Below are positions 1 through 64,000 of a DNA stretch of 64,000 bases, one piece after another; the first letter of the stretch is position 1, and every line of letters starts with the position of its first letter. The translations under genes were made by a program, and so were the position numbers. The stretch spans positions 184,108-248,107 of the forward strand of contig JBNKHE010000007.1 of NCBI GenBank assembly GCA_050290185.1. The letters are read 5' to 3'. Under the pieces are notes generated by a model. The model saw only the letters and a list, made by a program, of their open reading frames with translations, made no database searches and was not told where the DNA came from. Origin of the DNA: Pontiella sp. GTDB lineage: Bacteria > Verrucomicrobiota > Kiritimatiellia > Kiritimatiellales > Pontiellaceae.

Positions 1-5
1 TGCGG

Positions 6-1475
6 ATGAACTACATCAACCGCGCCCGCAACTTCAACGACGCCCAGGTTCTGAAACGCTCGCAAGGGCATAGATTGCTGAACGGCATTCGAAAAACAAC
101 CACACTTGAGCGGCAGGAGATCGATAATACGGCGACGGCGCTGAAATTGCTCGCGCAGGCCATGGTTCAAATGTCGCTTCCGGCAGCCGAAGGTTCATTC
201 GAAATTCGTGCGGTCGACGCGGAAACGGTCAACATCGCCGACTGGTTTTGGCTGGAGCTATGGACCGGGGCTGATTTGACCATGTGCCGGTGCACCAGCA
301 AAAAGCAGGCAGATGCATTTTCCCGCGACGTTGCGATCGAATACGAAGCCGACTCCACGCGCTGGGCCTACACCGGCGCCGCCGGCGGCGCCGCATACAC
401 ACCGCCGGATCTTCCGGAATACCTACCCGAAACACACATCTTCCAGCAGCTCATCGAGACGCCGCGCTTTATGTCGACCGGAATCGACCTGATTACCGCC
501 GTTGGGCGCGCCCACAGCCTGATAGTCGGTTTCACGCCATACTTTGCCCTCGATGCCGACCCGACCTATTCAACCGCCTTGAAAATAGAAAATTCGGCGG
601 TAAACCATTTCGGCCTGCCTGTTGAAGTGAAGAACGCAACCGGGACCGCAACGGATCTTGTGGTCACCCCGCTCAACAACGATGTGACGGAATACGAAAG
701 CGTTGCCGCCGCCGCCCAGCAAGCCGGAGAGCTGCTGCTGTTCATCGGGGACGAAATAATCTCCTTGCGCGACCTGTTCATCAACGGAAATGATTTGGAG
801 CTAGACAGTACGTTGCGCGGGTTCGGCGATACCAAGCCGAAAAACCATGCAGCAGGGGCGCAGGGAATCATCATTTACGCCGCCGAAGCCTTTAGGATCA
901 ACCCGGCTCCAGGTGAAACCACGAACCGGAACATCAAGCTCCCAGCCGAAACGCTGCTGGCGGTGCAGGATCTTGATGAAGTCGACCCGATCCCATGGGT
1001 ATCCGAACTTCGGATAAATCGTCCGCTCAATATATCGGCGCTCACCATCGAAGGAGAAGTGTTGCCGAAACCGGCGCACCACTACAATTTGGCCGATTAT
1101 GATCTGGTATCAACCCCGGCATGGAACGCCTCTGTTTCAATGACCGTGGCAAAACAGGACTGGTCGAGCCTGGGATTCATCTCGGCAAATTTCTACACAG
1201 CCGCCGACCTCTACACCCGCGTCCGTGCCTACGGAGCCGACGAAGTAACCTTGATCGGCGACACCAGCAGCGCAAACGCGACATTTTCCGTACCGCTTGC
1301 ATCCGAAGGCCACGCAACCGGACATCTCGAAATAACCACCTATCACCCCGATACGCCAGAACTGGAAAGCCAAGTTGCTTTGCGGATCGACATAACCTTC
1401 GGAACGCCTGGCTACGCGGTAGACGCGAACGGCGACTTTGCAATCGATGGAAACGGCGATTACGCCACAGAATAG
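6..1475 (+). CDS. Phage tail/host-specificity (tip attachment/baseplate hub-like) protein, probably 5'-truncated by the window edge
   Basis: Segment LLFIGDEII...LRGFGDTKPKNHAAGA resembles C-terminal parts of GTA-like/phage tail proteins; position before fibre and lysis genes. Confidence 0.65.
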   Translation: MNYINRARNFNDAQVLKRSQGHRLLNGIRKTTTLERQEIDNTATALKLLAQAMVQMSLPAAEGSFEIRAVDAETVNIADWFWLELWTGADLTMCRCTSKKQADAFSRDVAIEYEADSTRWAYTGAAGGAAYTPPDLPEYLPETHIFQQLIETPRFMSTGIDLITAVGRAHSLIVGFTPYFALDADPTYSTALKIENSAVNHFGLPVEVKNATGTATDLVVTPLNNDVTEYESVAAAAQQAGELLLFIGDEIISLRDLFINGNDLELDSTLRGFGDTKPKNHAAGAQGIIIYAAEAFRINPAPGETTNRNIKLPAETLLAVQDLDEVDPIPWVSELRINRPLNISALTIEGEVLPKPAHHYNLADYDLVSTPAWNASVSMTVAKQDWSSLGFISANFYTAADLYTRVRAYGADEVTLIGDTSSANATFSVPLASEGHATGHLEITTYHPDTPELESQVALRIDITFGTPGYAVDANGDFAIDGNGDYATE

Positions 1476-1484
1476 GAGAAAACC

Positions 1485-1922
1485 ATGGCATACGACATCG
1501 GCCCGAACACATGGGCAAAAGTGAAAGCGTTCTTCGACCTGATAAGCGCTATTGCAGCTGGAAAAGTCACGCTCGGCGGAGCCTTGGATTTAACCACAGA
1601 CCCGACCGGAGGCGATGGAGTTGGAAACCGCGACTACAACGATGCGCGCTACGCGACCGCAGCGCAAGGAGGTTTGGCGGATACGGCGCTGCAGCCCGCC
1701 GACGTTGGCACCGCCGCCGCCCAAGACGTCGGCTATTTCGCGACCGCAGCGCAGGGAGGTCTGGCCGATACAGCGCTGCAGCCCGCCGACGTCGGTACCG
1801 CAGCCGCTCAGGACGTCGGCGCTTTTGTGCCGACAGACGGCTCCGTCTCATCCATCACATTTTCGAACGGCGCAAAGCTGGAAATTTCCGGCAGCACACT
1901 GGTCATCACCGCCGCGCCCTAG
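1485..1922 (+). CDS. Small tail-fibre-like repeat protein
   Basis: AGGAG RBS; two 29-aa repeats ATAAQGGLADTALQPADVGTAAAQDVG. Confidence 0.6.
   Translation: MAYDIGPNTWAKVKAFFDLISAIAAGKVTLGGALDLTTDPTGGDGVGNRDYNDARYATAAQGGLADTALQPADVGTAAAQDVGYFATAAQGGLADTALQPADVGTAAAQDVGAFVPTDGSVSSITFSNGAKLEISGSTLVITAAP
1652..1820 (+). repeat. Intragenic tandem duplication, 87-bp period, two copies
   Basis: gcgaccgcagcgca(a/g)ggaggt...gacgtcggc repeated with synonymous differences. Confidence 0.85.
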
Positions 1923-1955
1923 TTGACACGTCCTGCCCAATAGGAGGCTATACCC

Positions 1956-4109
1956 ATGAAAAATAGAAAATCACTTGTTGTCACACTGATTGCTTTGTTG
2001 TTCGCGCTGCCGTCATTTGCGGCCAGCCTTAACCAAATATTCAACACCAGCCCATCTCCCATCACCAACAACAACGATGGAGTCAGCCAGTTGATCAAAG
2101 TCAAAGGATCTTTGGCCGAAAACGACGTGCTCGTCTACGACGGCCTTGGAAACGTTGTTTCCGCCGGAGTCTCACCTACCAACTTGGTTGTTTCTAGCAA
2201 CAGCTACACCAAGGCGGAATCAGACGCGCTTATTGCCACAAAAACCGATTCCGTTTCAAACGCGCTGTCTGTCGTGATCGGGTTTAAGCAAAACGCCAAC
2301 ACGGCCAACGCCAACAACGCCACGCTCGCACAGGGCGATTTGGCAGATTCCTCTATCCAGCCTTCCGACCTGCTTTATACGGCCCAACTTGATGGGTTGC
2401 AGCAACTGCTTACCTCGTCTGTTGGAACGAATGCAATTGCCACGTATGGTAAAAATGCCGAAATCATCAGTGTTAATTGCTTGGATTTCGATGGGACAAA
2501 TTCATACGTGAAAATGCCATTCACCACGGATGTAGGAGCGTCCGACTTTTCATTCCACTGTACAATCAACCCGGATATTGTATCGGGCGCTGCCAAAACG
2601 ATTTTTTCCCACGGAGAGGTATCAAGCAACAGCAGGAGTTGCTGGGTGGTATTAGCAAATGGCCTTTTATCCACTAGGCTTAGCGCCGACGGGACGGCAC
2701 AAACTGAAGTTATTGGCGGGACCGCGGTGCCAACAAATACATGGACTTCGTTATCCGCATACAAGACTGGATCCAGCATATTCTACTATTACAACGGATC
2801 CCTTAATCTGGCGGGTACGACCGTATCGTCTCTTCGCAATTCTGGCGGCTACGCATACACAGGATCACGGTACTCAGGAACGGCGATGGACTACCCATTC
2901 AACGGAAAAATATCGGATGTACACCTCGATATTCTTCCAACAACGCTCGATGTATATCTCTATATTGGACAATCGAATTGCGAGGGTAATCCAGGGGAGT
3001 ATGGAACACTGCCGACCATTTTGCAGGGGGAAAACTTCCCGTTCTTCGAAGCCTCAATAAACCATGGGACGCAAACCAAGCGCGGAACCTTTCTCAAGCC
3101 GTTCAATTCCACGCAATGGGGGGCTGAGCTTGTATTTGGACAGGTTATCACCCAGCGTGCACAAAAGCGCATTGCAATTGTAAAGGTATCTACTGGAGGT
3201 ACTTCGCTGGCCGTTGATTGGCAGCCAGGGGGAGAGCAGTACACCCAACTAACAAACGCATGGGCAAATTTCGAGACTGACATGGCATCGGCTGGATATA
3301 CGATTGGTGATGTGCGCGGGATTTGGATGCAAGGCGAGAAAGACGCCCAATCGAACTTGTGGGCGAATGCTTATGTCGAGAACTACGACAACATGAATGC
3401 AAGCTTCGAAAACGATACTGGCGTAGAACTGGTAAATACCACATTTTGCCGCATAAACGACGAGGGCAACCCCGGGTCGGACAGAGTACGCGCAGCATTG
3501 GTTGAGCTTGGCAACCGACCGGGAAATACATGGATAGATACGGACTCGATGCCGCGTCGTCCAGACGGCGTGCACCTTGACCCCGATGGGTTGCAAGCTC
3601 TTGGTACGGCCATCGGCAATGCCGTTGTTGTCAATGCGGCAAACAATGCAGATCCGGTTTTCTGGAATGTTTATTCAGAAGGATCATCGACCAATATTTA
3701 CGACGTGTCCGGCAATACCAATACCGGCACCGCAGTCAGTGCATCATGGACAACATCCAGCGGAATCGAATCTTGGAACCACCTAAAAGGGTGGAGCATG
3801 AGAGGTGCAACGGATGCATATATACCGGCGTTATACAATCTTTCCGGAGACGCTTCTGGCGGTGCGCTACAGCACCTTGGCGGGTTTGTCCACAACGGGA
3901 GCGAGTGTGACTTAATACTCTGGGATGGGTCCACCAACACCTACGTCAACCTACTGGAGTCGTCGTCCTACGCCTCTAATAGCGACCCAACAAATCGGTA
4001 CTCATCGGTTGGAACGGGCGGAAGAATAACGACATTTGCGGCATATACCAACAACCTTCCGGTTGCGTCGGATACCAGGCTGAAGGGCTTCTTGGAGTTG
4101 CAGAAGTGA
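1956..4109 (+). CDS. Signal-peptide protein with LamG-like domain and SGNH/sialate O-acetylesterase (SASA)-like domain; putative receptor-binding or lysogenic-conversion protein
   Basis: AGGAGG RBS; N-terminal MKNRKSLVVTLIALLFALPSFA; LDFDGTNSYV...FNGKISDV (LamG); GQSN, WMQGEKD, DGVH (SGNH esterase motifs). Confidence 0.75.
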   Translation: MKNRKSLVVTLIALLFALPSFAASLNQIFNTSPSPITNNNDGVSQLIKVKGSLAENDVLVYDGLGNVVSAGVSPTNLVVSSNSYTKAESDALIATKTDSVSNALSVVIGFKQNANTANANNATLAQGDLADSSIQPSDLLYTAQLDGLQQLLTSSVGTNAIATYGKNAEIISVNCLDFDGTNSYVKMPFTTDVGASDFSFHCTINPDIVSGAAKTIFSHGEVSSNSRSCWVVLANGLLSTRLSADGTAQTEVIGGTAVPTNTWTSLSAYKTGSSIFYYYNGSLNLAGTTVSSLRNSGGYAYTGSRYSGTAMDYPFNGKISDVHLDILPTTLDVYLYIGQSNCEGNPGEYGTLPTILQGENFPFFEASINHGTQTKRGTFLKPFNSTQWGAELVFGQVITQRAQKRIAIVKVSTGGTSLAVDWQPGGEQYTQLTNAWANFETDMASAGYTIGDVRGIWMQGEKDAQSNLWANAYVENYDNMNASFENDTGVELVNTTFCRINDEGNPGSDRVRAALVELGNRPGNTWIDTDSMPRRPDGVHLDPDGLQALGTAIGNAVVVNAANNADPVFWNVYSEGSSTNIYDVSGNTNTGTAVSASWTTSSGIESWNHLKGWSMRGATDAYIPALYNLSGDASGGALQHLGGFVHNGSECDLILWDGSTNTYVNLLESSSYASNSDPTNRYSSVGTGGRITTFAAYTNNLPVASDTRLKGFLELQK

Positions 4110-4141
4110 GTAAATCAGCACGTGCTTGAAAGGGGGGTATA

Positions 4142-4396
4142 ATGCCTGAACATGTTAAGGTAAGCGCAGTGAGTGCCGTGGTCGGCGTATTCATCACGTT
4201 CGGATCAATATTCATCGCCACCGGAAGCTACCGCCAAAAACTGGATGATACCTCCAAGGAAATTGTTCAGCACCGCGCGGATATAATTGCTTTGTATACC
4301 ACGTCGAAGGGACTTGAGCACGACATCCAGGACATCAAGCAGATGCAGCAGGAATCCCGCGCGGACATAAAGACCCTGTTGATCAGAACAAAATGA
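4142..4396 (+). CDS. Small membrane protein, single TM plus coiled coil (holin-like)
   Basis: N-terminal hydrophobic helix; position in lysis region. Confidence 0.5.
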   Translation: MPEHVKVSAVSAVVGVFITFGSIFIATGSYRQKLDDTSKEIVQHRADIIALYTTSKGLEHDIQDIKQMQQESRADIKTLLIRTK

Positions 4397-4434
4397 TTTC
4401 CGGCAATGGGGCCGGGATTAGTGGAGGTCAAAAA

Positions 4435-4719
4435 ATGAAGAAAAAGTTTAGCATGCTGATGGTATTGGCCGTTCTTGCCCTGGTGATGGCGGCTATGCCG
4501 TCGTTCGCCCAGGACGCGGGTGCCGAGGCCGTTGCCAGTGCATCGGATGGCGGCCTCTTGGCGTGGTTGTCCCGGAACATGGGCGCGGTGTTCGGAATCG
4601 TAACGGCAACGCTCGGGGTTCTGGCGATGGTCTGCAAGCTGACACCATCGCCGAGGGACGACGCAATCGTCGCCAAAATCCTTGGCTGGCTCAACATGTT
4701 GCCGGTGAAAAGGCAGTAG
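4435..4719 (+). CDS. Small membrane protein, holin-like
   Basis: GGAGG RBS; signal-like N-terminus, TM helix and TPSPRDD motif resembling small phage membrane proteins. Confidence 0.55.
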   Translation: MKKKFSMLMVLAVLALVMAAMPSFAQDAGAEAVASASDGGLLAWLSRNMGAVFGIVTATLGVLAMVCKLTPSPRDDAIVAKILGWLNMLPVKRQ

Positions 4720-4720
4720 C

Positions 4721-5086
4721 ATGTTGAAGGCTGCTCTACTCGCATTGCAGGAGTGGCTGCACTGGCGGCGCGTCATGGCTGAGATCCAGGCGCGCCGCTT
4801 GGTTTTGACGGAGCTTGAGCGCGTCGAAAGGGAAATCGATGAAATCGAAGACGATATCGAAAAGCATCGCCGCAATGGCGATCATGCTGATGCTGACCGG
4901 TTGCTTCTCGCAATCTCGCGTAGAGCCTGTTTTGAGCGGGGGATACTTGACCTTGCGGAAGGGGCAGGTTTTCACCGCTCGGAAAGACTGCGTTTTGGTG
5001 GATCTGGAGATCGTGGAGCAGAAGGACGCGATAATCATCGATCTGATCCGGTCGCAACGGAAGCAGGAAGTGAAGCAGCTGGTTGA
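4721..5086 (+). CDS. Coiled-coil protein, putative Rz/i-spanin-like
   Basis: Heptad-rich ELERVEREIDEIEDDIEK; encloses an out-of-frame lipoprotein gene. Confidence 0.45.
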   Translation: MLKAALLALQEWLHWRRVMAEIQARRLVLTELERVEREIDEIEDDIEKHRRNGDHADADRLLLAISRRACFERGILDLAEGAGFHRSERLRFGGSGDRGAEGRDNHRSDPVATEAGSEAAG

Positions 5087-5090
5087 ATGA
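4839..5090 (+). CDS. Overlapping lipoprotein, putative Rz1/o-spanin-like
   Basis: MKSKTISKSIAAMAIMLMLTG|C lipobox; purine-rich GAAAGGGA upstream; +1 frame within 4721-5086. Confidence 0.6.
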   Translation: MKSKTISKSIAAMAIMLMLTGCFSQSRVEPVLSGGYLTLRKGQVFTARKDCVLVDLEIVEQKDAIIIDLIRSQRKQEVKQLVE

Positions 5091-5335
5091 AAGCAATTAC
5101 ACTGTTCATTTTAATGTCGATCACCGGATGTGCAACGCGCGTCACAACCTGCACATGGGGTCCGGATCCCGGGAAAAACATCCTCAAAAAAACCACGGTA
5201 AGCCATTCATGGTGGCTTGGTTTGCCAGCAATTGCACCGATGGATTCATCCGTTAAAGACGGAGAGTTCCAAGTCGAAACAAGAGCAATGAAAGTCCCGG
5301 ACGGATGGTTCGGCGTCTACCGGGATCAAAACTGA
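5087..5335 (+). CDS. Small lipoprotein
   Basis: MKAITLFILMSITG|C lipobox; ATGA overlap with previous ORF. Confidence 0.65.
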   Translation: MKAITLFILMSITGCATRVTTCTWGPDPGKNILKKTTVSHSWWLGLPAIAPMDSSVKDGEFQVETRAMKVPDGWFGVYRDQN

Positions 5336-5364
5336 TTTAGCTGGGCTCCTCCTCTCTCCCGGCG

Positions 5365-5395
5365 GCCTCCCTTGCTTCGGCGAGGGAGGTTTTTT
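5365..5395 (+). terminator. Rho-independent terminator ending the phage late operon
   Basis: GCCTCCCTTGC-TTCG-GCGAGGGAGGT followed by T-run. Confidence 0.85.
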
Positions 5396-5399
5396 ATTT

Positions 5400-5515
5400 C
5401 TCAGCATTGTATATAAACGAAATATAAACGGATATATATTGAATATACGAAATACAGCGCAAAAACACCATAAAACAGCGTTTTTGATCCGATTGTTTTA
5501 GGGTAAGAGCCCACC
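5400..5515. other. Putative attR: AT-rich arm with direct repeats plus core GTAAGAG
   Basis: ATATAAACG at 5411-5419 and 5422-5430, related ATATACGAAATA near 5443; junction to rnpB at ~5501. Confidence 0.6.
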
Positions 5516-5673
5516 GCCCCAAGGGTAACCGAGGGGGCAGGGTAAACCCCGTCCGGAGCAAGATCAAATAGGGAATCGAGGAACGGCCCGTTCCGCAGGG
5601 GTTCCGGGTTGATCGCACTAGATAAATGATCGACTCCGCAAGGAGAACAGAATCCGGCTTACCGCCCTGACTG
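5501..5673 (+). ncRNA. rnpB: RNase P RNA (type A), 3' half only
   Basis: GGTAAGAGCCCACC (L13/P13 3' strand), GGTAAACCCC...GGAGCAAGATCAAATAGG, CTAGATAAATGATC, AACAGAATCCGGCTTA (CR-V); the 5' GAGGAAAGTCC half is absent upstream. Confidence 0.92.
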
Positions 5674-5676
5674 CTT

Positions 5677-6342
5677 TTATCCTTTTGGCAGCTTTTTTTG
5701 CTGGATCACTTCAAAGGCCAACCGCTCCAGAGCTTTGCCGTTGGGTAGATCCAGCTTGTTCTTGATATTGATGCGGTGGGTGTCGACCGTATTGCGGCTG
5801 ATGTTGAGTTTTTCCCCGATGGTTATCGAGTCGTGACCTTCTCCCAACAGCTTGAAGATATCCATTTCGCGGTTGGACAGCGTGTCGAGCAGCGAATGTT
5901 TTCCCGACGTGCGACCGTTCATTTTCTTTTCGATCCGTTCCTGGATGTCGGGATGAAAGCAGAGGTTGCCGGCGAGTACGGAGCGGATGGCCTGCTTGAG
6001 CTCGGCGGGCGGCGTGGTCTTCATGACATAGCCGGTCGCCCCGGCCATTGCCGTCCGTTCCGCGAACAGACGCTCTTCGGACATCGTGTAGACCAGCATT
6101 TTAAGTTTTGGGTAGGTGGTATGGATGCGCTGGATCAGATAAGTCCCGTCCGAGTCGCCCAGGGATAGATCAATGAGGGCCAGATCCGGCACATCCGACT
6201 CGAGCAGCTCCATGGCTTCATTGGCCGAAAAGGCCATTCCAAGAATTTCCATATCGGGTTCGTTGGATAAGAGAATTTTCAACCCGTCATGAATGATAGG
6301 ATGATCGTCGATGACCATAACCGAATGCTTGTTGTTGTTCAT
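5677..6342 (-). CDS. NarL/LuxR-family response regulator
   Basis: REC domain (IDDHP, DLALIDL) plus LuxR HTH (LSNREMDIF...TVDTHRINIKNKL). Confidence 0.92.
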   Translation of the reverse strand: MNNNKHSVMVIDDHPIIHDGLKILLSNEPDMEILGMAFSANEAMELLESDVPDLALIDLSLGDSDGTYLIQRIHTTYPKLKMLVYTMSEERLFAERTAMAGATGYVMKTTPPAELKQAIRSVLAGNLCFHPDIQERIEKKMNGRTSGKHSLLDTLSNREMDIFKLLGEGHDSITIGEKLNISRNTVDTHRINIKNKLDLPNGKALERLAFEVIQQKKLPKG

Positions 6343-6437
6343 AATACCCCTATCTGAACTTCAATATTCAAGAATTTATTCTTTTTGGGAGGGGAAATGA
6401 AGAGATTTCTTGCGGAAACAAAGAGAAGCGACTGGTT

Positions 6438-7460
6438 TTACTTTGAGCAACAGCCGGATTTTTCCCGCTCGGGAAGCAGTCCTTTCACCAGGATGGCCAC
6501 AAGTATGGCGACCCATAGGATTTGCAGGGGTCCATGGCATTCGCCCGCATGGCAAACCTGATCCATCACACCCAGCCTGGGGGTGAAAAAATTCATGGCA
6601 AAGCCAGCGGCCAGAGCGCACAACGACAATGTTGCGAGAAAGACGGCAAGTTGCTTGCGGCCAATGATCTGCCATAGCGTTGTCAGTGTTGCGGCGTTGG
6701 TTGCCGGGCCGGTTATGAGGAATACAAGCGCGGCTCCCGGTGATATGCCTGCCTTAATGAAGGCCAGTGCAATCGGAACGGATGCTGAGGAACAGACGTA
6801 AAGCGGGATGCCGATGCCGAGCATGAGCAGCATGGCAATCGGCGAATTACCAATGGTGTTGGTGAAAAAATTATCAGGAATGAGTCCGCTGAGGATTCCC
6901 GAAAGAATGATACCGATCACCACGGGCTTGGCAATGTCCCGCGGGAGGGAGATGAATCCGTAACTCAACATGCGCTGAATCATGGGCTTTTGATTAGGCT
7001 GGCAGCATTCTTCCTGGCACTCTTCAGTTGCTTCCTCCTCATTCGGCGATGCGGCAGTAACCGCTATGCCGCAAATGATGCCGGATAGAAACGCCACGGC
7101 TGCCCGGAAAATGGCGAATACCCATCCAAGCAGGGCATAAGTGATCATCAGACTATCGATCCCCGTCTGGGGGGTAGATGCCAGAAAGGAGGCGGTTGCG
7201 CCGCGGCTGGCACCGTGTTTGCGTAGCGAGGCCGCCAGCGGGATAACGCCGCAGGAGCAGATGGGCATAGGTACGCCAACAAGCGCGGCCTTGAACGATC
7301 CCATCCATCCTCCTCCACCAAGGTGCCTGCGGACGTAGTCCTTGGATATGAGTACGGAAAGCACGCCCGCCATCAGAAAGCCAAACAGGAGGTAGGGCGC
7401 CATGGCCAGCGTGACGCTCCAGATTTCATTCAGGACTTTTAACAGGACGTTCATGAGCAA
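6438..7460 (-). CDS. DUF318/SO_0444-type permease (putative metal efflux)
   Basis: PICSCGVIP and PLYVCSSASVP motifs; multiple TM helices. Confidence 0.85.
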   Translation of the reverse strand: MLMNVLLKVLNEIWSVTLAMAPYLLFGFLMAGVLSVLISKDYVRRHLGGGGWMGSFKAALVGVPMPICSCGVIPLAASLRKHGASRGATASFLASTPQTGIDSLMITYALLGWVFAIFRAAVAFLSGIICGIAVTAASPNEEEATEECQEECCQPNQKPMIQRMLSYGFISLPRDIAKPVVIGIILSGILSGLIPDNFFTNTIGNSPIAMLLMLGIGIPLYVCSSASVPIALAFIKAGISPGAALVFLITGPATNAATLTTLWQIIGRKQLAVFLATLSLCALAAGFAMNFFTPRLGVMDQVCHAGECHGPLQILWVAILVAILVKGLLPEREKSGCCSK

Positions 7461-7516
7461 GGATAGTCTCGATTGGATTAGATGGGCTCAAGGATTATTA
7501 CGTTGAAATAGTTTTA

Positions 7517-8173
7517 TCAGCCGATGTGAACCGGTTTGCCGAGATACACGGGTTTGCGGTGGATAATATAGAGGTCGAGTATGGTTTTTACCCGCGCCAG
7601 CTGTTCCCGCAGCTGGGTGCGAAACCCGGCTCGGCTCGATACATCCGCAGCGCAATATCCAATGGCGTCAATCTGCTTTCGTTTTGCAATGAATAGCGCT
7701 CGTTGTACATGGAATTGCTGTGAAATTATGGTGATCTGATCCTGACCAAACACCTTTCGGGCGCGCACTACAGAATCCATCGTACTGAATCCGGCATAAT
7801 CGCAGATGATTTTTTCGGGAGGAATCCCAAGTTTCACCAGCGCGGCTTTCATGGCGCCGGCTTCATCATAGGTGGAAATATGGTTGTCTCCGCTGACCAG
7901 CAGATAGTCGACCTTACCCGCGTTGTACAGCTGGTATGCTGCGTGGATGCGATGCAGAAAGTAGAAGTTGAAGTATCCTCCGGCCAGGTGGCTGGAGCAA
8001 CCCAGCACCAGGCCAACCTGGCGTTTTGGAATCGCGGACGACGAAGTATACACACGCTTCTCGGTGTCGAGCTGTATCCAGAATCGGGCCAGAGCGATCA
8101 TCGCGAGTATAATGGCAACGCTTGCGAGCAACCATCTCATCAATGTTCTTTGTCTAATCCATCGGCTAAGCAT
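7517..8173 (-). CDS. sanA: SanA/YdcF (DUF218) family protein
   Basis: GLVLG, LLVSGDN, DYAGFST, QQFHVQRA motifs. Confidence 0.85.
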   Translation of the reverse strand: MLSRWIRQRTLMRWLLASVAIILAMIALARFWIQLDTEKRVYTSSSAIPKRQVGLVLGCSSHLAGGYFNFYFLHRIHAAYQLYNAGKVDYLLVSGDNHISTYDEAGAMKAALVKLGIPPEKIICDYAGFSTMDSVVRARKVFGQDQITIISQQFHVQRALFIAKRKQIDAIGYCAADVSSRAGFRTQLREQLARVKTILDLYIIHRKPVYLGKPVHIG

Positions 8174-8249
8174 TTTTGCATGCTAATGGATTCTGCGTGA
8201 AAATGAAGTTGTTTTGATAATTCGGTATTCATCTGTATATTACTCGGTC

Positions 8250-9728
8250 ATGCAGCATTCCAAAACCATCAAGGATAAGCTGAAGGCCCTGCCGGATGAG
8301 CCGGGATGCTACCTCATGCGCGACCGCGACGGGAAAATTATCTATGTCGGCAAGGCGGCCTCACTGCGCAAGCGCGTACAAAGTTATTTCCGCGAGCACA
8401 CCCGGCGCACGGCTCAGCCCAAGATCCGCAGTCTGATCAGCTCCATCGCCGATTTTGATATTATCGTGTTGAAAAGCGAGGCCGAGGCCGTTCTGACGGA
8501 AGGCAAGCTGATCAAGGAATACCGTCCGCACTACAACACGCTTTGGAAGGACGACAAACGCTTCGTGATGGTTCGGGTGGATGTGCAGCATCCTTTTCCT
8601 AAGATTGAAAAATGCCGGATCAAGAAGGATGACGGTGCGCAATATTTTGGTCCGTATACCTCCGGCCTGGCAGTCAAGGTGGCCATTGAGTTTCTGGAGC
8701 GGAATTTCGGGATACGGCGTTGCCGGCCCCGGGTGCCGGATGAAGACACCTACAAGCACTGCAGCAACGATATCATTGCCAACTGTTCCGCACCTTGTAT
8801 CGGGAAGGTGAGCCGGGAGGAATACCGTACCCGTGTGGCGGAGGCTTGTGCATTTCTTCGCGGGGAGCGAATGGAGCTGTTGAAGAACCTGCGCGCGGAG
8901 ATGGAGAAAGCCGCGGAAGAGCTCCGTTTCGAGGATGCCGCCGCTCTGCGCGATATGCTGTTGCACCTTCACAATGCCGTAAAGGAACGGGCCAAGGTCC
9001 GCAAAACGCCTAAAATGAAACAGGATGAAGCGCGGCAGGGTTTGCGGGAACTGCAGAAACAATTGAAGCTACCGGCAGAGCCGCGCGTCATCGAATGTTT
9101 CGATATCTCCAACATTTCGGGAACCAACTCGGTCGCCAGTATGGTCTGTGCAGTGGATGGCGTACCGTATCCCAACCGCTACCGCCGTTTCCGGATCAAA
9201 ACGGTTGAGGGGGCAGATGATCCTCGGTCAATGGCTGAAGTCGTGCGGCGTCGCTACACGCGGTTGCTGCGCGAAAAAAAGGCATTGCCCGGGCTGGTGA
9301 TGGTAGACGGCGGTATTACGCAGCTACGTGCGGCCAAGGCAGAGTTGATGGAGCTCGGCCTTGATCATCTACCCATCGTAGGTTTGGCCAAGCGCTATGA
9401 GGAGATCGTCTGGGATCATGAAAGCAATGCAGGGAATCTGCTGTTGCCGCGGCATTCCGCCGGATTGACGGTGGTCACGCGTTTGCGGGATGAAGCGCAC
9501 CGGTTTGCCATATCCTACCACCGCGAACTGCGCCGCCAGCGTATTATGGAGTCGCGCCTTGACGAGATTCCCGGGATCGGTGCTTCAAAAAAGGACACCC
9601 TCTTGAAACACTTTGGCTCCATTGCACGTCTGAACCGCGCAACGATCGACGAGATTGCCGAGGCTCCCGGCATCGGGGTAAAAACGGCGGAATTGATCAG
9701 AGGTGAGCTCGATAAAAAAGGATCATGA
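8250..9728 (+). CDS. uvrC: Excinuclease ABC subunit C
   Basis: GIY-YIG (PGCYLM...IYVGKA), IECFDISN, DGG, RDEAHRFA, HhH tail. Confidence 0.97.
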   Translation: MQHSKTIKDKLKALPDEPGCYLMRDRDGKIIYVGKAASLRKRVQSYFREHTRRTAQPKIRSLISSIADFDIIVLKSEAEAVLTEGKLIKEYRPHYNTLWKDDKRFVMVRVDVQHPFPKIEKCRIKKDDGAQYFGPYTSGLAVKVAIEFLERNFGIRRCRPRVPDEDTYKHCSNDIIANCSAPCIGKVSREEYRTRVAEACAFLRGERMELLKNLRAEMEKAAEELRFEDAAALRDMLLHLHNAVKERAKVRKTPKMKQDEARQGLRELQKQLKLPAEPRVIECFDISNISGTNSVASMVCAVDGVPYPNRYRRFRIKTVEGADDPRSMAEVVRRRYTRLLREKKALPGLVMVDGGITQLRAAKAELMELGLDHLPIVGLAKRYEEIVWDHESNAGNLLLPRHSAGLTVVTRLRDEAHRFAISYHRELRRQRIMESRLDEIPGIGASKKDTLLKHFGSIARLNRATIDEIAEAPGIGVKTAELIRGELDKKGS

Positions 9729-10924
9729 ATATGCAAGTACCGACCAAGCGATTTGGACGAACGGAAATACAGATGCCCGTGCTAACGTGCGGCGGCATGC
9801 GCTATCAGCAGGGATGGGATGATCTCGATCCTGGAAAAATCGACCCGAAGGGACAGGAAAATCTGGAAGCATGCATCCATCATGCACTCGGGCACGGCAT
9901 TAACCACATCGAAACGGCTCGCGGCTATGGTCCCTCGGAGATGCAGCTGGGTTGGGTGCTTCCAAAAATCGATCGCGACACGTTGTTCGTTCAAACCAAG
10001 ATCGGTGTAAAGGAAACGGCCAGGGAGTTTCTGGATGCCTTTGAGACGTCGATTAAATATCTGCAACTTGAATATGTGGATTTTCTGTCGATTCATGGAA
10101 TAAATCTTCCTGAACACATCGATACGTGTCTGAAGAAAGGCGGGTGCCTGGATGCCATCCGCCAGCTTCAGAAAGAGGGGCGGGTGCGCTTCTGCGGTTT
10201 TTCCACCCATGCAGGGCCCGAAACGGTCGTGCCGGCCTGTGAGACGGGTGAGTTCGACTACGTGAATCTCCATTGGTATTACATCTATAACCAACTCCAT
10301 TGGCCGATGGTCGAAACAGCGGCGAAACAGGACCTGGGGGTGTTTATTATCAGTCCGAATGACAAAGGCGGCATGCTGTATCATCCGACGGATAAAATGT
10401 CTAAGTTGTGTGCTCCGCTCACCCCGATGCAGTGGAACGACCTTTACTGTCTCGCACGCCCGCAAGTCCACACGCTCAGTATCGGTGCGGATAAACCCTC
10501 CGATTTCGACGAACATATCGAGGCTGTAACGCAGTACTGGGACAACCGCACCGAGCTGGCGGACCGCATTGAACGGCGCATCAATCAATCAATCGAAAGT
10601 GATCTGGGTCTGGAATGGGTTGGCCACTGGCACGTTGGCCTGCCGCACTATCCCGAAACCCCGGGCAATATTAATGTACGGGAGATTGTGCGCCTATGGA
10701 CGTTCTTCCAAGGGCTCGACCTGCTCGAATTCGCGAAAATGCGCTATAACCTGCTCGGCAATGCCGATCACTGGTTTCCGGGGAACCAGGCCGCCAAGGT
10801 TGACTCGCATGACTGGTCCTGCCTCTCCGGTAGTCCCTTCGCCGACCGCATCCCCTCTATCCTGAAAGAAGCCCATGAACTTTTTCATGTCGACAAGGAA
10901 GCCAAGCGCCTAAGCGAATCGTAG
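9725..10924 (+). CDS. Aldo/keto reductase family protein
   Basis: HIETARGYG, GFSTH, DYVNLHWY. Confidence 0.88.
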   Translation: MNMQVPTKRFGRTEIQMPVLTCGGMRYQQGWDDLDPGKIDPKGQENLEACIHHALGHGINHIETARGYGPSEMQLGWVLPKIDRDTLFVQTKIGVKETAREFLDAFETSIKYLQLEYVDFLSIHGINLPEHIDTCLKKGGCLDAIRQLQKEGRVRFCGFSTHAGPETVVPACETGEFDYVNLHWYYIYNQLHWPMVETAAKQDLGVFIISPNDKGGMLYHPTDKMSKLCAPLTPMQWNDLYCLARPQVHTLSIGADKPSDFDEHIEAVTQYWDNRTELADRIERRINQSIESDLGLEWVGHWHVGLPHYPETPGNINVREIVRLWTFFQGLDLLEFAKMRYNLLGNADHWFPGNQAAKVDSHDWSCLSGSPFADRIPSILKEAHELFHVDKEAKRLSES

Positions 10925-10928
10925 GCAT

Positions 10929-10964
10929 AAAAAAGCCTCGTTTCCATTCCGAAACGAGGCTTTT
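10929..10964. terminator. Bidirectional intrinsic terminator
   Basis: AAAAAAGCCTCGTTTC-loop-GAAACGAGGCTTTT between convergent genes. Confidence 0.85.
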
Positions 10965-10968
10965 AAAA

Positions 10969-11053
10969 TGGTGGTGGGGGATGGATTCGAACCATCGAAC
11001 TCGTAGAGGGCAGATTTACAGTCTGCTGCGTTTGACCGCTTCGCTACCCCACC
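10969..11053 (-). tRNA. tRNA-Tyr(GTA), CCA encoded
   Basis: Reverse complement GGTGGGGTAGCGAAGCGGTCAAACGCAGCAGACTGTAAATCTGC...GGTTCGAATCCATCCCCCACCACCA. Confidence 0.97.
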
Positions 11054-11142
11054 GTTTCCGATAAAGGAGCGACTAAGGTACCGAAATATTTTGGTTTGTC
11101 TACTATCAATTTCCGCAAAAAACCGATTTATTGGATTTCAGC

Positions 11143-12078
11143 ATGAACATATCTAATACACACATCATCTGTTGCGGTTTTACGCCCTGTATCCAGCGCA
11201 TTCTAGAATTTAAGCGAGTGGAAAAGGGGGAGGTGAACCGGGCGGGCAAGGTGACGCTTGGCATTGGCGGCAAAGGGGCGAATACGGCTCGCATGATCAG
11301 GCAACTCGGTCATGATACTCTACTGGTGGGGTTTGCCGGGGGTGCCAATGGGCATCTGCTGGAACAGATGCTCACTGCCGAAGGTGTCGCATTCCAACAC
11401 GTGGAGGTCGAGGGGGAAACGCGGATCTGTCAGACGTTGGTGGAGTCAGGCCATCCGGATACGACCGAACTGGTCGAGGAGATGCCCGCGATTACCGCGG
11501 AAGATTGGGCGGGTATGCTCGAGCTATTTGGGTCCATGGAACTTCACGACCCGATCGTTTGCATATCAGGAAAGCTGCCCGCCGGTGCGCCTGTTGATGC
11601 CTACGGGCAGATTGCCGCTATGATAGGGGAGCAGGATGGACGGGTGATTATTGATGCGCCCGGCGATCCCTTGCTCTGTGCGTTGGAGCACAAGCCCTTT
11701 ATGGTCAAGATCAATGATGTTGAGCTGATGCAGACCATTGGTGGCGAGGATTTGATCGATGCCTGTCGGAAGATTATCGGGAAGGGGGCATGGTCGGTTC
11801 TGGTGACCCGCGGAGCACGTACGGCATTCTATGTGGACGGGCTGCAGACGCTGGAAATCACGCCGCCAAAGATTATGGCCATCAATCCAGTAGGCAGTGG
11901 CGATGCCGTGACCGCCGGGATTGCGGTGGCTCTGGCCGATGGGTATGTCATGTCGGAGGCTCTTGTTCATGGCATGGCCTGTGGTGCGGCCAATGCCCTT
12001 AACCTGGTTTCAGGAATGCTGGTCCCAGCCGATGTGGAACGTCTTTCCGCTGAAGTCCAAATCCAAATAGTGAAGTAA
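11143..12078 (+). CDS. PfkB/LacC-type 1-phosphofructokinase-family hexose kinase
   Basis: GGKGANTAR, SGKLP, NPVGSGDA motifs. Confidence 0.9.
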   Translation: MNISNTHIICCGFTPCIQRILEFKRVEKGEVNRAGKVTLGIGGKGANTARMIRQLGHDTLLVGFAGGANGHLLEQMLTAEGVAFQHVEVEGETRICQTLVESGHPDTTELVEEMPAITAEDWAGMLELFGSMELHDPIVCISGKLPAGAPVDAYGQIAAMIGEQDGRVIIDAPGDPLLCALEHKPFMVKINDVELMQTIGGEDLIDACRKIIGKGAWSVLVTRGARTAFYVDGLQTLEITPPKIMAINPVGSGDAVTAGIAVALADGYVMSEALVHGMACGAANALNLVSGMLVPADVERLSAEVQIQIVK

Positions 12079-12124
12079 AATATTACGACCCGGGTGATGG
12101 ATCTTCGCTCAGGAGTACTTCATG

Positions 12125-12598
12125 TTATTGCAGATCGTCGGGGAACAGATCCCCCAGTTTTGGTTCCCGTCCGGGCGGAGTTCGCTTTGCGGTAGATCTG
12201 CGGGCATCCTGATCACACTGATTGATGAACTCCTGCGAGGACATAACCTGTGCGCCGGCGCTGGATACGGTCGCATGTTCGGCATGGTCGGAAGTAACAA
12301 CCAGGATCTTTTCCGGTCGATCAAACCTGGAAACTAATCGTTCGATGATGGTATCGGCAGACAAGTTGCCCGGAGAAAAGAAGACTTCCAGATGCGGCGA
12401 GGTGAGCGCGTCGTCATTGCCGGCTTCGCGGCCATCGAAGACTATGGTCGTTTGCGGCGCCAGCCGGTGGGCTGTGTTCCCGATCATCCGAACCAGTCTA
12501 TGTCGGGCGGCCATCAGGTCGGTGCGTAGCAGTTCCGCCAGATCATCGACTTGGTGCAGTACATTATAACCGTCGACTATGAGCCATTCGGTCTGCAT
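12125..12598 (-). CDS. NYN-domain (YacP/Rae1-like) ribonuclease
   Basis: LIVDGYN, VFDG, SAD, VVTSD. Confidence 0.85.
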   Translation of the reverse strand: MQTEWLIVDGYNVLHQVDDLAELLRTDLMAARHRLVRMIGNTAHRLAPQTTIVFDGREAGNDDALTSPHLEVFFSPGNLSADTIIERLVSRFDRPEKILVVTSDHAEHATVSSAGAQVMSSQEFINQCDQDARRSTAKRTPPGREPKLGDLFPDDLQ

Positions 12599-13455
12599 TA
12601 TTTTCTCCAGAGCTTTCGCTTCTTCCCTTCGATCAACTGCTCCATCCGGCGTTTAAAGTCATCTTTTGCTTCCAGGCCCTGTTCATAGATTTCCCAGGGC
12701 TTGTGGAAGTCGAGAATTTCCACGTCCACCAGGGGCGGCCGGATATAGATATCGACCGGGTGGTTGACTTGTTTTTCCATAGCCATGGCATCCATCATTA
12801 CCTGATAGGTATGGAAGATGGCATCGCGTGGTGACGGGATCTTGCTGGGAGGCGTTGAATCCTGACCCATGATGTCCACGGCGATCCGCACGTCGCATTT
12901 CTCGTCGAGCAGGTCGTGCGGGACATTATTCACAAGGCCGCCATCTACAAGTACCCGCTCCCCATCAAGCACTGGAGTGAAAATGTAGGGCAACGCCATG
13001 CTGGCACGTACGGCGGGCAGCAGCTCGCCGGATTGGAGTACCACCTGTTCCTTCCGCCAGAAGTCTGTGGCAACCACCTTGAGGGGAATCTTGAGCTCCT
13101 CAAAGGTCGATACCTGCATTTGATCATAGAGGAACGATAACAGTTTTTCGCCCTTGAGCAGGCCCTGCGGTTTGAAACTGAAATGCGGGTCGAGCAACTC
13201 CAGAATCTTGAGCGAATCCTTTTGCCGGATGATATCTTTCAGTTTTGCGTGGGGCGGAACGATCAGCTTATGGAACATTTCGGCAATATTCTTTGCCGAG
13301 TGTCCCGATGCATAGAGTGCCCCCATAATGGCTCCGATGCTCGTACCCGTCATGCAATAGGGCTTTATGCCGAGTTCGTCGAAGACCTCAAGAATAGGCA
13401 GGTGCGCAAAACCTTTCGCGCCACCGCCGCCGAGTGCGAGTCCGATCTTTATCAT
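12598..13455 (-). CDS. Patatin-like phospholipase
   Basis: GGGGAKG, GTSIG, DGG motifs. Confidence 0.92.
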   Translation of the reverse strand: MIKIGLALGGGGAKGFAHLPILEVFDELGIKPYCMTGTSIGAIMGALYASGHSAKNIAEMFHKLIVPPHAKLKDIIRQKDSLKILELLDPHFSFKPQGLLKGEKLLSFLYDQMQVSTFEELKIPLKVVATDFWRKEQVVLQSGELLPAVRASMALPYIFTPVLDGERVLVDGGLVNNVPHDLLDEKCDVRIAVDIMGQDSTPPSKIPSPRDAIFHTYQVMMDAMAMEKQVNHPVDIYIRPPLVDVEILDFHKPWEIYEQGLEAKDDFKRRMEQLIEGKKRKLWRK

Positions 13456-13516
13456 GGATGAAGTATGCAAGGGAGCGATGCAGGGATAAAGCCTATTATT
13501 GGAAATGAGCCGGCCA

Positions 13517-14479
13517 TCAAGGATTCCATGCGGCGTCGGCGAGAAATTCGGTAACGATGGCTTTGTAACTGGATAGGCGCTGGGCCTTTTTGAGCTTCTT
13601 GAATAATTGGTGGCCGTTGGAGATGTGCATGCTCTGATAGGTCCAGAATTCCTTCATTTTCCCCAGAACCGGCTGATCACCGTGAAGGACCGTTTCGTAG
13701 CGTGCCAGCAGGTCTTCATGAAAGGCGGCAATGCGGTTGATGGCATTCGGGATCCCGGGCTGGCCGCTCTTGATGACTTCGCACAGGAACGGGTTGGCAA
13801 GAAGCCCTCGTCCAAGCATAAAGCGGTCGATGGACGGGAAGCGTGCCTGGATCTGTTTGAAGGAAGAGAGGGTATGGATATCCCCGTTGTAGCAGACGGG
13901 CCGTTCCAATGCGGAACAGGCTTCGTCAAAGGCATCGAGATCGACCGTCCCGTCATACATTTGCTCCGCCGTACGTGGATGGATGATCACCTCGCTCAAT
14001 GGATACTGATTCAATATCGGAATCAGATTCATCAGTTCCGATTTGTCCGCCACGCCAAGCCGCACCTTGACAGAAATGCGGCAGGGGCTTTCGCGGCAGG
14101 CCTTGTCGAGGACGGCCGCGACCATATCGGGATGGGCCAGGAGCCCGGAGCCGCGCCTCTTTTTTCGGATCGGTTTGTGCGGGCAGCCGAGGTTCCAGTT
14201 CACCTCGTCATATCCCAGATCGTGCAGCGCCTTGGTCATCTGTACGAAATCATCGGCTTTGTTGCCGATTAATTGCGGGATGAGCGGCAGTCCTGAATTG
14301 TTTTCCGGCAGTACATCCTTCAGCAGCTTGGGGTTAATCCGTTCGGCGCTGACAGTCGAAATGAACGGAGCCATTTCGATATCCAGTCCCTCAAAGTGGC
14401 GGATGAAGGCCTGGCGATAATGCATCGTTGTAATCCCGCGCATCGGAGCCAAGATCAATACTGGACTTGAAGTGCTCAT
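13517..14479 (-). CDS. tRNA-dihydrouridine synthase family protein
   Basis: LAPMRG, NLGCP, VKVRLG, HPRT, NGDI. Confidence 0.92.
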   Translation of the reverse strand: MSTSSPVLILAPMRGITTMHYRQAFIRHFEGLDIEMAPFISTVSAERINPKLLKDVLPENNSGLPLIPQLIGNKADDFVQMTKALHDLGYDEVNWNLGCPHKPIRKKRRGSGLLAHPDMVAAVLDKACRESPCRISVKVRLGVADKSELMNLIPILNQYPLSEVIIHPRTAEQMYDGTVDLDAFDEACSALERPVCYNGDIHTLSSFKQIQARFPSIDRFMLGRGLLANPFLCEVIKSGQPGIPNAINRIAAFHEDLLARYETVLHGDQPVLGKMKEFWTYQSMHISNGHQLFKKLKKAQRLSSYKAIVTEFLADAAWNP

Positions 14480-14484
14480 TGTTT

Positions 14485-14546
14485 AGCCACGGAACAACAC
14501 GGATGAACCCGGTAAAAATCGATGTTTATCCACGTTCATCCGTGGC
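14485..14546. repeat. REP-like imperfect palindrome
   Basis: GCCACGG...CACGGATGAAC...GTTCATCCGTGGC between co-oriented genes. Confidence 0.6.
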
Positions 14547-14551
14547 CTGGT

Positions 14552-15118
14552 TCATGCGCGGGAGAGGTATTTGCGGTCGCGGGTGTCGACCTTGATGGTT
14601 TCGCCGGGTTCGATATATTCCGGAACCTGCACGATCAAGCCGGTAGTCAGCGTGGCCGGTTTGGTGCGCGAGGTGGCCGAGGCGCCTTTCATGGCGGGCG
14701 GGCATTCGACGATCTCCATATCGATCGTGTCGGGCATCTGGAGCGTCAGGATCTTTCCTTCGGAAACCAGTGCAATGATCCCTTCCATGTCCTCGATTAA
14801 AAAGGGCAGGCAGTCTTCAATATCTTCCTTTACCAGTTCAAACTGCTCGTAGGACGAGAGATCCATGAAGGCAAACCGATCGCCATCCTTATAGAGATAT
14901 TGAACCTCGTTTTTATCGTACGTGGCGTCCTGGAGGGCATCGTCTGCCCGATAGGTTTTGTCGACCTTCTGCTTGGTGGAAACGTTGCGGAACCGGACCT
15001 TGTAGATGGTTCCTCCGCCGCGAGCCGTCGGCGATTGCTGGGTGATGTTTTCAATTACGTGCGGGGTGCCGTCGATGTCGATGACGGACGTCTTCTTCAA
15101 ATCACATGCCTTGACCAT
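14552..15118 (-). CDS. yeiP: Elongation factor P-like protein EfpL (YeiP)
   Basis: Loop QSPTARGGGTIYK matches the YeiP SPTARG type rather than EF-P PGKG; C-terminal QVPEYI. Confidence 0.85.
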   Translation of the reverse strand: MVKACDLKKTSVIDIDGTPHVIENITQQSPTARGGGTIYKVRFRNVSTKQKVDKTYRADDALQDATYDKNEVQYLYKDGDRFAFMDLSSYEQFELVKEDIEDCLPFLIEDMEGIIALVSEGKILTLQMPDTIDMEIVECPPAMKGASATSRTKPATLTTGLIVQVPEYIEPGETIKVDTRDRKYLSRA

Positions 15119-15186
15119 AAAATCCTCCGGTTAAAAAGAAGGGCGCAATATCCCTGAACGAAATGGAATTTTCAAGCGATTTGGCG

Positions 15187-15230
15187 CGTGATGAGTGATG
15201 ATTGAAACGAGGTTCTTCTAACGCCTCACG
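15187..15230 (+). repeat. Dispersed heptamer-based repeat, copy A
   Basis: CGTGATGAGTGATGATTGAAACG...GCCTCACG, similar to 29861-29915 on the minus strand. Confidence 0.6.
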
Positions 15231-15969
15231 CCTTATTTATCATTGCGGCGGAGAACCCGGCGCCGAAGCCATTGTCAATATTGACGACGGTGATGTTGGG
15301 CGCGCAGGAGTTGAGCATGGTAAAGAGCGGGGCGAGCCCATTGAGGTGCGAGCCGTAGCCAACGGAGGTGGGCACCGCAATTACGGGGCAGGGAGCCAGT
15401 CCGCCAACGACAGACGGCAACGCGCCTTCCATTCCGGCTACGGCAACGATGCAACGGGCTTTTTGAATTTTTTCATTCTGTGCTAAAAGGCGGTGGATAC
15501 CGGCCACACCGCAATCATAGAGACGTTCGACGTTTGCGCCGGAGATTGCGGCCGTTACAGCGGCTTCTTCGGCGACGGGAATGTCGGCAGTGCCGGCAGA
15601 AATCACCAAAACACTGCCTGTTTTTTCGCGATCTTCTTTTTCGAGTGTGATGGTGCGCCCAAGCTCGTTGTAGACCAGACGGCTATCCATTCCCTGCAGA
15701 TGCGCAAACAGTTCGGGTTCGGCCCGGGTTAGAAGAATATTACCGTTGTGCTTTGCGAGCGATTGGAAGATTTTTTCAACCTGTTGGGAGGTCTTTCCCT
15801 GGCAGAAAACGACTTCGGGGTAGCCGGTGCGGAGGGCCCGGTGGTGATCCACTTTCGCAAAGCCCATATCTTCGAATGGCAGATGTTTAAGCGTTGCGAG
15901 GGTTTGTTCCAAATCCGTCTCGCCGCTCTTAAAGCGGGTCAGCAACTGCGTGATTCTATCTATTTCCAT
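15226..15969 (-). CDS. larB: LarB (AIR carboxylase-like, nickel-pincer cofactor biosynthesis)
   Basis: DHHRALRTG, AGTADIPVAEEA, GMEGAL, VPTSVGYG, NIDNGFGA. Confidence 0.93.
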   Translation of the reverse strand: MEIDRITQLLTRFKSGETDLEQTLATLKHLPFEDMGFAKVDHHRALRTGYPEVVFCQGKTSQQVEKIFQSLAKHNGNILLTRAEPELFAHLQGMDSRLVYNELGRTITLEKEDREKTGSVLVISAGTADIPVAEEAAVTAAISGANVERLYDCGVAGIHRLLAQNEKIQKARCIVAVAGMEGALPSVVGGLAPCPVIAVPTSVGYGSHLNGLAPLFTMLNSCAPNITVVNIDNGFGAGFSAAMINKA

Positions 15970-16844
15970 GGTGGCGTCCCCGGTAGCAAGGCTTTGAACT
16001 CACGGATTACTTGTTGTTGATATTCATCGGGAAAACCACCGGCCAGAAACATTCCATATGCTTCGTCCATAAACCGTTGCCAGCTTTCAATCTCATGCCC
16101 CGGATTGATTGGGAAAAAATTGCAGCCAATGGCCTGGGCGGTGGCCATGTCGCCGGGGGCATCGCCGATCATGAGGATGGCGTTGGCGGGATAGCGGTTG
16201 ACTGCAGCCATCGTGAAATGATCGATCTTGCTGCCCAGCTCGGGGCCGGCGATAACGGAAACGTATTTCGCAAGATCATCACGGTACCAATCCTTGAGTA
16301 GGGCAACGGCCTGCGTCTGGGAGATTACAATGGCATCGGAGTTTTGCTGGATGCGCTTTAGCGCATCTTCGACGCCGTCAAACGCCGGCGGGTCGGACAT
16401 GTTTTGGTCAATGTCGGCATTGAGCGAAACGCTCCATGTGTGGGCCTCTGCCAGGAGTTTGCTGCCGGTACGTTGAGCTTCGGCTTCAATGGTTGCATTG
16501 CTCAACGGGAGGCCGGAGTCGCAGTACGTTCGTAAATCCGTTGGATCGGGAAGGTCGGCGTTTTCGCGGGCTTCGGGCCAATCCTGGAGTAGCTCAAAGG
16601 TTTTGCAAAGCCCCAGGAAGCGGTTGAGTCCCCGATAGGTGGAGTAGAGATAGACAAACTCGGCTGCGGCGCGAACCTGGGGTTCGATGGCTTCAAGTTG
16701 CCAGTGCCGGATGATATGGGGGTGGAAGAAATCTTTTTGTTTTATCTCCATGGTGTCGAAAACGCAGCCATCGGAATCGATGCCCACGAATGTGTCGAAT
16801 CGGGGGAGAAAGTTGATGAGGTCGTCTTTGGTAAATTCTGTCAT
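15960..16844 (-). CDS. HAD-family hydrolase
   Basis: GIDSDGC motif I; MIGDAPGD motif IV. Confidence 0.85.
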   Translation of the reverse strand: MTEFTKDDLINFLPRFDTFVGIDSDGCVFDTMEIKQKDFFHPHIIRHWQLEAIEPQVRAAAEFVYLYSTYRGLNRFLGLCKTFELLQDWPEARENADLPDPTDLRTYCDSGLPLSNATIEAEAQRTGSKLLAEAHTWSVSLNADIDQNMSDPPAFDGVEDALKRIQQNSDAIVISQTQAVALLKDWYRDDLAKYVSVIAGPELGSKIDHFTMAAVNRYPANAILMIGDAPGDMATAQAIGCNFFPINPGHEIESWQRFMDEAYGMFLAGGFPDEYQQQVIREFKALLPGTPPWK

Positions 16845-17009
16845 AAATGGAATCCAATAGTTTGAAACAGTAGGTTGTGAAGGGATAGGGGGTCAAGCTT
16901 GGAGCCTTGAAACGGCAGATTTTGGTATTTTTTTATCGAAGCAATTCAGGGGGTTCGGTAAATTCCGCGACTATATTCATAAATCCGAATAAACGAATAG
17001 AGGTCTGTT

Positions 17010-18197
17010 ATGAGCAAAATCCGTAAGGATCACGTATTTACTTCCGAGTCTGTTTCCGAGGGGCATCCCGATAAGGTGTGCGACCAGATTTCCGATGCTA
17101 TTCTGGACGCCTGTCTGGCGAAGGATTCCGGAAGTCGTGTAGCGTGTGAAACATTGACCACAACCAATCTGGTGGTAAACGCCGGTGAAATTACCTGTTC
17201 CGGGTGGGAGAATATCGATCCCGAAGCCATCGCCCGCGAAGTTGTGCGCGATATCGGTTATGACCGCGAGGAGCTGGAGTTTTGCAGCGAAACGTTTGAA
17301 TACATCAACCGTCTGCATGGACAGTCGCCCGACATTTCCCAGGGCGTGACCGAAGGTCAGGGGCTTTTCAATGAACAAGGAGCCGGCGACCAGGGCATGA
17401 TGTTCGGCTATGCGAGCAATGATACCGACGAGCTGATGCCTGCGCCGATTGCCTTCAGCCACCGTCTGCTGGATGAGCTTCAGAAAATCCGCAAAGCGGG
17501 AACCATTCCCTATCTTCGCCCCGATTCAAAATCGCAGGTCTCGGTTCTGCACATCAACGGGAAACCGAAATCCATTGAAACCGTGGTGATTTCGCACCAG
17601 ACCGATGATGTTGCGTTGGAACAGATCAGAAAGGATCTGATCGAGGTGTGCAAGGATGTGCTGGAGCCGACTGGTTTGCTCAAGTCGGATACGGAATTCT
17701 TTATCAACCCGACCGGAAAATTCGTGATCGGCGGGCCGCATGGCGATGCCGGTCTGACCGGCCGCAAGATTATCGTCGACAGCTATGGCGGTGTCGGGAG
17801 CCACGGTGGTGGTGCGTTCTCCGGCAAGGATCCCTCCAAGGTCGACCGTTCGGCCGCCTATTATTCCCGCTATGCCGCCAAGAATATTGTTGCGGCAGGT
17901 CTTGCGGAAAAGTGCGAAATCCAGGTGGCCTATGCCATCGGTGTCGCAAAGCCGCTCAGCATCAATATCGACACCTACGGCACCGGCAAGGTGGATGACC
18001 ACCTGATTGAAAAGGTCATCAAGTCGGGTGAAATCTTCGACTTCCGTCCCCGTGCTCTGATTGAAGATCTGGGCCTGTTGACGCCCGCGGGCTGGAGCTA
18101 TCGGGACTCTGCCGCCTATGGTCATTTTGGACGTTCCCGTTTCCCTTGGGAGAAGACGGATAGGATCGATGCATTGCGCAAGGCCGTCGGCCTTTAA
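17010..18197 (+). CDS. metK: S-adenosylmethionine synthase
   Basis: [28 protein letters not shown]. Confidence 0.98.
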
Positions 18198-18219
18198 TTT
18201 GCCTGTCTATCGTTGAAGA

Positions 18220-18256
18220 GGTGCGCCATCCGCTTTTCCGGGTGGTGCATTTTTTG
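18220..18256 (+). terminator. Intrinsic terminator after metK
   Basis: GGTGCGCCATCCG...CGGGTGGTGCATTTTTT. Confidence 0.65.
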
Positions 18257-18337
18257 ATAAGAGCCGTTGCAGTCCCTTCTTGAAGAACGCGGTACGGGCG
18301 CTATAGTGATTGTGCTTCTATCACGATTGGTTTGAAC

Positions 18338-19612
18338 ATGAGTAATAAGCGCAAACTCGAACAACTGGAAACCTATCTGCTTGCGGTTTTGGATGGTTCC
18401 CAAACCGGAAAATGGCCCAGCATCCTGCGCGCCCTGCTCAAAGGTCTTTCCCTGCTGTTCGCTGTCGTGGTGCAAGTCCGCCTTTGGCTTTACCATCATC
18501 GCATCCTGCGGCCCAGTACGCTGGGATGCCAGGTCATCAGTGTCGGAAACCTAACAGTGGGGGGGACTGGCAAAACTCCGGTGGTGGAAGTGTTTGCCAG
18601 AAACCTGCAGGAACAGGGGCGGAAAGTTGCCATTCTAAGCCGCGGCTACAAGAGTAAGGAGCTTCCGTTCCTTCAGAAGATGGTCCAACGCATCACGACG
18701 GGTAAAATCGAAGCTCCGCCACGTGTGGTTTCCGATGGAAAACGCCTGTTACTGGACTCGTGGACGGCGGGCGACGAGCCCTACATGCTTGCATCCAATC
18801 TTCCGAATGTTGCTGTAGTGGTCGACAAGGATCGTGTCAAAGCCGGTAAATATGCCATCAAGGAACTGGGCTGCGATACGCTTATCCTCGACGATGGTTT
18901 CCAGTATCTGAAACTGGGCAATCGCCTGGATATCGCATTGGTCGATTGCACGAATCCCTTTGGCGGAGGTCATCTGCTCCCGCGGGGCCTGCTGCGCGAG
19001 CCCATGCGCAATATCAAACGTGCCGGGTTTATTTTTATCACCAAGTGCCATAATGGCGGGGATAAGGAACTCAAGGAACAGTTGCGGCGGCTCAATCCCG
19101 TGGCCGAAATCTCGGAGTGCCGTCATGCGAATAAATATCTAAAGGATGTTTTTGGCGATAAGACCCATGAACTGGATATGTTGAAAGGGATGAAAATTGC
19201 CGCCGTTTCCGCCATTGCCGTTCCGGAAAGCTTTGAAAATGCGCTGCGCAACCTAGGGGCCGAAATTATCTATACCCGCCGTTTTGCCGACCATCACCGA
19301 TTCTCCCAGCAGGAAATCATCAATACCATCAATTGGAGCATCAAACACGGAGCGCAGGCGATCCTGACCACCGAAAAGGATGCGGTGCGGTTCCCGTTTG
19401 TTGACCGGCGTGATATCCCGGTGCTGTTCATGCGGGTTGAGATTGAGATGCTGAGCGGGGAAGAAGAATTTATGGATTGGATTGCGCGCATCTGTTTCAA
19501 GTCCCCGCGCGAACGAAAAGCGCAGGAAAAGAAGAAGGCGGCTGATGATGCCAGCCGCCTTGCAGCAGAGGGAAAGGAGAAAGTAAAACCCTCTGCTTAT
19601 GCACAAACTTGA
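18338..19612 (+). CDS. lpxK: Tetraacyldisaccharide 4'-kinase
   Basis: [37 protein letters not shown]. Confidence 0.95.
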
Positions 19613-19654
19613 CTACTTAGACGGCACCCTTCGGAAGCCGTTCAATTAAAGACG

Positions 19655-19693
19655 AAAAAAACGCTCCTCCATTGCCGGGGAGCGTTTTTTTTT
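19655..19693. terminator. Bidirectional terminator lpxK/carB
   Basis: AAAAAAACGCTCC...GGAGCGTTTTTTTTT. Confidence 0.85.
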
Positions 19694-19713
19694 CTTCGTA
19701 GCGCAGGATAGTG

Positions 19714-22700
19714 CTATGCGTGGTAGTCCTGGATCGGACGGACATCCCAGTCGTTTGACTTGATGTAGCGGATGGCTTTTCCTGTTGCATGGGCACCCGA
19801 TTCCGTCGTTACGATCGGAAGGCCGCGCAGGATGGCTTCGGAGCGGATCTTGATTTCATCCACCCGGGCCACCGGACCGCTGGGCGTGTTGACCAGCAAC
19901 TGGACGCCGCTTTCCTTCATCAGGTCGATCACGTTCTTCCCATCTTCGGACAACTTATGCGTCAGCATAACTTCCAGACCGGCATTGTGCAGCGCCTGCG
20001 CCGTACCTTCGGTTGCGACCAGTTTAAAGCCAAGCTCGTTAAATTCCCGGCCGATTTCGACGATCCAGTCCTTGTCGCGGTCCTTGGCGCTGAGGAAGAC
20101 GGTCCCTTCGGTCGGCAGTACCTGGCCGGCCGCTATTTCCGCTTTCCAGAAGGCTAGTTCAAAGGTGGTGTCGATTCCCATGACTTCGCCGGTGGATTTC
20201 ATTTCCGGACCGAGGATCGGGTCGACGCCCGCAAAGCGGTTAAAGGGGAATACCGCTTCTTTGACGGCATACCATTCGATTTTTGGCTGGAACCCGACGA
20301 GGCCCAGTTCCTTGAGCGTCTTGCCCATCGATATCTGCGTTGCAATGTTTGCCAGAGGAACATTGGTGGCCTTGCTTACATAGGGAACGGTACGCGAGGC
20401 ACGCGGATTGACTTCGATAATGTAGAACTCGTCGTCCTTGACGGCGAGCTGTGCGTTCATGAGTCCATGCACATTCAGTTCCAGTGCCATGGCCGAGCAG
20501 GCTTCTTTGATGCGGTTGACCATTTCATCGTTGAGCGAGTAGGGCGGGATCGAGCAGGCGCTATCGCCCGAATGGATGCCGGCTTCCTCAACGTGTTCCA
20601 TAACACCGCCGATATAAACATCGGTTCCGTCGCAGACCAGATCAACATCTACTTCGATGGCGTGTTCGAGGAAGCGGTCAATCAGCACGGGATGTTCGGG
20701 GCTGGCGGCGAAGGCTGCGTTGACGAAGGGTTCCAGCTCCTCTTCCTCGTAGGCCACCATCATCGCGCGCCCGCCGAGAACGAAGGAGGGTCGGATCATG
20801 ACCGGGAAGCCGATGCGTTCCGCAATAACCTCCGCCTGTTCGAGTGTTTTAGCGGTAGCACTTTCCGGCTGTTTGAGTTCAAGCTTGTCGAGCAGCTGGC
20901 GGAAAAGTTCGCGGTCTTCTGCCGCGGCGATGCTCTTCGGAGAAGTGCCGAGAATCGGGACGCCTGCTTCCAGCAGGCGATCCGCCAGATTGAGCGGGGT
21001 TTGGCCGCCCATCTGTACGATCATTCCGATCGGCTGTTCCGTCTCGTAAATGTTCATCACATCTTCAAAGGTCAGCGGTTCGAAATAGAGTTTGTCCGAA
21101 GTATCGTAGTCAGTCGAAACGGTTTCCGGGTTGGAGTTGACCATGATGGCTTCGTAGCCCATTTCCCGCAGGGCCTTGACGGTATGCACGCAGGAATAGT
21201 CGAACTCGATGCCCTGGCCGATCCGGTTCGGTCCCGAGCCCAGCACGATCACGCTTTGCTTATCGGTTTTCCGTGTTTCGTTGAGATCGGCATAGCAGGA
21301 ATAGAAATATGGGGTGGAAGCTTCGAATTCGCCGGCGCAGGTGTCGACCAGACTGTAGACCGGGATGATGCCTAGCTGCTTGCGCAGCGCCCGGATATCG
21401 TTTCCTTTACATCCGCGCAGTGCGCCGATCTGCTCGTCGGAGAAACCGTTTTTCTTGGCTTTTTTGAGCAGGTCGTAATCCAGTTCAGCGGCATCGATAA
21501 TTTCCTGTTCGATCTCAACGATCTGCAGAATGTTGTCGATGAACCATGGGTCGAGATGGGTCATGGACTGGATTTTTTCGATGGAATAACCCTTCTTGAG
21601 CGCTATCTTAATGGCAATCGTGCGCTCTGTGCAGGTGGTCTGCAGGTAATTGTCCAGTTTGGAGACGTCGACTTTGGCTTCCGCCTTCAGATCCAGTCCA
21701 TCAACACCGATCTCCAACGAACGGAAGGCTTTTTGCAGCGACTCTTTGAAGTTGCGGCCGATCGCCATGGTTTCGCCGACCGACTTCATGCTGACGCCCA
21801 GCGTAGGGTTGGCGCTGGGGAACTTTTCAAACGTGAAGCGCGGGAGCTTGGTTACCACATAATCGATAGACGGCTCGAAACAGGCCGGAGTTTCCTTGGT
21901 GATATCGTTGGGCAACTCATCGAGGGTGTATCCGGCGGCGAGCTTGGCCGCGAGTTTCGCAATCGGGAAGCCGGTTGCTTTTGAGGCGAGGGCCGATGAA
22001 CGCGATACGCGCGGATTCATTTCGATAATCGCCATGCGTCCGGTTTCCGGGTGGATGCAGAACTGCACATTGGAGCCGCCGGTTTCCACGCCGATCACGC
22101 GTAACACTTTGAGCGATGTATCGCGCATAATCTGGTATTCGCGGTCGGTCAGAGTCTGTGCCGGTGCGACGGTGATGCTGTCTCCGGTATGGATACCCAT
22201 GGGGTCCATGTTTTCGATGGCGCAGATGATGACGGCGTTATCTTTTTTGTCGCGCATCACTTCCATCTCGAACTCTTTCCAGCCAAACACGGATTCTTCG
22301 AGCAGGACTTCCGTGGTTAGGCTGGCCTTAAGCCCCCCTTCCGCGACCTCCAGCAGCTCTTCCATATTATTGGCAATTCCGCCGCCGGTTCCGCCGAGAG
22401 TGAAGGACGGGCGTACAATAATCGGGAAGTCGAGTTCCTCTTCGGCGATGCGCCTGGCTTCGGCCAGATCATGAACTTCATAGCTGCGCAGGGTTTCGAT
22501 GCCTGCTTCTGCCATGACTTCCTTGAACAGGTCACGCTCTTCACCGCGCATGATGGCGTCGTACTTGGCGCCAATCATTTCCACGCCATACTTTTCCAAT
22601 ACGCCCATTTCGACCAGCTTCATAGCCGTATTGAGTGCGGTTTGTCCGCCCAGGGTCGGAAGAATGGCGTCCGGCCGTTCCCGGATGATGATTTTTTCAA

Positions 22701-22920
22701 CGGCCTCCGGAGTGATCGGCTCAATATAGGTATGGTCGGCCGTGGCAGGGTCGGTCATGATCGTTGCCGGATTGGAGTTGATCAGAGACACGATATAGCC
22801 TTCTTCGCGCAGCGCCTTGCAGGCTTGCGTTCCGGAATAGTCGAACTCGCAGGCTTGGCCGATCACGATCGGGCCGGAGCCGATGATTAGAATGTGGTGG
22901 ATATCTTCTCTTTTTGGCAT
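19714..22920 (-). CDS. carB: Carbamoyl-phosphate synthase large subunit
   Basis: MPKREDI...[17 protein letters not shown]; duplicated ATP-grasp domains; MGS domain. Confidence 0.98.
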
Positions 22921-22951
22921 AATTGTTACCTCAACGGCTTAAATCATATTT

Positions 22952-23023
22952 CTCTCAGAGTCGCGGAGGGTGCAGAGGCAACTTGAAAAAGCTCTTCTCT
23001 GCGTACTCTGCGACTTTGCGAGG
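22952..23023. repeat. REP-like long imperfect palindrome
   Basis: CAGAGTCGCGGAGGGTGCAGAG...CTCTGCGTACTCTGCGACTTTG. Confidence 0.65.
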
Positions 23024-23044
23024 TAAACCCAGACATGTTTTAGT

Positions 23045-24592
23045 TTATTCCCATTCGATGGTGGACGGGGGTTTGGAGCTGATGTCGTAACAGACGCGGT
23101 TGACGCCGCGGACTTCGTTGATGATGCGATTTGAAATGGAATCCATGACGTCGTACGGCAGCTTGTACCAGTCGGCGGTCATGCCGTCGCGACTTTCGAC
23201 GGCGCGGACGGCTACCACATTTTCGTAGGTGCGGTCGTCGCCCATGACGCCGACCGACTGGATCGGCAGCAACACGGCGAAGTATTGCCACACGTCGAGG
23301 TGGTTAGGCATCTTCATGATTTCTTCGCGCACGCGCAGATCAGCCTGCTGGAGGACTTCGATGCGTTCGGGGGTAATGTCGCCAATGATGCGGACGGCCA
23401 GACCGGGGCCTGGGAAGGGCTGGCGATCAACGACGTAGCTCGGCAGGCCGAGTTCGCGACCGACTTCGCGGACTTCGTCCTTGAATAGTTCGCGTAACGG
23501 TTCGATCAGTTTGAACTGGAGGTCGTCCGGCAAGCCGCCCACATTGTGATGGCTCTTGATGGTGGCAGACGGGCCGCCGATCGGAGAGACGGATTCGATG
23601 ACGTCGGGGTAGAGCGTTCCCTGCCCAAGGTATTTGACCTTGTCGCTAAGGCCGCGCGCCTTTTCCGCAAAAACGTCGATGAAGGTGCTGCCGATGATCT
23701 TACGCTTCTTTTCCGGATCGGAAACGCCGGCAAGCTTGCTCAGGAAAAGATCGCCGGAATGGGCGACGATTAGGTCGATGCCGAAGGCTCGGCCGAAAAG
23801 ATCTTCGATTTCCTCGGTTTCCCGGTAACGCATAAGACCGTTGTCTACATAGACGCAATGCAACCGTTTGCCGATGGCCTTATGGAGCAGGGCGGCCACT
23901 ACGGAAGAGTCGACCCCTCCACTGAGGCCGAGCAGAACATGGTCGTCGCCAACGGTTTCCCTAATATGCTTTACGGTAACTTCGACGAATTTGGACATTT
24001 CCCAGTCGCCGGAGCATCCGCATATCTTGAAGGCGAAGTTCCACAGCATCTCCTTGCCTTGCGGGGTGTGGACGACTTCGGGGTGGAATTGCACACCGAA
24101 GATGTTGCGATCGAGATGCTGAATGGCCGCGAAGGGGCAGTTGTCGGATTCGGCAACGACCTCGAAGCCTTCCGGCATGGCTTCCACCTTGTCGCCGTGG
24201 CTCATCCATACCTGGATGTCGGGCGAGAGTCCTTTGAACAGGGGCGAGCTCTTGGTGATCTGCATCATGGCCTTGCCGTATTCGCGTTTCAGACCGGGCT
24301 TGACGGAGCCGCCGAGCGTCTGGGCCGTGAGCTGCATGCCGTAGCAGATGCCGAGGATTGGAATACCTAGATCAAACAGGGCGGGATCGCATTTGGGCGC
24401 ATCTTCGTCCGGCACGCTGCATGGGCCGCCGGAAAGAATGATGCCTTTCGGGTTGCGCTTTTTCAGTTCTTCCGCCGCCGTGTCGAAGCGAATGATTTCA
24501 CAGTAGACCTTCTGTTCGCGGATGCGTCGCGCAATCAGCTGGGTGACCTGCGAGCCGTAGTCGAGGATGGCAATCCATTCGGGATGGTTCAT
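23045..24592 (-). CDS. guaA: GMP synthase (glutamine-hydrolysing)
   Basis: LDYGSQ, GICYGMQ, SGGVDS, KSHHNVGG, KPPSTIEWE. Confidence 0.98.
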   Translation of the reverse strand: MNHPEWIAILDYGSQVTQLIARRIREQKVYCEIIRFDTAAEELKKRNPKGIILSGGPCSVPDEDAPKCDPALFDLGIPILGICYGMQLTAQTLGGSVKPGLKREYGKAMMQITKSSPLFKGLSPDIQVWMSHGDKVEAMPEGFEVVAESDNCPFAAIQHLDRNIFGVQFHPEVVHTPQGKEMLWNFAFKICGCSGDWEMSKFVEVTVKHIRETVGDDHVLLGLSGGVDSSVVAALLHKAIGKRLHCVYVDNGLMRYRETEEIEDLFGRAFGIDLIVAHSGDLFLSKLAGVSDPEKKRKIIGSTFIDVFAEKARGLSDKVKYLGQGTLYPDVIESVSPIGGPSATIKSHHNVGGLPDDLQFKLIEPLRELFKDEVREVGRELGLPSYVVDRQPFPGPGLAVRIIGDITPERIEVLQQADLRVREEIMKMPNHLDVWQYFAVLLPIQSVGVMGDDRTYENVVAVRAVESRDGMTADWYKLPYDVMDSISNRIINEVRGVNRVCYDISSKPPSTIEWE

Positions 24593-25689
24593 TATTTATA
24601 TTCCTTCATTAAGTCGATGAATTCCTCGAAGAGGTAGAACGGGTCGTGCGGGCCGGGGGCCGCTTCTGGGTGGTACTGCACACAGAAGAGCGGCTGCTGC
24701 TTATGCTTGAGGCCGGCAACGGTATTGTCGTTGAGGTTGATATGCGTAATCTCGGCCACGTCCGTATTGACGGAGTCGGCATCGATGCAGAATCCGTGGT
24801 TATGCGAAGCGATTTCCACCTTGGTCGTACGTAGATCCTGAATCGGTTGGTTGCCGCCACGGTGTCCGAACTTGAGCTTATAGGATTTAGCGCCGAGCGC
24901 TAATCCGAGCATCTGATGGCCGAAGCAGATGCCGAACATGGGGCGCTTGGATTCAATAAGGTCGCCGACCAGTTTGGTGATGTTTGGCGCTCCGGCTGGA
25001 TCGCCGGGACCATTGGAGACAAATATGCCGTCCGGCTTGGCAACGAGAATTTCCTCGGCAGGGGTCGTATTCGGATAAACCGTACATTCGCAACCGAGCT
25101 GGTCCAAAATGCGTAACTGGTTAAGTTTGATGCCGCAGTCGATGACGGCCACCTTGAGTGCGGCATCCGCTTTGCCGCCTTCAGGCCAGAGATACTTTTC
25201 GGCGATGGTGACTTCGGTGGAGAGGTCGCGGCCAACCAATCCATCCGAGGCCTTGGCTTTGGCAACCAGGCTCTCTTTATCAAGATCGTCGGTGGAAACC
25301 ACGCACTTCATCGCCCCTTTGTCGCGGATGTGCAGGGTAATGGCGCGGGTGTCAACTTGATCCACGCCAATCTTGCCGTTTTCTTCGAGATACTCGGGCA
25401 ATGATTTGGTTGCCCGCCAATTGCTGTAGATTCGTGAACATTCGCCCACGACAAGCCCCTCGGCGAAGATGCCGCGCGACTCGGCGTCCTCGTCATTGAT
25501 GCCGTAGTTGCCGATCAACGGGTAGGTCATCGTGACGATCTGGCCGTGGTAGGAGGGGTCGGTCAGAATCTCCTGATAGCCGGTCATGGACGTGTTGAAA
25601 ACCAGCTCTCCGTAGAACTCACCCGACCCTGCGAATGCCCGTCCTTCGAAGCAGGTACCATCCTCGAGTGCAATAATCGCTTTTTTCAT
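24592..25689 (-). CDS. carA: Carbamoyl-phosphate synthase small subunit
   Basis: FNTSMTGYQE, SNGPGDP, GICFGHQ, QYHPEA. Confidence 0.97.
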   Translation of the reverse strand: MKKAIIALEDGTCFEGRAFAGSGEFYGELVFNTSMTGYQEILTDPSYHGQIVTMTYPLIGNYGINDEDAESRGIFAEGLVVGECSRIYSNWRATKSLPEYLEENGKIGVDQVDTRAITLHIRDKGAMKCVVSTDDLDKESLVAKAKASDGLVGRDLSTEVTIAEKYLWPEGGKADAALKVAVIDCGIKLNQLRILDQLGCECTVYPNTTPAEEILVAKPDGIFVSNGPGDPAGAPNITKLVGDLIESKRPMFGICFGHQMLGLALGAKSYKLKFGHRGGNQPIQDLRTTKVEIASHNHGFCIDADSVNTDVAEITHINLNDNTVAGLKHKQQPLFCVQYHPEAAPGPHDPFYLFEEFIDLMKEYK

Positions 25690-26032
25690 AGTTTTTCCCA
25701 TAAAATGACGTTCTTCCGAAAGCAGTTCTGTACAAAATTCGGGATATCATCCATGTCCGGTGCACCCCTTGCAATCATTTATGTGGGTGAAATGATGAAA
25801 CGCCTTGTTTGCACCCGAATTTGTTGAAATATGGGTGCTGTACGAATTGGTCAAAGAGACGGATGCAACATTCATCGCGGTGCCAGCGGTATGGGGATAT
25901 ACCATATGCCGATACGAGCGATCACATTTTAGGTATAATAAATTATTGGTGTCCTTGACTCTGGAAAGTACTCGGTTAAATATAGATTGTTTTTTGTGTA
26001 AATTGATGTTTATCAAAGAAGGAGAAACGAGA

Positions 26033-28786
26033 ATGGCTCAGAAAAAATATGTCTACTTCTACGGAGTTTCAAAGGAGCTCACAGAAGGCGATAGCAGTAT
26101 GAAGGCAGTCCTTGGCGGCAAGGGTGCCAACCTGGCGGAAATGGCAAATGCAAATCTTCCGGTACCTCCCGGATTGACCATCTCCACCGAGGCTTGTGCC
26201 TACTATTCCAAAACCGGGGGGAAATATGCTCCGGAAATGGAACAACAGCTGACAGCGCAGCTCAAGAAGCTGGAAAAGAATATGGGCAAGAAGCTCGGCG
26301 ACCCGAAGGATCCGCTGCTCGTGTCTGTCCGTTCCGGCGCCGCCGTCTCCATGCCCGGCATGATGGATACTGTTCTCAACCTTGGCCTGACCGACAAATC
26401 CGTACTCGGCTTCATCGAGCAATGCGGTAACGAGCGCACCGGCTGGGACTGCTACCGTCGCTTTATCGATATGTTCGGCGACGTGGTGATGGGGCCCTAT
26501 ACCGGTCTGACCCATCATGATTTCGAAGTTGAACTCGAAGCCATCAAGAAAAAGTACAAGGCCGCGGAAGACACGGATCTGACAGCAGAACAGCTGAAGG
26601 AACTGGTGGACATCTATAAAAAGGTCTACAAAAACAAGGTGAAAAAGCCGTTCCCGCAGGATCCGATGGAACAGCTTGACCTCTCCATCCGCGCCGTATT
26701 CGGCTCGTGGAACTCCGAGCGTGCCGAAAAATACCGTCAGATCAACAAGATCAACGGTCTGCTCGGCACCGCCGTGAATATCTGCACCATGGTCTTCGGG
26801 AACATGGGTGAAAAATCCGGCACAGGCGTTGCCTTTACCCGCGATGGCGGAACCGGACACAGTCAGCCAATGGGTGAATACCTGATCGATGCTCAGGGTG
26901 AAGATGTTGTGGCCGGCATTCGTACACCGAAACACCTTGATGATATGCCGAACGAGGAATCCACGGTCTGGGCGAAAGCCTATGCCGATCTGCAGAAGAT
27001 CATGGCCCGTCTTGAGAAGCACTATAAATATCCGCAGGACGTGGAGTTTACGGTTCAGGAAGGCAAACTCTTCATGCTTCAGACCCGTAATGCCAAGCGT
27101 ACTGGTTTGGCCGGCGTTCGCTGGGCGGTGGAAATGGCCACCGGCAAGGATGTCTTTACCGGCGAGAGCCAACCGAAGATTCTGACGCAGAAGGAAGCTC
27201 TCATGACGCTTACAGGCGACGATCTCGAACAGCTGTTGTTCCCGATCTTCGATATCGCTGCGGAAAAGAAGGCCAAGCAGATTACTTCCGGGTTGCCGGC
27301 TGGGCCGGGCGCTGCCGTGGGCAAGATCATGTTTGAGGCGGAAGATGCCGAGGCCGCCATTAAGAAAAATGCAGATGAAAAAATTATTCTGGTTCGGCAT
27401 GAAACCAGCCCCGAAGATGTGGGCGGCATGTGGGCTGCGCAGGGGGTATTGACCTCTACCGGTGGCATGACTTCCCACGCGGCGGTTGTTGCCCGTGGCT
27501 GGGGTAAGTGCTGCATCTGTGGTGCGGGCTCCTTGAAGATCGACTATAAGAAGAAAGCGGTCACGATTGGAAACAAGGTCTACAAGCAGGGCGACTGGAT
27601 CAGTCTGAACGGTTCCACCGGAGCGGTCTATGCCGGTCAGATCCCGACGCAGGTCAGCCCGGTGGTATCTGCCGTCGTCGACGGCAAGGCCGCGGCCAAG
27701 AAGGATCCGATCTTCAAAATGTATGAACAGGTCTCCAAGTGGTCCGACAGCAACCGTACCATTAATGTTCGCACTAATGCCGATACGCCGAGCGACTCCA
27801 AGGCCGCCCGTGCATTCGGTGCAGAAGGCATCGGCCTGTGCCGTACCGAGCACATGTTCTTCGAGGGCGACCGCATCTGGGCGATCCGCGAGTTCATTCT
27901 GGCCGAGGACGAAAAAGCTCGCAAGGGTGCATTGGCCAAGTTGCTGAAGCACCAGCAGAAGGACTTTGAAGGTATCTTCAAGGCGATGGATGGTCTTCCT
28001 GTAACAGTGCGTCTGCTCGATCCGCCGTTGCACGAATTCGTGCCGCACACCAAGAAGGACCAGCAGGAAATGGCCAAGCGTTTAGGCGTGCCGCTGAAAA
28101 AGGTTACGGATCGCGTACAGGAACTGCACGAGTTCAATCCGATGCTTGGGCATCGTGGCTGCCGCCTGTCGATCACCTATCCTGAACTCTGCGTCATGCA
28201 GACCCAGGCGATTATCGGAGCGGCCTGCAAGGTGGCCAAGGCCAAGAAAGCCGTCAAGGTGCTGCCGGAAATCATGATTCCGCTCATCGGAACCAAGGCC
28301 GAGCTGGACTTTCTCGAAAAGATTGTCCGCGAGCAGGCGGAGGCGGTCATTGAGAAGACCGGCGCCAAGGTTAAGTACATGGTGGGTACCATGATCGAGA
28401 TTCCGCGTGCCGCCCTGACGGCCGACGAAATTGCCGAGACTGCCGAGTTCTTCAGCTTCGGCACCAACGATCTGACCCAGATGACCTTCGGTTACAGCCG
28501 CGACGACATCGGTTCGTTCCTGCCTGACTACCTGAATGAAAAGATTCTTCCGTCGGATCCCTTCCAGCACCTCGATCAGACCGGAGTGGGTCAGCTCGTT
28601 AAGCTGGGGGTAAAGCGCGGTCGCGAAACACGTCCGGATCTCAAGTGCGGGATCTGTGGTGAACATGGTGGTGACCCGGAAAGCGTGAAGTTCTGCGTCA
28701 AGGCGGGACTGAACTATGTGAGTTGCTCGCCGTACCGGGTGCCGATTGCCCGGCTTGCCGCAGCGCAGGCGGCTATCAAGGGCTAA
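26033..28786 (+). CDS. ppdK: Pyruvate, phosphate dikinase
   Basis: AAGGAG RBS before MAQKK; LGGKGANL, SVRSGA, GGMTSHAA, GICGEHGG. Confidence 0.97.
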   Translation: MAQKKYVYFYGVSKELTEGDSSMKAVLGGKGANLAEMANANLPVPPGLTISTEACAYYSKTGGKYAPEMEQQLTAQLKKLEKNMGKKLGDPKDPLLVSVRSGAAVSMPGMMDTVLNLGLTDKSVLGFIEQCGNERTGWDCYRRFIDMFGDVVMGPYTGLTHHDFEVELEAIKKKYKAAEDTDLTAEQLKELVDIYKKVYKNKVKKPFPQDPMEQLDLSIRAVFGSWNSERAEKYRQINKINGLLGTAVNICTMVFGNMGEKSGTGVAFTRDGGTGHSQPMGEYLIDAQGEDVVAGIRTPKHLDDMPNEESTVWAKAYADLQKIMARLEKHYKYPQDVEFTVQEGKLFMLQTRNAKRTGLAGVRWAVEMATGKDVFTGESQPKILTQKEALMTLTGDDLEQLLFPIFDIAAEKKAKQITSGLPAGPGAAVGKIMFEAEDAEAAIKKNADEKIILVRHETSPEDVGGMWAAQGVLTSTGGMTSHAAVVARGWGKCCICGAGSLKIDYKKKAVTIGNKVYKQGDWISLNGSTGAVYAGQIPTQVSPVVSAVVDGKAAAKKDPIFKMYEQVSKWSDSNRTINVRTNADTPSDSKAARAFGAEGIGLCRTEHMFFEGDRIWAIREFILAEDEKARKGALAKLLKHQQKDFEGIFKAMDGLPVTVRLLDPPLHEFVPHTKKDQQEMAKRLGVPLKKVTDRVQELHEFNPMLGHRGCRLSITYPELCVMQTQAIIGAACKVAKAKKAVKVLPEIMIPLIGTKAELDFLEKIVREQAEAVIEKTGAKVKYMVGTMIEIPRAALTADEIAETAEFFSFGTNDLTQMTFGYSRDDIGSFLPDYLNEKILPSDPFQHLDQTGVGQLVKLGVKRGRETRPDLKCGICGEHGGDPESVKFCVKAGLNYVSCSPYRVPIARLAAAQAAIKG

Positions 28787-28802
28787 GGCTCTTGCTGGCA
28801 AC

Positions 28803-28834
28803 AAAAAAGCCCGTCTTCGTGACGGGCTTTTTTA
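28803..28834. terminator. Bidirectional terminator ppdK/galE
   Basis: AAAAAAGCCCGTC-TTCGT-GACGGGCTTTTTT. Confidence 0.88.
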
Positions 28835-28877
28835 TTGTCGGCGTCCCGGAAATATTCGGAACCATGTATTTCATGGG

Positions 28878-29849
28878 TTACTCGGCATAGCCATTCGGAT
28901 GGGCCTGATGCCAGTCCCAGGCGCTTTGCACGATCTCCTTCAGATCGGCATGCTTCGGATCCCAGCCGAGTACGGTTTTTGCCTTCGTTGCATCGGCCAC
29001 CAGCGCCGTGCAGTCGCCCGGGCGGCGTGGCTGGCTTTCGGAGGGGATCGGGTGTCCGGTCACTTCCCGGCAGACATCGATGACTTCCTTGACGGTGTAT
29101 CCGTCGCCATTGCCGAGGTTGAATGCACCGGAGATGCCGGGCTTAAGCGCCAGGATGTGCGCCTGGGCGAGATCCTTGATATGGATGTAGTCGCGCACGC
29201 AGGTGCCGTCGCGGGTTTCGTAGTCTTCACCAAAGATGAAGATCTTCTCGCGCTTGCCCTGGGCAACCTGCAGCAACAGCGGAATCAGGTGGCTTTCGGG
29301 GTTGTGGGCTTCGCCGTATTGCTCGGTCGCGCCGCAGGCGTTGAAGTAGCGTAGAAAGACGGAATCGATCCCATGGATTTTTTGTCCCCACGAGAAGATC
29401 TTTTCGCAGAGGTATTTTGATTCGCCGTAAACCGATTCCGGCTTCTGCGGCAGGGTTTCGTCCATCGGCATTCGGTCGGGCGTACCATAAGTGGCGCAGG
29501 TGGAGGAGAAGATCAGTTTCTTGCAGCCGGACTCGACCATGGCGCTCATCAGATTGAGCGAGCCGCTCACATTGTTCTCGAAGAAGGGCATCGGTTCCCT
29601 CATCGATTCGCCGACTTCGATGTACGCCGCAAAATGAATGACGGCATCGGGGCGTTCAGCGAGCAGGGCGCTTTTGATGTCTTCCTTGTAGCGGAGGTCG
29701 CCCTGCATGAATTTTGCGCGGGGATCGACGGCCGGTTGGTATCCGCGTTCCAGATTGTCGAATACGACCACATCATGCCCTTCATCGCAGAGCATCTGGG
29801 TGGTAACACTTCCGATATAGCCGGCTCCGCCGGCAACAAGTACTTTCAT
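28878..29849 (-). CDS. galE: UDP-glucose 4-epimerase
   Basis: GGAGYIGS, HFAA, YGESK, LRYFN, RDYIH. Confidence 0.96.
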   Translation of the reverse strand: MKVLVAGGAGYIGSVTTQMLCDEGHDVVVFDNLERGYQPAVDPRAKFMQGDLRYKEDIKSALLAERPDAVIHFAAYIEVGESMREPMPFFENNVSGSLNLMSAMVESGCKKLIFSSTCATYGTPDRMPMDETLPQKPESVYGESKYLCEKIFSWGQKIHGIDSVFLRYFNACGATEQYGEAHNPESHLIPLLLQVAQGKREKIFIFGEDYETRDGTCVRDYIHIKDLAQAHILALKPGISGAFNLGNGDGYTVKEVIDVCREVTGHPIPSESQPRRPGDCTALVADATKAKTVLGWDPKHADLKEIVQSAWDWHQAHPNGYAE

Positions 29850-29860
29850 GATTCTCCTTT

Positions 29861-29915
29861 CGTGAGGCCTGAAACGTGAGCCGAGATATTCACGGTTCAA
29901 TCGTCACTCGTCACG
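29861..29915 (-). repeat. Dispersed heptamer-based repeat, copy B
   Basis: Minus strand CGTGACGAGTGACGATTGAACCG...GCCTCACG. Confidence 0.6.
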
Positions 29916-29917
29916 GA

Positions 29918-31084
29918 TTATTTTACAATGGTTGCGCCGGCAGAAGGAATAATGACTTCCGCTGTGGGATGCAGACCCTGGGCTTTGCAGGTTTCAATGA
30001 TTTTTTCGCAGATGGCGTTCGCATTTCTTTCGTGGACCAATGCGATGGCGCTTCCTCCCCAGCCGCCGCCGGACAGGCGGGCGCCAAGGGCGCCGGCTTC
30101 GCGGGCTGCTTCAACGACAATGTCGAGCTCTTCGCAGGAGTTTTCAAACGCCGTGCGCGAGGTTTCGTGCGAGTCGAAAAGGAATTGGCCGAATTGCTCC
30201 AGTTTACCTTCCTCCAGAAGCTTAACGCCCTCCTCAACGCGATGGATTTCGCCCACAACATGCGTAGCGCGTTGGGCGGCTTCCGGATCGAGCTGTCCCT
30301 TGAGCGCTTCGAAATCTTCAAATTTGATATCGCGCAGGGCCTTGACTTCGTAGTCGACCAGCTCATTCAGCTCGGCGGCGGCTTTTTCGCAGCTTTTACG
30401 GCGTGCGTTGTAGGGCGATTCCGCCAAGGCATGTTTGACGTGCGGGTTGATCATCAGGAAAACGACATCGGCGGGCAGCTTGACCGGAAAGGTTTCGAGC
30501 GTACGGAAGTCAGAGTGGATTAGGCCGTGATGGATGCCGAAGATGCTGGAAAACTGGTCGAGCAGGCCGCAGCTGCAACCGGCAAAATCGTGCTCCGCCT
30601 TTTGCCCGGCTTTCGCGATCTCGATCTTATCAACTTCCTTGCCGGTATAGGCCAGTACGGCGTAGGCGGTGGCCACCTCAAGAGCGGCCGAGCTGGAAAG
30701 TCCGGCGCCCATCGGTATGGAGCCGAGGAATGTGCAGTCGATTCCGTCCACTTCTACCCCATGTGCCCGGAGGAAAAAGATGACGCCCTTTACGTAGTTG
30801 GCCCACTGGAATTTCTTTTCCAGCGGTTCGTCGTTGGTAGGATCGAATTCTGCAGTGGCGGGGATATCCCCGGCCGTCAGGCGGACACCCGTTTTGTCCG
30901 ATTTCGAAATGCAGAAGCAATGCCCCATGTTGATGGCGCACGAGAAAGTGGTGCCTTCGTTGTAGTCCGTGTGATTGCCCAGCACCTCGATACGTCCCGG
31001 TGCATAAGCGACCGTGGTGGGTTCCGTTCCATAGGTTTTTGTGTGGATGGCTATGGCTTCATTCACAACATTCTTGTCGTACAT
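29918..31084 (-). CDS. galK: Galactokinase
   Basis: APGRIEVLGNHTDYN, GAGLSSSAA, GARLSGGGWGG. Confidence 0.95.
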   Translation of the reverse strand: MYDKNVVNEAIAIHTKTYGTEPTTVAYAPGRIEVLGNHTDYNEGTTFSCAINMGHCFCISKSDKTGVRLTAGDIPATAEFDPTNDEPLEKKFQWANYVKGVIFFLRAHGVEVDGIDCTFLGSIPMGAGLSSSAALEVATAYAVLAYTGKEVDKIEIAKAGQKAEHDFAGCSCGLLDQFSSIFGIHHGLIHSDFRTLETFPVKLPADVVFLMINPHVKHALAESPYNARRKSCEKAAAELNELVDYEVKALRDIKFEDFEALKGQLDPEAAQRATHVVGEIHRVEEGVKLLEEGKLEQFGQFLFDSHETSRTAFENSCEELDIVVEAAREAGALGARLSGGGWGGSAIALVHERNANAICEKIIETCKAQGLHPTAEVIIPSAGATIVK

Positions 31085-31218
31085 ATCAGTCCCTCCCCGA
31101 TAGATTTATTATGAGTGTTCTAATGTAGGGGATAGTGCTAGGTAAATCCATGGGTTAAACGCGCAAAGACATGGACAAACAGTGCAATAACTGCATTAAT
31201 ATCCATATGTTTAGTTTG

Positions 31219-32049
31219 ATGCACTATAAAATAAGCCAAAAAGTATCCGATATTTTTGACCTGTATACGGAGCTGCACGATATCCGTATCTCGCTGTTCA
31301 GTCCGGAAGGGACTCTGGTTTACCCGGATGAGGTAGGAAGGCCTAATTGCCGGCATTGCACGATGTTGCGGGAAGACCTGCGCATGGATTCAAAATGCCG
31401 GGCGCTGGATCGGAAAATGATGGATGCCTCATTGAAGCGCCGTGGTATGGTTACCTATACCTGCCATGCAGGCATGCATGAGGCCGCTGCACCGATTTTT
31501 GTGGGAGAGGATTTGGTCGGTTATGTCATGCTTGGCCAGTTTCGGAGCGGGACCGCGCCGGAACGTTCTCCCTACGCGGACGAATGGGAACGCGCCCAGG
31601 GAAATACGGATCTGCAGGTGGCCTATGCTCAAACGGCCGTATTCCCGGAGCAAAAAATCGAGACCCTGTTGTCCATGTTTCAACACCTGTTGGAGTTTAT
31701 TGTTGAAAGCCATCTGATCCGGCACAAGGACTATGATCTGCTCGGTCCTGTGATAAAGCGGATTCAACAGCAACCTGACGGGGAGTTTTCGTTGGATGAG
31801 GCTTCCCGCATGGTGGGAAGAAGTCCCTCTACGGTGACGCGCCTGTTCAAAAAGGTGACTGGATTGAGCTTTAAGCAATATCAAACGGAATATCGGATGC
31901 ACCAGGCGGCAACGATGCTGAAAGCCATGCCGAACCGTCCGGTGGCTGAAATTGCGCGGGTACTTGGCTACGAAGATCCGCTCTACTTTTCGCGGGCTTT
32001 CAACCGTTATTACAAATGTTCGCCATCGATTTACCGGAAGGAACGTTGA
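31219..32049 (+). CDS. AraC-family regulator with PocR-like sensor domain
   Basis: Cys-containing N-terminal YTCHAG...GQF; C-terminal AraC HTH (GYEDPLYFSRAF); divergent from galK; start uncertain. Confidence 0.88.
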   Translation: MHYKISQKVSDIFDLYTELHDIRISLFSPEGTLVYPDEVGRPNCRHCTMLREDLRMDSKCRALDRKMMDASLKRRGMVTYTCHAGMHEAAAPIFVGEDLVGYVMLGQFRSGTAPERSPYADEWERAQGNTDLQVAYAQTAVFPEQKIETLLSMFQHLLEFIVESHLIRHKDYDLLGPVIKRIQQQPDGEFSLDEASRMVGRSPSTVTRLFKKVTGLSFKQYQTEYRMHQAATMLKAMPNRPVAEIARVLGYEDPLYFSRAFNRYYKCSPSIYRKER

Positions 32050-32136
32050 TTTCATAGCTGGAGAATCTATTAGGAATGGCTTGATCGAAGATGGGGGCCT
32101 TCTATAATCGCGCGCTTGTTAAATTAGGTGATTATT

Positions 32137-33537
32137 ATGGGAAAAACACTGTTTGAAAAAATCTGGGACCGGCATGTTGCCAAGGAACTTTCCGGCGACG
32201 AAGTCCTGCTCTATATCGACCGGCACCTCGTTCATGAAGTAACGAGTCCTCAGGCATTTGAAGGCCTCCGTTTGCATAACCGAAAGGTGCGCCATCCTGA
32301 ATTGACGTTTGCAACCACCGATCACAATGTCCCGACCGACAGCCGTACGGAAATTGTTGATCCGATTGCCAAGGCGCAGGTCGATGCGCTTCAACGGAAT
32401 TGCGAAGAAAACGGCATCACATTTTACGGGATGGAATCCGACAAGCAGGGGGTTGTGCATATCATCGGCCCGGAGCAGGGGATCACACTGCCCGGCACCA
32501 CTATCGTATGCGGCGATTCGCATACCGCGACGCACGGTGCTTTCGGGGCGATCGCATTCGGCATCGGCACATCGGAAGTCGAACACGTTCTGGCCACACA
32601 GACGCTTCGCCAGAAAAAGCCGAAGCAATATAAGGTCGAATTCAAAGGCAAGATTCCGCTTGGCGTAACGGCCAAAGATCTGGTGCTCGCACTGATTGGC
32701 GAAGTAGGAACTGCGGGCGGAACCGGTTGCGCCTTCGAATTTTGCGGGGAGGCGATTGAGGCCATCTCCATGGAAGGCCGCCTTACCATCTGCAATATGG
32801 CCATTGAGGCCGGTGCGCGTTCCGGTCTGATTGCCCCTGACCAGACGACCATTGATTACATTACGGCAGAGGATCGTCCCTTTGCTCCGAAGGATGAAGC
32901 CCTGGAGAAGGCCATTGAATACTGGAAGACCCTGTATTCGGACGAAGATGCCGTTTTTGATAAGACACTGGTTATCGATGTAGAGAAAATCGAACCTCAG
33001 GTTACCTGGGGGACCAGTCCCGGCATGGTGACCGGCGTTAACCAACGCGTACCCGAGCTGGATGCCGTTCCGGAATACAGTCCGGAAGATGTACGGTCTG
33101 CGCTCGACTATATGGGTTTGGAACCCGGCATGAAGATGACGGATATCAAGGTAGAAGCCGTATTTATCGGAAGCTGCACAAACGGCCGCATCGAAGACCT
33201 CCGCGAAGCCGCGAAGGTCATGGAAGGCAAGAAAGTGGCTGACGGCGTGCGTGTGCTGGTTGTGCCGGGCTCTGAGAAGGTGCGCTATCAAGCCGAGAAG
33301 GAACGTCTTGATCGCATCTTCCACGAAGCCGGGGCCGATTGGCGCTACGCCGGTTGCAGCATGTGTCTGGCCATGAATCCGGATAAACTGAAGATGAAGG
33401 AACGTTGTGCGTCAACCTCGAACCGTAACTTCGAGGGGCGGCAGGGCCGGGGCGGACGTACGCATCTGGTCAGCCCGGCCATGGCGGCGGCGGCGGCCAT
33501 TGCCGGACACTTTGTAGATGTAAGGGAGCTTGGATAA
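32137..33537 (+). CDS. leuC: 3-isopropylmalate dehydratase large subunit
   Basis: [36 protein letters not shown]. Confidence 0.98.
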
Positions 33538-33539
33538 CG

Positions 33540-34172
33540 ATGGAAAAATTTAAAACATTCACGGGCGTAGTGTGTGCCGTAGATCGTGCAAATATCGATA
33601 CGGATGCATTGATCCCGAAGGAACATCTCAAATCGATCAAGCGTACCGGATTCGGTCCGGCGCTCTTTTCCGACTGGCGCTACAAGGATGACGGCTCGGA
33701 TAATTCCGATTTCATTCTGAACCAGCCGAAAACCCAGGGGGCATCGGTGCTCGTGGGCCGCAATAACTTTGGGTGCGGTTCAAGCCGCGAGCATGCGGTA
33801 TGGGCGGTGGCCCAGCAAGGGTTCAAGGTTGTGATTGCGCCGGCCGAGGGCGACATTCCGGCATTTGCCGATATTTTCAGAAACAACTGCGCGAAAAACG
33901 GCGTTTTGGCGATTCAGCTGACGAGTGGAGAGGTCGATCGGATCTTTGAATTGGCATCAGCCGATGAACCGCTTGAAGCGACCGTGGATCTTGAGCGTCA
34001 GAATGTTGCTTTCAAGCAATCCGGCGGCGATGTGGTTTTTTCTTTTGAAGTTGATCCGGCAGTGAAAGAAAAGCTGCTGCTTGGTTTGGATGATATTGCG
34101 GAGTCACTGCTCTACGAATCCGACATTGCAGACTTTGAGACACGGCATGACACGCAGTTGCTCAATGCCTAG
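33540..34172 (+). CDS. leuD: 3-isopropylmalate dehydratase small subunit
   Basis: NIDTD, NFGCGSSREHA. Confidence 0.97.
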   Translation: MEKFKTFTGVVCAVDRANIDTDALIPKEHLKSIKRTGFGPALFSDWRYKDDGSDNSDFILNQPKTQGASVLVGRNNFGCGSSREHAVWAVAQQGFKVVIAPAEGDIPAFADIFRNNCAKNGVLAIQLTSGEVDRIFELASADEPLEATVDLERQNVAFKQSGGDVVFSFEVDPAVKEKLLLGLDDIAESLLYESDIADFETRHDTQLLNA

Positions 34173-34245
34173 GCTTTCCTTTTCTTGAAGGGATGGGTAC
34201 AAGTAAGAGCTTCCGGTTTCCGGAAGCTTTTTTTGGTATGTGCGT

Positions 34246-35352
34246 ATGAAAAATTATCTGACTGCATCTATTTCCGAGTCCGCCGTTCGGCACAATATTT
34301 CCATCCTCCGCAGCCAGATCGGTCCAGATGTTAAGCTATGTCCCGTGGTCAAGGATGATTGTTTCGGGCACGGAATGGACGTGCTCTATCCGGTGCTGGC
34401 CGAGCTGACCGATGGCTTTGCAGTGGCGGCTCCGCTGGAGGCTCTGGCCCTTCGGGCCAAGGGCTATCACGGATTTATCCTCTGTTTTCTGTCGGCTTAT
34501 TTCGACGATTTCAAGGTGCAGGATGAACTCGTTTGGCAGGAAATTACGCAGACCGTGATGTCAAAATCCGCACTGGCCTCCATTGAAGCGGCGGCAAGGC
34601 GGGTCGGTAAAACGGCAAAGGTTCATCTGAAAGTGGATACAGGCATGGGGCGGCTGGGGGTTCCGGTCAAGCAGGCTCCGGATTTGATTGCGGCCATTCA
34701 GGCGTCCCCGCAAGTCGAGTTGTCCGGTATTTACACGCATTTCGCCACAGCCGATGAGCAGGACCGAACGGCGACGCAAAACCAGCTTGAACTCTTCAAG
34801 TCGATTCTTCCAGCGCGTGCGGGCCTGACGGTTCATACCGCAAATTCAGCGGCCACGATGGATTGGCCGGAAACTCATTTTGATATGGTTCGTCCGGGGA
34901 TTGCAATCTATGGATGTCACCCTTCGGATCAACTGCGTAACCGGTTGGATTTAAAGCCTTGCATGTCGGTGAAGGCGAAGCTGATTGCTCTTAAGCATAT
35001 GCTGGAAGGAAGCCGGAGCGGATATGGACTTACCCATCGATACCCGCGCGACAGCCGGGTGGGGATTGTTCCGATCGGCTATGGCGATGGATATTTCCGA
35101 TGCCTTTCGGGGAAGGCCGTGGTGCGGATCAATGGGCAGGATGCGCCGGTTTGCGGTCGCGTTTCAATGGACCAGATGACGGTGGATGTTTCAGATATTG
35201 AAGAGGTTAATGTGGGGGATGAGGTTGAGGTGATTTCCGCCGATCCTTTCGCTCCAAATAATGTCGAAAACCTGGCGCGTCTGGCGGATACAATCCCTTA
35301 TGAGATCACATGCCACCTCGGCCACAATATGCGCCATACGCTTGTGGACTAG
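34246..35352 (+). CDS. alr: Alanine racemase
   Basis: VVKDDCFGHG (variant of VVKANAYGHG), KVDTGMGRLG, GYGDGY, GRVSMD. Confidence 0.9.
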   Translation: MKNYLTASISESAVRHNISILRSQIGPDVKLCPVVKDDCFGHGMDVLYPVLAELTDGFAVAAPLEALALRAKGYHGFILCFLSAYFDDFKVQDELVWQEITQTVMSKSALASIEAAARRVGKTAKVHLKVDTGMGRLGVPVKQAPDLIAAIQASPQVELSGIYTHFATADEQDRTATQNQLELFKSILPARAGLTVHTANSAATMDWPETHFDMVRPGIAIYGCHPSDQLRNRLDLKPCMSVKAKLIALKHMLEGSRSGYGLTHRYPRDSRVGIVPIGYGDGYFRCLSGKAVVRINGQDAPVCGRVSMDQMTVDVSDIEEVNVGDEVEVISADPFAPNNVENLARLADTIPYEITCHLGHNMRHTLVD

Positions 35353-35909
35353 GTGGATTCGATGTCGATGCCTTTTTTGTGGAAACGCTCTGCACAACGG
35401 GGACATATGCAGTGGCTGAATTCCATTTTGGTCTGCTCCTTGAGGTAGATATCCACATGCTGCCATACGCCATCCTTGTCCTGGATACTTTTGCAGGTGC
35501 TGCACAGGTTATGAATTCCCCCGAGTTCCTGAACATTGGCTAGCATGTTACGTAGACGCTCATTGGCGGACTCCAGTTCCGTTTCCTTCTTGCTTAGCTC
35601 TTTGCTGCTTCTTCTTAGATGTCCCAGCGATACCGCCGCCAAAATCTGCAGGGCGATATAGGCGGGCGAGGAAGCGAAGCTGGCATAGCTTGTCGAGACT
35701 GAAAACTGGTCATAAACCATGGTGGTCAGCGGAATAAGCAGCAGAGCGGTTCCCAGCCCCGGAACGACTCCGCAGAGCCATGCAACGACTCCAACCACGG
35801 CCGTTCCCATGATAAAGTAGGGTTCGCGGCTGGGGGCCACATAGCGCAGCAACAGCAGGTAAACTGCTATGACCGCAGCTGATACAATCGGTTTTAAGTA
35901 CTTATGCAT
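35349..35909 (-). CDS. Membrane protein with coiled coil and C-terminal Cys/His module
   Basis: Several TM helices; CSTCK...W...Y...FSHCICPRC tail resembling modules on signalling proteins. Confidence 0.7.
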   Translation of the reverse strand: MHKYLKPIVSAAVIAVYLLLLRYVAPSREPYFIMGTAVVGVVAWLCGVVPGLGTALLLIPLTTMVYDQFSVSTSYASFASSPAYIALQILAAVSLGHLRRSSKELSKKETELESANERLRNMLANVQELGGIHNLCSTCKSIQDKDGVWQHVDIYLKEQTKMEFSHCICPRCAERFHKKGIDIEST

Positions 35910-35935
35910 ACTCTTTACCTAGGCTCTATTCATTT

Positions 35936-36985
35936 TTATGGATACTGTCCAGGTATTGCAAGACCCATGCCAGAATCGAGGCCGAACATTAGGTTCATGT
36001 TTTGCAAGGCGTTGCCAGCCTGACCCTTCATCAGGTTGTCGATATGCGATATCACGCGCAGCCGGTTGTTCCGTTCATCTACGTCAACCGTCAGGCTGCA
36101 GTAGTTGGTTCCCCGGATGTCGGCAATGCTGGCCGGTGTGCTGGCGTCTTGAATACGCACAAATTGGTTGTTCCGGTTGAATTCCCGGTACATCTCCAGC
36201 ACTTCGTCCGCTTTCTGACCGTCCAGCGTAGCGTAAAGGCACGACATGATGCCCCGGCAGACCGGAACGACCTGTGCCGTGAAGGTGATTTGAACCGGGT
36301 CATCGCCCAGCAGCCCCAGTTCCTGTTCAATCTCGACCACGTGTTGGTGGCCGGCCAGCTTGTAGGCGTTCATATTATCGTAGCGGTTGGGATAGTGGAA
36401 CGCCGGGTTGGGCTTCTTCCCGGCACCGGACACGCCGGTCTTGCAGTCGCAGATGATGCTTTTGGGATCAATAATGCCTGCCTCCACAGCTGGAGCCAGA
36501 CCCATGATGCAGCTGACCGCAAAACAACCCGGATTTCCGACGATCGTCTGCTCCGTGGTGATATCATGCAGTTCGGGCAATCCATAGACGGTTTCATTCA
36601 GCAAGGCCGGTGCCTTGTGCTCGGGATCCCGTCCGATAAAGTTGGCATATTCCGCATAGCGTTCAACCGATCCAAACCGGAAATCACCGCTGTAGTCGAT
36701 CACCTTTGCACCGTTGGATATTTCCGCTTCAGCGGTCTGCATGCCGACGCCATCGGGCGTGGAGAAGAAGACCACGTCGTAAGTCTCCTGGTTCTTGGGA
36801 TCATCCGGAGAAACAATAACATCATCGCAGAAGCCTCTCAGGTGCGGAAAAACCTCGCTCATTTTCCGTCCGGTATCCGAAAGGCTTACCAGACAGCCGA
36901 TTTCCGCTTCCGGGTGCCGCAGCAACAGTTCCGTAATTCCAACGCCGCCGTAGCCGCCGGCTCCAACAATCTTTGCCCTGATCAT
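35936..36985 (-). CDS. argC: N-acetyl-gamma-glutamyl-phosphate reductase
   Basis: GAGGYGG, NPGC, GVSGAG, DNLMKGQAG. Confidence 0.96.
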   Translation of the reverse strand: MIRAKIVGAGGYGGVGITELLLRHPEAEIGCLVSLSDTGRKMSEVFPHLRGFCDDVIVSPDDPKNQETYDVVFFSTPDGVGMQTAEAEISNGAKVIDYSGDFRFGSVERYAEYANFIGRDPEHKAPALLNETVYGLPELHDITTEQTIVGNPGCFAVSCIMGLAPAVEAGIIDPKSIICDCKTGVSGAGKKPNPAFHYPNRYDNMNAYKLAGHQHVVEIEQELGLLGDDPVQITFTAQVVPVCRGIMSCLYATLDGQKADEVLEMYREFNRNNQFVRIQDASTPASIADIRGTNYCSLTVDVDERNNRLRVISHIDNLMKGQAGNALQNMNLMFGLDSGMGLAIPGQYP

Positions 36986-37098
36986 ATCGCTTCTCCTCTA
37001 AAAAAGTCGGAAAAACCTAAACCAGCCCCGACCGCGAATCGACACTAATCTTGCGTTTTTGGTTTCATCGTTTCCCGCGTTCATGCGAGTTTTCCGGC

Positions 37099-37599
37099 AT
37101 GAAAATTGGGATTCTTTCCGATACGCATGGGAATATTTCCGCTACGGCAAAGGCCGCTGCAGCTTTTCGTGAAGCCGGTGTAGATGCCGTCTTCCACTGC
37201 GGTGACATTGGCGGTATGGATGTATTGGCGGAGTTGGCCGGTGTTTTCGAACCACAGGGGATATCGGTGCATGCCGTCTTCGGAAATATTGATATCCATG
37301 CCAGCGACTGGAAGTTTTTCCCTTCTAACATCGGTGTTACCCTTCATGGGCGTTTTGGGGATGTCGCGTTCGGGGGTAAGCGCATCGCGTTGCTGCATGG
37401 CGATGATGCCCGCCGGTTCCGAAAAGTGGTTGCCGGTGGTGAATATGATCTGGTGCTTACCGGGCACAGCCATGAAGTGCATGATTTTGTTCAGGGCAGA
37501 ACGCGGTGTCTGAATCCCGGGACTGCGGGGCGTGGAACGCCGAACACCGGAGCCGTGTTGGATCTGGAAAGCGGCGCATTCCAGGTGGTTTCCATCTAG
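37099..37599 (+). CDS. YfcE-like metallophosphoesterase
   Basis: SDTHG, HCGD, GN, HG, GHSH, NPG. Confidence 0.9.
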   Translation: MKIGILSDTHGNISATAKAAAAFREAGVDAVFHCGDIGGMDVLAELAGVFEPQGISVHAVFGNIDIHASDWKFFPSNIGVTLHGRFGDVAFGGKRIALLHGDDARRFRKVVAGGEYDLVLTGHSHEVHDFVQGRTRCLNPGTAGRGTPNTGAVLDLESGAFQVVSI

Positions 37600-38687
37600 C
37601 TTAAATCCGGAAAGGCATCGGCAACGGCGGAGCAGGTTATTTTTCCATTTCGCATGTTCAACGCTACGGAACGTCCGGCACTTTTGGCCAGAAATCCATC
37701 AAGGCCCAGCGCGGCCAGCTCGCGGCAATAGCTCAGCGTGGCGTTGCAGAGCGCGTGGCTGCTGGTGCGGCCCACTGCGCCGGGCATGTTGGCCACGCAA
37801 TAGTGCACGACTTCATCAACCACGTAGACCGGGTCGCTGTGGGTGGTCGGCTTGCTGCTTTCGCAGCATCCGCCCTGATCGATGCAGACATCCACGATGA
37901 CCGATCCACGTTTCATCCTTGAAAGCAGTTCGCGGGTGATCAGGCGGGGCGCCTTTGCTCCGGGGATCAGGATTGATCCAACCACGAGATCGGCATCGAC
38001 GGCATATTGCTCAACGGCATGCGGTTCGCAGAAGATGGTCGTCACATTCGGCGGCATGATGTCGTCGAGCTGCCGGAGGCGATCAAGGCTGATATCCATG
38101 ATGGTGACATTAGCGCCCAGCCCGGCTGCAACACGGGCCGCATTGGTTCCTACCACGCCGCCGCCAAGGATCAGCACGTTGGCAGGGGGGACGCCCGTAA
38201 CGCCGCCGAGCAGGATGCCGCGTCCCATCATCGGGCGTTCCAGACATTTGGCCCCTTCCTGCACGGACATCTTTCCGGCGACCTCGCTCATGGGAGTGAG
38301 TAGGGGAAGGTGCCCGTTGCTATCGGCCAGGGTTTCATAGGCCACCGCCGAAATCCCGCTTTCAAGGCAGCCGGTTGTCAGCTCGCGTGAGCTGGAAAAA
38401 TGGAAGTAGCAAAAGACGATCTGGTCTTTTTTCAGCTGCTTGATTTCTTCCGGCATGGGTTCTTTGACCTTGACGATCATTTCCGCGCGCTCGAAAATTT
38501 CGTCGGATGAGTCAACAATTTCCGCGCCTGCCTGCAGATAATCTCTGTCGTCGTATCCGCTGCCCAGACCGGCGTCCTTTTCGATCAGGACACGATGCCC
38601 ATCCTGCACGAGCAGTTGTGCGCCGACGGGTAGCATGGCGATACGATATTCATCCTTCTTCACCTCGTGCGGTATACCGATGATCAT
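37596..38687 (-). CDS. ald: Alanine dehydrogenase
   Basis: [33 protein letters not shown]. Confidence 0.95.
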
Positions 38688-40177
38688 GATCCGACCTCCC
38701 ATTCCCGACTGCGTTCCACGGCGCGGAGCCATTGGACAAAGCGGTTTTCAGCCTCATCGGTGCTGATCTGCGGCTCGAAAACGCGGTCGATTTTGCGCAG
38801 GGCTGATAGTTCTTCCGTTCCCGTCCAGAACCCGACCGCAAGGCCCGCCAGCGCCGCCGCACCGAAGGCCGTGGTTTCTATCATTTTGGGGCGTTCGATC
38901 GGGATCTGCAAAAGATCCGACTGGATCTGCATCAGGAGGTTGTTGGCGCAGGCGCCGCCATCAACGCGAAGGGTATTCATTGGAGCTCCGGCATCCTTTT
39001 CCATGGCCCTCAATACTTCCAACGACTGGAAGCACATTGATTCCAGTGCTGCCCGGGCGATATGCGCCTTGTTGGAGCCGCGTGTCAGGCCGATGAGGGT
39101 ACCACGGGCCTGCGGGTCCCAGTGCGGTGCGCCGAGCCCGGCGAACGCCGGCACGAAACAGACGCCTCCGGGATCGGGTACCTGCATCGCCAGGGCCTCG
39201 ACTTCGGGGGCTGTCTGGATGATTCCAAGTTCGTCGCGCAACCATTGCACAACAGCTCCGCCTATGAAGACGCCCCCCTCGAGGGCATAGCTGGTTTTGT
39301 CGCCGATCTTCCATGCCAGTGTGCTCAACAGCTTGTTTTTTGATGTTGCCGGCTTGTTGCCGGTATTCATCAGCAGGAAGCACCCGGTTCCATACGTGTT
39401 CTTTGATGCGCCGGTATCAAAGCAGGACTGTCCGAACAGGGCGGCATGCTGATCACCGGCAATGCCGGAGATTTTGCATCCACATTCACAAAGGTATTTG
39501 TCCGCGCAACCATAGACTTCGCTCGATGATCGTACGTCCGGCATCATGCTCCGGGGAATGTCCAGCAGATCGAGCAGGGTATCGTCCCAGTCCAACCCAT
39601 GGATGTTAAACAACAGGGTACGCGAAGCATTGGTTGCATCGGTGATGTGCTGTGCGCCATTCGTGAGCTTCCACATCAGCCACGAATCCATGGTGCCAAA
39701 GGCCAGCTCACCGCGATCGGCCTGCGTTCGTGCTCCATCGACATTGTCCAGCAGCCATTTGATCTTGGTGCCGGAAAAATACGGATCCAGATACAATCCG
39801 GTTTTCTCATTGAATGTGGTCTCCAGTCCATCGGCCTTTAACCGGGCACAGAGGTCTGCCGTGCGGCGATCCTGCCAGACTATGGCGTTATGGATGGGCT
39901 GGCCGGTTTTACGGTTCCACACCAGAGTGGTTTCCCGCTGGTTGGTGATCCCGATGGCAACAATGTTTTCGGAGTGGACTCCGGCATGGTGCATGGCCTT
40001 CCGGGCCGTGGCCTGCTGGGCTTTCCAGATTTCCTCCGGATCATGCTCCACCCAGCCGGGGTGCGGGTAGAATTGCTTGAACTCCTGCTGGGCAATGGAG
40101 CGTATGCTGCCGGCTTGATCGAAGAGGATCGCCCGGGAGCTCGTGGTACCTTGGTCGAGTGCCAGAACACATTTCAT
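38684..40177 (-). CDS. glpK: Glycerol kinase
   Basis: [34 protein letters not shown]. Confidence 0.97.
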
Positions 40178-40259
40178 GCTTGTCAGTATAAATTCAAAGC
40201 CGGCGATTAGAAGTAAATTCCATCAACCACTGCATAGGAGGCCGGAGGCACCTCCCTTT

Positions 40260-41834
40260 CTATTTTCCGCGGAGAGAGTCGGTGATTTCCCGGACTTCCG
40301 GGGCCCGGAGGGCCAGGGCCATCAGGAGGTAGGTTGCTATACCGGCGGGGATGGCGGCGGCCACGACGGCGATCTGGGCAATTTTTGCGGGCAGGAAGTT
40401 CGTTAGACAAGGCGTGGCATAGCGTGCAACCAGCCAGGCAACCGCAGCCATGGCGAGGGCGCAAAGGAGAGACCGGACGAGGGTTTGGACGGTTTTCTTC
40501 CACTGGATGTTTTCGATGCGCCGGGCGAGAATATACCCGAGGGCAACCATGCCGGCAGCCTCGGCAAGTACGGTGGCGAGGGCCATGCCTGCATGTTTCC
40601 AGTAGAGCGGGAAGGTGAGGATAAAGGTGACGTTCATGATGAGGTTGAGCAGCACGACGTAGATGCCGATGCGGACGGGCGTTTTGGTGTCCTGCATGGC
40701 GTAGAAGGCCGGAACAAATACTTTGGCGGCGCTGAAGACGAGCAGGCCTGGTGCGTAGAAAATCAGGGCGCGGCTGCTAAGCATAGTCGACTGGGCATTG
40801 AAGCTTCCGTTCCATTCAAAGATGGCCTGCAGGATGTTCGGCGCAAGTACCAGCAATCCAAGGGCGGCGGGGGCCATGATGAAAATCAGATGGCGCATGG
40901 CCTGGGAAATGGTTTTGGCCATGGAGGCATGGTCGCCGTTGGCTGAATGGGAGGAGAAGGTGGGCAGCAGCACGGTGCCCATGGCGGTGGCGATGATGCC
41001 GAGGGGGAAGTAGACCATGCGTTCGCTGTAGAAAAGTGCGGCAGGGGCCCAGTCACCCACCCAGATGGCCAGGTAACCATCCAGCAAGACATTGATTTGG
41101 GTAATTCCGGCTCCCAGTGCCGCCGGCCCCATCAATAAAAAGATTTGACGGATGCGCGGGTCGTTCCATTTGCTCGCAAAGCGGAAGGGACATCCAAAGC
41201 GTTTGAGTGCGGGGAGCTGAACGCTCATTTGCAATACGCCCGCGAGCAGGACCGCCCATGCCAGTATGTGGACGCGATCGCTATCGTTTGTTCCGACCAC
41301 CGGGAAGAGCCCGAGCATGGCGAAGATGAGCACGAGGTTGAGCAGGCAGGGCGCGAAGGCCGAGGTGGAAAAATGCTTGAACGAATTGAGTACCGCCATG
41401 AAGAGGGCGGCAAGGCAGATGAAGACGACGTAGGGGAACATGATCCTCGAAAGATCAAAGTTGGTCACCCATTTTTCCGACAGTCCCGGGATGTGCATGG
41501 CGAGGGAGAACAGGACCACGCCAAGGAGGGCGATGGCGGATAGAACGGCGGCGCACAAGGTTACGACTTTGCTGGCCATATCCCAGGCGGATCGATCCCC
41601 CTGTTTAGTGCGGGTTTCGATGAAAACGGGGATGAATGCGGCGGAGAGGGCGCCTTCTCCAAACAGCCTGCGGAACAGGTTGGGGATCTTGAAGGCCACA
41701 AAAAAGGCCGATGCCATGAGGGAGGTGCCGAAATAGTAGGCGATAATAATATCGCGCAACATGCCGAGCCCGCGGCTAAGCAGCGTAAAGCCGCCAACCA
41801 CCCCGGTCGAGCGTATCACCGTTCCCTCTTTCAA
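40260..41834 (-). CDS. murJ: Lipid II flippase
   Basis: SRGLGMLRD, PNLFRRLFGEGAL, FYAMQDTKTP; multi-TM. Confidence 0.95.
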   Translation of the reverse strand: MKEGTVIRSTGVVGGFTLLSRGLGMLRDIIIAYYFGTSLMASAFFVAFKIPNLFRRLFGEGALSAAFIPVFIETRTKQGDRSAWDMASKVVTLCAAVLSAIALLGVVLFSLAMHIPGLSEKWVTNFDLSRIMFPYVVFICLAALFMAVLNSFKHFSTSAFAPCLLNLVLIFAMLGLFPVVGTNDSDRVHILAWAVLLAGVLQMSVQLPALKRFGCPFRFASKWNDPRIRQIFLLMGPAALGAGITQINVLLDGYLAIWVGDWAPAALFYSERMVYFPLGIIATAMGTVLLPTFSSHSANGDHASMAKTISQAMRHLIFIMAPAALGLLVLAPNILQAIFEWNGSFNAQSTMLSSRALIFYAPGLLVFSAAKVFVPAFYAMQDTKTPVRIGIYVVLLNLIMNVTFILTFPLYWKHAGMALATVLAEAAGMVALGYILARRIENIQWKKTVQTLVRSLLCALAMAAVAWLVARYATPCLTNFLPAKIAQIAVVAAAIPAGIATYLLMALALRAPEVREITDSLRGK

Positions 41835-41927
41835 TCGGAGTCCCCTTGTTTTGTTTGCGTTGGAGCCGCAAAGCCACTAAATGTATGTCATTCAAAAGCG
41901 CAGATCAAAGCAGAACGGATTCGATTT

Positions 41928-42968
41928 ATGACTCATCCAGGCATCATTTTAATGGGCGACGAAGATGCGATTAACGCCTCGTACGACGCCATGAGCCGCC
42001 AGCCGGTGGACTGGGACCTCAGCGAGAAGGAGGTTCCGGCCTATCGCAAATTCCAGACGACGCTGGCAGGGTCAGCCTCCATATCAGGCCCCGGCACGTT
42101 CATGGGGAAGGCGACGCGAACGATCACTTTCGAGCCGACGGATAACGAGGGATGGTGGCTCAACCGGATCGATCTTCCGAAGACGCTTCCGATCCGTGTG
42201 AGTATTGCCAATGTCTGGACGACGGGGCAGATCGTAAGCAACATTGTGCTGCGCAGCGGAAATCCGCACAACTATGTCCGCATGGTTGAGCATATTATTT
42301 CCCTGCGGATGGGCTTGGGGATCGACAATGTGATGATCAAGCTCGACTCGGGGGATCCGCCCCTGTTTGAGCAGGGCAGTCTTGATCTGGTCGAAGCATT
42401 CGACCAGTGCGGAATTGAAACCACGGACCGGCCGGTGAACTATGTGACGGTGAAGGAGCCGGTGACGGTGGGCGGCTCCTATGGGGATTTTGTTACACTT
42501 GCACCGCCTGACAATCTGGATGATCCGAAGCTTACCGTGGATTGCGCTGTGAATTTCAGTACGGCGATCGGGCAGCAGCGCATCATTTTTCCGGTATGTG
42601 AAGAACTTACCCGTATGGCGTCGGTTGCCCGGACGAACACGTCATACGGGAAGGTACTTTACTGCGCGACAATCGGAAGGCTGTTTGCCGATGTGCGCAA
42701 TCTGGGCTACAACAAGACCAACGTCTCCATTGCCGGAAAGAAGAAATACAAAAACGAGCCGCGGCTCGAACACGAAGGCAAGGCTCTTGAGGCCGTATGG
42801 CATCGGGCTGTGCTAGATCTGCTGGCGGCGATTGCTCTGATTCACAACGGGATGTTCGTAGGGAAGATTACCTCCTACAAGGCCGGGCACCGGCTGGACT
42901 GCGATCTGGTCCGTCAGCTTTATCTGAATGAAATGCTGGTGCCGCTTGCAACCATGAGGAACCGGTAA
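41928..42968 (+). CDS. lpxC: UDP-3-O-acyl-GlcNAc deacetylase-like protein (divergent LpxC)
   Basis: QTTL...VEHIIS...[25 protein letters not shown]. Confidence 0.75.
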
Positions 42969-42969
42969 G

Positions 42970-43386
42970 ATGAAATCATATCGCAAAGAACTTTGGTTTG
43001 AGGCCCCTAAACGGCGGCAGATTATCCATATCACCCCCGACATTGACGAATGTCTTGAAGAGTCGGGTATCAAGGAAGGGCTCTGCCTGGTCAATGCGAT
43101 GCATATCACCGCATCGGTTTTCATCAACGACAATGAAAGTGGCCTGCATTCCGATTTTGAGCGGTGGCTGGAGAAGCTGGCTCCGGAAAAGCCCTACGAC
43201 CAATATGCCCACAACGGCTACGAAGACAACGCGGATGCCCATCTGAAGCGCACCATCATGGGGCGGGAAGTGGTGGTTGCGGTGACTGACGGGAAACTAG
43301 ACCTTGGTCCATGGGAGCAGCTCTTCTATTTTGAGCTGGATGGGAAGCGGAAAAAACGGGTGCTCGTCAAAATTATCGGCGAGTAG
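42970..43386 (+). CDS. YjbQ/UPF0047 family protein
   Basis: HITAS, NADAHLK, LGPWEQ...ELDG. Confidence 0.92.
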
Positions 43387-43389
43387 AGA

Positions 43390-43851
43390 TCAGAGTTCTT
43401 CTAGCACGAAGATGTAGCCTCCCGCGCGTTTTCGGAACTTCCCGGATGAGAGGTTTCCGTCATCGATGATCTTATCAATTTCCTTCATTTGCTCATCGCC
43501 CCAATTTGGCTGGTAAACGGAGACGCCGGCATAGGTGCCAAACTGCTGGAAATCCCAGTCCCAGCTTCCTCCGATAACGGTATCTTCAGTCCATGGAAAC
43601 CCTGCCAGATATTCGGCCATGCCTAATGGCATTTGTCCGGGGGTTTTGTCCCTTGGATAGTCACCGTGATCGAATGAGTACTCGACAAAGGCATAGCCTG
43701 CGTTCTTGATTTCGCGTGCAAACCTTTTTGCGCGGGCATTATTCCCGGCATTGAGAACGGCGGGCACAGAAAGCGCAGCCAAAAGGCCTATAATCGAGAC
43801 CGCAATCATGATCTCGACCAATGTGAATCCAATTTTATCAGAAATGCGCAC
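43390..43851 (-). CDS. Prepilin-type N-methylation domain protein
   Basis: GFTLVEIMIAV type IV pilin/pseudopilin cleavage motif. Confidence 0.88.
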   Translation of the reverse strand: MRISDKIGFTLVEIMIAVSIIGLLAALSVPAVLNAGNNARAKRFAREIKNAGYAFVEYSFDHGDYPRDKTPGQMPLGMAEYLAGFPWTEDTVIGGSWDWDFQQFGTYAGVSVYQPNWGDEQMKEIDKIIDDGNLSSGKFRKRAGGYIFVLEEL

Positions 43852-44059
43852 GATGCCTCATATAAAGCATTAGAAGTGCCAATTCCTTCGCAAATCTTGA
43901 ATTCGAGGACTCTTTTAAATGCACTCATGGCATAACCCCCGTTAAGAGGCCGTTTGTGGAGGGTAGGGGGCCTCTTCGACAGAGCTCGCATGAGTGGCGG
44001 GCGGTTCCTCCAGGTGCTTGCAGTTCCTGGGTTTTAACTTTTTTGAAAACATATTTGTG

Positions 44060-45817
44060 CTAGTGATCCGGGCTGTGCTGCAGCAATTCGTACAGTTGCC
44101 GGTAATAGCCGTCGCGGGCCATCAGTTCCTCATGCGTTCCCTGATCGACCAGTTCGCCGTGACGCATGACGAGGATGCGGTCCGCATGGCGGATGGTGGA
44201 AAGGCGGTGGGCGATGACGATACTTGTGCGGTTGGCCATCAGTTTGCCTAGCGCATCCTGAATGAGCATTTCCGTGCCGGTATCGACGCTGGCCGTAGCT
44301 TCGTCGAGTACGAAGAGAAGTTCAGGATTCTGTGCCAGCGTGCGGGCCATCACCAGCAGTTGCTTCTGGCCAAGCGAGAGTCCTTCGCCCCGTTCATTGA
44401 GGACGGTGTCGTAGCCGTCGTTCATTTCCTCAATGAAGGTGTGCGCGTTTACGGTTTTTGCCGCCCGGATAATGTCCTCCCGCTCGAGTCCGGGCGTCTG
44501 AAGCCCAATGTTGTCGGCCACGGAGGCGGTGAATATGAACGGATCCTGGAAAACATAGCCGAGCCGGCTGCGCAGGTCATTCTTGTCAAACCGTCGGACG
44601 TCGATGCCGTCAATCGTTACAGCACCTTTTTGCACATCGTAGAAACGGCCGATCAGGTTGATGATGGTACTTTTGCCCGCGCCGGTGGCTCCGACCACGG
44701 CTAGTACTTGTCCCGGTTCGACAGCGAACGAGAGATCCTTGATGACCCAATTATCCGTGGTATAGGCGAAGCTGACATGGTCGAAGGCGATGCATCCGGC
44801 AATTCGTTCCGGCGATTCAGGTTGCTCCGGGTCGGTGACTTCCTCTTCTGTATCGAGCAGTTTGAAAATACGCTCGGTGGAAGCCATGGCGATCTGGAAG
44901 GAACCCGCTTTGTCGGACAACGATCCGAGCGGATGGAAGAAGTTCCGGACGTAGGCCAGAAAGGCGATCAGCTTGCCGACGGTGATGACATCGGACCCGT
45001 TATTGATAGCAAAGCCGCCGATGCCCAGCGTGAGCAGTACCGCAAGGATCTGACTGCCTTCGATGGTGGGAAAGTAGAGGCTGAACCAGCGTACTTCGTC
45101 GAAATAGGCCGACTGCAGGTGGCTGTTTCGCTGGTCGAAATCTTCAACGGCGCTGGCCTCGCGGCTGAAGAGCTGGATGGTGCTCATTCCGGTAAGGTCT
45201 TCCTGAATCAGGGCGTTCAGGCGCGATTGCCGGTCCCGGATATCGCGGTTGGCGTTGCGCAATTTGACATTGATGAAATACATCAGTGCGAATAGGAGCG
45301 GGAGCGTTGAAAATATGGCGAGGGACAGTTTGGGGCTGAACCAGATCATATAGCCCATGATGCCGATGATCATGAAAATATCGGCCAGAGAGCCAACCAC
45401 GCCTTCTGTCACGAAATGCTGGAGGCGTTCGATGTCGGAGGTAACGCGCGTCATTAGGGTTCCGATGGCAGTGCGGTCAAAATAGGCCTGGTGCATGCGC
45501 AGCACTTTGCCGAAGACGGATAGGCGCAGGTCGTAGATGATGCGCTGGCCGATCCATGCGGTCAGCATGGCCTGTACGTACCGGACCGAATGGCCGACGG
45601 CGGCGATGACAAGATACAGAATGCCCAGTCGCATCATCAGTGCCATGCGTCCGTCGACCGGTGTGGCGCCATCGAGCAGGCACTCGTCGGTGATACGTTG
45701 GAGCAGGACCGGCAGGAAGTTGATCGAAAGCGAGGTGAACATAATCAGCCCGAAGGCCAACAGCAGCGAACGCTTGTACGGGAGGGCAAAGGATAGCAGT
45801 CTTTTGGCCGGATTCAT
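44060..45817 (-). CDS. ABC exporter, fused TMD+NBD (MdlB-like)
   Basis: GATGAGKS, LSLGQKQ, LDEAT, AHRLST. Confidence 0.93.
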   Translation of the reverse strand: MNPAKRLLSFALPYKRSLLLAFGLIMFTSLSINFLPVLLQRITDECLLDGATPVDGRMALMMRLGILYLVIAAVGHSVRYVQAMLTAWIGQRIIYDLRLSVFGKVLRMHQAYFDRTAIGTLMTRVTSDIERLQHFVTEGVVGSLADIFMIIGIMGYMIWFSPKLSLAIFSTLPLLFALMYFINVKLRNANRDIRDRQSRLNALIQEDLTGMSTIQLFSREASAVEDFDQRNSHLQSAYFDEVRWFSLYFPTIEGSQILAVLLTLGIGGFAINNGSDVITVGKLIAFLAYVRNFFHPLGSLSDKAGSFQIAMASTERIFKLLDTEEEVTDPEQPESPERIAGCIAFDHVSFAYTTDNWVIKDLSFAVEPGQVLAVVGATGAGKSTIINLIGRFYDVQKGAVTIDGIDVRRFDKNDLRSRLGYVFQDPFIFTASVADNIGLQTPGLEREDIIRAAKTVNAHTFIEEMNDGYDTVLNERGEGLSLGQKQLLVMARTLAQNPELLFVLDEATASVDTGTEMLIQDALGKLMANRTSIVIAHRLSTIRHADRILVMRHGELVDQGTHEELMARDGYYRQLYELLQHSPDH

Positions 45818-47562
45818 TGGTCGGCCTCCAGTTGTTGCTCCAGCTGTTGCATGGTGTTGAGTTCGGCGTAGTAGCCGGGTTGCCGGATCAGCTCATCATG
45901 GGTGCCGCGCTGGGTAATGCGTCCGTTTTCGATGACGACGATTTCGTCGGCATAGCGAAGGGTGGAGATACGATGGCTGACGAATAGCGTAGTGCGTTCG
46001 GCCATCACCGGCTGGAGTTTTTCCATGATCGCGGCTTCGGTCTGGGTATCGACCGCGGAGAGTACGTCATCTAGAATTAGGATATCCGGTCGGCGGGCTA
46101 TGGCCCGGCTGATGGAGGTGCGCTGACGCTGGCCGCCGGAAAGGGTGACTCCGCGTTCGCCCAGCATGGTCTGATATTGTTCGGGGAAGCCCTGCACATC
46201 CTGATGCAGATGCGCAACCTCGGCCGCCCAGCCGACCGTGCTTATGTCGGCATCTTCGACCCCAAAGCCGATGTTGTGCTCCAGCGTCCGCGAAAAGAGT
46301 ACCGGTTCCTGGGCTGCGTAGCCGATCATGCCGCGTAGTTCCGCCAGGGACACCTCGCGAAGATCCCTTCCGCCGATCCGTATGGTTCCCTGCGTAGGAT
46401 CAACCAGGCGGGCGACCAGTGATGCAAGCAGTGTTTTCCCGCTGCCCGTCGGTCCGGTTATACCCAGTGTTATTCCCCGGGGAATATCGAGGTCGATGGA
46501 CTCCAGTAGTTTTCTTCCATCGATCTCGAGATCCAGGTTTTCAAAGCGGATGGAGGAATCAACCGGAACAGGAAACGGTTCGGCATGGCTGTTGGCGGCA
46601 ATGTTGGGTTCCTGGTCGAGGATGGCCTTGACCCGTATCCAGCTCACCTTGCCGCGCTGCAGCATGCTCATGACCCAGCTGAGGGAGAGCAGGGGCCATT
46701 GCATGTAGAGCAGGTATTGCCCGAATTGAGTCAGGGTGCCAACCGTCATTTCCCCGGCTATGATTTTTCGGCCACCTATGAAAAAAATGAGAATCGTGCC
46801 GAGCGCGAACCAGAAGGCCATGGAGGGAAATAGAAACTGCCGGGCGGCCTGCATCCGCATGGTTTTCCAGATGAGGCCTGAATTCAGGTCCGCGAACTCG
46901 GTATTCCGCCGTCGTTCCAGCGCAAAGCCCTTTATGCAGCGGATGCCGGAAAAAGTTTCCTGGCAAAAGTTTGAAACCTCGGAAACGCGTTCCTGAAGCT
47001 CCTGCTGATAGCGGCGCATGATGCGAATTATGATGAAAAAGAAGAAAACCATCGGGGTGAAGACCACGATCACCAATGCCGCCAAATGCGGTTCCGTGAT
47101 GGTCATGACCACCGAGGCGAACACGATGGTCGTTATGGCCCGGGATATTTGAAGGAAGCCTTGACCGATGGAGTCGCGGATGATGTTGATGTCGGAAGAA
47201 AGCCGCGTCATCAAATCGCCCGTACGTTCGGATCGGTAATAGGTCTGGTCGAGCCTGGTGAGGTGTGCAAACGCGTCGCCGCGCAGGGCATATTCGATCT
47301 GGTGCGACATCTTCATCGGAACGCGCCGCAGCATGCGTGAAAAGATGATGGATACAACGCCGATACCGACGAAGAGCAAGAGATATTTCCATAGGTCTGC
47401 AGGGGAGAGCGACCCTTCGTTGAGGCCGTCGATGATCCAACGGATCACAACCGGCATAGCCAGATTGCATCCGACCGTCACCCAGGCGCATATCAGCGTA
47501 ACGACAATGGTGAGACGGTGCGGGATGAAGTATTGGGCTAGTCTGGATTCTGGTTGCGCGAT
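45814..47562 (-). CDS. ABC exporter, fused TMD+NBD (MdlA-like); start uncertain (ATC at 47562 or GTG at 47481)
   Basis: GPTGSGKT, LSGGQRQR, LDD, SHRIST; frame open upstream of the ORF-track start. Confidence 0.9.
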   Translation of the reverse strand: MAQPESRLAQYFIPHRLTIVVTLICAWVTVGCNLAMPVVIRWIIDGLNEGSLSPADLWKYLLLFVGIGVVSIIFSRMLRRVPMKMSHQIEYALRGDAFAHLTRLDQTYYRSERTGDLMTRLSSDINIIRDSIGQGFLQISRAITTIVFASVVMTITEPHLAALVIVVFTPMVFFFFIIIRIMRRYQQELQERVSEVSNFCQETFSGIRCIKGFALERRRNTEFADLNSGLIWKTMRMQAARQFLFPSMAFWFALGTILIFFIGGRKIIAGEMTVGTLTQFGQYLLYMQWPLLSLSWVMSMLQRGKVSWIRVKAILDQEPNIAANSHAEPFPVPVDSSIRFENLDLEIDGRKLLESIDLDIPRGITLGITGPTGSGKTLLASLVARLVDPTQGTIRIGGRDLREVSLAELRGMIGYAAQEPVLFSRTLEHNIGFGVEDADISTVGWAAEVAHLHQDVQGFPEQYQTMLGERGVTLSGGQRQRTSISRAIARRPDILILDDVLSAVDTQTEAAIMEKLQPVMAERTTLFVSHRISTLRYADEIVVIENGRITQRGTHDELIRQPGYYAELNTMQQLEQQLEADQ

Positions 47563-47662
47563 GTTGGATCTCCGTTGCGACTGCCAAAAGTATCGACTGA
47601 GTGCCGGATTGCAAGCCCGTTTCCTTGGCCAACTGCAGAGGCATGTTGTCGTCGGGTTCCGT

Positions 47663-47691
47663 TTGACTTTCCGGCAGTCGGACTCTATAAA
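47663..47691 (+). promoter_or_regulatory. Sigma70-type promoter
   Basis: TTGACT-17 bp-TATAAA. Confidence 0.6.
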
Positions 47692-47699
47692 CGCGCACT

Positions 47700-47855
47700 T
47701 TTAGCCCGGATGTTGCACCAGAATGGTGCCACATTCTCCCTGTGGGCTTCGGTTCCTGCCCTTTTCAGGGCTTTCGCTCAGGACGAACCCTGAGCAAGGT
47801 GCGATAGCACCCGGGTCGAAGGGGTTGGCGATAGAGCACCGATTTATAAGGGCTG
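47700..47855 (+). ncRNA. Candidate structured RNA or 5' leader of unknown class
   Basis: Multiple complementary stems directly downstream of the promoter (see findings). Confidence 0.4.
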
Positions 47856-47878
47856 TTTCTGCAAGCGAGGAGTTACCG

Positions 47879-48538
47879 ATGTTGAAACCGAAGAAAAAAC
47901 GCACCACCTGCAAGGTATTGGAAGTACGTAAGCTGACTGAGTCGGCCGCGGTTCTTCGCTTTGAACGGGAAGGGCTTAAGTTCGATCCGGGACAGTACAT
48001 CCGCGTCGGGATTGAAGGCGATGCGGAGATCCGGGACTATTCTGTTTATTCGGGGGCCGATGCCGAATATGTCGAAGTGCTGGTGCGCCGCGTTGAGGAC
48101 GGCTTGGTGTCCAAGCAGCTGTGCGATCTCGAAGCCGGGGAGCGGGTCAGTGTGGGGGGGCCATACGGGCATTTCAAGCTGACTGAAGATATCCGCAAAG
48201 AATCGCTTCTGTTTGTTGCCACCGGAACCGGGATTTCTCCATTCCATAGCTTTGTCCATTCCTATCCGGAACTCAACTACCGCCTCATTCACGGAACCAG
48301 CAAAGCCGACGAGGCTTACGAAGCGGATGCTTACGACGGCAACTATTTCCACTGTGTTTCGCGCGAAGACGGCGGCGACTACAAAGGCCGTGTTACGGAA
48401 TATCTCAAGACGCTGGAAATTACTCGCGATGCGCATGCGTTCCTGTGCGGTAATTGCGACATGATCTACGAGGCGTTCGATCTGTTGCAGGAAATGGGCC
48501 TTCCCACAGCGAACATACACACCGAAGTCTACTTTTAA
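47879..48538 (+). CDS. Ferredoxin-NADP reductase-like FAD/NAD(P) oxidoreductase
   Basis: GAGGAG RBS; PGQY, RDYS, GPYG, ATGTGISP, LCGN, EVYF. Confidence 0.9.
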   Translation: MLKPKKKRTTCKVLEVRKLTESAAVLRFEREGLKFDPGQYIRVGIEGDAEIRDYSVYSGADAEYVEVLVRRVEDGLVSKQLCDLEAGERVSVGGPYGHFKLTEDIRKESLLFVATGTGISPFHSFVHSYPELNYRLIHGTSKADEAYEADAYDGNYFHCVSREDGGDYKGRVTEYLKTLEITRDAHAFLCGNCDMIYEAFDLLQEMGLPTANIHTEVYF

Positions 48539-48655
48539 TTTTTGATTTCCGGTTTTTGATTTTCAGGGCTGCCACCGCTTTGGTTGGTCAGAGGCCCACG
48601 CCGGTTGATTTCCGCAACTCGGCAATTAAAAATCGGTAATGGAGCGAAGTGATAT

Positions 48656-49993
48656 ATGAAGTGCTGCGTCGTCACCTTGGGTTGCCAGATGAACCAGTCG
48701 GATTCCGAACGGATCCGCAGTGTTATCGAAGGCATGGGTTATGAAATGACTGAGATTGAGGAGGAAGCCTCCTTGATCGGTGTCGTCGCGTGTTCGGTCC
48801 GTCAAAAGGCGATCGATAAGGTCTACAGCAAAATCCAGAAATGGAATCAGTGGAAGAATGACCGTCCGCTCGTCACCTTTGTTTCCGGGTGCATTTTGCC
48901 GGCCGACGAGGTTAAGTTCCTGAAGCTGTTCGATCTTGTGTTCCGCATGAATGAACTGCCGGATCTGCCGAGCATGCTACAGCAATGTGGCGTTACCACC
49001 GAATACTCCACGCGCCACCAGCTCGACAGTCTTGAGCGGCAGGATGAGCGCACGGACTTCTGGCAGGTCGATCCGACCTACAGCTCTTCGTTCGAGGCCT
49101 ATGTTCCGATCCAGAACGGGTGCGACAAGTTTTGCTCGTTCTGCGCCGTGCCCTATACCCGTGGCAGGGAAGTCTCGCGTGCCAGCGGGGATATTCTTGC
49201 CGAGGTACAACGGCTGGTTGATCAAGGGATCAAATCCATCACATTGCTGGGTCAGAACGTTAACTCCTACGGACTGGATAAAGAGGGCGCGGAAATCTCT
49301 TTTGCCAAGTTGTTGCGCAAGGTCGGCGAAATCGGCGAGGCCAGCGGTCGGCAATTCTGGGTTTACTTCACGTCGCCACATCCGCGCGACATGACCCGCG
49401 ACGTTATCGAAGCGATTGCCGACTACGATTGCCTTGCCAAACAAATCCATCTTCCGGTGCAGAGCGGTGATGAAAAACTGCTGCGGCGCATGAACCGCAA
49501 CCACAGCATCGAGGATTATCTCAAGATTGTTGACGACATCCGCGAGCTGTTGCCGACCGCCACTATTTTTACCGACATCATTGTGGGCTTCAGCGGGGAG
49601 ACGGACGAACAGTTCGAAAATACGGCCGACCTGATGCTTAAGGTTGGTTATAATATGGCCTACGTCGCCAAGTATTCTCCGCGGGTCGGTGCCCGTTCGG
49701 CCCGTTGGGAGGACGACATCGAACCTCCGCAGAAAAGCGAACGTCTCGCCCGTCTGGCCGAGATTCTCAAGCGCACATCGTATGAACACAATTTATCCAT
49801 GGTGGGGAAGACCTATCGTGTACTGGTTGATGGAAAAGACAAGCGGTTTGCGGGGGCGCTGACAGGGCGTACCGAAGGCAAGCTTCCGGTTCGTGTGCTG
49901 GATGCGTCCGAGGATTTGATCGGGACATTTCAGCATGTGGAAATAACCTCGGCCGCCGAACTTTCGCTTACGGGCACATTGGTCGGCGAATAA
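48656..49993 (+). CDS. miaB: tRNA-2-methylthio-N6-dimethylallyladenosine synthase
   Basis: TLGCQMN, GCDKFCSFCAVP, LGQNVNSY, TRAM domain. Confidence 0.93.
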   Translation: MKCCVVTLGCQMNQSDSERIRSVIEGMGYEMTEIEEEASLIGVVACSVRQKAIDKVYSKIQKWNQWKNDRPLVTFVSGCILPADEVKFLKLFDLVFRMNELPDLPSMLQQCGVTTEYSTRHQLDSLERQDERTDFWQVDPTYSSSFEAYVPIQNGCDKFCSFCAVPYTRGREVSRASGDILAEVQRLVDQGIKSITLLGQNVNSYGLDKEGAEISFAKLLRKVGEIGEASGRQFWVYFTSPHPRDMTRDVIEAIADYDCLAKQIHLPVQSGDEKLLRRMNRNHSIEDYLKIVDDIRELLPTATIFTDIIVGFSGETDEQFENTADLMLKVGYNMAYVAKYSPRVGARSARWEDDIEPPQKSERLARLAEILKRTSYEHNLSMVGKTYRVLVDGKDKRFAGALTGRTEGKLPVRVLDASEDLIGTFQHVEITSAAELSLTGTLVGE

Positions 49994-50020
49994 AAAAGGC
50001 GGTTCCGAAGAACCGCCTTT
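49992..50020. terminator. Bidirectional terminator
   Basis: AAAAAAGGCGGTTC-CGAA-GAACCGCCTTT. Confidence 0.85.
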
Positions 50021-50040
50021 CGCAGTGATCGTTGCCGAGG

Positions 50041-50373
50041 TTATTTGATCATCGACTTGATCGAGGCTTCCGCCTGCGCCCAGTATTCCGCAGGATCCTT
50101 GCTAAATCCGTCATTTTCAGCAGAAAAGTAGGCGGCCTGTTCAATCATCGAATAGACCTGTTCCGCCGTGTACATGACCTTTTTTGCAGCGGACTTCTTC
50201 GCCGGAGCCTTCTTCGCCGGCGCTTTTTTAGCTACGGCTTTCTTGGCTGGAGCCTTCTTTGCAACGGCTTTTTTAGCCGGAGCCTTCTTTGCAACGGCTT
50301 TCTTGGCCGGAGCCTTTTTTGCCGGAGCTTTCTTTGCTGCAGTTTTTTTAGCTGCTGTCTTCTTGGCTGCCAT
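50041..50373 (-). CDS. Histone H1-like KKAPA-repeat protein with DUF2934-like C-terminus
   Basis: AGGAG RBS; pentapeptide [10 protein letters not shown] repeats; IEQAAY...YWAQAE tail. Confidence 0.85.
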
Positions 50374-50542
50374 TTTATTTTCTCCTGATTTTTATTTTTC
50401 CCACATTACTTCCAATGCAATGAAAGTTGTGTATCCAGTTGAGCGGAGCTTGTAAACAATTCCTTCAATAAAATTGCATTCATCTCTAATCAGGTTTTTT
50501 AATATCTGTACTTGCATTATTTAACACAAGTAAGGGGGCTGT

Positions 50543-51208
50543 ATGGCGTTTCATGGCGATAAGAAAGAGGGAACCTGGATTCTGGCAAACGCGGAAAACC
50601 GTTTGAAGGACTGGCTGGTTCCCAAGGTGCCGAAGAAGGTCGAGACCTACCACCTTACACTGACCACGGTGCTGTGGTGCGCCCTGATCATTCTCTTCAG
50701 CTTCCTGGCGCGTTATCAGGTGCAGTGGCTCTGGGTGGTTTCGTTTGCGATCTTCGGCCAGTACATCACGGATCTGCTGGATGGCGAAGTGGGGCGCCGG
50801 CGCAATACGGGTCTCGTCAAGTGGGGGTACTACATGGACCACTTCCTCGACTATCTGTTTCTGTGTTCGATTATCATTGGCTACGGCTTGATGGTTGAGG
50901 ATCAAAACAAATATCTGCTCTTCTATATCCTCGCCCTGTTCGGGGCGTTCATGGTGAATTCCTTCCTCTCCTTTGCGGCCACAGGTGCCTTCCGCATCAG
51001 CTACATGGGTATCGGTCCGACCGAAGTGCGCGCGATCTTTATTCTCATCAATACCTTCATCATTGTCTTTGCCGACAAGATTGAAATTGTGCGCGTGCTT
51101 CCCTACGTCCTGGCCGGAGCCACGTTTGCCTTGTTCGCAACCGTCTTCCAGACGCAGAAGCAATTGTGGAAGCTGGATATGGAGAATAAACGCAATGCTG
51201 AAAAATAA
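50543..51208 (+). CDS. CDP-alcohol phosphatidyltransferase family protein
   Basis: DLLDGEVGR...GYYMDHFLD signature. Confidence 0.9.
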   Translation: MAFHGDKKEGTWILANAENRLKDWLVPKVPKKVETYHLTLTTVLWCALIILFSFLARYQVQWLWVVSFAIFGQYITDLLDGEVGRRRNTGLVKWGYYMDHFLDYLFLCSIIIGYGLMVEDQNKYLLFYILALFGAFMVNSFLSFAATGAFRISYMGIGPTEVRAIFILINTFIIVFADKIEIVRVLPYVLAGATFALFATVFQTQKQLWKLDMENKRNAEK

Positions 51209-52892
51209 ACGTCTCCTGCTCGTCCCGCTGTTGCTCGTTGTTCTGGCCATCGTGGTGCTGGGCATGCGCATTGCCTATCCCTATCACCGGTTGACGGCGT
51301 TTATCCTGCTGGGACTTGGCTGGATCCCGTTGATCGTGTCGTACCGGATCAACTACCGACTGTTGCACGTCCAGAAACGGATCATCAGGAAAAAAACCAA
51401 ACCCTTCCTGCCGCATGCGGTGGTGGCGATTATTCTGCTCGTGGCGTTCTACGTGGCCGGGGTACTCGTTCCCGTCGAAAACAGCCCCTTGGCCGGCTTG
51501 TCGCCCGAAGAGCTGCGCGCGGAGATAACGGAAGATCTCGGCAGCTACATCATGCTGCGCAGAGCGGCCGATGATTTGGTCCGCGAATTCTCCGGGTCAC
51601 ATCTGCTGGAACGGCAGGTGGATAACCTGACGCAGGAAGAGCGCGCTAAAATACGATCCCTCTGGCGCGATGGTGTAATGGCGTTTCTTGAATTCGATTT
51701 GCTTAAGGAAAAATATCGCAGCTTCCATCAAATCGACTATGTCGCCGAACCGCAACTTCATGCCGATGCATTCATGCTGGCGTATATGGCCTATGTCACT
51801 CAATACAACGCCTGTCTTCAGATTGTCGGCATGGTGGACAACAGCGACTTTATGGAAACGCTTCTGAACGAAGAGGGGGAAGGCATTCCGGTGGACAGCT
51901 ACTTTGTCATGAAGCAGCGACTGACCCATCCCAACGTCATGCTGCGCATGAACGCAGGCGCTGCCTATCGGGAATTGATCAAGAACGACGCGACCTTCGA
52001 TGCCGGAATCATAGACGACTTCCTGCAGCGGAAAAACAACTTCTACCATACACTAGGGAAGCAGGCGGACATCTTCATCGAAAATCCGTTGGATCACCTG
52101 GAACGGGCGGCATTTGAAACCCTGCTTCCGGTACAGAAAAAAGTGGCCGTGCAAATGAGCTACATCCGCACGGCCCGCCGTGACTATCTCATTACCCCGG
52201 AAATACTGGCGAAATACCAGCCGAAGCTTCAGCCGGGAGATATCCTTATTCAGCGCCGCAACTGGCATATGACGAATATCGGCATCCCGGGCTTTTGGCC
52301 GCATGTGGCGTTGTATGTCGGTACGCCTTCCGAATTTGAAGCTTATTTTAGTGACCAGGAAAATGATCCGCTCGAAGCCATGCAGGCCCGCTATGCCGAC
52401 GTGCTGAACGATTGGAAAGAAGCCGATGCCGACGGTTATCCGATCAGGGTGATTGAAGCGATTCGTCCCGGCGTGGTCTTCCAGTCGCTGGAGACGAGTG
52501 CCAGATGTGACTACCTCGGTGTCATTCGACCCAACCTTTCCAAGGCCGAAAAGTTCGAGGCCCTGATGGCGGCGTTTTCAAATTACGGAAAACCGTATGA
52601 TCTCAATTTTGACTTTACGACCGATAACGAACTGGTCTGCTCCGAACTGGTCTACAAGGGCTACAAGGCCGCTGCGAACCTGCCGTTCGAACCGGACATC
52701 ATCAACGGCCGCCTGCTGCTGCCTCCGAACCTTTTGGCGGAAGAGGCTGTAGAGCACATGGGTAAGGACGATGCTTTCAGTTTTGTCCTGTTTCTGGATG
52801 CCATCGAAAAAAGCAATACGGTGGTGGTTGGTGATGAGGCCGCGTTCAGGCACAGCTGGCAACGGCCCAAATGGGATGTGATGCAGAAGTAG
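51195..52892 (+). CDS. Membrane-anchored permuted papain-like (YiiX/YebB, NlpC/P60) enzyme
   Basis: N-terminal TMs; LQPGDILI, PGFWPHVALY, GKPYD, LVCSELV. Confidence 0.82.
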   Translation: MLKNKRLLLVPLLLVVLAIVVLGMRIAYPYHRLTAFILLGLGWIPLIVSYRINYRLLHVQKRIIRKKTKPFLPHAVVAIILLVAFYVAGVLVPVENSPLAGLSPEELRAEITEDLGSYIMLRRAADDLVREFSGSHLLERQVDNLTQEERAKIRSLWRDGVMAFLEFDLLKEKYRSFHQIDYVAEPQLHADAFMLAYMAYVTQYNACLQIVGMVDNSDFMETLLNEEGEGIPVDSYFVMKQRLTHPNVMLRMNAGAAYRELIKNDATFDAGIIDDFLQRKNNFYHTLGKQADIFIENPLDHLERAAFETLLPVQKKVAVQMSYIRTARRDYLITPEILAKYQPKLQPGDILIQRRNWHMTNIGIPGFWPHVALYVGTPSEFEAYFSDQENDPLEAMQARYADVLNDWKEADADGYPIRVIEAIRPGVVFQSLETSARCDYLGVIRPNLSKAEKFEALMAAFSNYGKPYDLNFDFTTDNELVCSELVYKGYKAAANLPFEPDIINGRLLLPPNLLAEEAVEHMGKDDAFSFVLFLDAIEKSNTVVVGDEAAFRHSWQRPKWDVMQK

Positions 52893-53210
52893 TATTTGTT
52901 CCAGTACCAAGCTTTTCTTGCATTTATGGCAAGGGGGCCTGCTCTCCTAAAAGAGGAGGGAAGCTGTACGTACCGCACTGCTATCACTCTGTTTCGATCC
53001 GCCGGACTCGTCCTTGCCGGCCTGCTTGGCCAACCGGATACGTTTGACTCCGGAACTGCGAATGGGTCAAGCGGCTATGCGAGCGTTGTAAATGTTTCAG
53101 GAAACGGCCCCGGAGGGGCGGGCGATGGCAAACGCGCCTCAAGCATAGCGGGTGGTGATCGCATCCAATGCTTCGGGGCCGGCCGAGCCGGCCGATTCCA
53201 CCCGGTTCCG

Positions 53211-53795
53211 CTACAGTTCCTCGATCGGAATCACAGCAAGTATTTCCCGCTCGGTTTTTCCGAGGCGGCCCGTTTCGATCCATTCTTCAATGGCGCCAAG
53301 TGCAGCCTGCGCATCGTTCATGCGTTCCTCGATTGCATCGTAATCAACCTTTTTTAAATCGTCGGAATTCCTGATTTCAACCAGATGCAAATCGCCCAAA
53401 GCATTGCGGCCAACATGGTGCAACAGCTGACCCAGCACCTGGGTCGCCAGACGTGCATCGTCATCCGGCAGGCGGGCGAGCAGCTGGTCGCAAAAATAGG
53501 CGTAGCAGATCGGCGGGCGGCCGTATTCGAGCGAACAGCCGCCCTGATCAAGCCAGCCATAGCGATCATCCAGATCCTTCGCGTCGAGCTCCTGCCGTTT
53601 CAGCAGGCGCGAGAGAAATGCGCTTTCGAGGGCCTCTTCGCAGATATCCACCCGGCAGCAGCAGGCCGTGCACATGCCGCACATATCGCTGCAGAGATCG
53701 GCCATCAGTTCCCGGACAGTGCTTTCGAGTTCAATATAGGGGTGAAGGAGTGATTCGATTGAGTTCATGCCGCGCATCCTATCTTGTTTAGACAA
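53211..53795 (-). CDS. Cys-rich hypothetical protein (YkgJ-like CxxCxxCC)
   Basis: CGMCTACCC...GCSL...RPPICYAYFC; start uncertain. Confidence 0.65.
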   Translation of the reverse strand: MSKQDRMRGMNSIESLLHPYIELESTVRELMADLCSDMCGMCTACCCRVDICEEALESAFLSRLLKRQELDAKDLDDRYGWLDQGGCSLEYGRPPICYAYFCDQLLARLPDDDARLATQVLGQLLHHVGRNALGDLHLVEIRNSDDLKKVDYDAIEERMNDAQAALGAIEEWIETGRLGKTEREILAVIPIEEL

Positions 53796-53943
53796 GGAAT
53801 CAATATTATGGCGACCGAGATATTTCTTGTCATCACCTTGGGGTGGGGTAGGGTCGAATCTTTCCTGAGGAATCGGCTGCGGCAGATTGCAAGGGATCTT
53901 TTAAATCATTCTGAAGGTTTCGTAAATCGGAACGGAGGAGTCC

Positions 53944-54201
53944 ATGGGAAAGCGTCTTGGTTTTGTCGGCCTTATAATCGAAGACCGCGCTAAAAACGCG
54001 GCAATTGTAAATACGCTGTTGTCCGAATTCGGCGATATCATTCTTGCCCGCACCGGGGTTCCGTGCCCCGAACGCAACTGTTCTGCCATCACACTCGTCA
54101 TCGATGCCTCCACCGATCAGCTCGGTTCCCTGACCGGGAAACTCGGTCGCATCCAAGGCGTATCCGTTAAATCGATGCTGAGCAAAATTCAACAGGCTTG
54201 A
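53944..54201 (+). CDS. TM1266-family ACT-like protein of [FeFe]-hydrogenase maturation loci
   Basis: GGAGG RBS; VNTLLSE...ARTGVP...LTGKLGRI; first gene of the hyd operon. Confidence 0.85.
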   Translation: MGKRLGFVGLIIEDRAKNAAIVNTLLSEFGDIILARTGVPCPERNCSAITLVIDASTDQLGSLTGKLGRIQGVSVKSMLSKIQQA

Positions 54202-54250
54202 TTCCCGTCAAGGTTTGTTAACGGAACCCGAGTATTCTGTGGATCACATT

Positions 54251-55579
54251 ATGGAAACGAGAACCGAAAAAGATTTTCTGGGCGAAAAGCAACTTTCAGC
54301 CAACGCGCCCTATGGAATACACACTGCCCGGGCTTTGGAAAATTTCCCCATTCCCGGAGATACCGTTTCGGCTGAGCTGATTGCTTCAGTGATTCTCGTG
54401 AAGAAGGCTTGCGCCCTCGCCAATAAGGAACTGGGATATCTATCTGCCGACAAGGCAGATGCCATCGTCGCCTCCTGCGATACGGTCGCCGATGTTCCAT
54501 GCCCGTTGTCCGCCTTGCAGGGTGGGGCAGGCACCTCAACCAACATGTTCGTGAATGAACTCATTGCCCATCAGGCAGGTGAGGGAATTCATCCCATCGA
54601 AGATGTGAACCTGCATCAGTCCACCAACGATGTCTATCCGACGGCCGTAAAAGTGGCGGCCATCAGCGGCCTGCGTAAACTGGCTTCTGAAATAGAAACC
54701 TTGCAAGGGGTATTCCAGCGGCTTGAAAAAGAGTTTGCGCATATCCCCACGATCGGAAAAACCGAACTGGTGGATGCCGTTCCGTTGACGCTGGGAGCGG
54801 AGTTCGGAGCGTTTGCCGAGGCGTTTGCGCGCGACCGTTGGCGTACCTTCAAATGCGAAGAACGCTTGCGGGTCATCAACCTCGGAGGAACGGCCGTTGG
54901 AACCGGCCTGACGGCACCGCGCAGCTATATTTTTCTAGCTTCCGATAAGCTGCGCGAGGTGACTGGGTTCGGTCTCAGTCGCGGGGAAAACCTGATTGAT
55001 CAAACCGCCAATGCCGATGCGTTCGTTGAAGTATCCGGCATTCTTAAAGCGAGTGCCACCAACCTGCTCAAGATTTGCGGCGATCTGCGGTTGCTGCACA
55101 TGAACCGCCAGATCAAGTTGCCCGCCGTGCAGGCCGGATCCTCAATCATGCCAGGCAAGGTAAATCCCGTTATCCTGGAGAGTGTGATGCAGATCGCCAT
55201 CAAGGTGCAGGCCAATGATTTTATAGTTGCCGAATGTGCATCCCGTGGCTCGTTGCAGATTAACGAGTTTATGCCGTTGCTCGCATCAGCCCTTTTGGAG
55301 TCGATGGAATTGCTGGGGACCGCCGCCAAGATGCTGTCCAGGCACGCCGGGGACATCAAGGCCGATGAAGTGGAGTGCGAACGTCAGTTTAACGCATCGC
55401 TTGAGATCGTGACCGCATTCCTTCCGAAGATTGGATATGACCGCGCCACAGAACTGGTCGAAACCTTCAAGAAAACGGGTAGAACAGATTTTAGAAACTA
55501 TCTCGAAAATGAACTGGGTGTTGAGCTGGTTGAGCAAACGCTCGCACCGCAAAACCTAATGGCCCTGGGACACCGCTAA
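54251..55579 (+). CDS. aspA: Aspartate ammonia-lyase (fumarase/aspartase superfamily)
   Basis: EKDFLG, QGGAGTSTNM, QSTND, GSSIMPGKVNP. Confidence 0.9.
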   Translation: METRTEKDFLGEKQLSANAPYGIHTARALENFPIPGDTVSAELIASVILVKKACALANKELGYLSADKADAIVASCDTVADVPCPLSALQGGAGTSTNMFVNELIAHQAGEGIHPIEDVNLHQSTNDVYPTAVKVAAISGLRKLASEIETLQGVFQRLEKEFAHIPTIGKTELVDAVPLTLGAEFGAFAEAFARDRWRTFKCEERLRVINLGGTAVGTGLTAPRSYIFLASDKLREVTGFGLSRGENLIDQTANADAFVEVSGILKASATNLLKICGDLRLLHMNRQIKLPAVQAGSSIMPGKVNPVILESVMQIAIKVQANDFIVAECASRGSLQINEFMPLLASALLESMELLGTAAKMLSRHAGDIKADEVECERQFNASLEIVTAFLPKIGYDRATELVETFKKTGRTDFRNYLENELGVELVEQTLAPQNLMALGHR

Positions 55580-56799
55580 TGCAAACCGCACCAAAAAGTC
55601 TACGACTGCACATCGCCTTGTTCGGCCGCACGAATGTCGGCAAATCGAGTTTTCTGAATCTGGTGGCGGGGCAGGATGTCTCGATTGTTTCGGAGCAGGC
55701 GGGCACCACGACGGATGTGGTCGAAAAAACGATGGAGCTGCTGCCGATCGGACCGGTGGTTTTTCTCGATACGGCCGGTCTCGATGACACGACTGCGCTA
55801 GGAGAAAAACGCGTTGGTCGCACCGAAAAGGTGTTTGATCGCGCCGATGTGATTCTGCTCTTGCACGAAGGCGACCGGATAACCGAGTTTGAACGGTCGG
55901 TTGAGGCCAAGGCCCATGCTAAAAAAATTCCTGTTGTTCATATTGCCAACAAGATTGATCAGATGGATAGGTCGGATAGGTCGGAACTGACCAATCTGAG
56001 CGTTAACTCGACCGACCTTGCATCCCGCGACAAAGTGCTGGCTTCGTTGAAGGCTGAAATCCTGCGCGTTTGTCCGGACGGGTTTATCAGTCCGCCACCG
56101 CTGATGGGCGATTTGGTAAAGCCGGGCGGGGTGGCCGTACTGGTGGTGCCGATCGATCTGCAGGCGCCGAAGGGCCGGCTGATCCTTCCGCAGGTTTCAA
56201 CCATTCGCGATGCGTTAGACAACGATGCTGCAACGCTGGTTTGCAAGGAGCGTGAATATGCCCGCATGCTCTCCATACTGACGCAGCAACCGGACATCGC
56301 TATTTGTGATTCGCAAATGGTACTGAAGATGGTGGCCGATACCCCGCCCGATATACCATGCACGACCTTCTCGATCCTGTTTGCCCGGCTGAAAGGCGAC
56401 TTGCGAAAGTTTGCCATCGGTGCGGCTGCGATCGAAAAACTGGAGCCGGGTGACAGGGTGCTGATTGCCGAGTCCTGCAGTCATCATGCATTGGAGGATG
56501 ATATCGGCCGGGTGAAAATTCCGCGGTGGCTCCGGCAGTATGTGGGCATCGATCTGGAGATCGATGTTTGTGCCGGGCGGGATTTTCCGGATAACCTGTC
56601 GGACTACAAGCTCGCTGTGCAGTGCGGCGGATGCATGCAAAACCGCCGGGAAGTGCTTTCGCGCATTGAAAAATGCGAGGCGGCCGGGGTGCCGATCACG
56701 AATTACGGGCTTTGCATATCCCATACCCAGGGCGTGTTAAAAAGGGTCTTATCTCCATTCCCTGCCGCGCTGGATGCTTATGAAGAGGAAATGAAATGA
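55579..56799 (+). CDS. hydF: [FeFe]-hydrogenase maturation GTPase
   Basis: GRTNVGKSS, DTAG, NKID, APKGRLILPQ, ESCSHH, CGGC, TNYG. Confidence 0.95.
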   Translation: MQTAPKSLRLHIALFGRTNVGKSSFLNLVAGQDVSIVSEQAGTTTDVVEKTMELLPIGPVVFLDTAGLDDTTALGEKRVGRTEKVFDRADVILLLHEGDRITEFERSVEAKAHAKKIPVVHIANKIDQMDRSDRSELTNLSVNSTDLASRDKVLASLKAEILRVCPDGFISPPPLMGDLVKPGGVAVLVVPIDLQAPKGRLILPQVSTIRDALDNDAATLVCKEREYARMLSILTQQPDIAICDSQMVLKMVADTPPDIPCTTFSILFARLKGDLRKFAIGAAAIEKLEPGDRVLIAESCSHHALEDDIGRVKIPRWLRQYVGIDLEIDVCAGRDFPDNLSDYKLAVQCGGCMQNRREVLSRIEKCEAAGVPITNYGLCISHTQGVLKRVLSPFPAALDAYEEEMK

Positions 56800-58223
56800 A
56801 ACGTGGATTGCCACAGATAGATGTCGATGGTTTGACGAGCTTTATCCCGGAAAATGAGATTTTTGGGTGGTTGGAAAAAACGAAGAATCCATCAGCGGAA
56901 CGGGTGCGTGAAATTATACAGCGCTCGCTGGACAAAAACCGGCTTGAACCGGAGGAGATGGCAACGCTCATCAATGCCGATTCCCCGGAATTGGTAGAGG
57001 AAATTTTTGCGGGCGCCCGCGAACTGAAGAAACGTATTTACGGAAATCGCATCGTGCTGTTTGCACCGCTGTATGTTGGGAACGAATGCGTGAACAAGTG
57101 CGAGTATTGCGGCTTCCGCGTGGATAACACGGAGGTGCATCGTAAAACCCTGTTGAGCGAAGAGCTGGTTGCCGAGGTGGAGGCGCTGGAGGATCAGGGA
57201 CACAAGCGGTTGATCATGGTTTATGGCGAGCACCCGAAATATGATGCGCAATACATCCACGACACGGTACAGGAAGTCTACAAGGTTAAAAAAGGACCGG
57301 GGGAAATCCGCCGTGTAAATATCAATGCGGCCCCGCTGGATGTGGATGGTTTCAAACTCGTCAAGGAGGCGGGAATCGGCACCTACCAGATCTTCCAGGA
57401 AACCTACCATCGCGAAACCTATGAACGGGTACATGCAGCAGGGCCAAAATCAAACTTTCTCTGGCGTCTGCACGGTCTGGACCGTGCGATGGCGGCAGGG
57501 ATCGACGATCTCGGTATCGGGGCATTGCTCGGCCTGTCCGACTGGCGCTTCGAGACGATGGCATTGCTGTACCACACGATCCATCTGGAGGAGACATTCA
57601 ATGTCGGTCCACACACGATCTCCTTTCCCCGCCTGGAGCCAGCGGTCGGTACGGATATCGATAAGATTACCGAAAAGTGGGCGGTTTCGGACTATGATTT
57701 CAAACGGCTCGTGGCCATTCTGCGTTTAGCCGTTCCCTATACCGGATTGATTCTTACCTGCCGCGAGACGACGGAATTGCGCAACGAAATGTTGTCGTTT
57801 GGTGTGAGCCAGATCGATGGCGGATCGAGCATCGGCGTGGGCTCCTATTCGGGTGATGATCAGGAGACGTTCAAAAAAAGCCAATTCCTGTTGGGCGATA
57901 ACCGCAGTCTCGATGAGATTATCAGGGAACTGTGCGATGCCGGCTTTATTCCTTCGTTCTGCACGGGTTGCTACCGGAAGGGGCGGACCGGCGAGCATTT
58001 CATGGAATTTGCCATTCCGGGTTTTGTGAAACGGTTCTGCACGCCCAATGCAGTACTGACCTTTCTGGAATACCTCAACGACTATGCCTCGGGAGATACC
58101 TTGGAGGCCGGGCTACAGCAAATTGACCGCGAGTTATCCACGATGCCGGAAAGCAAGGCCAAGGAAGAGTTGAAGCAACGGATGGCGCAGGTGCGCGCCG
58201 GGGAACGCGATTTGTATTTTTAA
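56796..58223 (+). CDS. hydG: [FeFe]-hydrogenase radical SAM maturase
   Basis: FAPLY..N.CVNKCEYC; GPHTISFPR; C-terminal CTGCYR...FC; GERDLYF. Confidence 0.95.
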   Translation: MKRGLPQIDVDGLTSFIPENEIFGWLEKTKNPSAERVREIIQRSLDKNRLEPEEMATLINADSPELVEEIFAGARELKKRIYGNRIVLFAPLYVGNECVNKCEYCGFRVDNTEVHRKTLLSEELVAEVEALEDQGHKRLIMVYGEHPKYDAQYIHDTVQEVYKVKKGPGEIRRVNINAAPLDVDGFKLVKEAGIGTYQIFQETYHRETYERVHAAGPKSNFLWRLHGLDRAMAAGIDDLGIGALLGLSDWRFETMALLYHTIHLEETFNVGPHTISFPRLEPAVGTDIDKITEKWAVSDYDFKRLVAILRLAVPYTGLILTCRETTELRNEMLSFGVSQIDGGSSIGVGSYSGDDQETFKKSQFLLGDNRSLDEIIRELCDAGFIPSFCTGCYRKGRTGEHFMEFAIPGFVKRFCTPNAVLTFLEYLNDYASGDTLEAGLQQIDRELSTMPESKAKEELKQRMAQVRAGERDLYF

Positions 58224-58243
58224 ATCTGATGGATGGGACGGAT

Positions 58244-59338
58244 ATGATCGATAAAATTTTGGCAAAGGCTAGGCGGAAAGAAGAGCTTTCGTTGGAGGAG
58301 ATCACGGCGCTGCTGTCGGTCACGGACAAGGATGAACTGCAGGCGCTCTATGATTGCGCCTATTTCATCAAGGAACAGTATGTAGGCCGGATTGCCTACT
58401 TCCGCGGCATCATTGAATGCAGCAATATATGTATCAAGGATTGCTACTACTGTGGTATCCGGCGCAGCAATACGAACGTTGAACGCTTCCTGATGGATGA
58501 GGAAGAGATTTTCAAGGAAGCCTTATGGGCCTATGAGGCCGAGTACGGCTCCTGTGTCATCCAGTCCGGCGAACGGCAGGACGCGGAATACATCGCGATG
58601 ATAGAGCGGGTTGTGGGCCGGATTTCAAATAAGACCAACGGCGAACTGGGCATAACACTTTCGCTCGGGGAGCAGAAAGAGGATACCTATCGGCGTTGGA
58701 AGGATGCCGGGGCGCACCGCTATCTCCTGCGCATTGAAACCACGAATCCGGACCTATATGCCCGTATCCATCCGGCCGATCATAGCATCGAAACGCGAAT
58801 GGAATGCCTGGCGGCCTTGAGACGGTGTGGCTATCAGGTGGGGACCGGCGTTATGATGGGACTTCCCGGACAGTCCATGGAAGATCTGGCGCGGGACATT
58901 CTATTTCTGAAGCAGATAGATATCGATATGGTCGGCATGGGGCCGTATATCCCGCATTCCGATACGCCAATGGGGCTGGAAGTACCGCCCTATACCGATG
59001 AGCAGAAAAAGGATGCGCTGACACTCGGACTCAAAATGATTGCGGTGACACGCATCGTGCTGAAAGACATCAATATTGCTGCCGCAACGGCGTTGCAGGC
59101 GCTTGAATATACCGGTCGGGAGCAGGGGCTTCGGTGCGGAGCCAATGTCATCATGCCAAATGTGACCGAAACGAGCTATCGTTCAAGCTACCAGCTCTAT
59201 GATAACAAGCCGTGCCTGGATGAAAACTCATCCATGTGCCGGGGGTGTCTGAGCGGCCGTATCAAGGGTATCGGGGAATCGATCGGTTTCAATGAGCGTG
59301 GAGATTCCCTGCACTTCAGGAAGCGGACGGCTGAGTAG
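58244..59338 (+). CDS. hydE: [FeFe]-hydrogenase radical SAM maturase
   Basis: RGIIE.SNICIKDCYYCG, YLLRIET, GANVIMPN, YQLY. Confidence 0.93.
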   Translation: MIDKILAKARRKEELSLEEITALLSVTDKDELQALYDCAYFIKEQYVGRIAYFRGIIECSNICIKDCYYCGIRRSNTNVERFLMDEEEIFKEALWAYEAEYGSCVIQSGERQDAEYIAMIERVVGRISNKTNGELGITLSLGEQKEDTYRRWKDAGAHRYLLRIETTNPDLYARIHPADHSIETRMECLAALRRCGYQVGTGVMMGLPGQSMEDLARDILFLKQIDIDMVGMGPYIPHSDTPMGLEVPPYTDEQKKDALTLGLKMIAVTRIVLKDINIAAATALQALEYTGREQGLRCGANVIMPNVTETSYRSSYQLYDNKPCLDENSSMCRGCLSGRIKGIGESIGFNERGDSLHFRKRTAE

Positions 59339-59341
59339 GGG

Positions 59342-59773
59342 CTACTTGGCTTTTTCCCAGACAATGACGCCGGGGGGAGTCTCGGCTTCGTTTTCCTGAT
59401 CCGAGGTCTGCTGTACTTCGCTCTCATCAGTTTGGGAGCGCTCTTTCGGTTCAAGAAGATGGTTGATTCCATCAATGGTAATACCGAGGAGAATGACGAT
59501 CATGGCGTAGAGGTGGAGGGTCGACATCGTCTGCAACTCCATGAAACGGACAAAGCTGAGCGGCGTTAAGGCCATAACCAGAGCCATGCGGCTGAATGGA
59601 AAGCGTCTGGCCATGCCGCCCAGCATCAGGGCGATGGTGCAGCCCACCACCACCAGAGCCAATACAACAATGAGCCCGCTCAGGAACTCGCTGACCATTT
59701 CATCGCTGATCGAAAAATACATACTCGTTTTAAAACCGGGGTTTGTTCGTTTTACCGTTGAAAGAGGAGTCAC
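59342..59773 (-). CDS. Hypothetical membrane protein (start uncertain)
   Basis: Three hydrophobic helices, acidic tail. Confidence 0.6.
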   Translation of the reverse strand: MTPLSTVKRTNPGFKTSMYFSISDEMVSEFLSGLIVVLALVVVGCTIALMLGGMARRFPFSRMALVMALTPLSFVRFMELQTMSTLHLYAMIVILLGITIDGINHLLEPKERSQTDESEVQQTSDQENEAETPPGVIVWEKAK

Positions 59774-59884
59774 GCTACCATTCCGCCAAACCCAATATCC
59801 AGCCTAAACCAACTCTCTGGTTTCAGCGCTTCCCAAGGGATTGAACATGCTGCATACTGGCACCCGTTTATTGGAGGATTTTGT

Positions 59885-61051
59885 GTGATTGTTTTGCTTC
59901 TGATTGTCGCGCTGGTACTTATGTTTGTTGTTTTGGTGGTTCAGCTGACCGGAAATGCCCGTCAGAATACGCGGCTGGATGAGTTCAATAGCCGTGTTGG
60001 AACGCTGACGGAACAGGGCGACACGCGCATCCAGCGCCTTGAAGACATCTTCAGGGGGCTGGAGAAGGATCTTCGCGCGGACGTCGAGGGGGTTCGACAG
60101 AAGGTCGATGAATCGCTCGAAAAGAACGCGCGCCAATTGGGGGAACGGGTCAAGGAGCTGATCGATACCAATGAAAGACGGCTGGGAGAGATCAGCGGGA
60201 AGGTCGAGGAACGTCTCGATAAGGGCTTTGAAAAAACCACCACGGTTTTTGCGGATGTGCTCAAGCGGTTGGCTTTGATTGATAAAGCCCAGGAAAAAAT
60301 AGCCGAGCTTTCGGGCAATGTGGTTTCCCTGCAGGAGGTGCTGTCCGACAAACGCTCTCGCGGAGCCTTCGGCGAGGTTCAGCTCTCCGCCCTGATTTCC
60401 AATATGATGCCGGAAAACAGCTACTCGCTTCAGCATACCTTCGACAACGGCGTGCGCGCCGACTGCGTACTCTTTCTTCCAGAACCGACCGGGACGGTTT
60501 GCATCGACTCCAAATTCCCGCTCGAAAGCTATCAGCGCATGACGGATTCGACGTTGGGCGACGCCGACCGGAAAACCGCAGAACAGCAGTTCCGCCAGGA
60601 CATCAAGAAGCACATCAAGGATATCTCATCCAAGTACATCATTCCCGGCCAAACCTCCGATGGCGCGGTGATGTTTATTCCGGCCGAGGCGGTCTTTGCC
60701 GAAATCCACGGCCACTATCCCGATCTGGTCGAAGAAGCTCAGAACGCCCGCGTCTGGCTGGCATCACCCACTACGATGATGGCGGTGCTGACCACCTCGC
60801 GTGCGGTGCTGAAAGATGCCGCTACACGTAAACAGATCCATATCATCCAGGAGCATTTGGTTGCCCTGTCGAAGGACTTCGGTCGCTTCCAGAATCGTAT
60901 GGACAAGCTCGCCACGCATATCGGGCAGGCCCACAAGGATGTTGGCGACGTGCAGGTCTCCGCCAAAAAAATATCCTCCCGCTTCACCAAGATCGAGCAG
61001 GTGGAACTGGAGGGCGAAGGCTTCGATGAATTGGACAAACCGGATTCCTGA
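59885..61051 (+). CDS. rmuC: DNA recombination protein RmuC
   Basis: N-terminal TM, coiled coil, RGAFGE, IDSKFP, KYI, FIPAE, SPTT. Confidence 0.93.
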   Translation: MIVLLLIVALVLMFVVLVVQLTGNARQNTRLDEFNSRVGTLTEQGDTRIQRLEDIFRGLEKDLRADVEGVRQKVDESLEKNARQLGERVKELIDTNERRLGEISGKVEERLDKGFEKTTTVFADVLKRLALIDKAQEKIAELSGNVVSLQEVLSDKRSRGAFGEVQLSALISNMMPENSYSLQHTFDNGVRADCVLFLPEPTGTVCIDSKFPLESYQRMTDSTLGDADRKTAEQQFRQDIKKHIKDISSKYIIPGQTSDGAVMFIPAEAVFAEIHGHYPDLVEEAQNARVWLASPTTMMAVLTTSRAVLKDAATRKQIHIIQEHLVALSKDFGRFQNRMDKLATHIGQAHKDVGDVQVSAKKISSRFTKIEQVELEGEGFDELDKPDS

Positions 61052-61140
61052 TACATCCAAATGAAATGGTTTTCTCTAAATTGTAAAACCGCTGGTATGC
61101 GCAGCGGCCGCATTCTTGCGGACAAGCGTAGCGCAGTCCG

Positions 61141-61229
61141 CAAGAACGTTACGAGTGACCCGCTTGGGAATCAGACTCTGCCTTCAAAAACGGGCGTTGT
61201 CCAAGTAGGGGCTACTCGCTGGTTAGAAT
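61141..61229 (-). repeat. attC site 1 (divergent family member)
   Basis: Minus: ATTCTAAC-cagcgagt...actcgtaac-GTTCTTG. Confidence 0.8.
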
Positions 61230-61231
61230 TT

Positions 61232-61600
61232 TTATTTTTCTTTTTTATATGCCGTACCAATCAAGGTAATTGCATTAGGAACTCCCTGACTCGCATATTC
61301 GCCATAGCCAGATCCTTGCTGTCCGATTTGCTCATGTTCAATAATCACAATGTCAGCATCCATTGATGCTGCTTTATTTCTTAATATATTCCTACAGCCA
61401 ATGATATTGAGATCTGGCGAACGGAAATTGGAACCAAGTTTTGCGCTCACGGGACCGAGTTCCTCATAGTCATAAACGCTTTCGCCCTCAGGGAATGATT
61501 TTATCAACAAAACATCTTTTCCATCATCTGATAGTTGAACTGGTACAGAGGTACAACCAATCAAAATAATACTAATCAAAAACAATATACTCTTTCTCAT
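61232..61600 (-). CDS. Cassette lipoprotein (DUF4156-like)
   Basis: MRKSILFLISIILIG|C lipobox; LRNKAA.M.AD...GTAYK. Confidence 0.75.
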   Translation of the reverse strand: MRKSILFLISIILIGCTSVPVQLSDDGKDVLLIKSFPEGESVYDYEELGPVSAKLGSNFRSPDLNIIGCRNILRNKAASMDADIVIIEHEQIGQQGSGYGEYASQGVPNAITLIGTAYKKEK

Positions 61601-61615
61601 ATTTTTTTTCTTTCT

Positions 61616-61708
61616 ATTCTGACGTTACGTGTGACCTGCGCGGGACTACCAACGTCAGGCATGAAAATTGTGCGTTTTACCGCGCAAGGTCCACGCGCTG
61701 GTTAGAGC
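61616..61708 (-). repeat. attC site 2
   Basis: Minus: GCTCTAAC-cagcgcgtggacc...ggtcacacgtaac-GTCAGAAT. Confidence 0.88.
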
Positions 61709-61718
61709 TATATTTTTT

Positions 61719-62054
61719 TTAACCTGTTCCATCATATACTAATTTTGAATCCCAACTGATTTTACACTTATGGCAGATAAAGCGTTTTCCTTTCCCAGCT
61801 TCAGAATAATCCCAACTCTTTATCCATGAGTGGCATTGAGGACATATGCAACGTTTTGTCCTAAAGATTCCCCAAAGTATAAAAAGCAGTACTCCAGATG
61901 AAAAACCAACCATCGATACAGATTCAATGAAAGGGTTCTCTGTTCCTTCTTGATTAATATATCCAACAATCCCGCTCAGGACTGCTAGCATAAAGCATAT
62001 GTCGACTCCCCAGATTGTTGTTCTCAGGTGTGTTGGATGTTCGCGATATTCCAT
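61719..62054 (-). CDS. Cassette membrane protein with zinc ribbon
   Basis: Two TMs then CPQC...CHKC. Confidence 0.7.
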   Translation of the reverse strand: MEYREHPTHLRTTIWGVDICFMLAVLSGIVGYINQEGTENPFIESVSMVGFSSGVLLFILWGIFRTKRCICPQCHSWIKSWDYSEAGKGKRFICHKCKISWDSKLVYDGTG

Positions 62055-62066
62055 GTTATTTCTGTG

Positions 62067-62158
62067 GCTCTAACGTTTGGTGTGAGCCGCGCGGGACATA
62101 TGCGTTGGATATAAAAATTGTGCGATTTACCGCGTAAGCTCCACGCGCTGGTTGGGGA
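62067..62158 (-). repeat. attC site 3
   Basis: Minus: TCCCCAAC-cagcgcgtggagc...gctcacaccaaac-GTTAGAGC. Confidence 0.88.
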
Positions 62159-62331
62159 TTTTTTTCTCTGTGTTTCTCGGTTCTCAATCAAACGTGATTT
62201 CCTCTGTGCGGAATCAAATTGAGTTCAGTTTCTACGGTGTTCGTGATTTGCCAGTTGAGTAGTCAGTGCTTTGCTTTCTCTTGGAACTTTGGGTTCATCT
62301 CCCAACTGAAATCTATCTTTATTGTTTTAAC

Positions 62332-62424
62332 TCCCCAACGTTACGTGTGACCTGCGCGGGACTACCAACGTCAGGCATGAAAATTGTGCGTTTTACCGCG
62401 TAAGGTCCACGCGCTGTTTCGCTT
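62332..62424 (-). repeat. attC site 4 (interior near-identical to attC2; R'' mutated)
   Basis: Minus: AAGCGAAA-cagcgcgtgg...gtaac-GTTGGGGA. Confidence 0.85.
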
Positions 62425-62584
62425 CATTTGTTTGTATTAATCCGTTAGTCGAAACAGCTGAAGGCTCAATCGTGTCAATTCCACCCATATCCATATTCCT
62501 GATCCTGTACCCTTCGATTTCAAATAGCACCAAGAGAATTCCTACAACTATAACCACCATGTATACGCTTTTGTGTATTTTCAT
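62393..62584 (-). CDS. Small cassette membrane protein that reads into attC4
   Basis: GAGG RBS; one TM; stop codon lies inside the attC. Confidence 0.55.
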   Translation of the reverse strand: MKIHKSVYMVVIVVGILLVLFEIEGYRIRNMDMGGIDTIEPSAVSTNGLIQTNEAKQRVDLTR

Positions 62585-62596
62585 GAAATATTCCTC

Positions 62597-62688
62597 AAGC
62601 GAACGTTACGTGTGACCTGTGCGGGATATATGCGTTGGTTATGAAAACTGTGCGTTTTACCGCGTAAGGTCCACGCGCTGGTTGAACA
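62597..62688 (-). repeat. attC site 5
   Basis: Minus: TGTTCAAC-cagcgcgtgg...gtaac-GTTCGCTT. Confidence 0.88.
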
Positions 62689-62692
62689 ATAT

Positions 62693-63469
62693 TTATTCAT
62701 CTTCCTTCTGCTGAATCCCTACTTTACTAACCAAATTTGAAATGGATGCAGCAGATCCAACGCTATCAACAGAAAATCTAAAGCTACTTAAAATTGGTTC
62801 TAAATCTAAAGCTGCATTCTTTTGCGAAATAACCGAAAGTCGGATAGTTAGTTTGTCTGCTAAGTCGTCTATGTCGACCTGTGCTACTGAATAATCAGTT
62901 CTATCACGACCAACCATAATCAATCCTTTGCTCCATGACGTCGAATAGATATAAGTTCCAGAATATCCAGCCCACTGTTTCGATTTTCCAAATAATTTTC
63001 CGGATCTTCTGTTAAATTCTCCCTCACTCATTATCAGCATTTCTAGTGTAGAAAGTAGCTTGGATTCTTCTCTTTCAATTGACCGATCCACTAATGATTT
63101 TTCCGGTAGTAATGGAGAGTTATGAATTTTATTATCTGCTTTTCGAGAGATTTTTTGATCAACCGGTGGTGATATTAAAATCTCAAAAGCTTCGCATGAA
63201 CAATAAATGAAGTTCCCACTTTTAGATGATTTGAGCTGAATATTCTCCGGTGAAGAAAATGTTGCGTAACCAATATCATATAACCTCCTATCAACTGGAG
63301 TATTGTCAGTTATGGTTATCTGTTCAGGAATAACTTGTGTACGTTCATATTCACGTGAATTAGATTTTAGTTGCTTAAGTAGAGCTATGCGATCTATCGC
63401 TCGAGCAGAGAAGTGAGTACAAGTTGCGACAACCCCAATCCCAATGAATATTAGTAATATTTTTTTCAT
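62693..63469 (-). CDS. Cassette exported hypothetical protein
   Basis: Signal-like N-terminus MKKILLIFIGIGVVATC; low GC. Confidence 0.7.
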   Translation of the reverse strand: MKKILLIFIGIGVVATCTHFSARAIDRIALLKQLKSNSREYERTQVIPEQITITDNTPVDRRLYDIGYATFSSPENIQLKSSKSGNFIYCSCEAFEILISPPVDQKISRKADNKIHNSPLLPEKSLVDRSIEREESKLLSTLEMLIMSEGEFNRRSGKLFGKSKQWAGYSGTYIYSTSWSKGLIMVGRDRTDYSVAQVDIDDLADKLTIRLSVISQKNAALDLEPILSSFRFSVDSVGSAASISNLVSKVGIQQKEDE

Positions 63470-63473
63470 TTAG

Positions 63474-63565
63474 TGTTCAACATTCGGTGTGACCCGCCCG
63501 GGAATAAACCGTTAGGCATGAAAATTGTTCATTTTACCGCGTAAGGTCCACGCACTGGTTCGACT
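63474..63565 (-). repeat. attC site 6
   Basis: Minus: AGTCGAAC-cagtgcgtggacc...ggtcacaccgaat-GTTGAACA. Confidence 0.87.
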
Positions 63566-63849
63566 TAGTATCTTCTTTTGTCGATGACTATCAGGCAACT
63601 AATTGAGCCAAGAAATGGAAGTAGTAGGATTAGTAGAACCCAACATAGTTTTAATCCATCACTTAGACTGGATTCAGCTATTCGTACCAATGATGACAGA
63701 ACTAATCTGATTAATATAAAAACTCCAACTACTGAGGCAATGATTCCCATTGGTAACCTAAGTGGTGTGCCAATCAGAAGGATCGTAAGCAGAATCACTA
63801 TAAAAATTCCAAATATATCAAGTAACAGTAATGGCGAAATTCTCCTCAT
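63565..63849 (-). CDS. Cassette membrane protein with PLDc_N-like C-terminus
   Basis: AAGGAG RBS; KLCWVLLILLLPFLGSI motif. Confidence 0.7.
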   Translation of the reverse strand: MRRISPLLLLDIFGIFIVILLTILLIGTPLRLPMGIIASVVGVFILIRLVLSSLVRIAESSLSDGLKLCWVLLILLLPFLGSISCLIVIDKRRY

Positions 63850-63861
63850 TTATTCTCCTTT

Positions 63862-63957
63862 AGTCGAATGCGGCGCTCACCAACTTTCGGGTGGACGGTA
63901 GCAGGCGGAGCCTGCGGACGGCCAGCCGGAATGTTGGTGCAGCGGCCTGGTTCTGCG
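63862..63957 (-). repeat. attC site 7 (GC-rich, different family)
   Basis: Minus: CGCAGAAC-caggccgctgcaccaac...gttggtgagcgccgc-ATTCGACT. Confidence 0.8.
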
Positions 63958-64000
63958 GCAAGCGCAGCGTCCGCAGGAACAGGCTGCGGAACGAAGTGAG

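Follow-up and report, generated by a model that had tools for sequence, protein, structure and literature searches.

Why should a prophage end in half of the gene for RNase P RNA, and where is the rest of that gene? The window analysed here, a stretch of 64,000 nt from a Pontiella genome (C7:184108-248107; the assembly comprises 3.58 Mb in 163 contigs and is 95.5% complete), opens with the late genes of a phage. A preliminary description, made from the letters of the window, noted that just after these genes, at 5400..5673, the sequence turns into the last ~170 nt of rnpB, and supposed that the phage had integrated within that gene and brought a replacement for its 3' half. The rnpB gene is essential, universal and single-copy. 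We consider it very probable that a temperate siphovirus-like phage did integrate in the middle of rnpB by means of a tyrosine integrase, replacing half of the gene and leaving its host with a chimera.

The prophage and its two copies of rnpB

The 3'-terminal 177 nt of a class A rnpB are present at the end of the phage genes and begin inside hairpin P13 (Table 1). When positions 5200-5900 were scanned at an E-value threshold, RF00010 (RNaseP_bact_a) matched 5200-5677 of the plus strand with 70.6 bits (E 2.2e-21). The alignment is confident from GGGUAAGAGCCCACC at ~5501 to the final model position, 367, at 5677, and what lies 5' of P13 is treated as an unaligned insertion. Read directly, the terminator hairpin with its T run (5364-5400) is followed by 103 AT-rich nucleotides and then, at 5501, by GGGTAAGAGCCCACC. 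The fragment holds the 3' strand of P13, P14, the 3' strands of the P5-P11 stack, P15-P17, the 3' strand of P4 and the 3' strands of P2 and P1, and every helix internal to it is intact. The 5' strand of P13 and all that precedes it were said to be missing and are so: the motif of the 5' strand of P4, GAGGAAAGTCC, is absent here with the remaining 5' half, and occurs 37.8 kb upstream in a full gene. The gathering score of RF00010 is 100 bits, of which the fragment falls short, as expected of half a gene. Hence, it is missed by routine annotation, and a default scan of the whole window at the Rfam gathering threshold called a tRNA-Tyr alone. This tRNA-Tyr(GTA) gene (10969-11053, minus strand), the only tRNA gene of the window, has no association with the prophage.

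Searching the whole genome with RF00010 revealed one full-length rnpB (C7:151636-151984), on the same contig and strand as the fragment. It scores 244.7 bits over model positions 1-367 (cut-off 100 bits), lacks P18, as do the 17 aligned genes of the same genus, and has two non-canonical pairs, in P1 and P2. Aligned over 180 positions (3 gaps), its last 178 nt and the fragment agree at 155 (86%), with identity starting at GGGTAAGAG. The shared core starts at C7:151807 in the full gene (attL) and at C7:189608 in the fragment (attR), 37,801 bp further on and in the same orientation, so that a direct repeat bounds the element and the intact gene lies on the side of the integrase, whose start is 73 nt past it. 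A 5' half of rnpB with a divergent 3' duplicate, next to an integrase at the other end of the prophage, is what had been predicted from the window, and all of it is there. The split or protein-only RNase P offered as the alternative is ruled out, since besides the intact rnpB the genome encodes rnpA elsewhere (PF00825, 82.6 bits); the enzyme is thus of the normal RNA-plus-protein kind.

The 37.8-kb element between the two copies is a complete siphovirus-like prophage. It starts with the tyrosine recombinase, encoded beside the attachment site (357 aa; PF00589, E 5.3e-14; phrog_1, E 2.5e-43). The interval also encodes a peptide deformylase, an FtsK-gamma protein and two DNA methyltransferases (C5 and N6/N4), together with packaging and head proteins (TerS, TerL, lambda-type portal, S49 head protease, major head protein) and tail proteins (tape measure, tail protein, SASA-esterase/LamG protein). 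In the locus numbering of the early region, the two methyltransferases occupy L004:11123-14149 and the peptide deformylase L004:14346-14804. The right end of the element falls in the window, where positions 5250-5800 hold four terminator-like sites against 0.8 expected from shuffles.

Table 1. Features of the prophage right end, its junction with the host and the adjoining DNA (window positions unless a contig is named)
Feature	Position	Strand	Basis
Prophage portion upstream of the window (integrase to tape measure)	C7:151985-184107
Prophage right (late-gene) end	1-5335	+	ORFs and profile matches
Tail protein	6-1475	+	phrog_1101, E 7.6e-9
ORF	1485-1922	+
717-aa SASA esterase and LamG protein, probably tail fibre	1956-4109	+	PF03629, E 1.1e-21; PF13385, E 3.6e-11
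Four small ORFs	4142-5335	+
Intrinsic terminator ending the last phage operon	5364-5400	+	12-pair stem GGCCTCCCTTGC..GCGAGGGAGGTT, then TTTTATTT
AT-rich P arm	5398-5500	.	Predicted arm-type sites ATAAACG at 5413-5419 and 5424-5430 (11 bp apart); ATTGAATATA at 5438-5447
attL/attR identity block GGGTAAGAGCCCACCGCCCC, must hold the crossover	5501-5520	+	Alignment of the two copies
Parts of the block: P13 5' strand GG	5501-5502	+
Parts of the block: L13 GTAAGAG	5503-5509	+
Parts of the block: P13 3' strand CCCACC (GCCCC comes after it)	5510-5515	+
Displaced, non-functional host rnpB 3' half (predicted attR)	5501-5677	+	RF00010, 70.6 bits, model to 367; P1 complementarity
LuxR-type response regulator gene, host flank	5677-6342	-	PF00072, E 2.7e-20; PF00196, E 2.8e-13

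The site is empty in relatives. Of 41 related genomes, 36 have a match to RF00010, and 13 of 29 rnpB loci from relatives, none of which is a genome of the same species, have homologues of both host flanks around a single uninterrupted rnpB. The upstream flank gene encodes a CT398-like zinc-ribbon protein. In six loci of the same genus (L007, L009, L010, L012, L017, L034) the homologue of the response regulator starts ~30-90 nt past the uninterrupted rnpB, and in one of them, L009, the upstream gene, rnpB and the downstream gene all lie inside 3.3 kb. As both flanks adjoin an unbroken rnpB in relatives, the 37.8 kb are an insertion into this gene; the comparison with prophage-free relatives that had been called for thus speaks for integration.

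Could the fragment instead be a decayed paralogue of rnpB or a product of the assembly, with no relation to the phage? The genome is a draft in many contigs, and at the gathering threshold the fragment goes uncalled. Yet, the phage DNA gives way to the fragment with no gap and the host gene order continues right behind it; the helices of the fragment have not decayed, and the integrase and the arm repeats described below mirror it at the other end of the element. Public sequencing runs also bear on this point. The stretch is present in four of them, all from one study (X1-X4), and in small shares in X5-X20. X1-X4 were compared as Logan contigs, and a contig of 213 nt (X1 record 2) spans the junction between arm and fragment without a difference. 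A misassembly at ~5500, which would have undone the integration reading, finds no trace in it, although X1 may be the source sample of the assembly and the contig is then not independent support. Taken together, we regard a paralogue or an artefact as exceedingly improbable.

Which 3' half belongs to the host

The two 3' halves can be told apart by one pair of helix P1. This pair is Watson-Crick in 17 of the 17 aligned rnpB genes of the genus (13 G-C, 4 A-T). Here, the 5' strand has a T at this position; the attR fragment offers an A, which pairs, and the expressed copy a T. The resulting U.U is a mismatch for cmscan and is unpaired in the minimum free energy fold of the expressed gene. The P1 3' strand of the fragment, CCCTGACTG, is in fact fully complementary to the host 5' strand, CAGTCAGGG, and that of the expressed gene is not. 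The strand borne by the phage, CCCTGTCTG, would suit hosts that have an A in place of this T, such as those of L016, L017 and L021. Hence, the covarying pair assigns the fragment of the window to the host 5' half as its original partner. With the native half displaced, the expressed gene would be a host/phage chimera, in line with what the preliminary description had supposed. The lysogen's sole RNase P RNA, we hold with high confidence, consists of the host's 5' 171 nt and the phage's 3' 178 nt.

Under this chimeric arrangement, attP would carry a functional-looking version of the last 178 nt of rnpB, and the integrase would recombine at the stretch of identity around P13 and L13. The attL gene would then be made of the host promoter, the host 5' part and the phage 3' part, and attR would be the orphaned host 3' half. 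P1, P2, P4 and the P5-P11 stack would each pair a strand encoded by the host with one encoded by the phage. The differences between the copies do not disturb the hairpins within the exchanged half: they are compensatory (GTTC..GAAC against GATC..GATC, and CCCC-GCAA-GGGG against CTCC-GCAA-GGAG), and the others are compensatory in hairpins too or fall in loops, such as L14, where GCAA and GUAA are both GNRA. The 244.7 bits of the chimera are within the 212-256 bits of full-length relatives. From the score range, the compensatory changes and the essentiality of rnpB, we infer that the chimeric ribozyme is active.

Resemblance to relatives has to be interpreted with care. In the gene of one congener, L013, identity to the phage-type 3' half is 91.2%, against 83.6% to the fragment; similarity to relatives alone therefore does not mark attR as the host's copy. 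The P15-P17 hairpin of this same gene (G001:C338) is of the phage-allele type (GGCGACGATGATGCGGCCCGCATCGC...), unlike that of the 16 other aligned genes of the genus. Either the phage allele came from the lineage of L013 or this lineage kept a phage allele.

One might speculate that temperate phages of Pontiella spread functional half-ribozymes, each lysogeny swapping in a 3' allele that co-evolved with another host. We put this forward tentatively, as a possibility on the doubtful side. If it were true, phages would be a source of mosaic evolution of rnpB, and the phage allele would be under purifying selection within the host enzyme. For a phage, P13 of rnpB is a very stable and widely conserved attachment site, provided that the half ribozyme of the phage folds with the half of the host. 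In any case the locus is a clean natural example: the prophage is complete and both its junctions are available, relatives show the site empty, and a covariation names the native half.

The crossover site and the relatives of the integrase

Recombination requires a stretch that is identical in both partners, and by the standard inference the part of the target gene in attP is limited to what lies 3' of the crossover. These two considerations point to the 20-bp block at the start of the fragment. Identity begins at GGG. To the left of 5501 the two sequences are unrelated, being phage arm at attR and host rnpB at attL, and the first mismatch comes at 5521 (A in the fragment, G at attL). Thirteen of the 17 aligned genes of the genus have the block without change. 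It contains a 6-bp stem with a 7-nt loop, which we take to be P13 and L13, and the homology begins 2 nt ahead of the loop. The full gene contains GGTGGGGTAAGAGCCCACC, i.e. the hairpin GGTGGG-GTAAGAG-CCCACC, an exact match to the stem-loop that had been predicted for the intact attB. To judge from these letters, the crossover most likely took place in the 7-nt L13 loop, between inverted GTGGG/CCCAC half-sites. This is where it had been supposed to be: the block does include the loop, and the crossover is placed no finer than the block. The left half-site of the core is degenerate in attP, with TTAGG against GTGGG (3/5).

On both sides of the core there are short repeats distinct from it, as in attP of the lambda type. 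The P' arm, the 72 nt from the full rnpB to the integrase, has the same three motifs as the P arm, in the same order and orientation (C7:152000, 152011, 152028). The arms have eight 7-mers in common against 1.1 in shuffles, and 2 of 2000 shuffles reach eight. ATAAACG, twice, and ATTGAATATA are thus plausible candidates for the arm-type sites to which the integrase would bind. Between the arm-type repeats and the core, the P arm also has a 27-nt imperfect inverted repeat, CAAAAACACCATAAAACAGCGTTTTTG (5460-5486), which may be a site for an accessory factor.

The distances in this arrangement invite another reading of the same prophage and gene, in which the crossover took place late in rnpB, perhaps in an identical 23-bp block near the 3' end, ACAGAATCCGGCTTACCGCCCTG; the expressed gene would be mostly native to the host and the 150 nt of rnpB that precede the crossover at attR would be a passenger copy of the phage. 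Measured from L13, the P' arm sites are ~190-235 bp away, a long distance for attP of the lambda type, and with a 3' crossover they would be at a more lambda-like 28-70 bp; yet the 3' block lacks any inverted repeat like GTGGG/CCCAC with a 7-nt spacing, and the boundary of homology coincides with that of P13. Blocks of identity do exist further 3' (36 and 23 bp), and the P1 evidence requires only that the crossover be upstream of ~5665. But a passenger that is not expressed should decay, and the fragment retains all its helices; moreover, the tmRNA-type attP-like sites described below also begin their homology at the loop. The P15-P17 hairpin cuts both ways, since the attL type resembles that of the congener L013 and the attR type is found in four of the five relatives that are nearest in the 5' half. 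Finally, a contig of X2 fits an arm joined to attL-type letters at 5521 and 5526, which is a weak hint against the 3' crossover. We think that a crossover near the 3' end is improbable and retain the one in P13.

Why would an integrase choose P13? Its relatives offer a clue. The homologue in the congener G007, 58% identical, adjoins a tRNA-Leu(GAG) gene. It is the nearest one whose context could be read, and the 71% and 63% homologues (P0002, P0003) fall outside this comparison of contexts. The G007 element is bounded by a perfect direct repeat of 40 nt, 38.3 kb apart (L061, L191; G007:C2:124105-124215, 162454-162493), which starts 1 nt before the T stem GTGGG-TTCGAAT-CCCAC, whose halves are the inner five pairs of P13. 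Homologues of 54-55% and 45% identity are preceded only by a fragment, T loop plus acceptor, that agrees with the tmRNA of this genome at the 3' end. In these tmRNA-type attP-like sites the 5' strand of the stem is missing and homology runs from the loop on, as at rnpB here. Of the 59 metagenome loci of integrase homologues that have at least 300 nt of upstream sequence, 29 lie just downstream of a tRNA or tmRNA gene in the same orientation; among all 80 metagenome loci, 5 have a whole tmRNA at this place. Genes for tRNA also precede more distant homologues in viral and genome loci.

These contexts suggest that integrases of this clade target the T stem-loop of tRNA and tmRNA genes. We read P13 as a putative mimic of the T arm because the relatives use T arms with the same stem and because the motif is rare: GTGGG-N7-CCCAC has five loci in the 3.58-Mb genome, of which one is P13 and one the T arm of a tRNA. 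The integrase may accordingly have been retargeted — rather, P13 would copy the T-arm core and so allow a move from tRNA/tmRNA to rnpB. The preliminary description had invoked mimicry of the anticodon stem-loop; the geometry of stem and 7-nt loop does agree with it, and the T arm of tRNA/tmRNA is the closer analogue. A screen of other genomes for the same clade next to rnpB had also been proposed; the clade was found there in 0 of 80 metagenome, 0 of 13 genome and 0 of 8 viral loci. Close homologues of the integrase occur in two of 54 genomes of the family (G000, G007).

Is the prophage still mobile, or a fixed remnant whose integrase and att sites are relics? The integrase ORF is of full length, and R217, K240, H307, R310 and Y342, which by their positions would be the catalytic set of a tyrosine recombinase, are invariant across 22 homologues; all ORFs of the structural modules are open and the arm repeats are intact. 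The difference of 14% between the rnpB 3' copies fits any age, which leaves room for a relic. The public runs give a mixed picture. Contigs of the attL type, with host 5' letters before the core and letters of the P' arm after 5678, occur in X1-X3. Contigs with an attB or attP joint, which a remnant would lack, are absent from X1-X4, though contigs cannot exclude rare forms and uncovered parts say nothing either way. Yet, an X2 contig of 2029 nt runs from the phage arm to 5530, 30 letters past the junction, with two differing letters near its end, and an X4 contig ends at 5520. These branch patterns would agree with a second form, one where phage-type letters follow the arm (attP), and are a hint of it, with overhangs shorter than 31 nt. 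A fixed remnant is in our view rather unlikely, and the prophage is presumably still able to move.

Comparison with other attachment sites and rnpB-associated elements

Prophages and islands in tRNA genes have reportedly been classed, by Williams in 2002, according to their sublocation in the T loop or the anticodon loop. The present element shares much with them: an integrase beside an RNA gene, an attP that brings the 3' segment, a regenerated gene at attL with a 3' fragment at attR, and a likely crossover in a loop of 7 nt that has a symmetric stem half on either side, the GTGGG/CCCAC of the G007 site being the same as here. The mechanism is thus the classical one of tRNA and tmRNA genes; what is unusual is the target gene, the position in the middle of it, the replacement of half a ribozyme and the visible chimerism. 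The target being rnpB, the site departs from the standard tRNA/tmRNA-type attB. The replaced piece has 178 nt, against ~20-45 nt of a tRNA, and since the copies differ at 14% of positions the outcome is a real chimera and not an identical gene restored. Integration in the T loop of tmRNA (ssrA), used by the more distant integrase homologues mentioned above (54-55% and 45%), has its crossover near the 3' end, unlike the mid-gene one here.

The closest parallel outside these genes is the Enterococcus phage phiEf11, for which integration in ffs (4.5S RNA) was presented in 2025 as a novel attB (PMC12540744). The known non-coding RNA targets listed in that article are tRNA/tmRNA and csRNA only (PMC12540744). 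Both cases involve a temperate phage and an essential, stable RNA gene other than a tRNA; ffs differs in having an identical core of 27 nt without a large diverged replacement, and in the phylum of the host (PMC12540744). A full-text search of open-access articles returned no report of rnpB as attB.

Other elements nevertheless appear to be associated with this gene. IMGVR_UViG_3300045988_174042 (46,105 nt, classed as complete with direct terminal repeats, CheckV 100%) has the same 96-nt rnpB 3' end at both termini (L086, L150). Genes for a radical-SAM/SPASM enzyme and for an ABC transporter adjoin this repeat and could be RiPP-like cargo; an integrase is ~2 kb away. In two provirus fragments (L107, L103) a full rnpB is directly followed by a tyrosine integrase. 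The integrases of these other elements resemble that of the prophage remotely at best, with 22% identity over 148 residues, or 35% over 40 residues. An orphan rnpB 3' end of ~95 nt also occurs in G033, from another family of the order, immediately after a HAD-hydrolase gene and near a contig end (L038 4307-4401; G033:C33:46307-46401); it may be an old attachment scar. The intact rnpB of G033 is on a separate contig with a secretin gene after it. The elements from IMG/VR and G033 use the last ~95 nt of the gene, unlike the mid-gene P13 here. Several integrase lineages use rnpB, usually near its 3' end. Among the 151 genomes of the class, extra pieces of rnpB were confirmed in this genome and G033 only, and the P13 site with a 178-nt replacement is restricted to this genome among these 151 and the IMG/VR contigs examined. 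Such sites are probably under-counted, since orphan halves are missed at the Rfam gathering score.

If our reading is right, the rule of tRNA/tmRNA integration also covers a large ribozyme and a site in the middle of a gene, and a clade of integrases may find new targets by way of a structure that resembles its core site. Integrases with an attB in every bacterium might also be of interest when prospecting for genome engineering.

Several candidates did not hold. The weak additional RF00010 matches of G147 and G185 (17 bits) were unconfirmed by blastn, and a break in G018 is explained by a 99-nt contig overlap. The second rnpB of G010 is not an att fragment; it is a partly degenerate duplicate of the whole locus at a contig end. 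The two versions of that locus (L037, G010:C209; L011, G010:C85), one of which has substitutions that break P13/P14 pairing, probably reflect a strain mixture or low-coverage error. Five viral contigs end just past rnpB (L118, L081, L084, L137, L119) and seemed promising. In the one examined, L084, coaD-like and ferredoxin genes separate rnpB from a P4-type integrase that is 1.1 kb upstream, and rnpB is probably not the site of this integrase.

Viral sequences at large gave few matches. The fragment had none by blastn among 50,697 GenBank phage records, and the exact 25-nt pattern of arm and core had none in the viral contigs. A 15-nt rnpB motif gave more than 118 matches in viral contigs, 80 of which were examined; nhmmer found homology to rnpB in 47 of these, the other 33 being chance matches of the 15-mer. 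Seven IMG/VR contigs of 160-460 kb (L078, L088, L093, L111, L139, L141, L146) have full or reduced genes resembling RNase P RNA next to genes for RtcB, RNA ligase or tRNA-synthetase-like proteins. They are either huge phages with an RNase P RNA of their own or host DNA mis-binned as viral.
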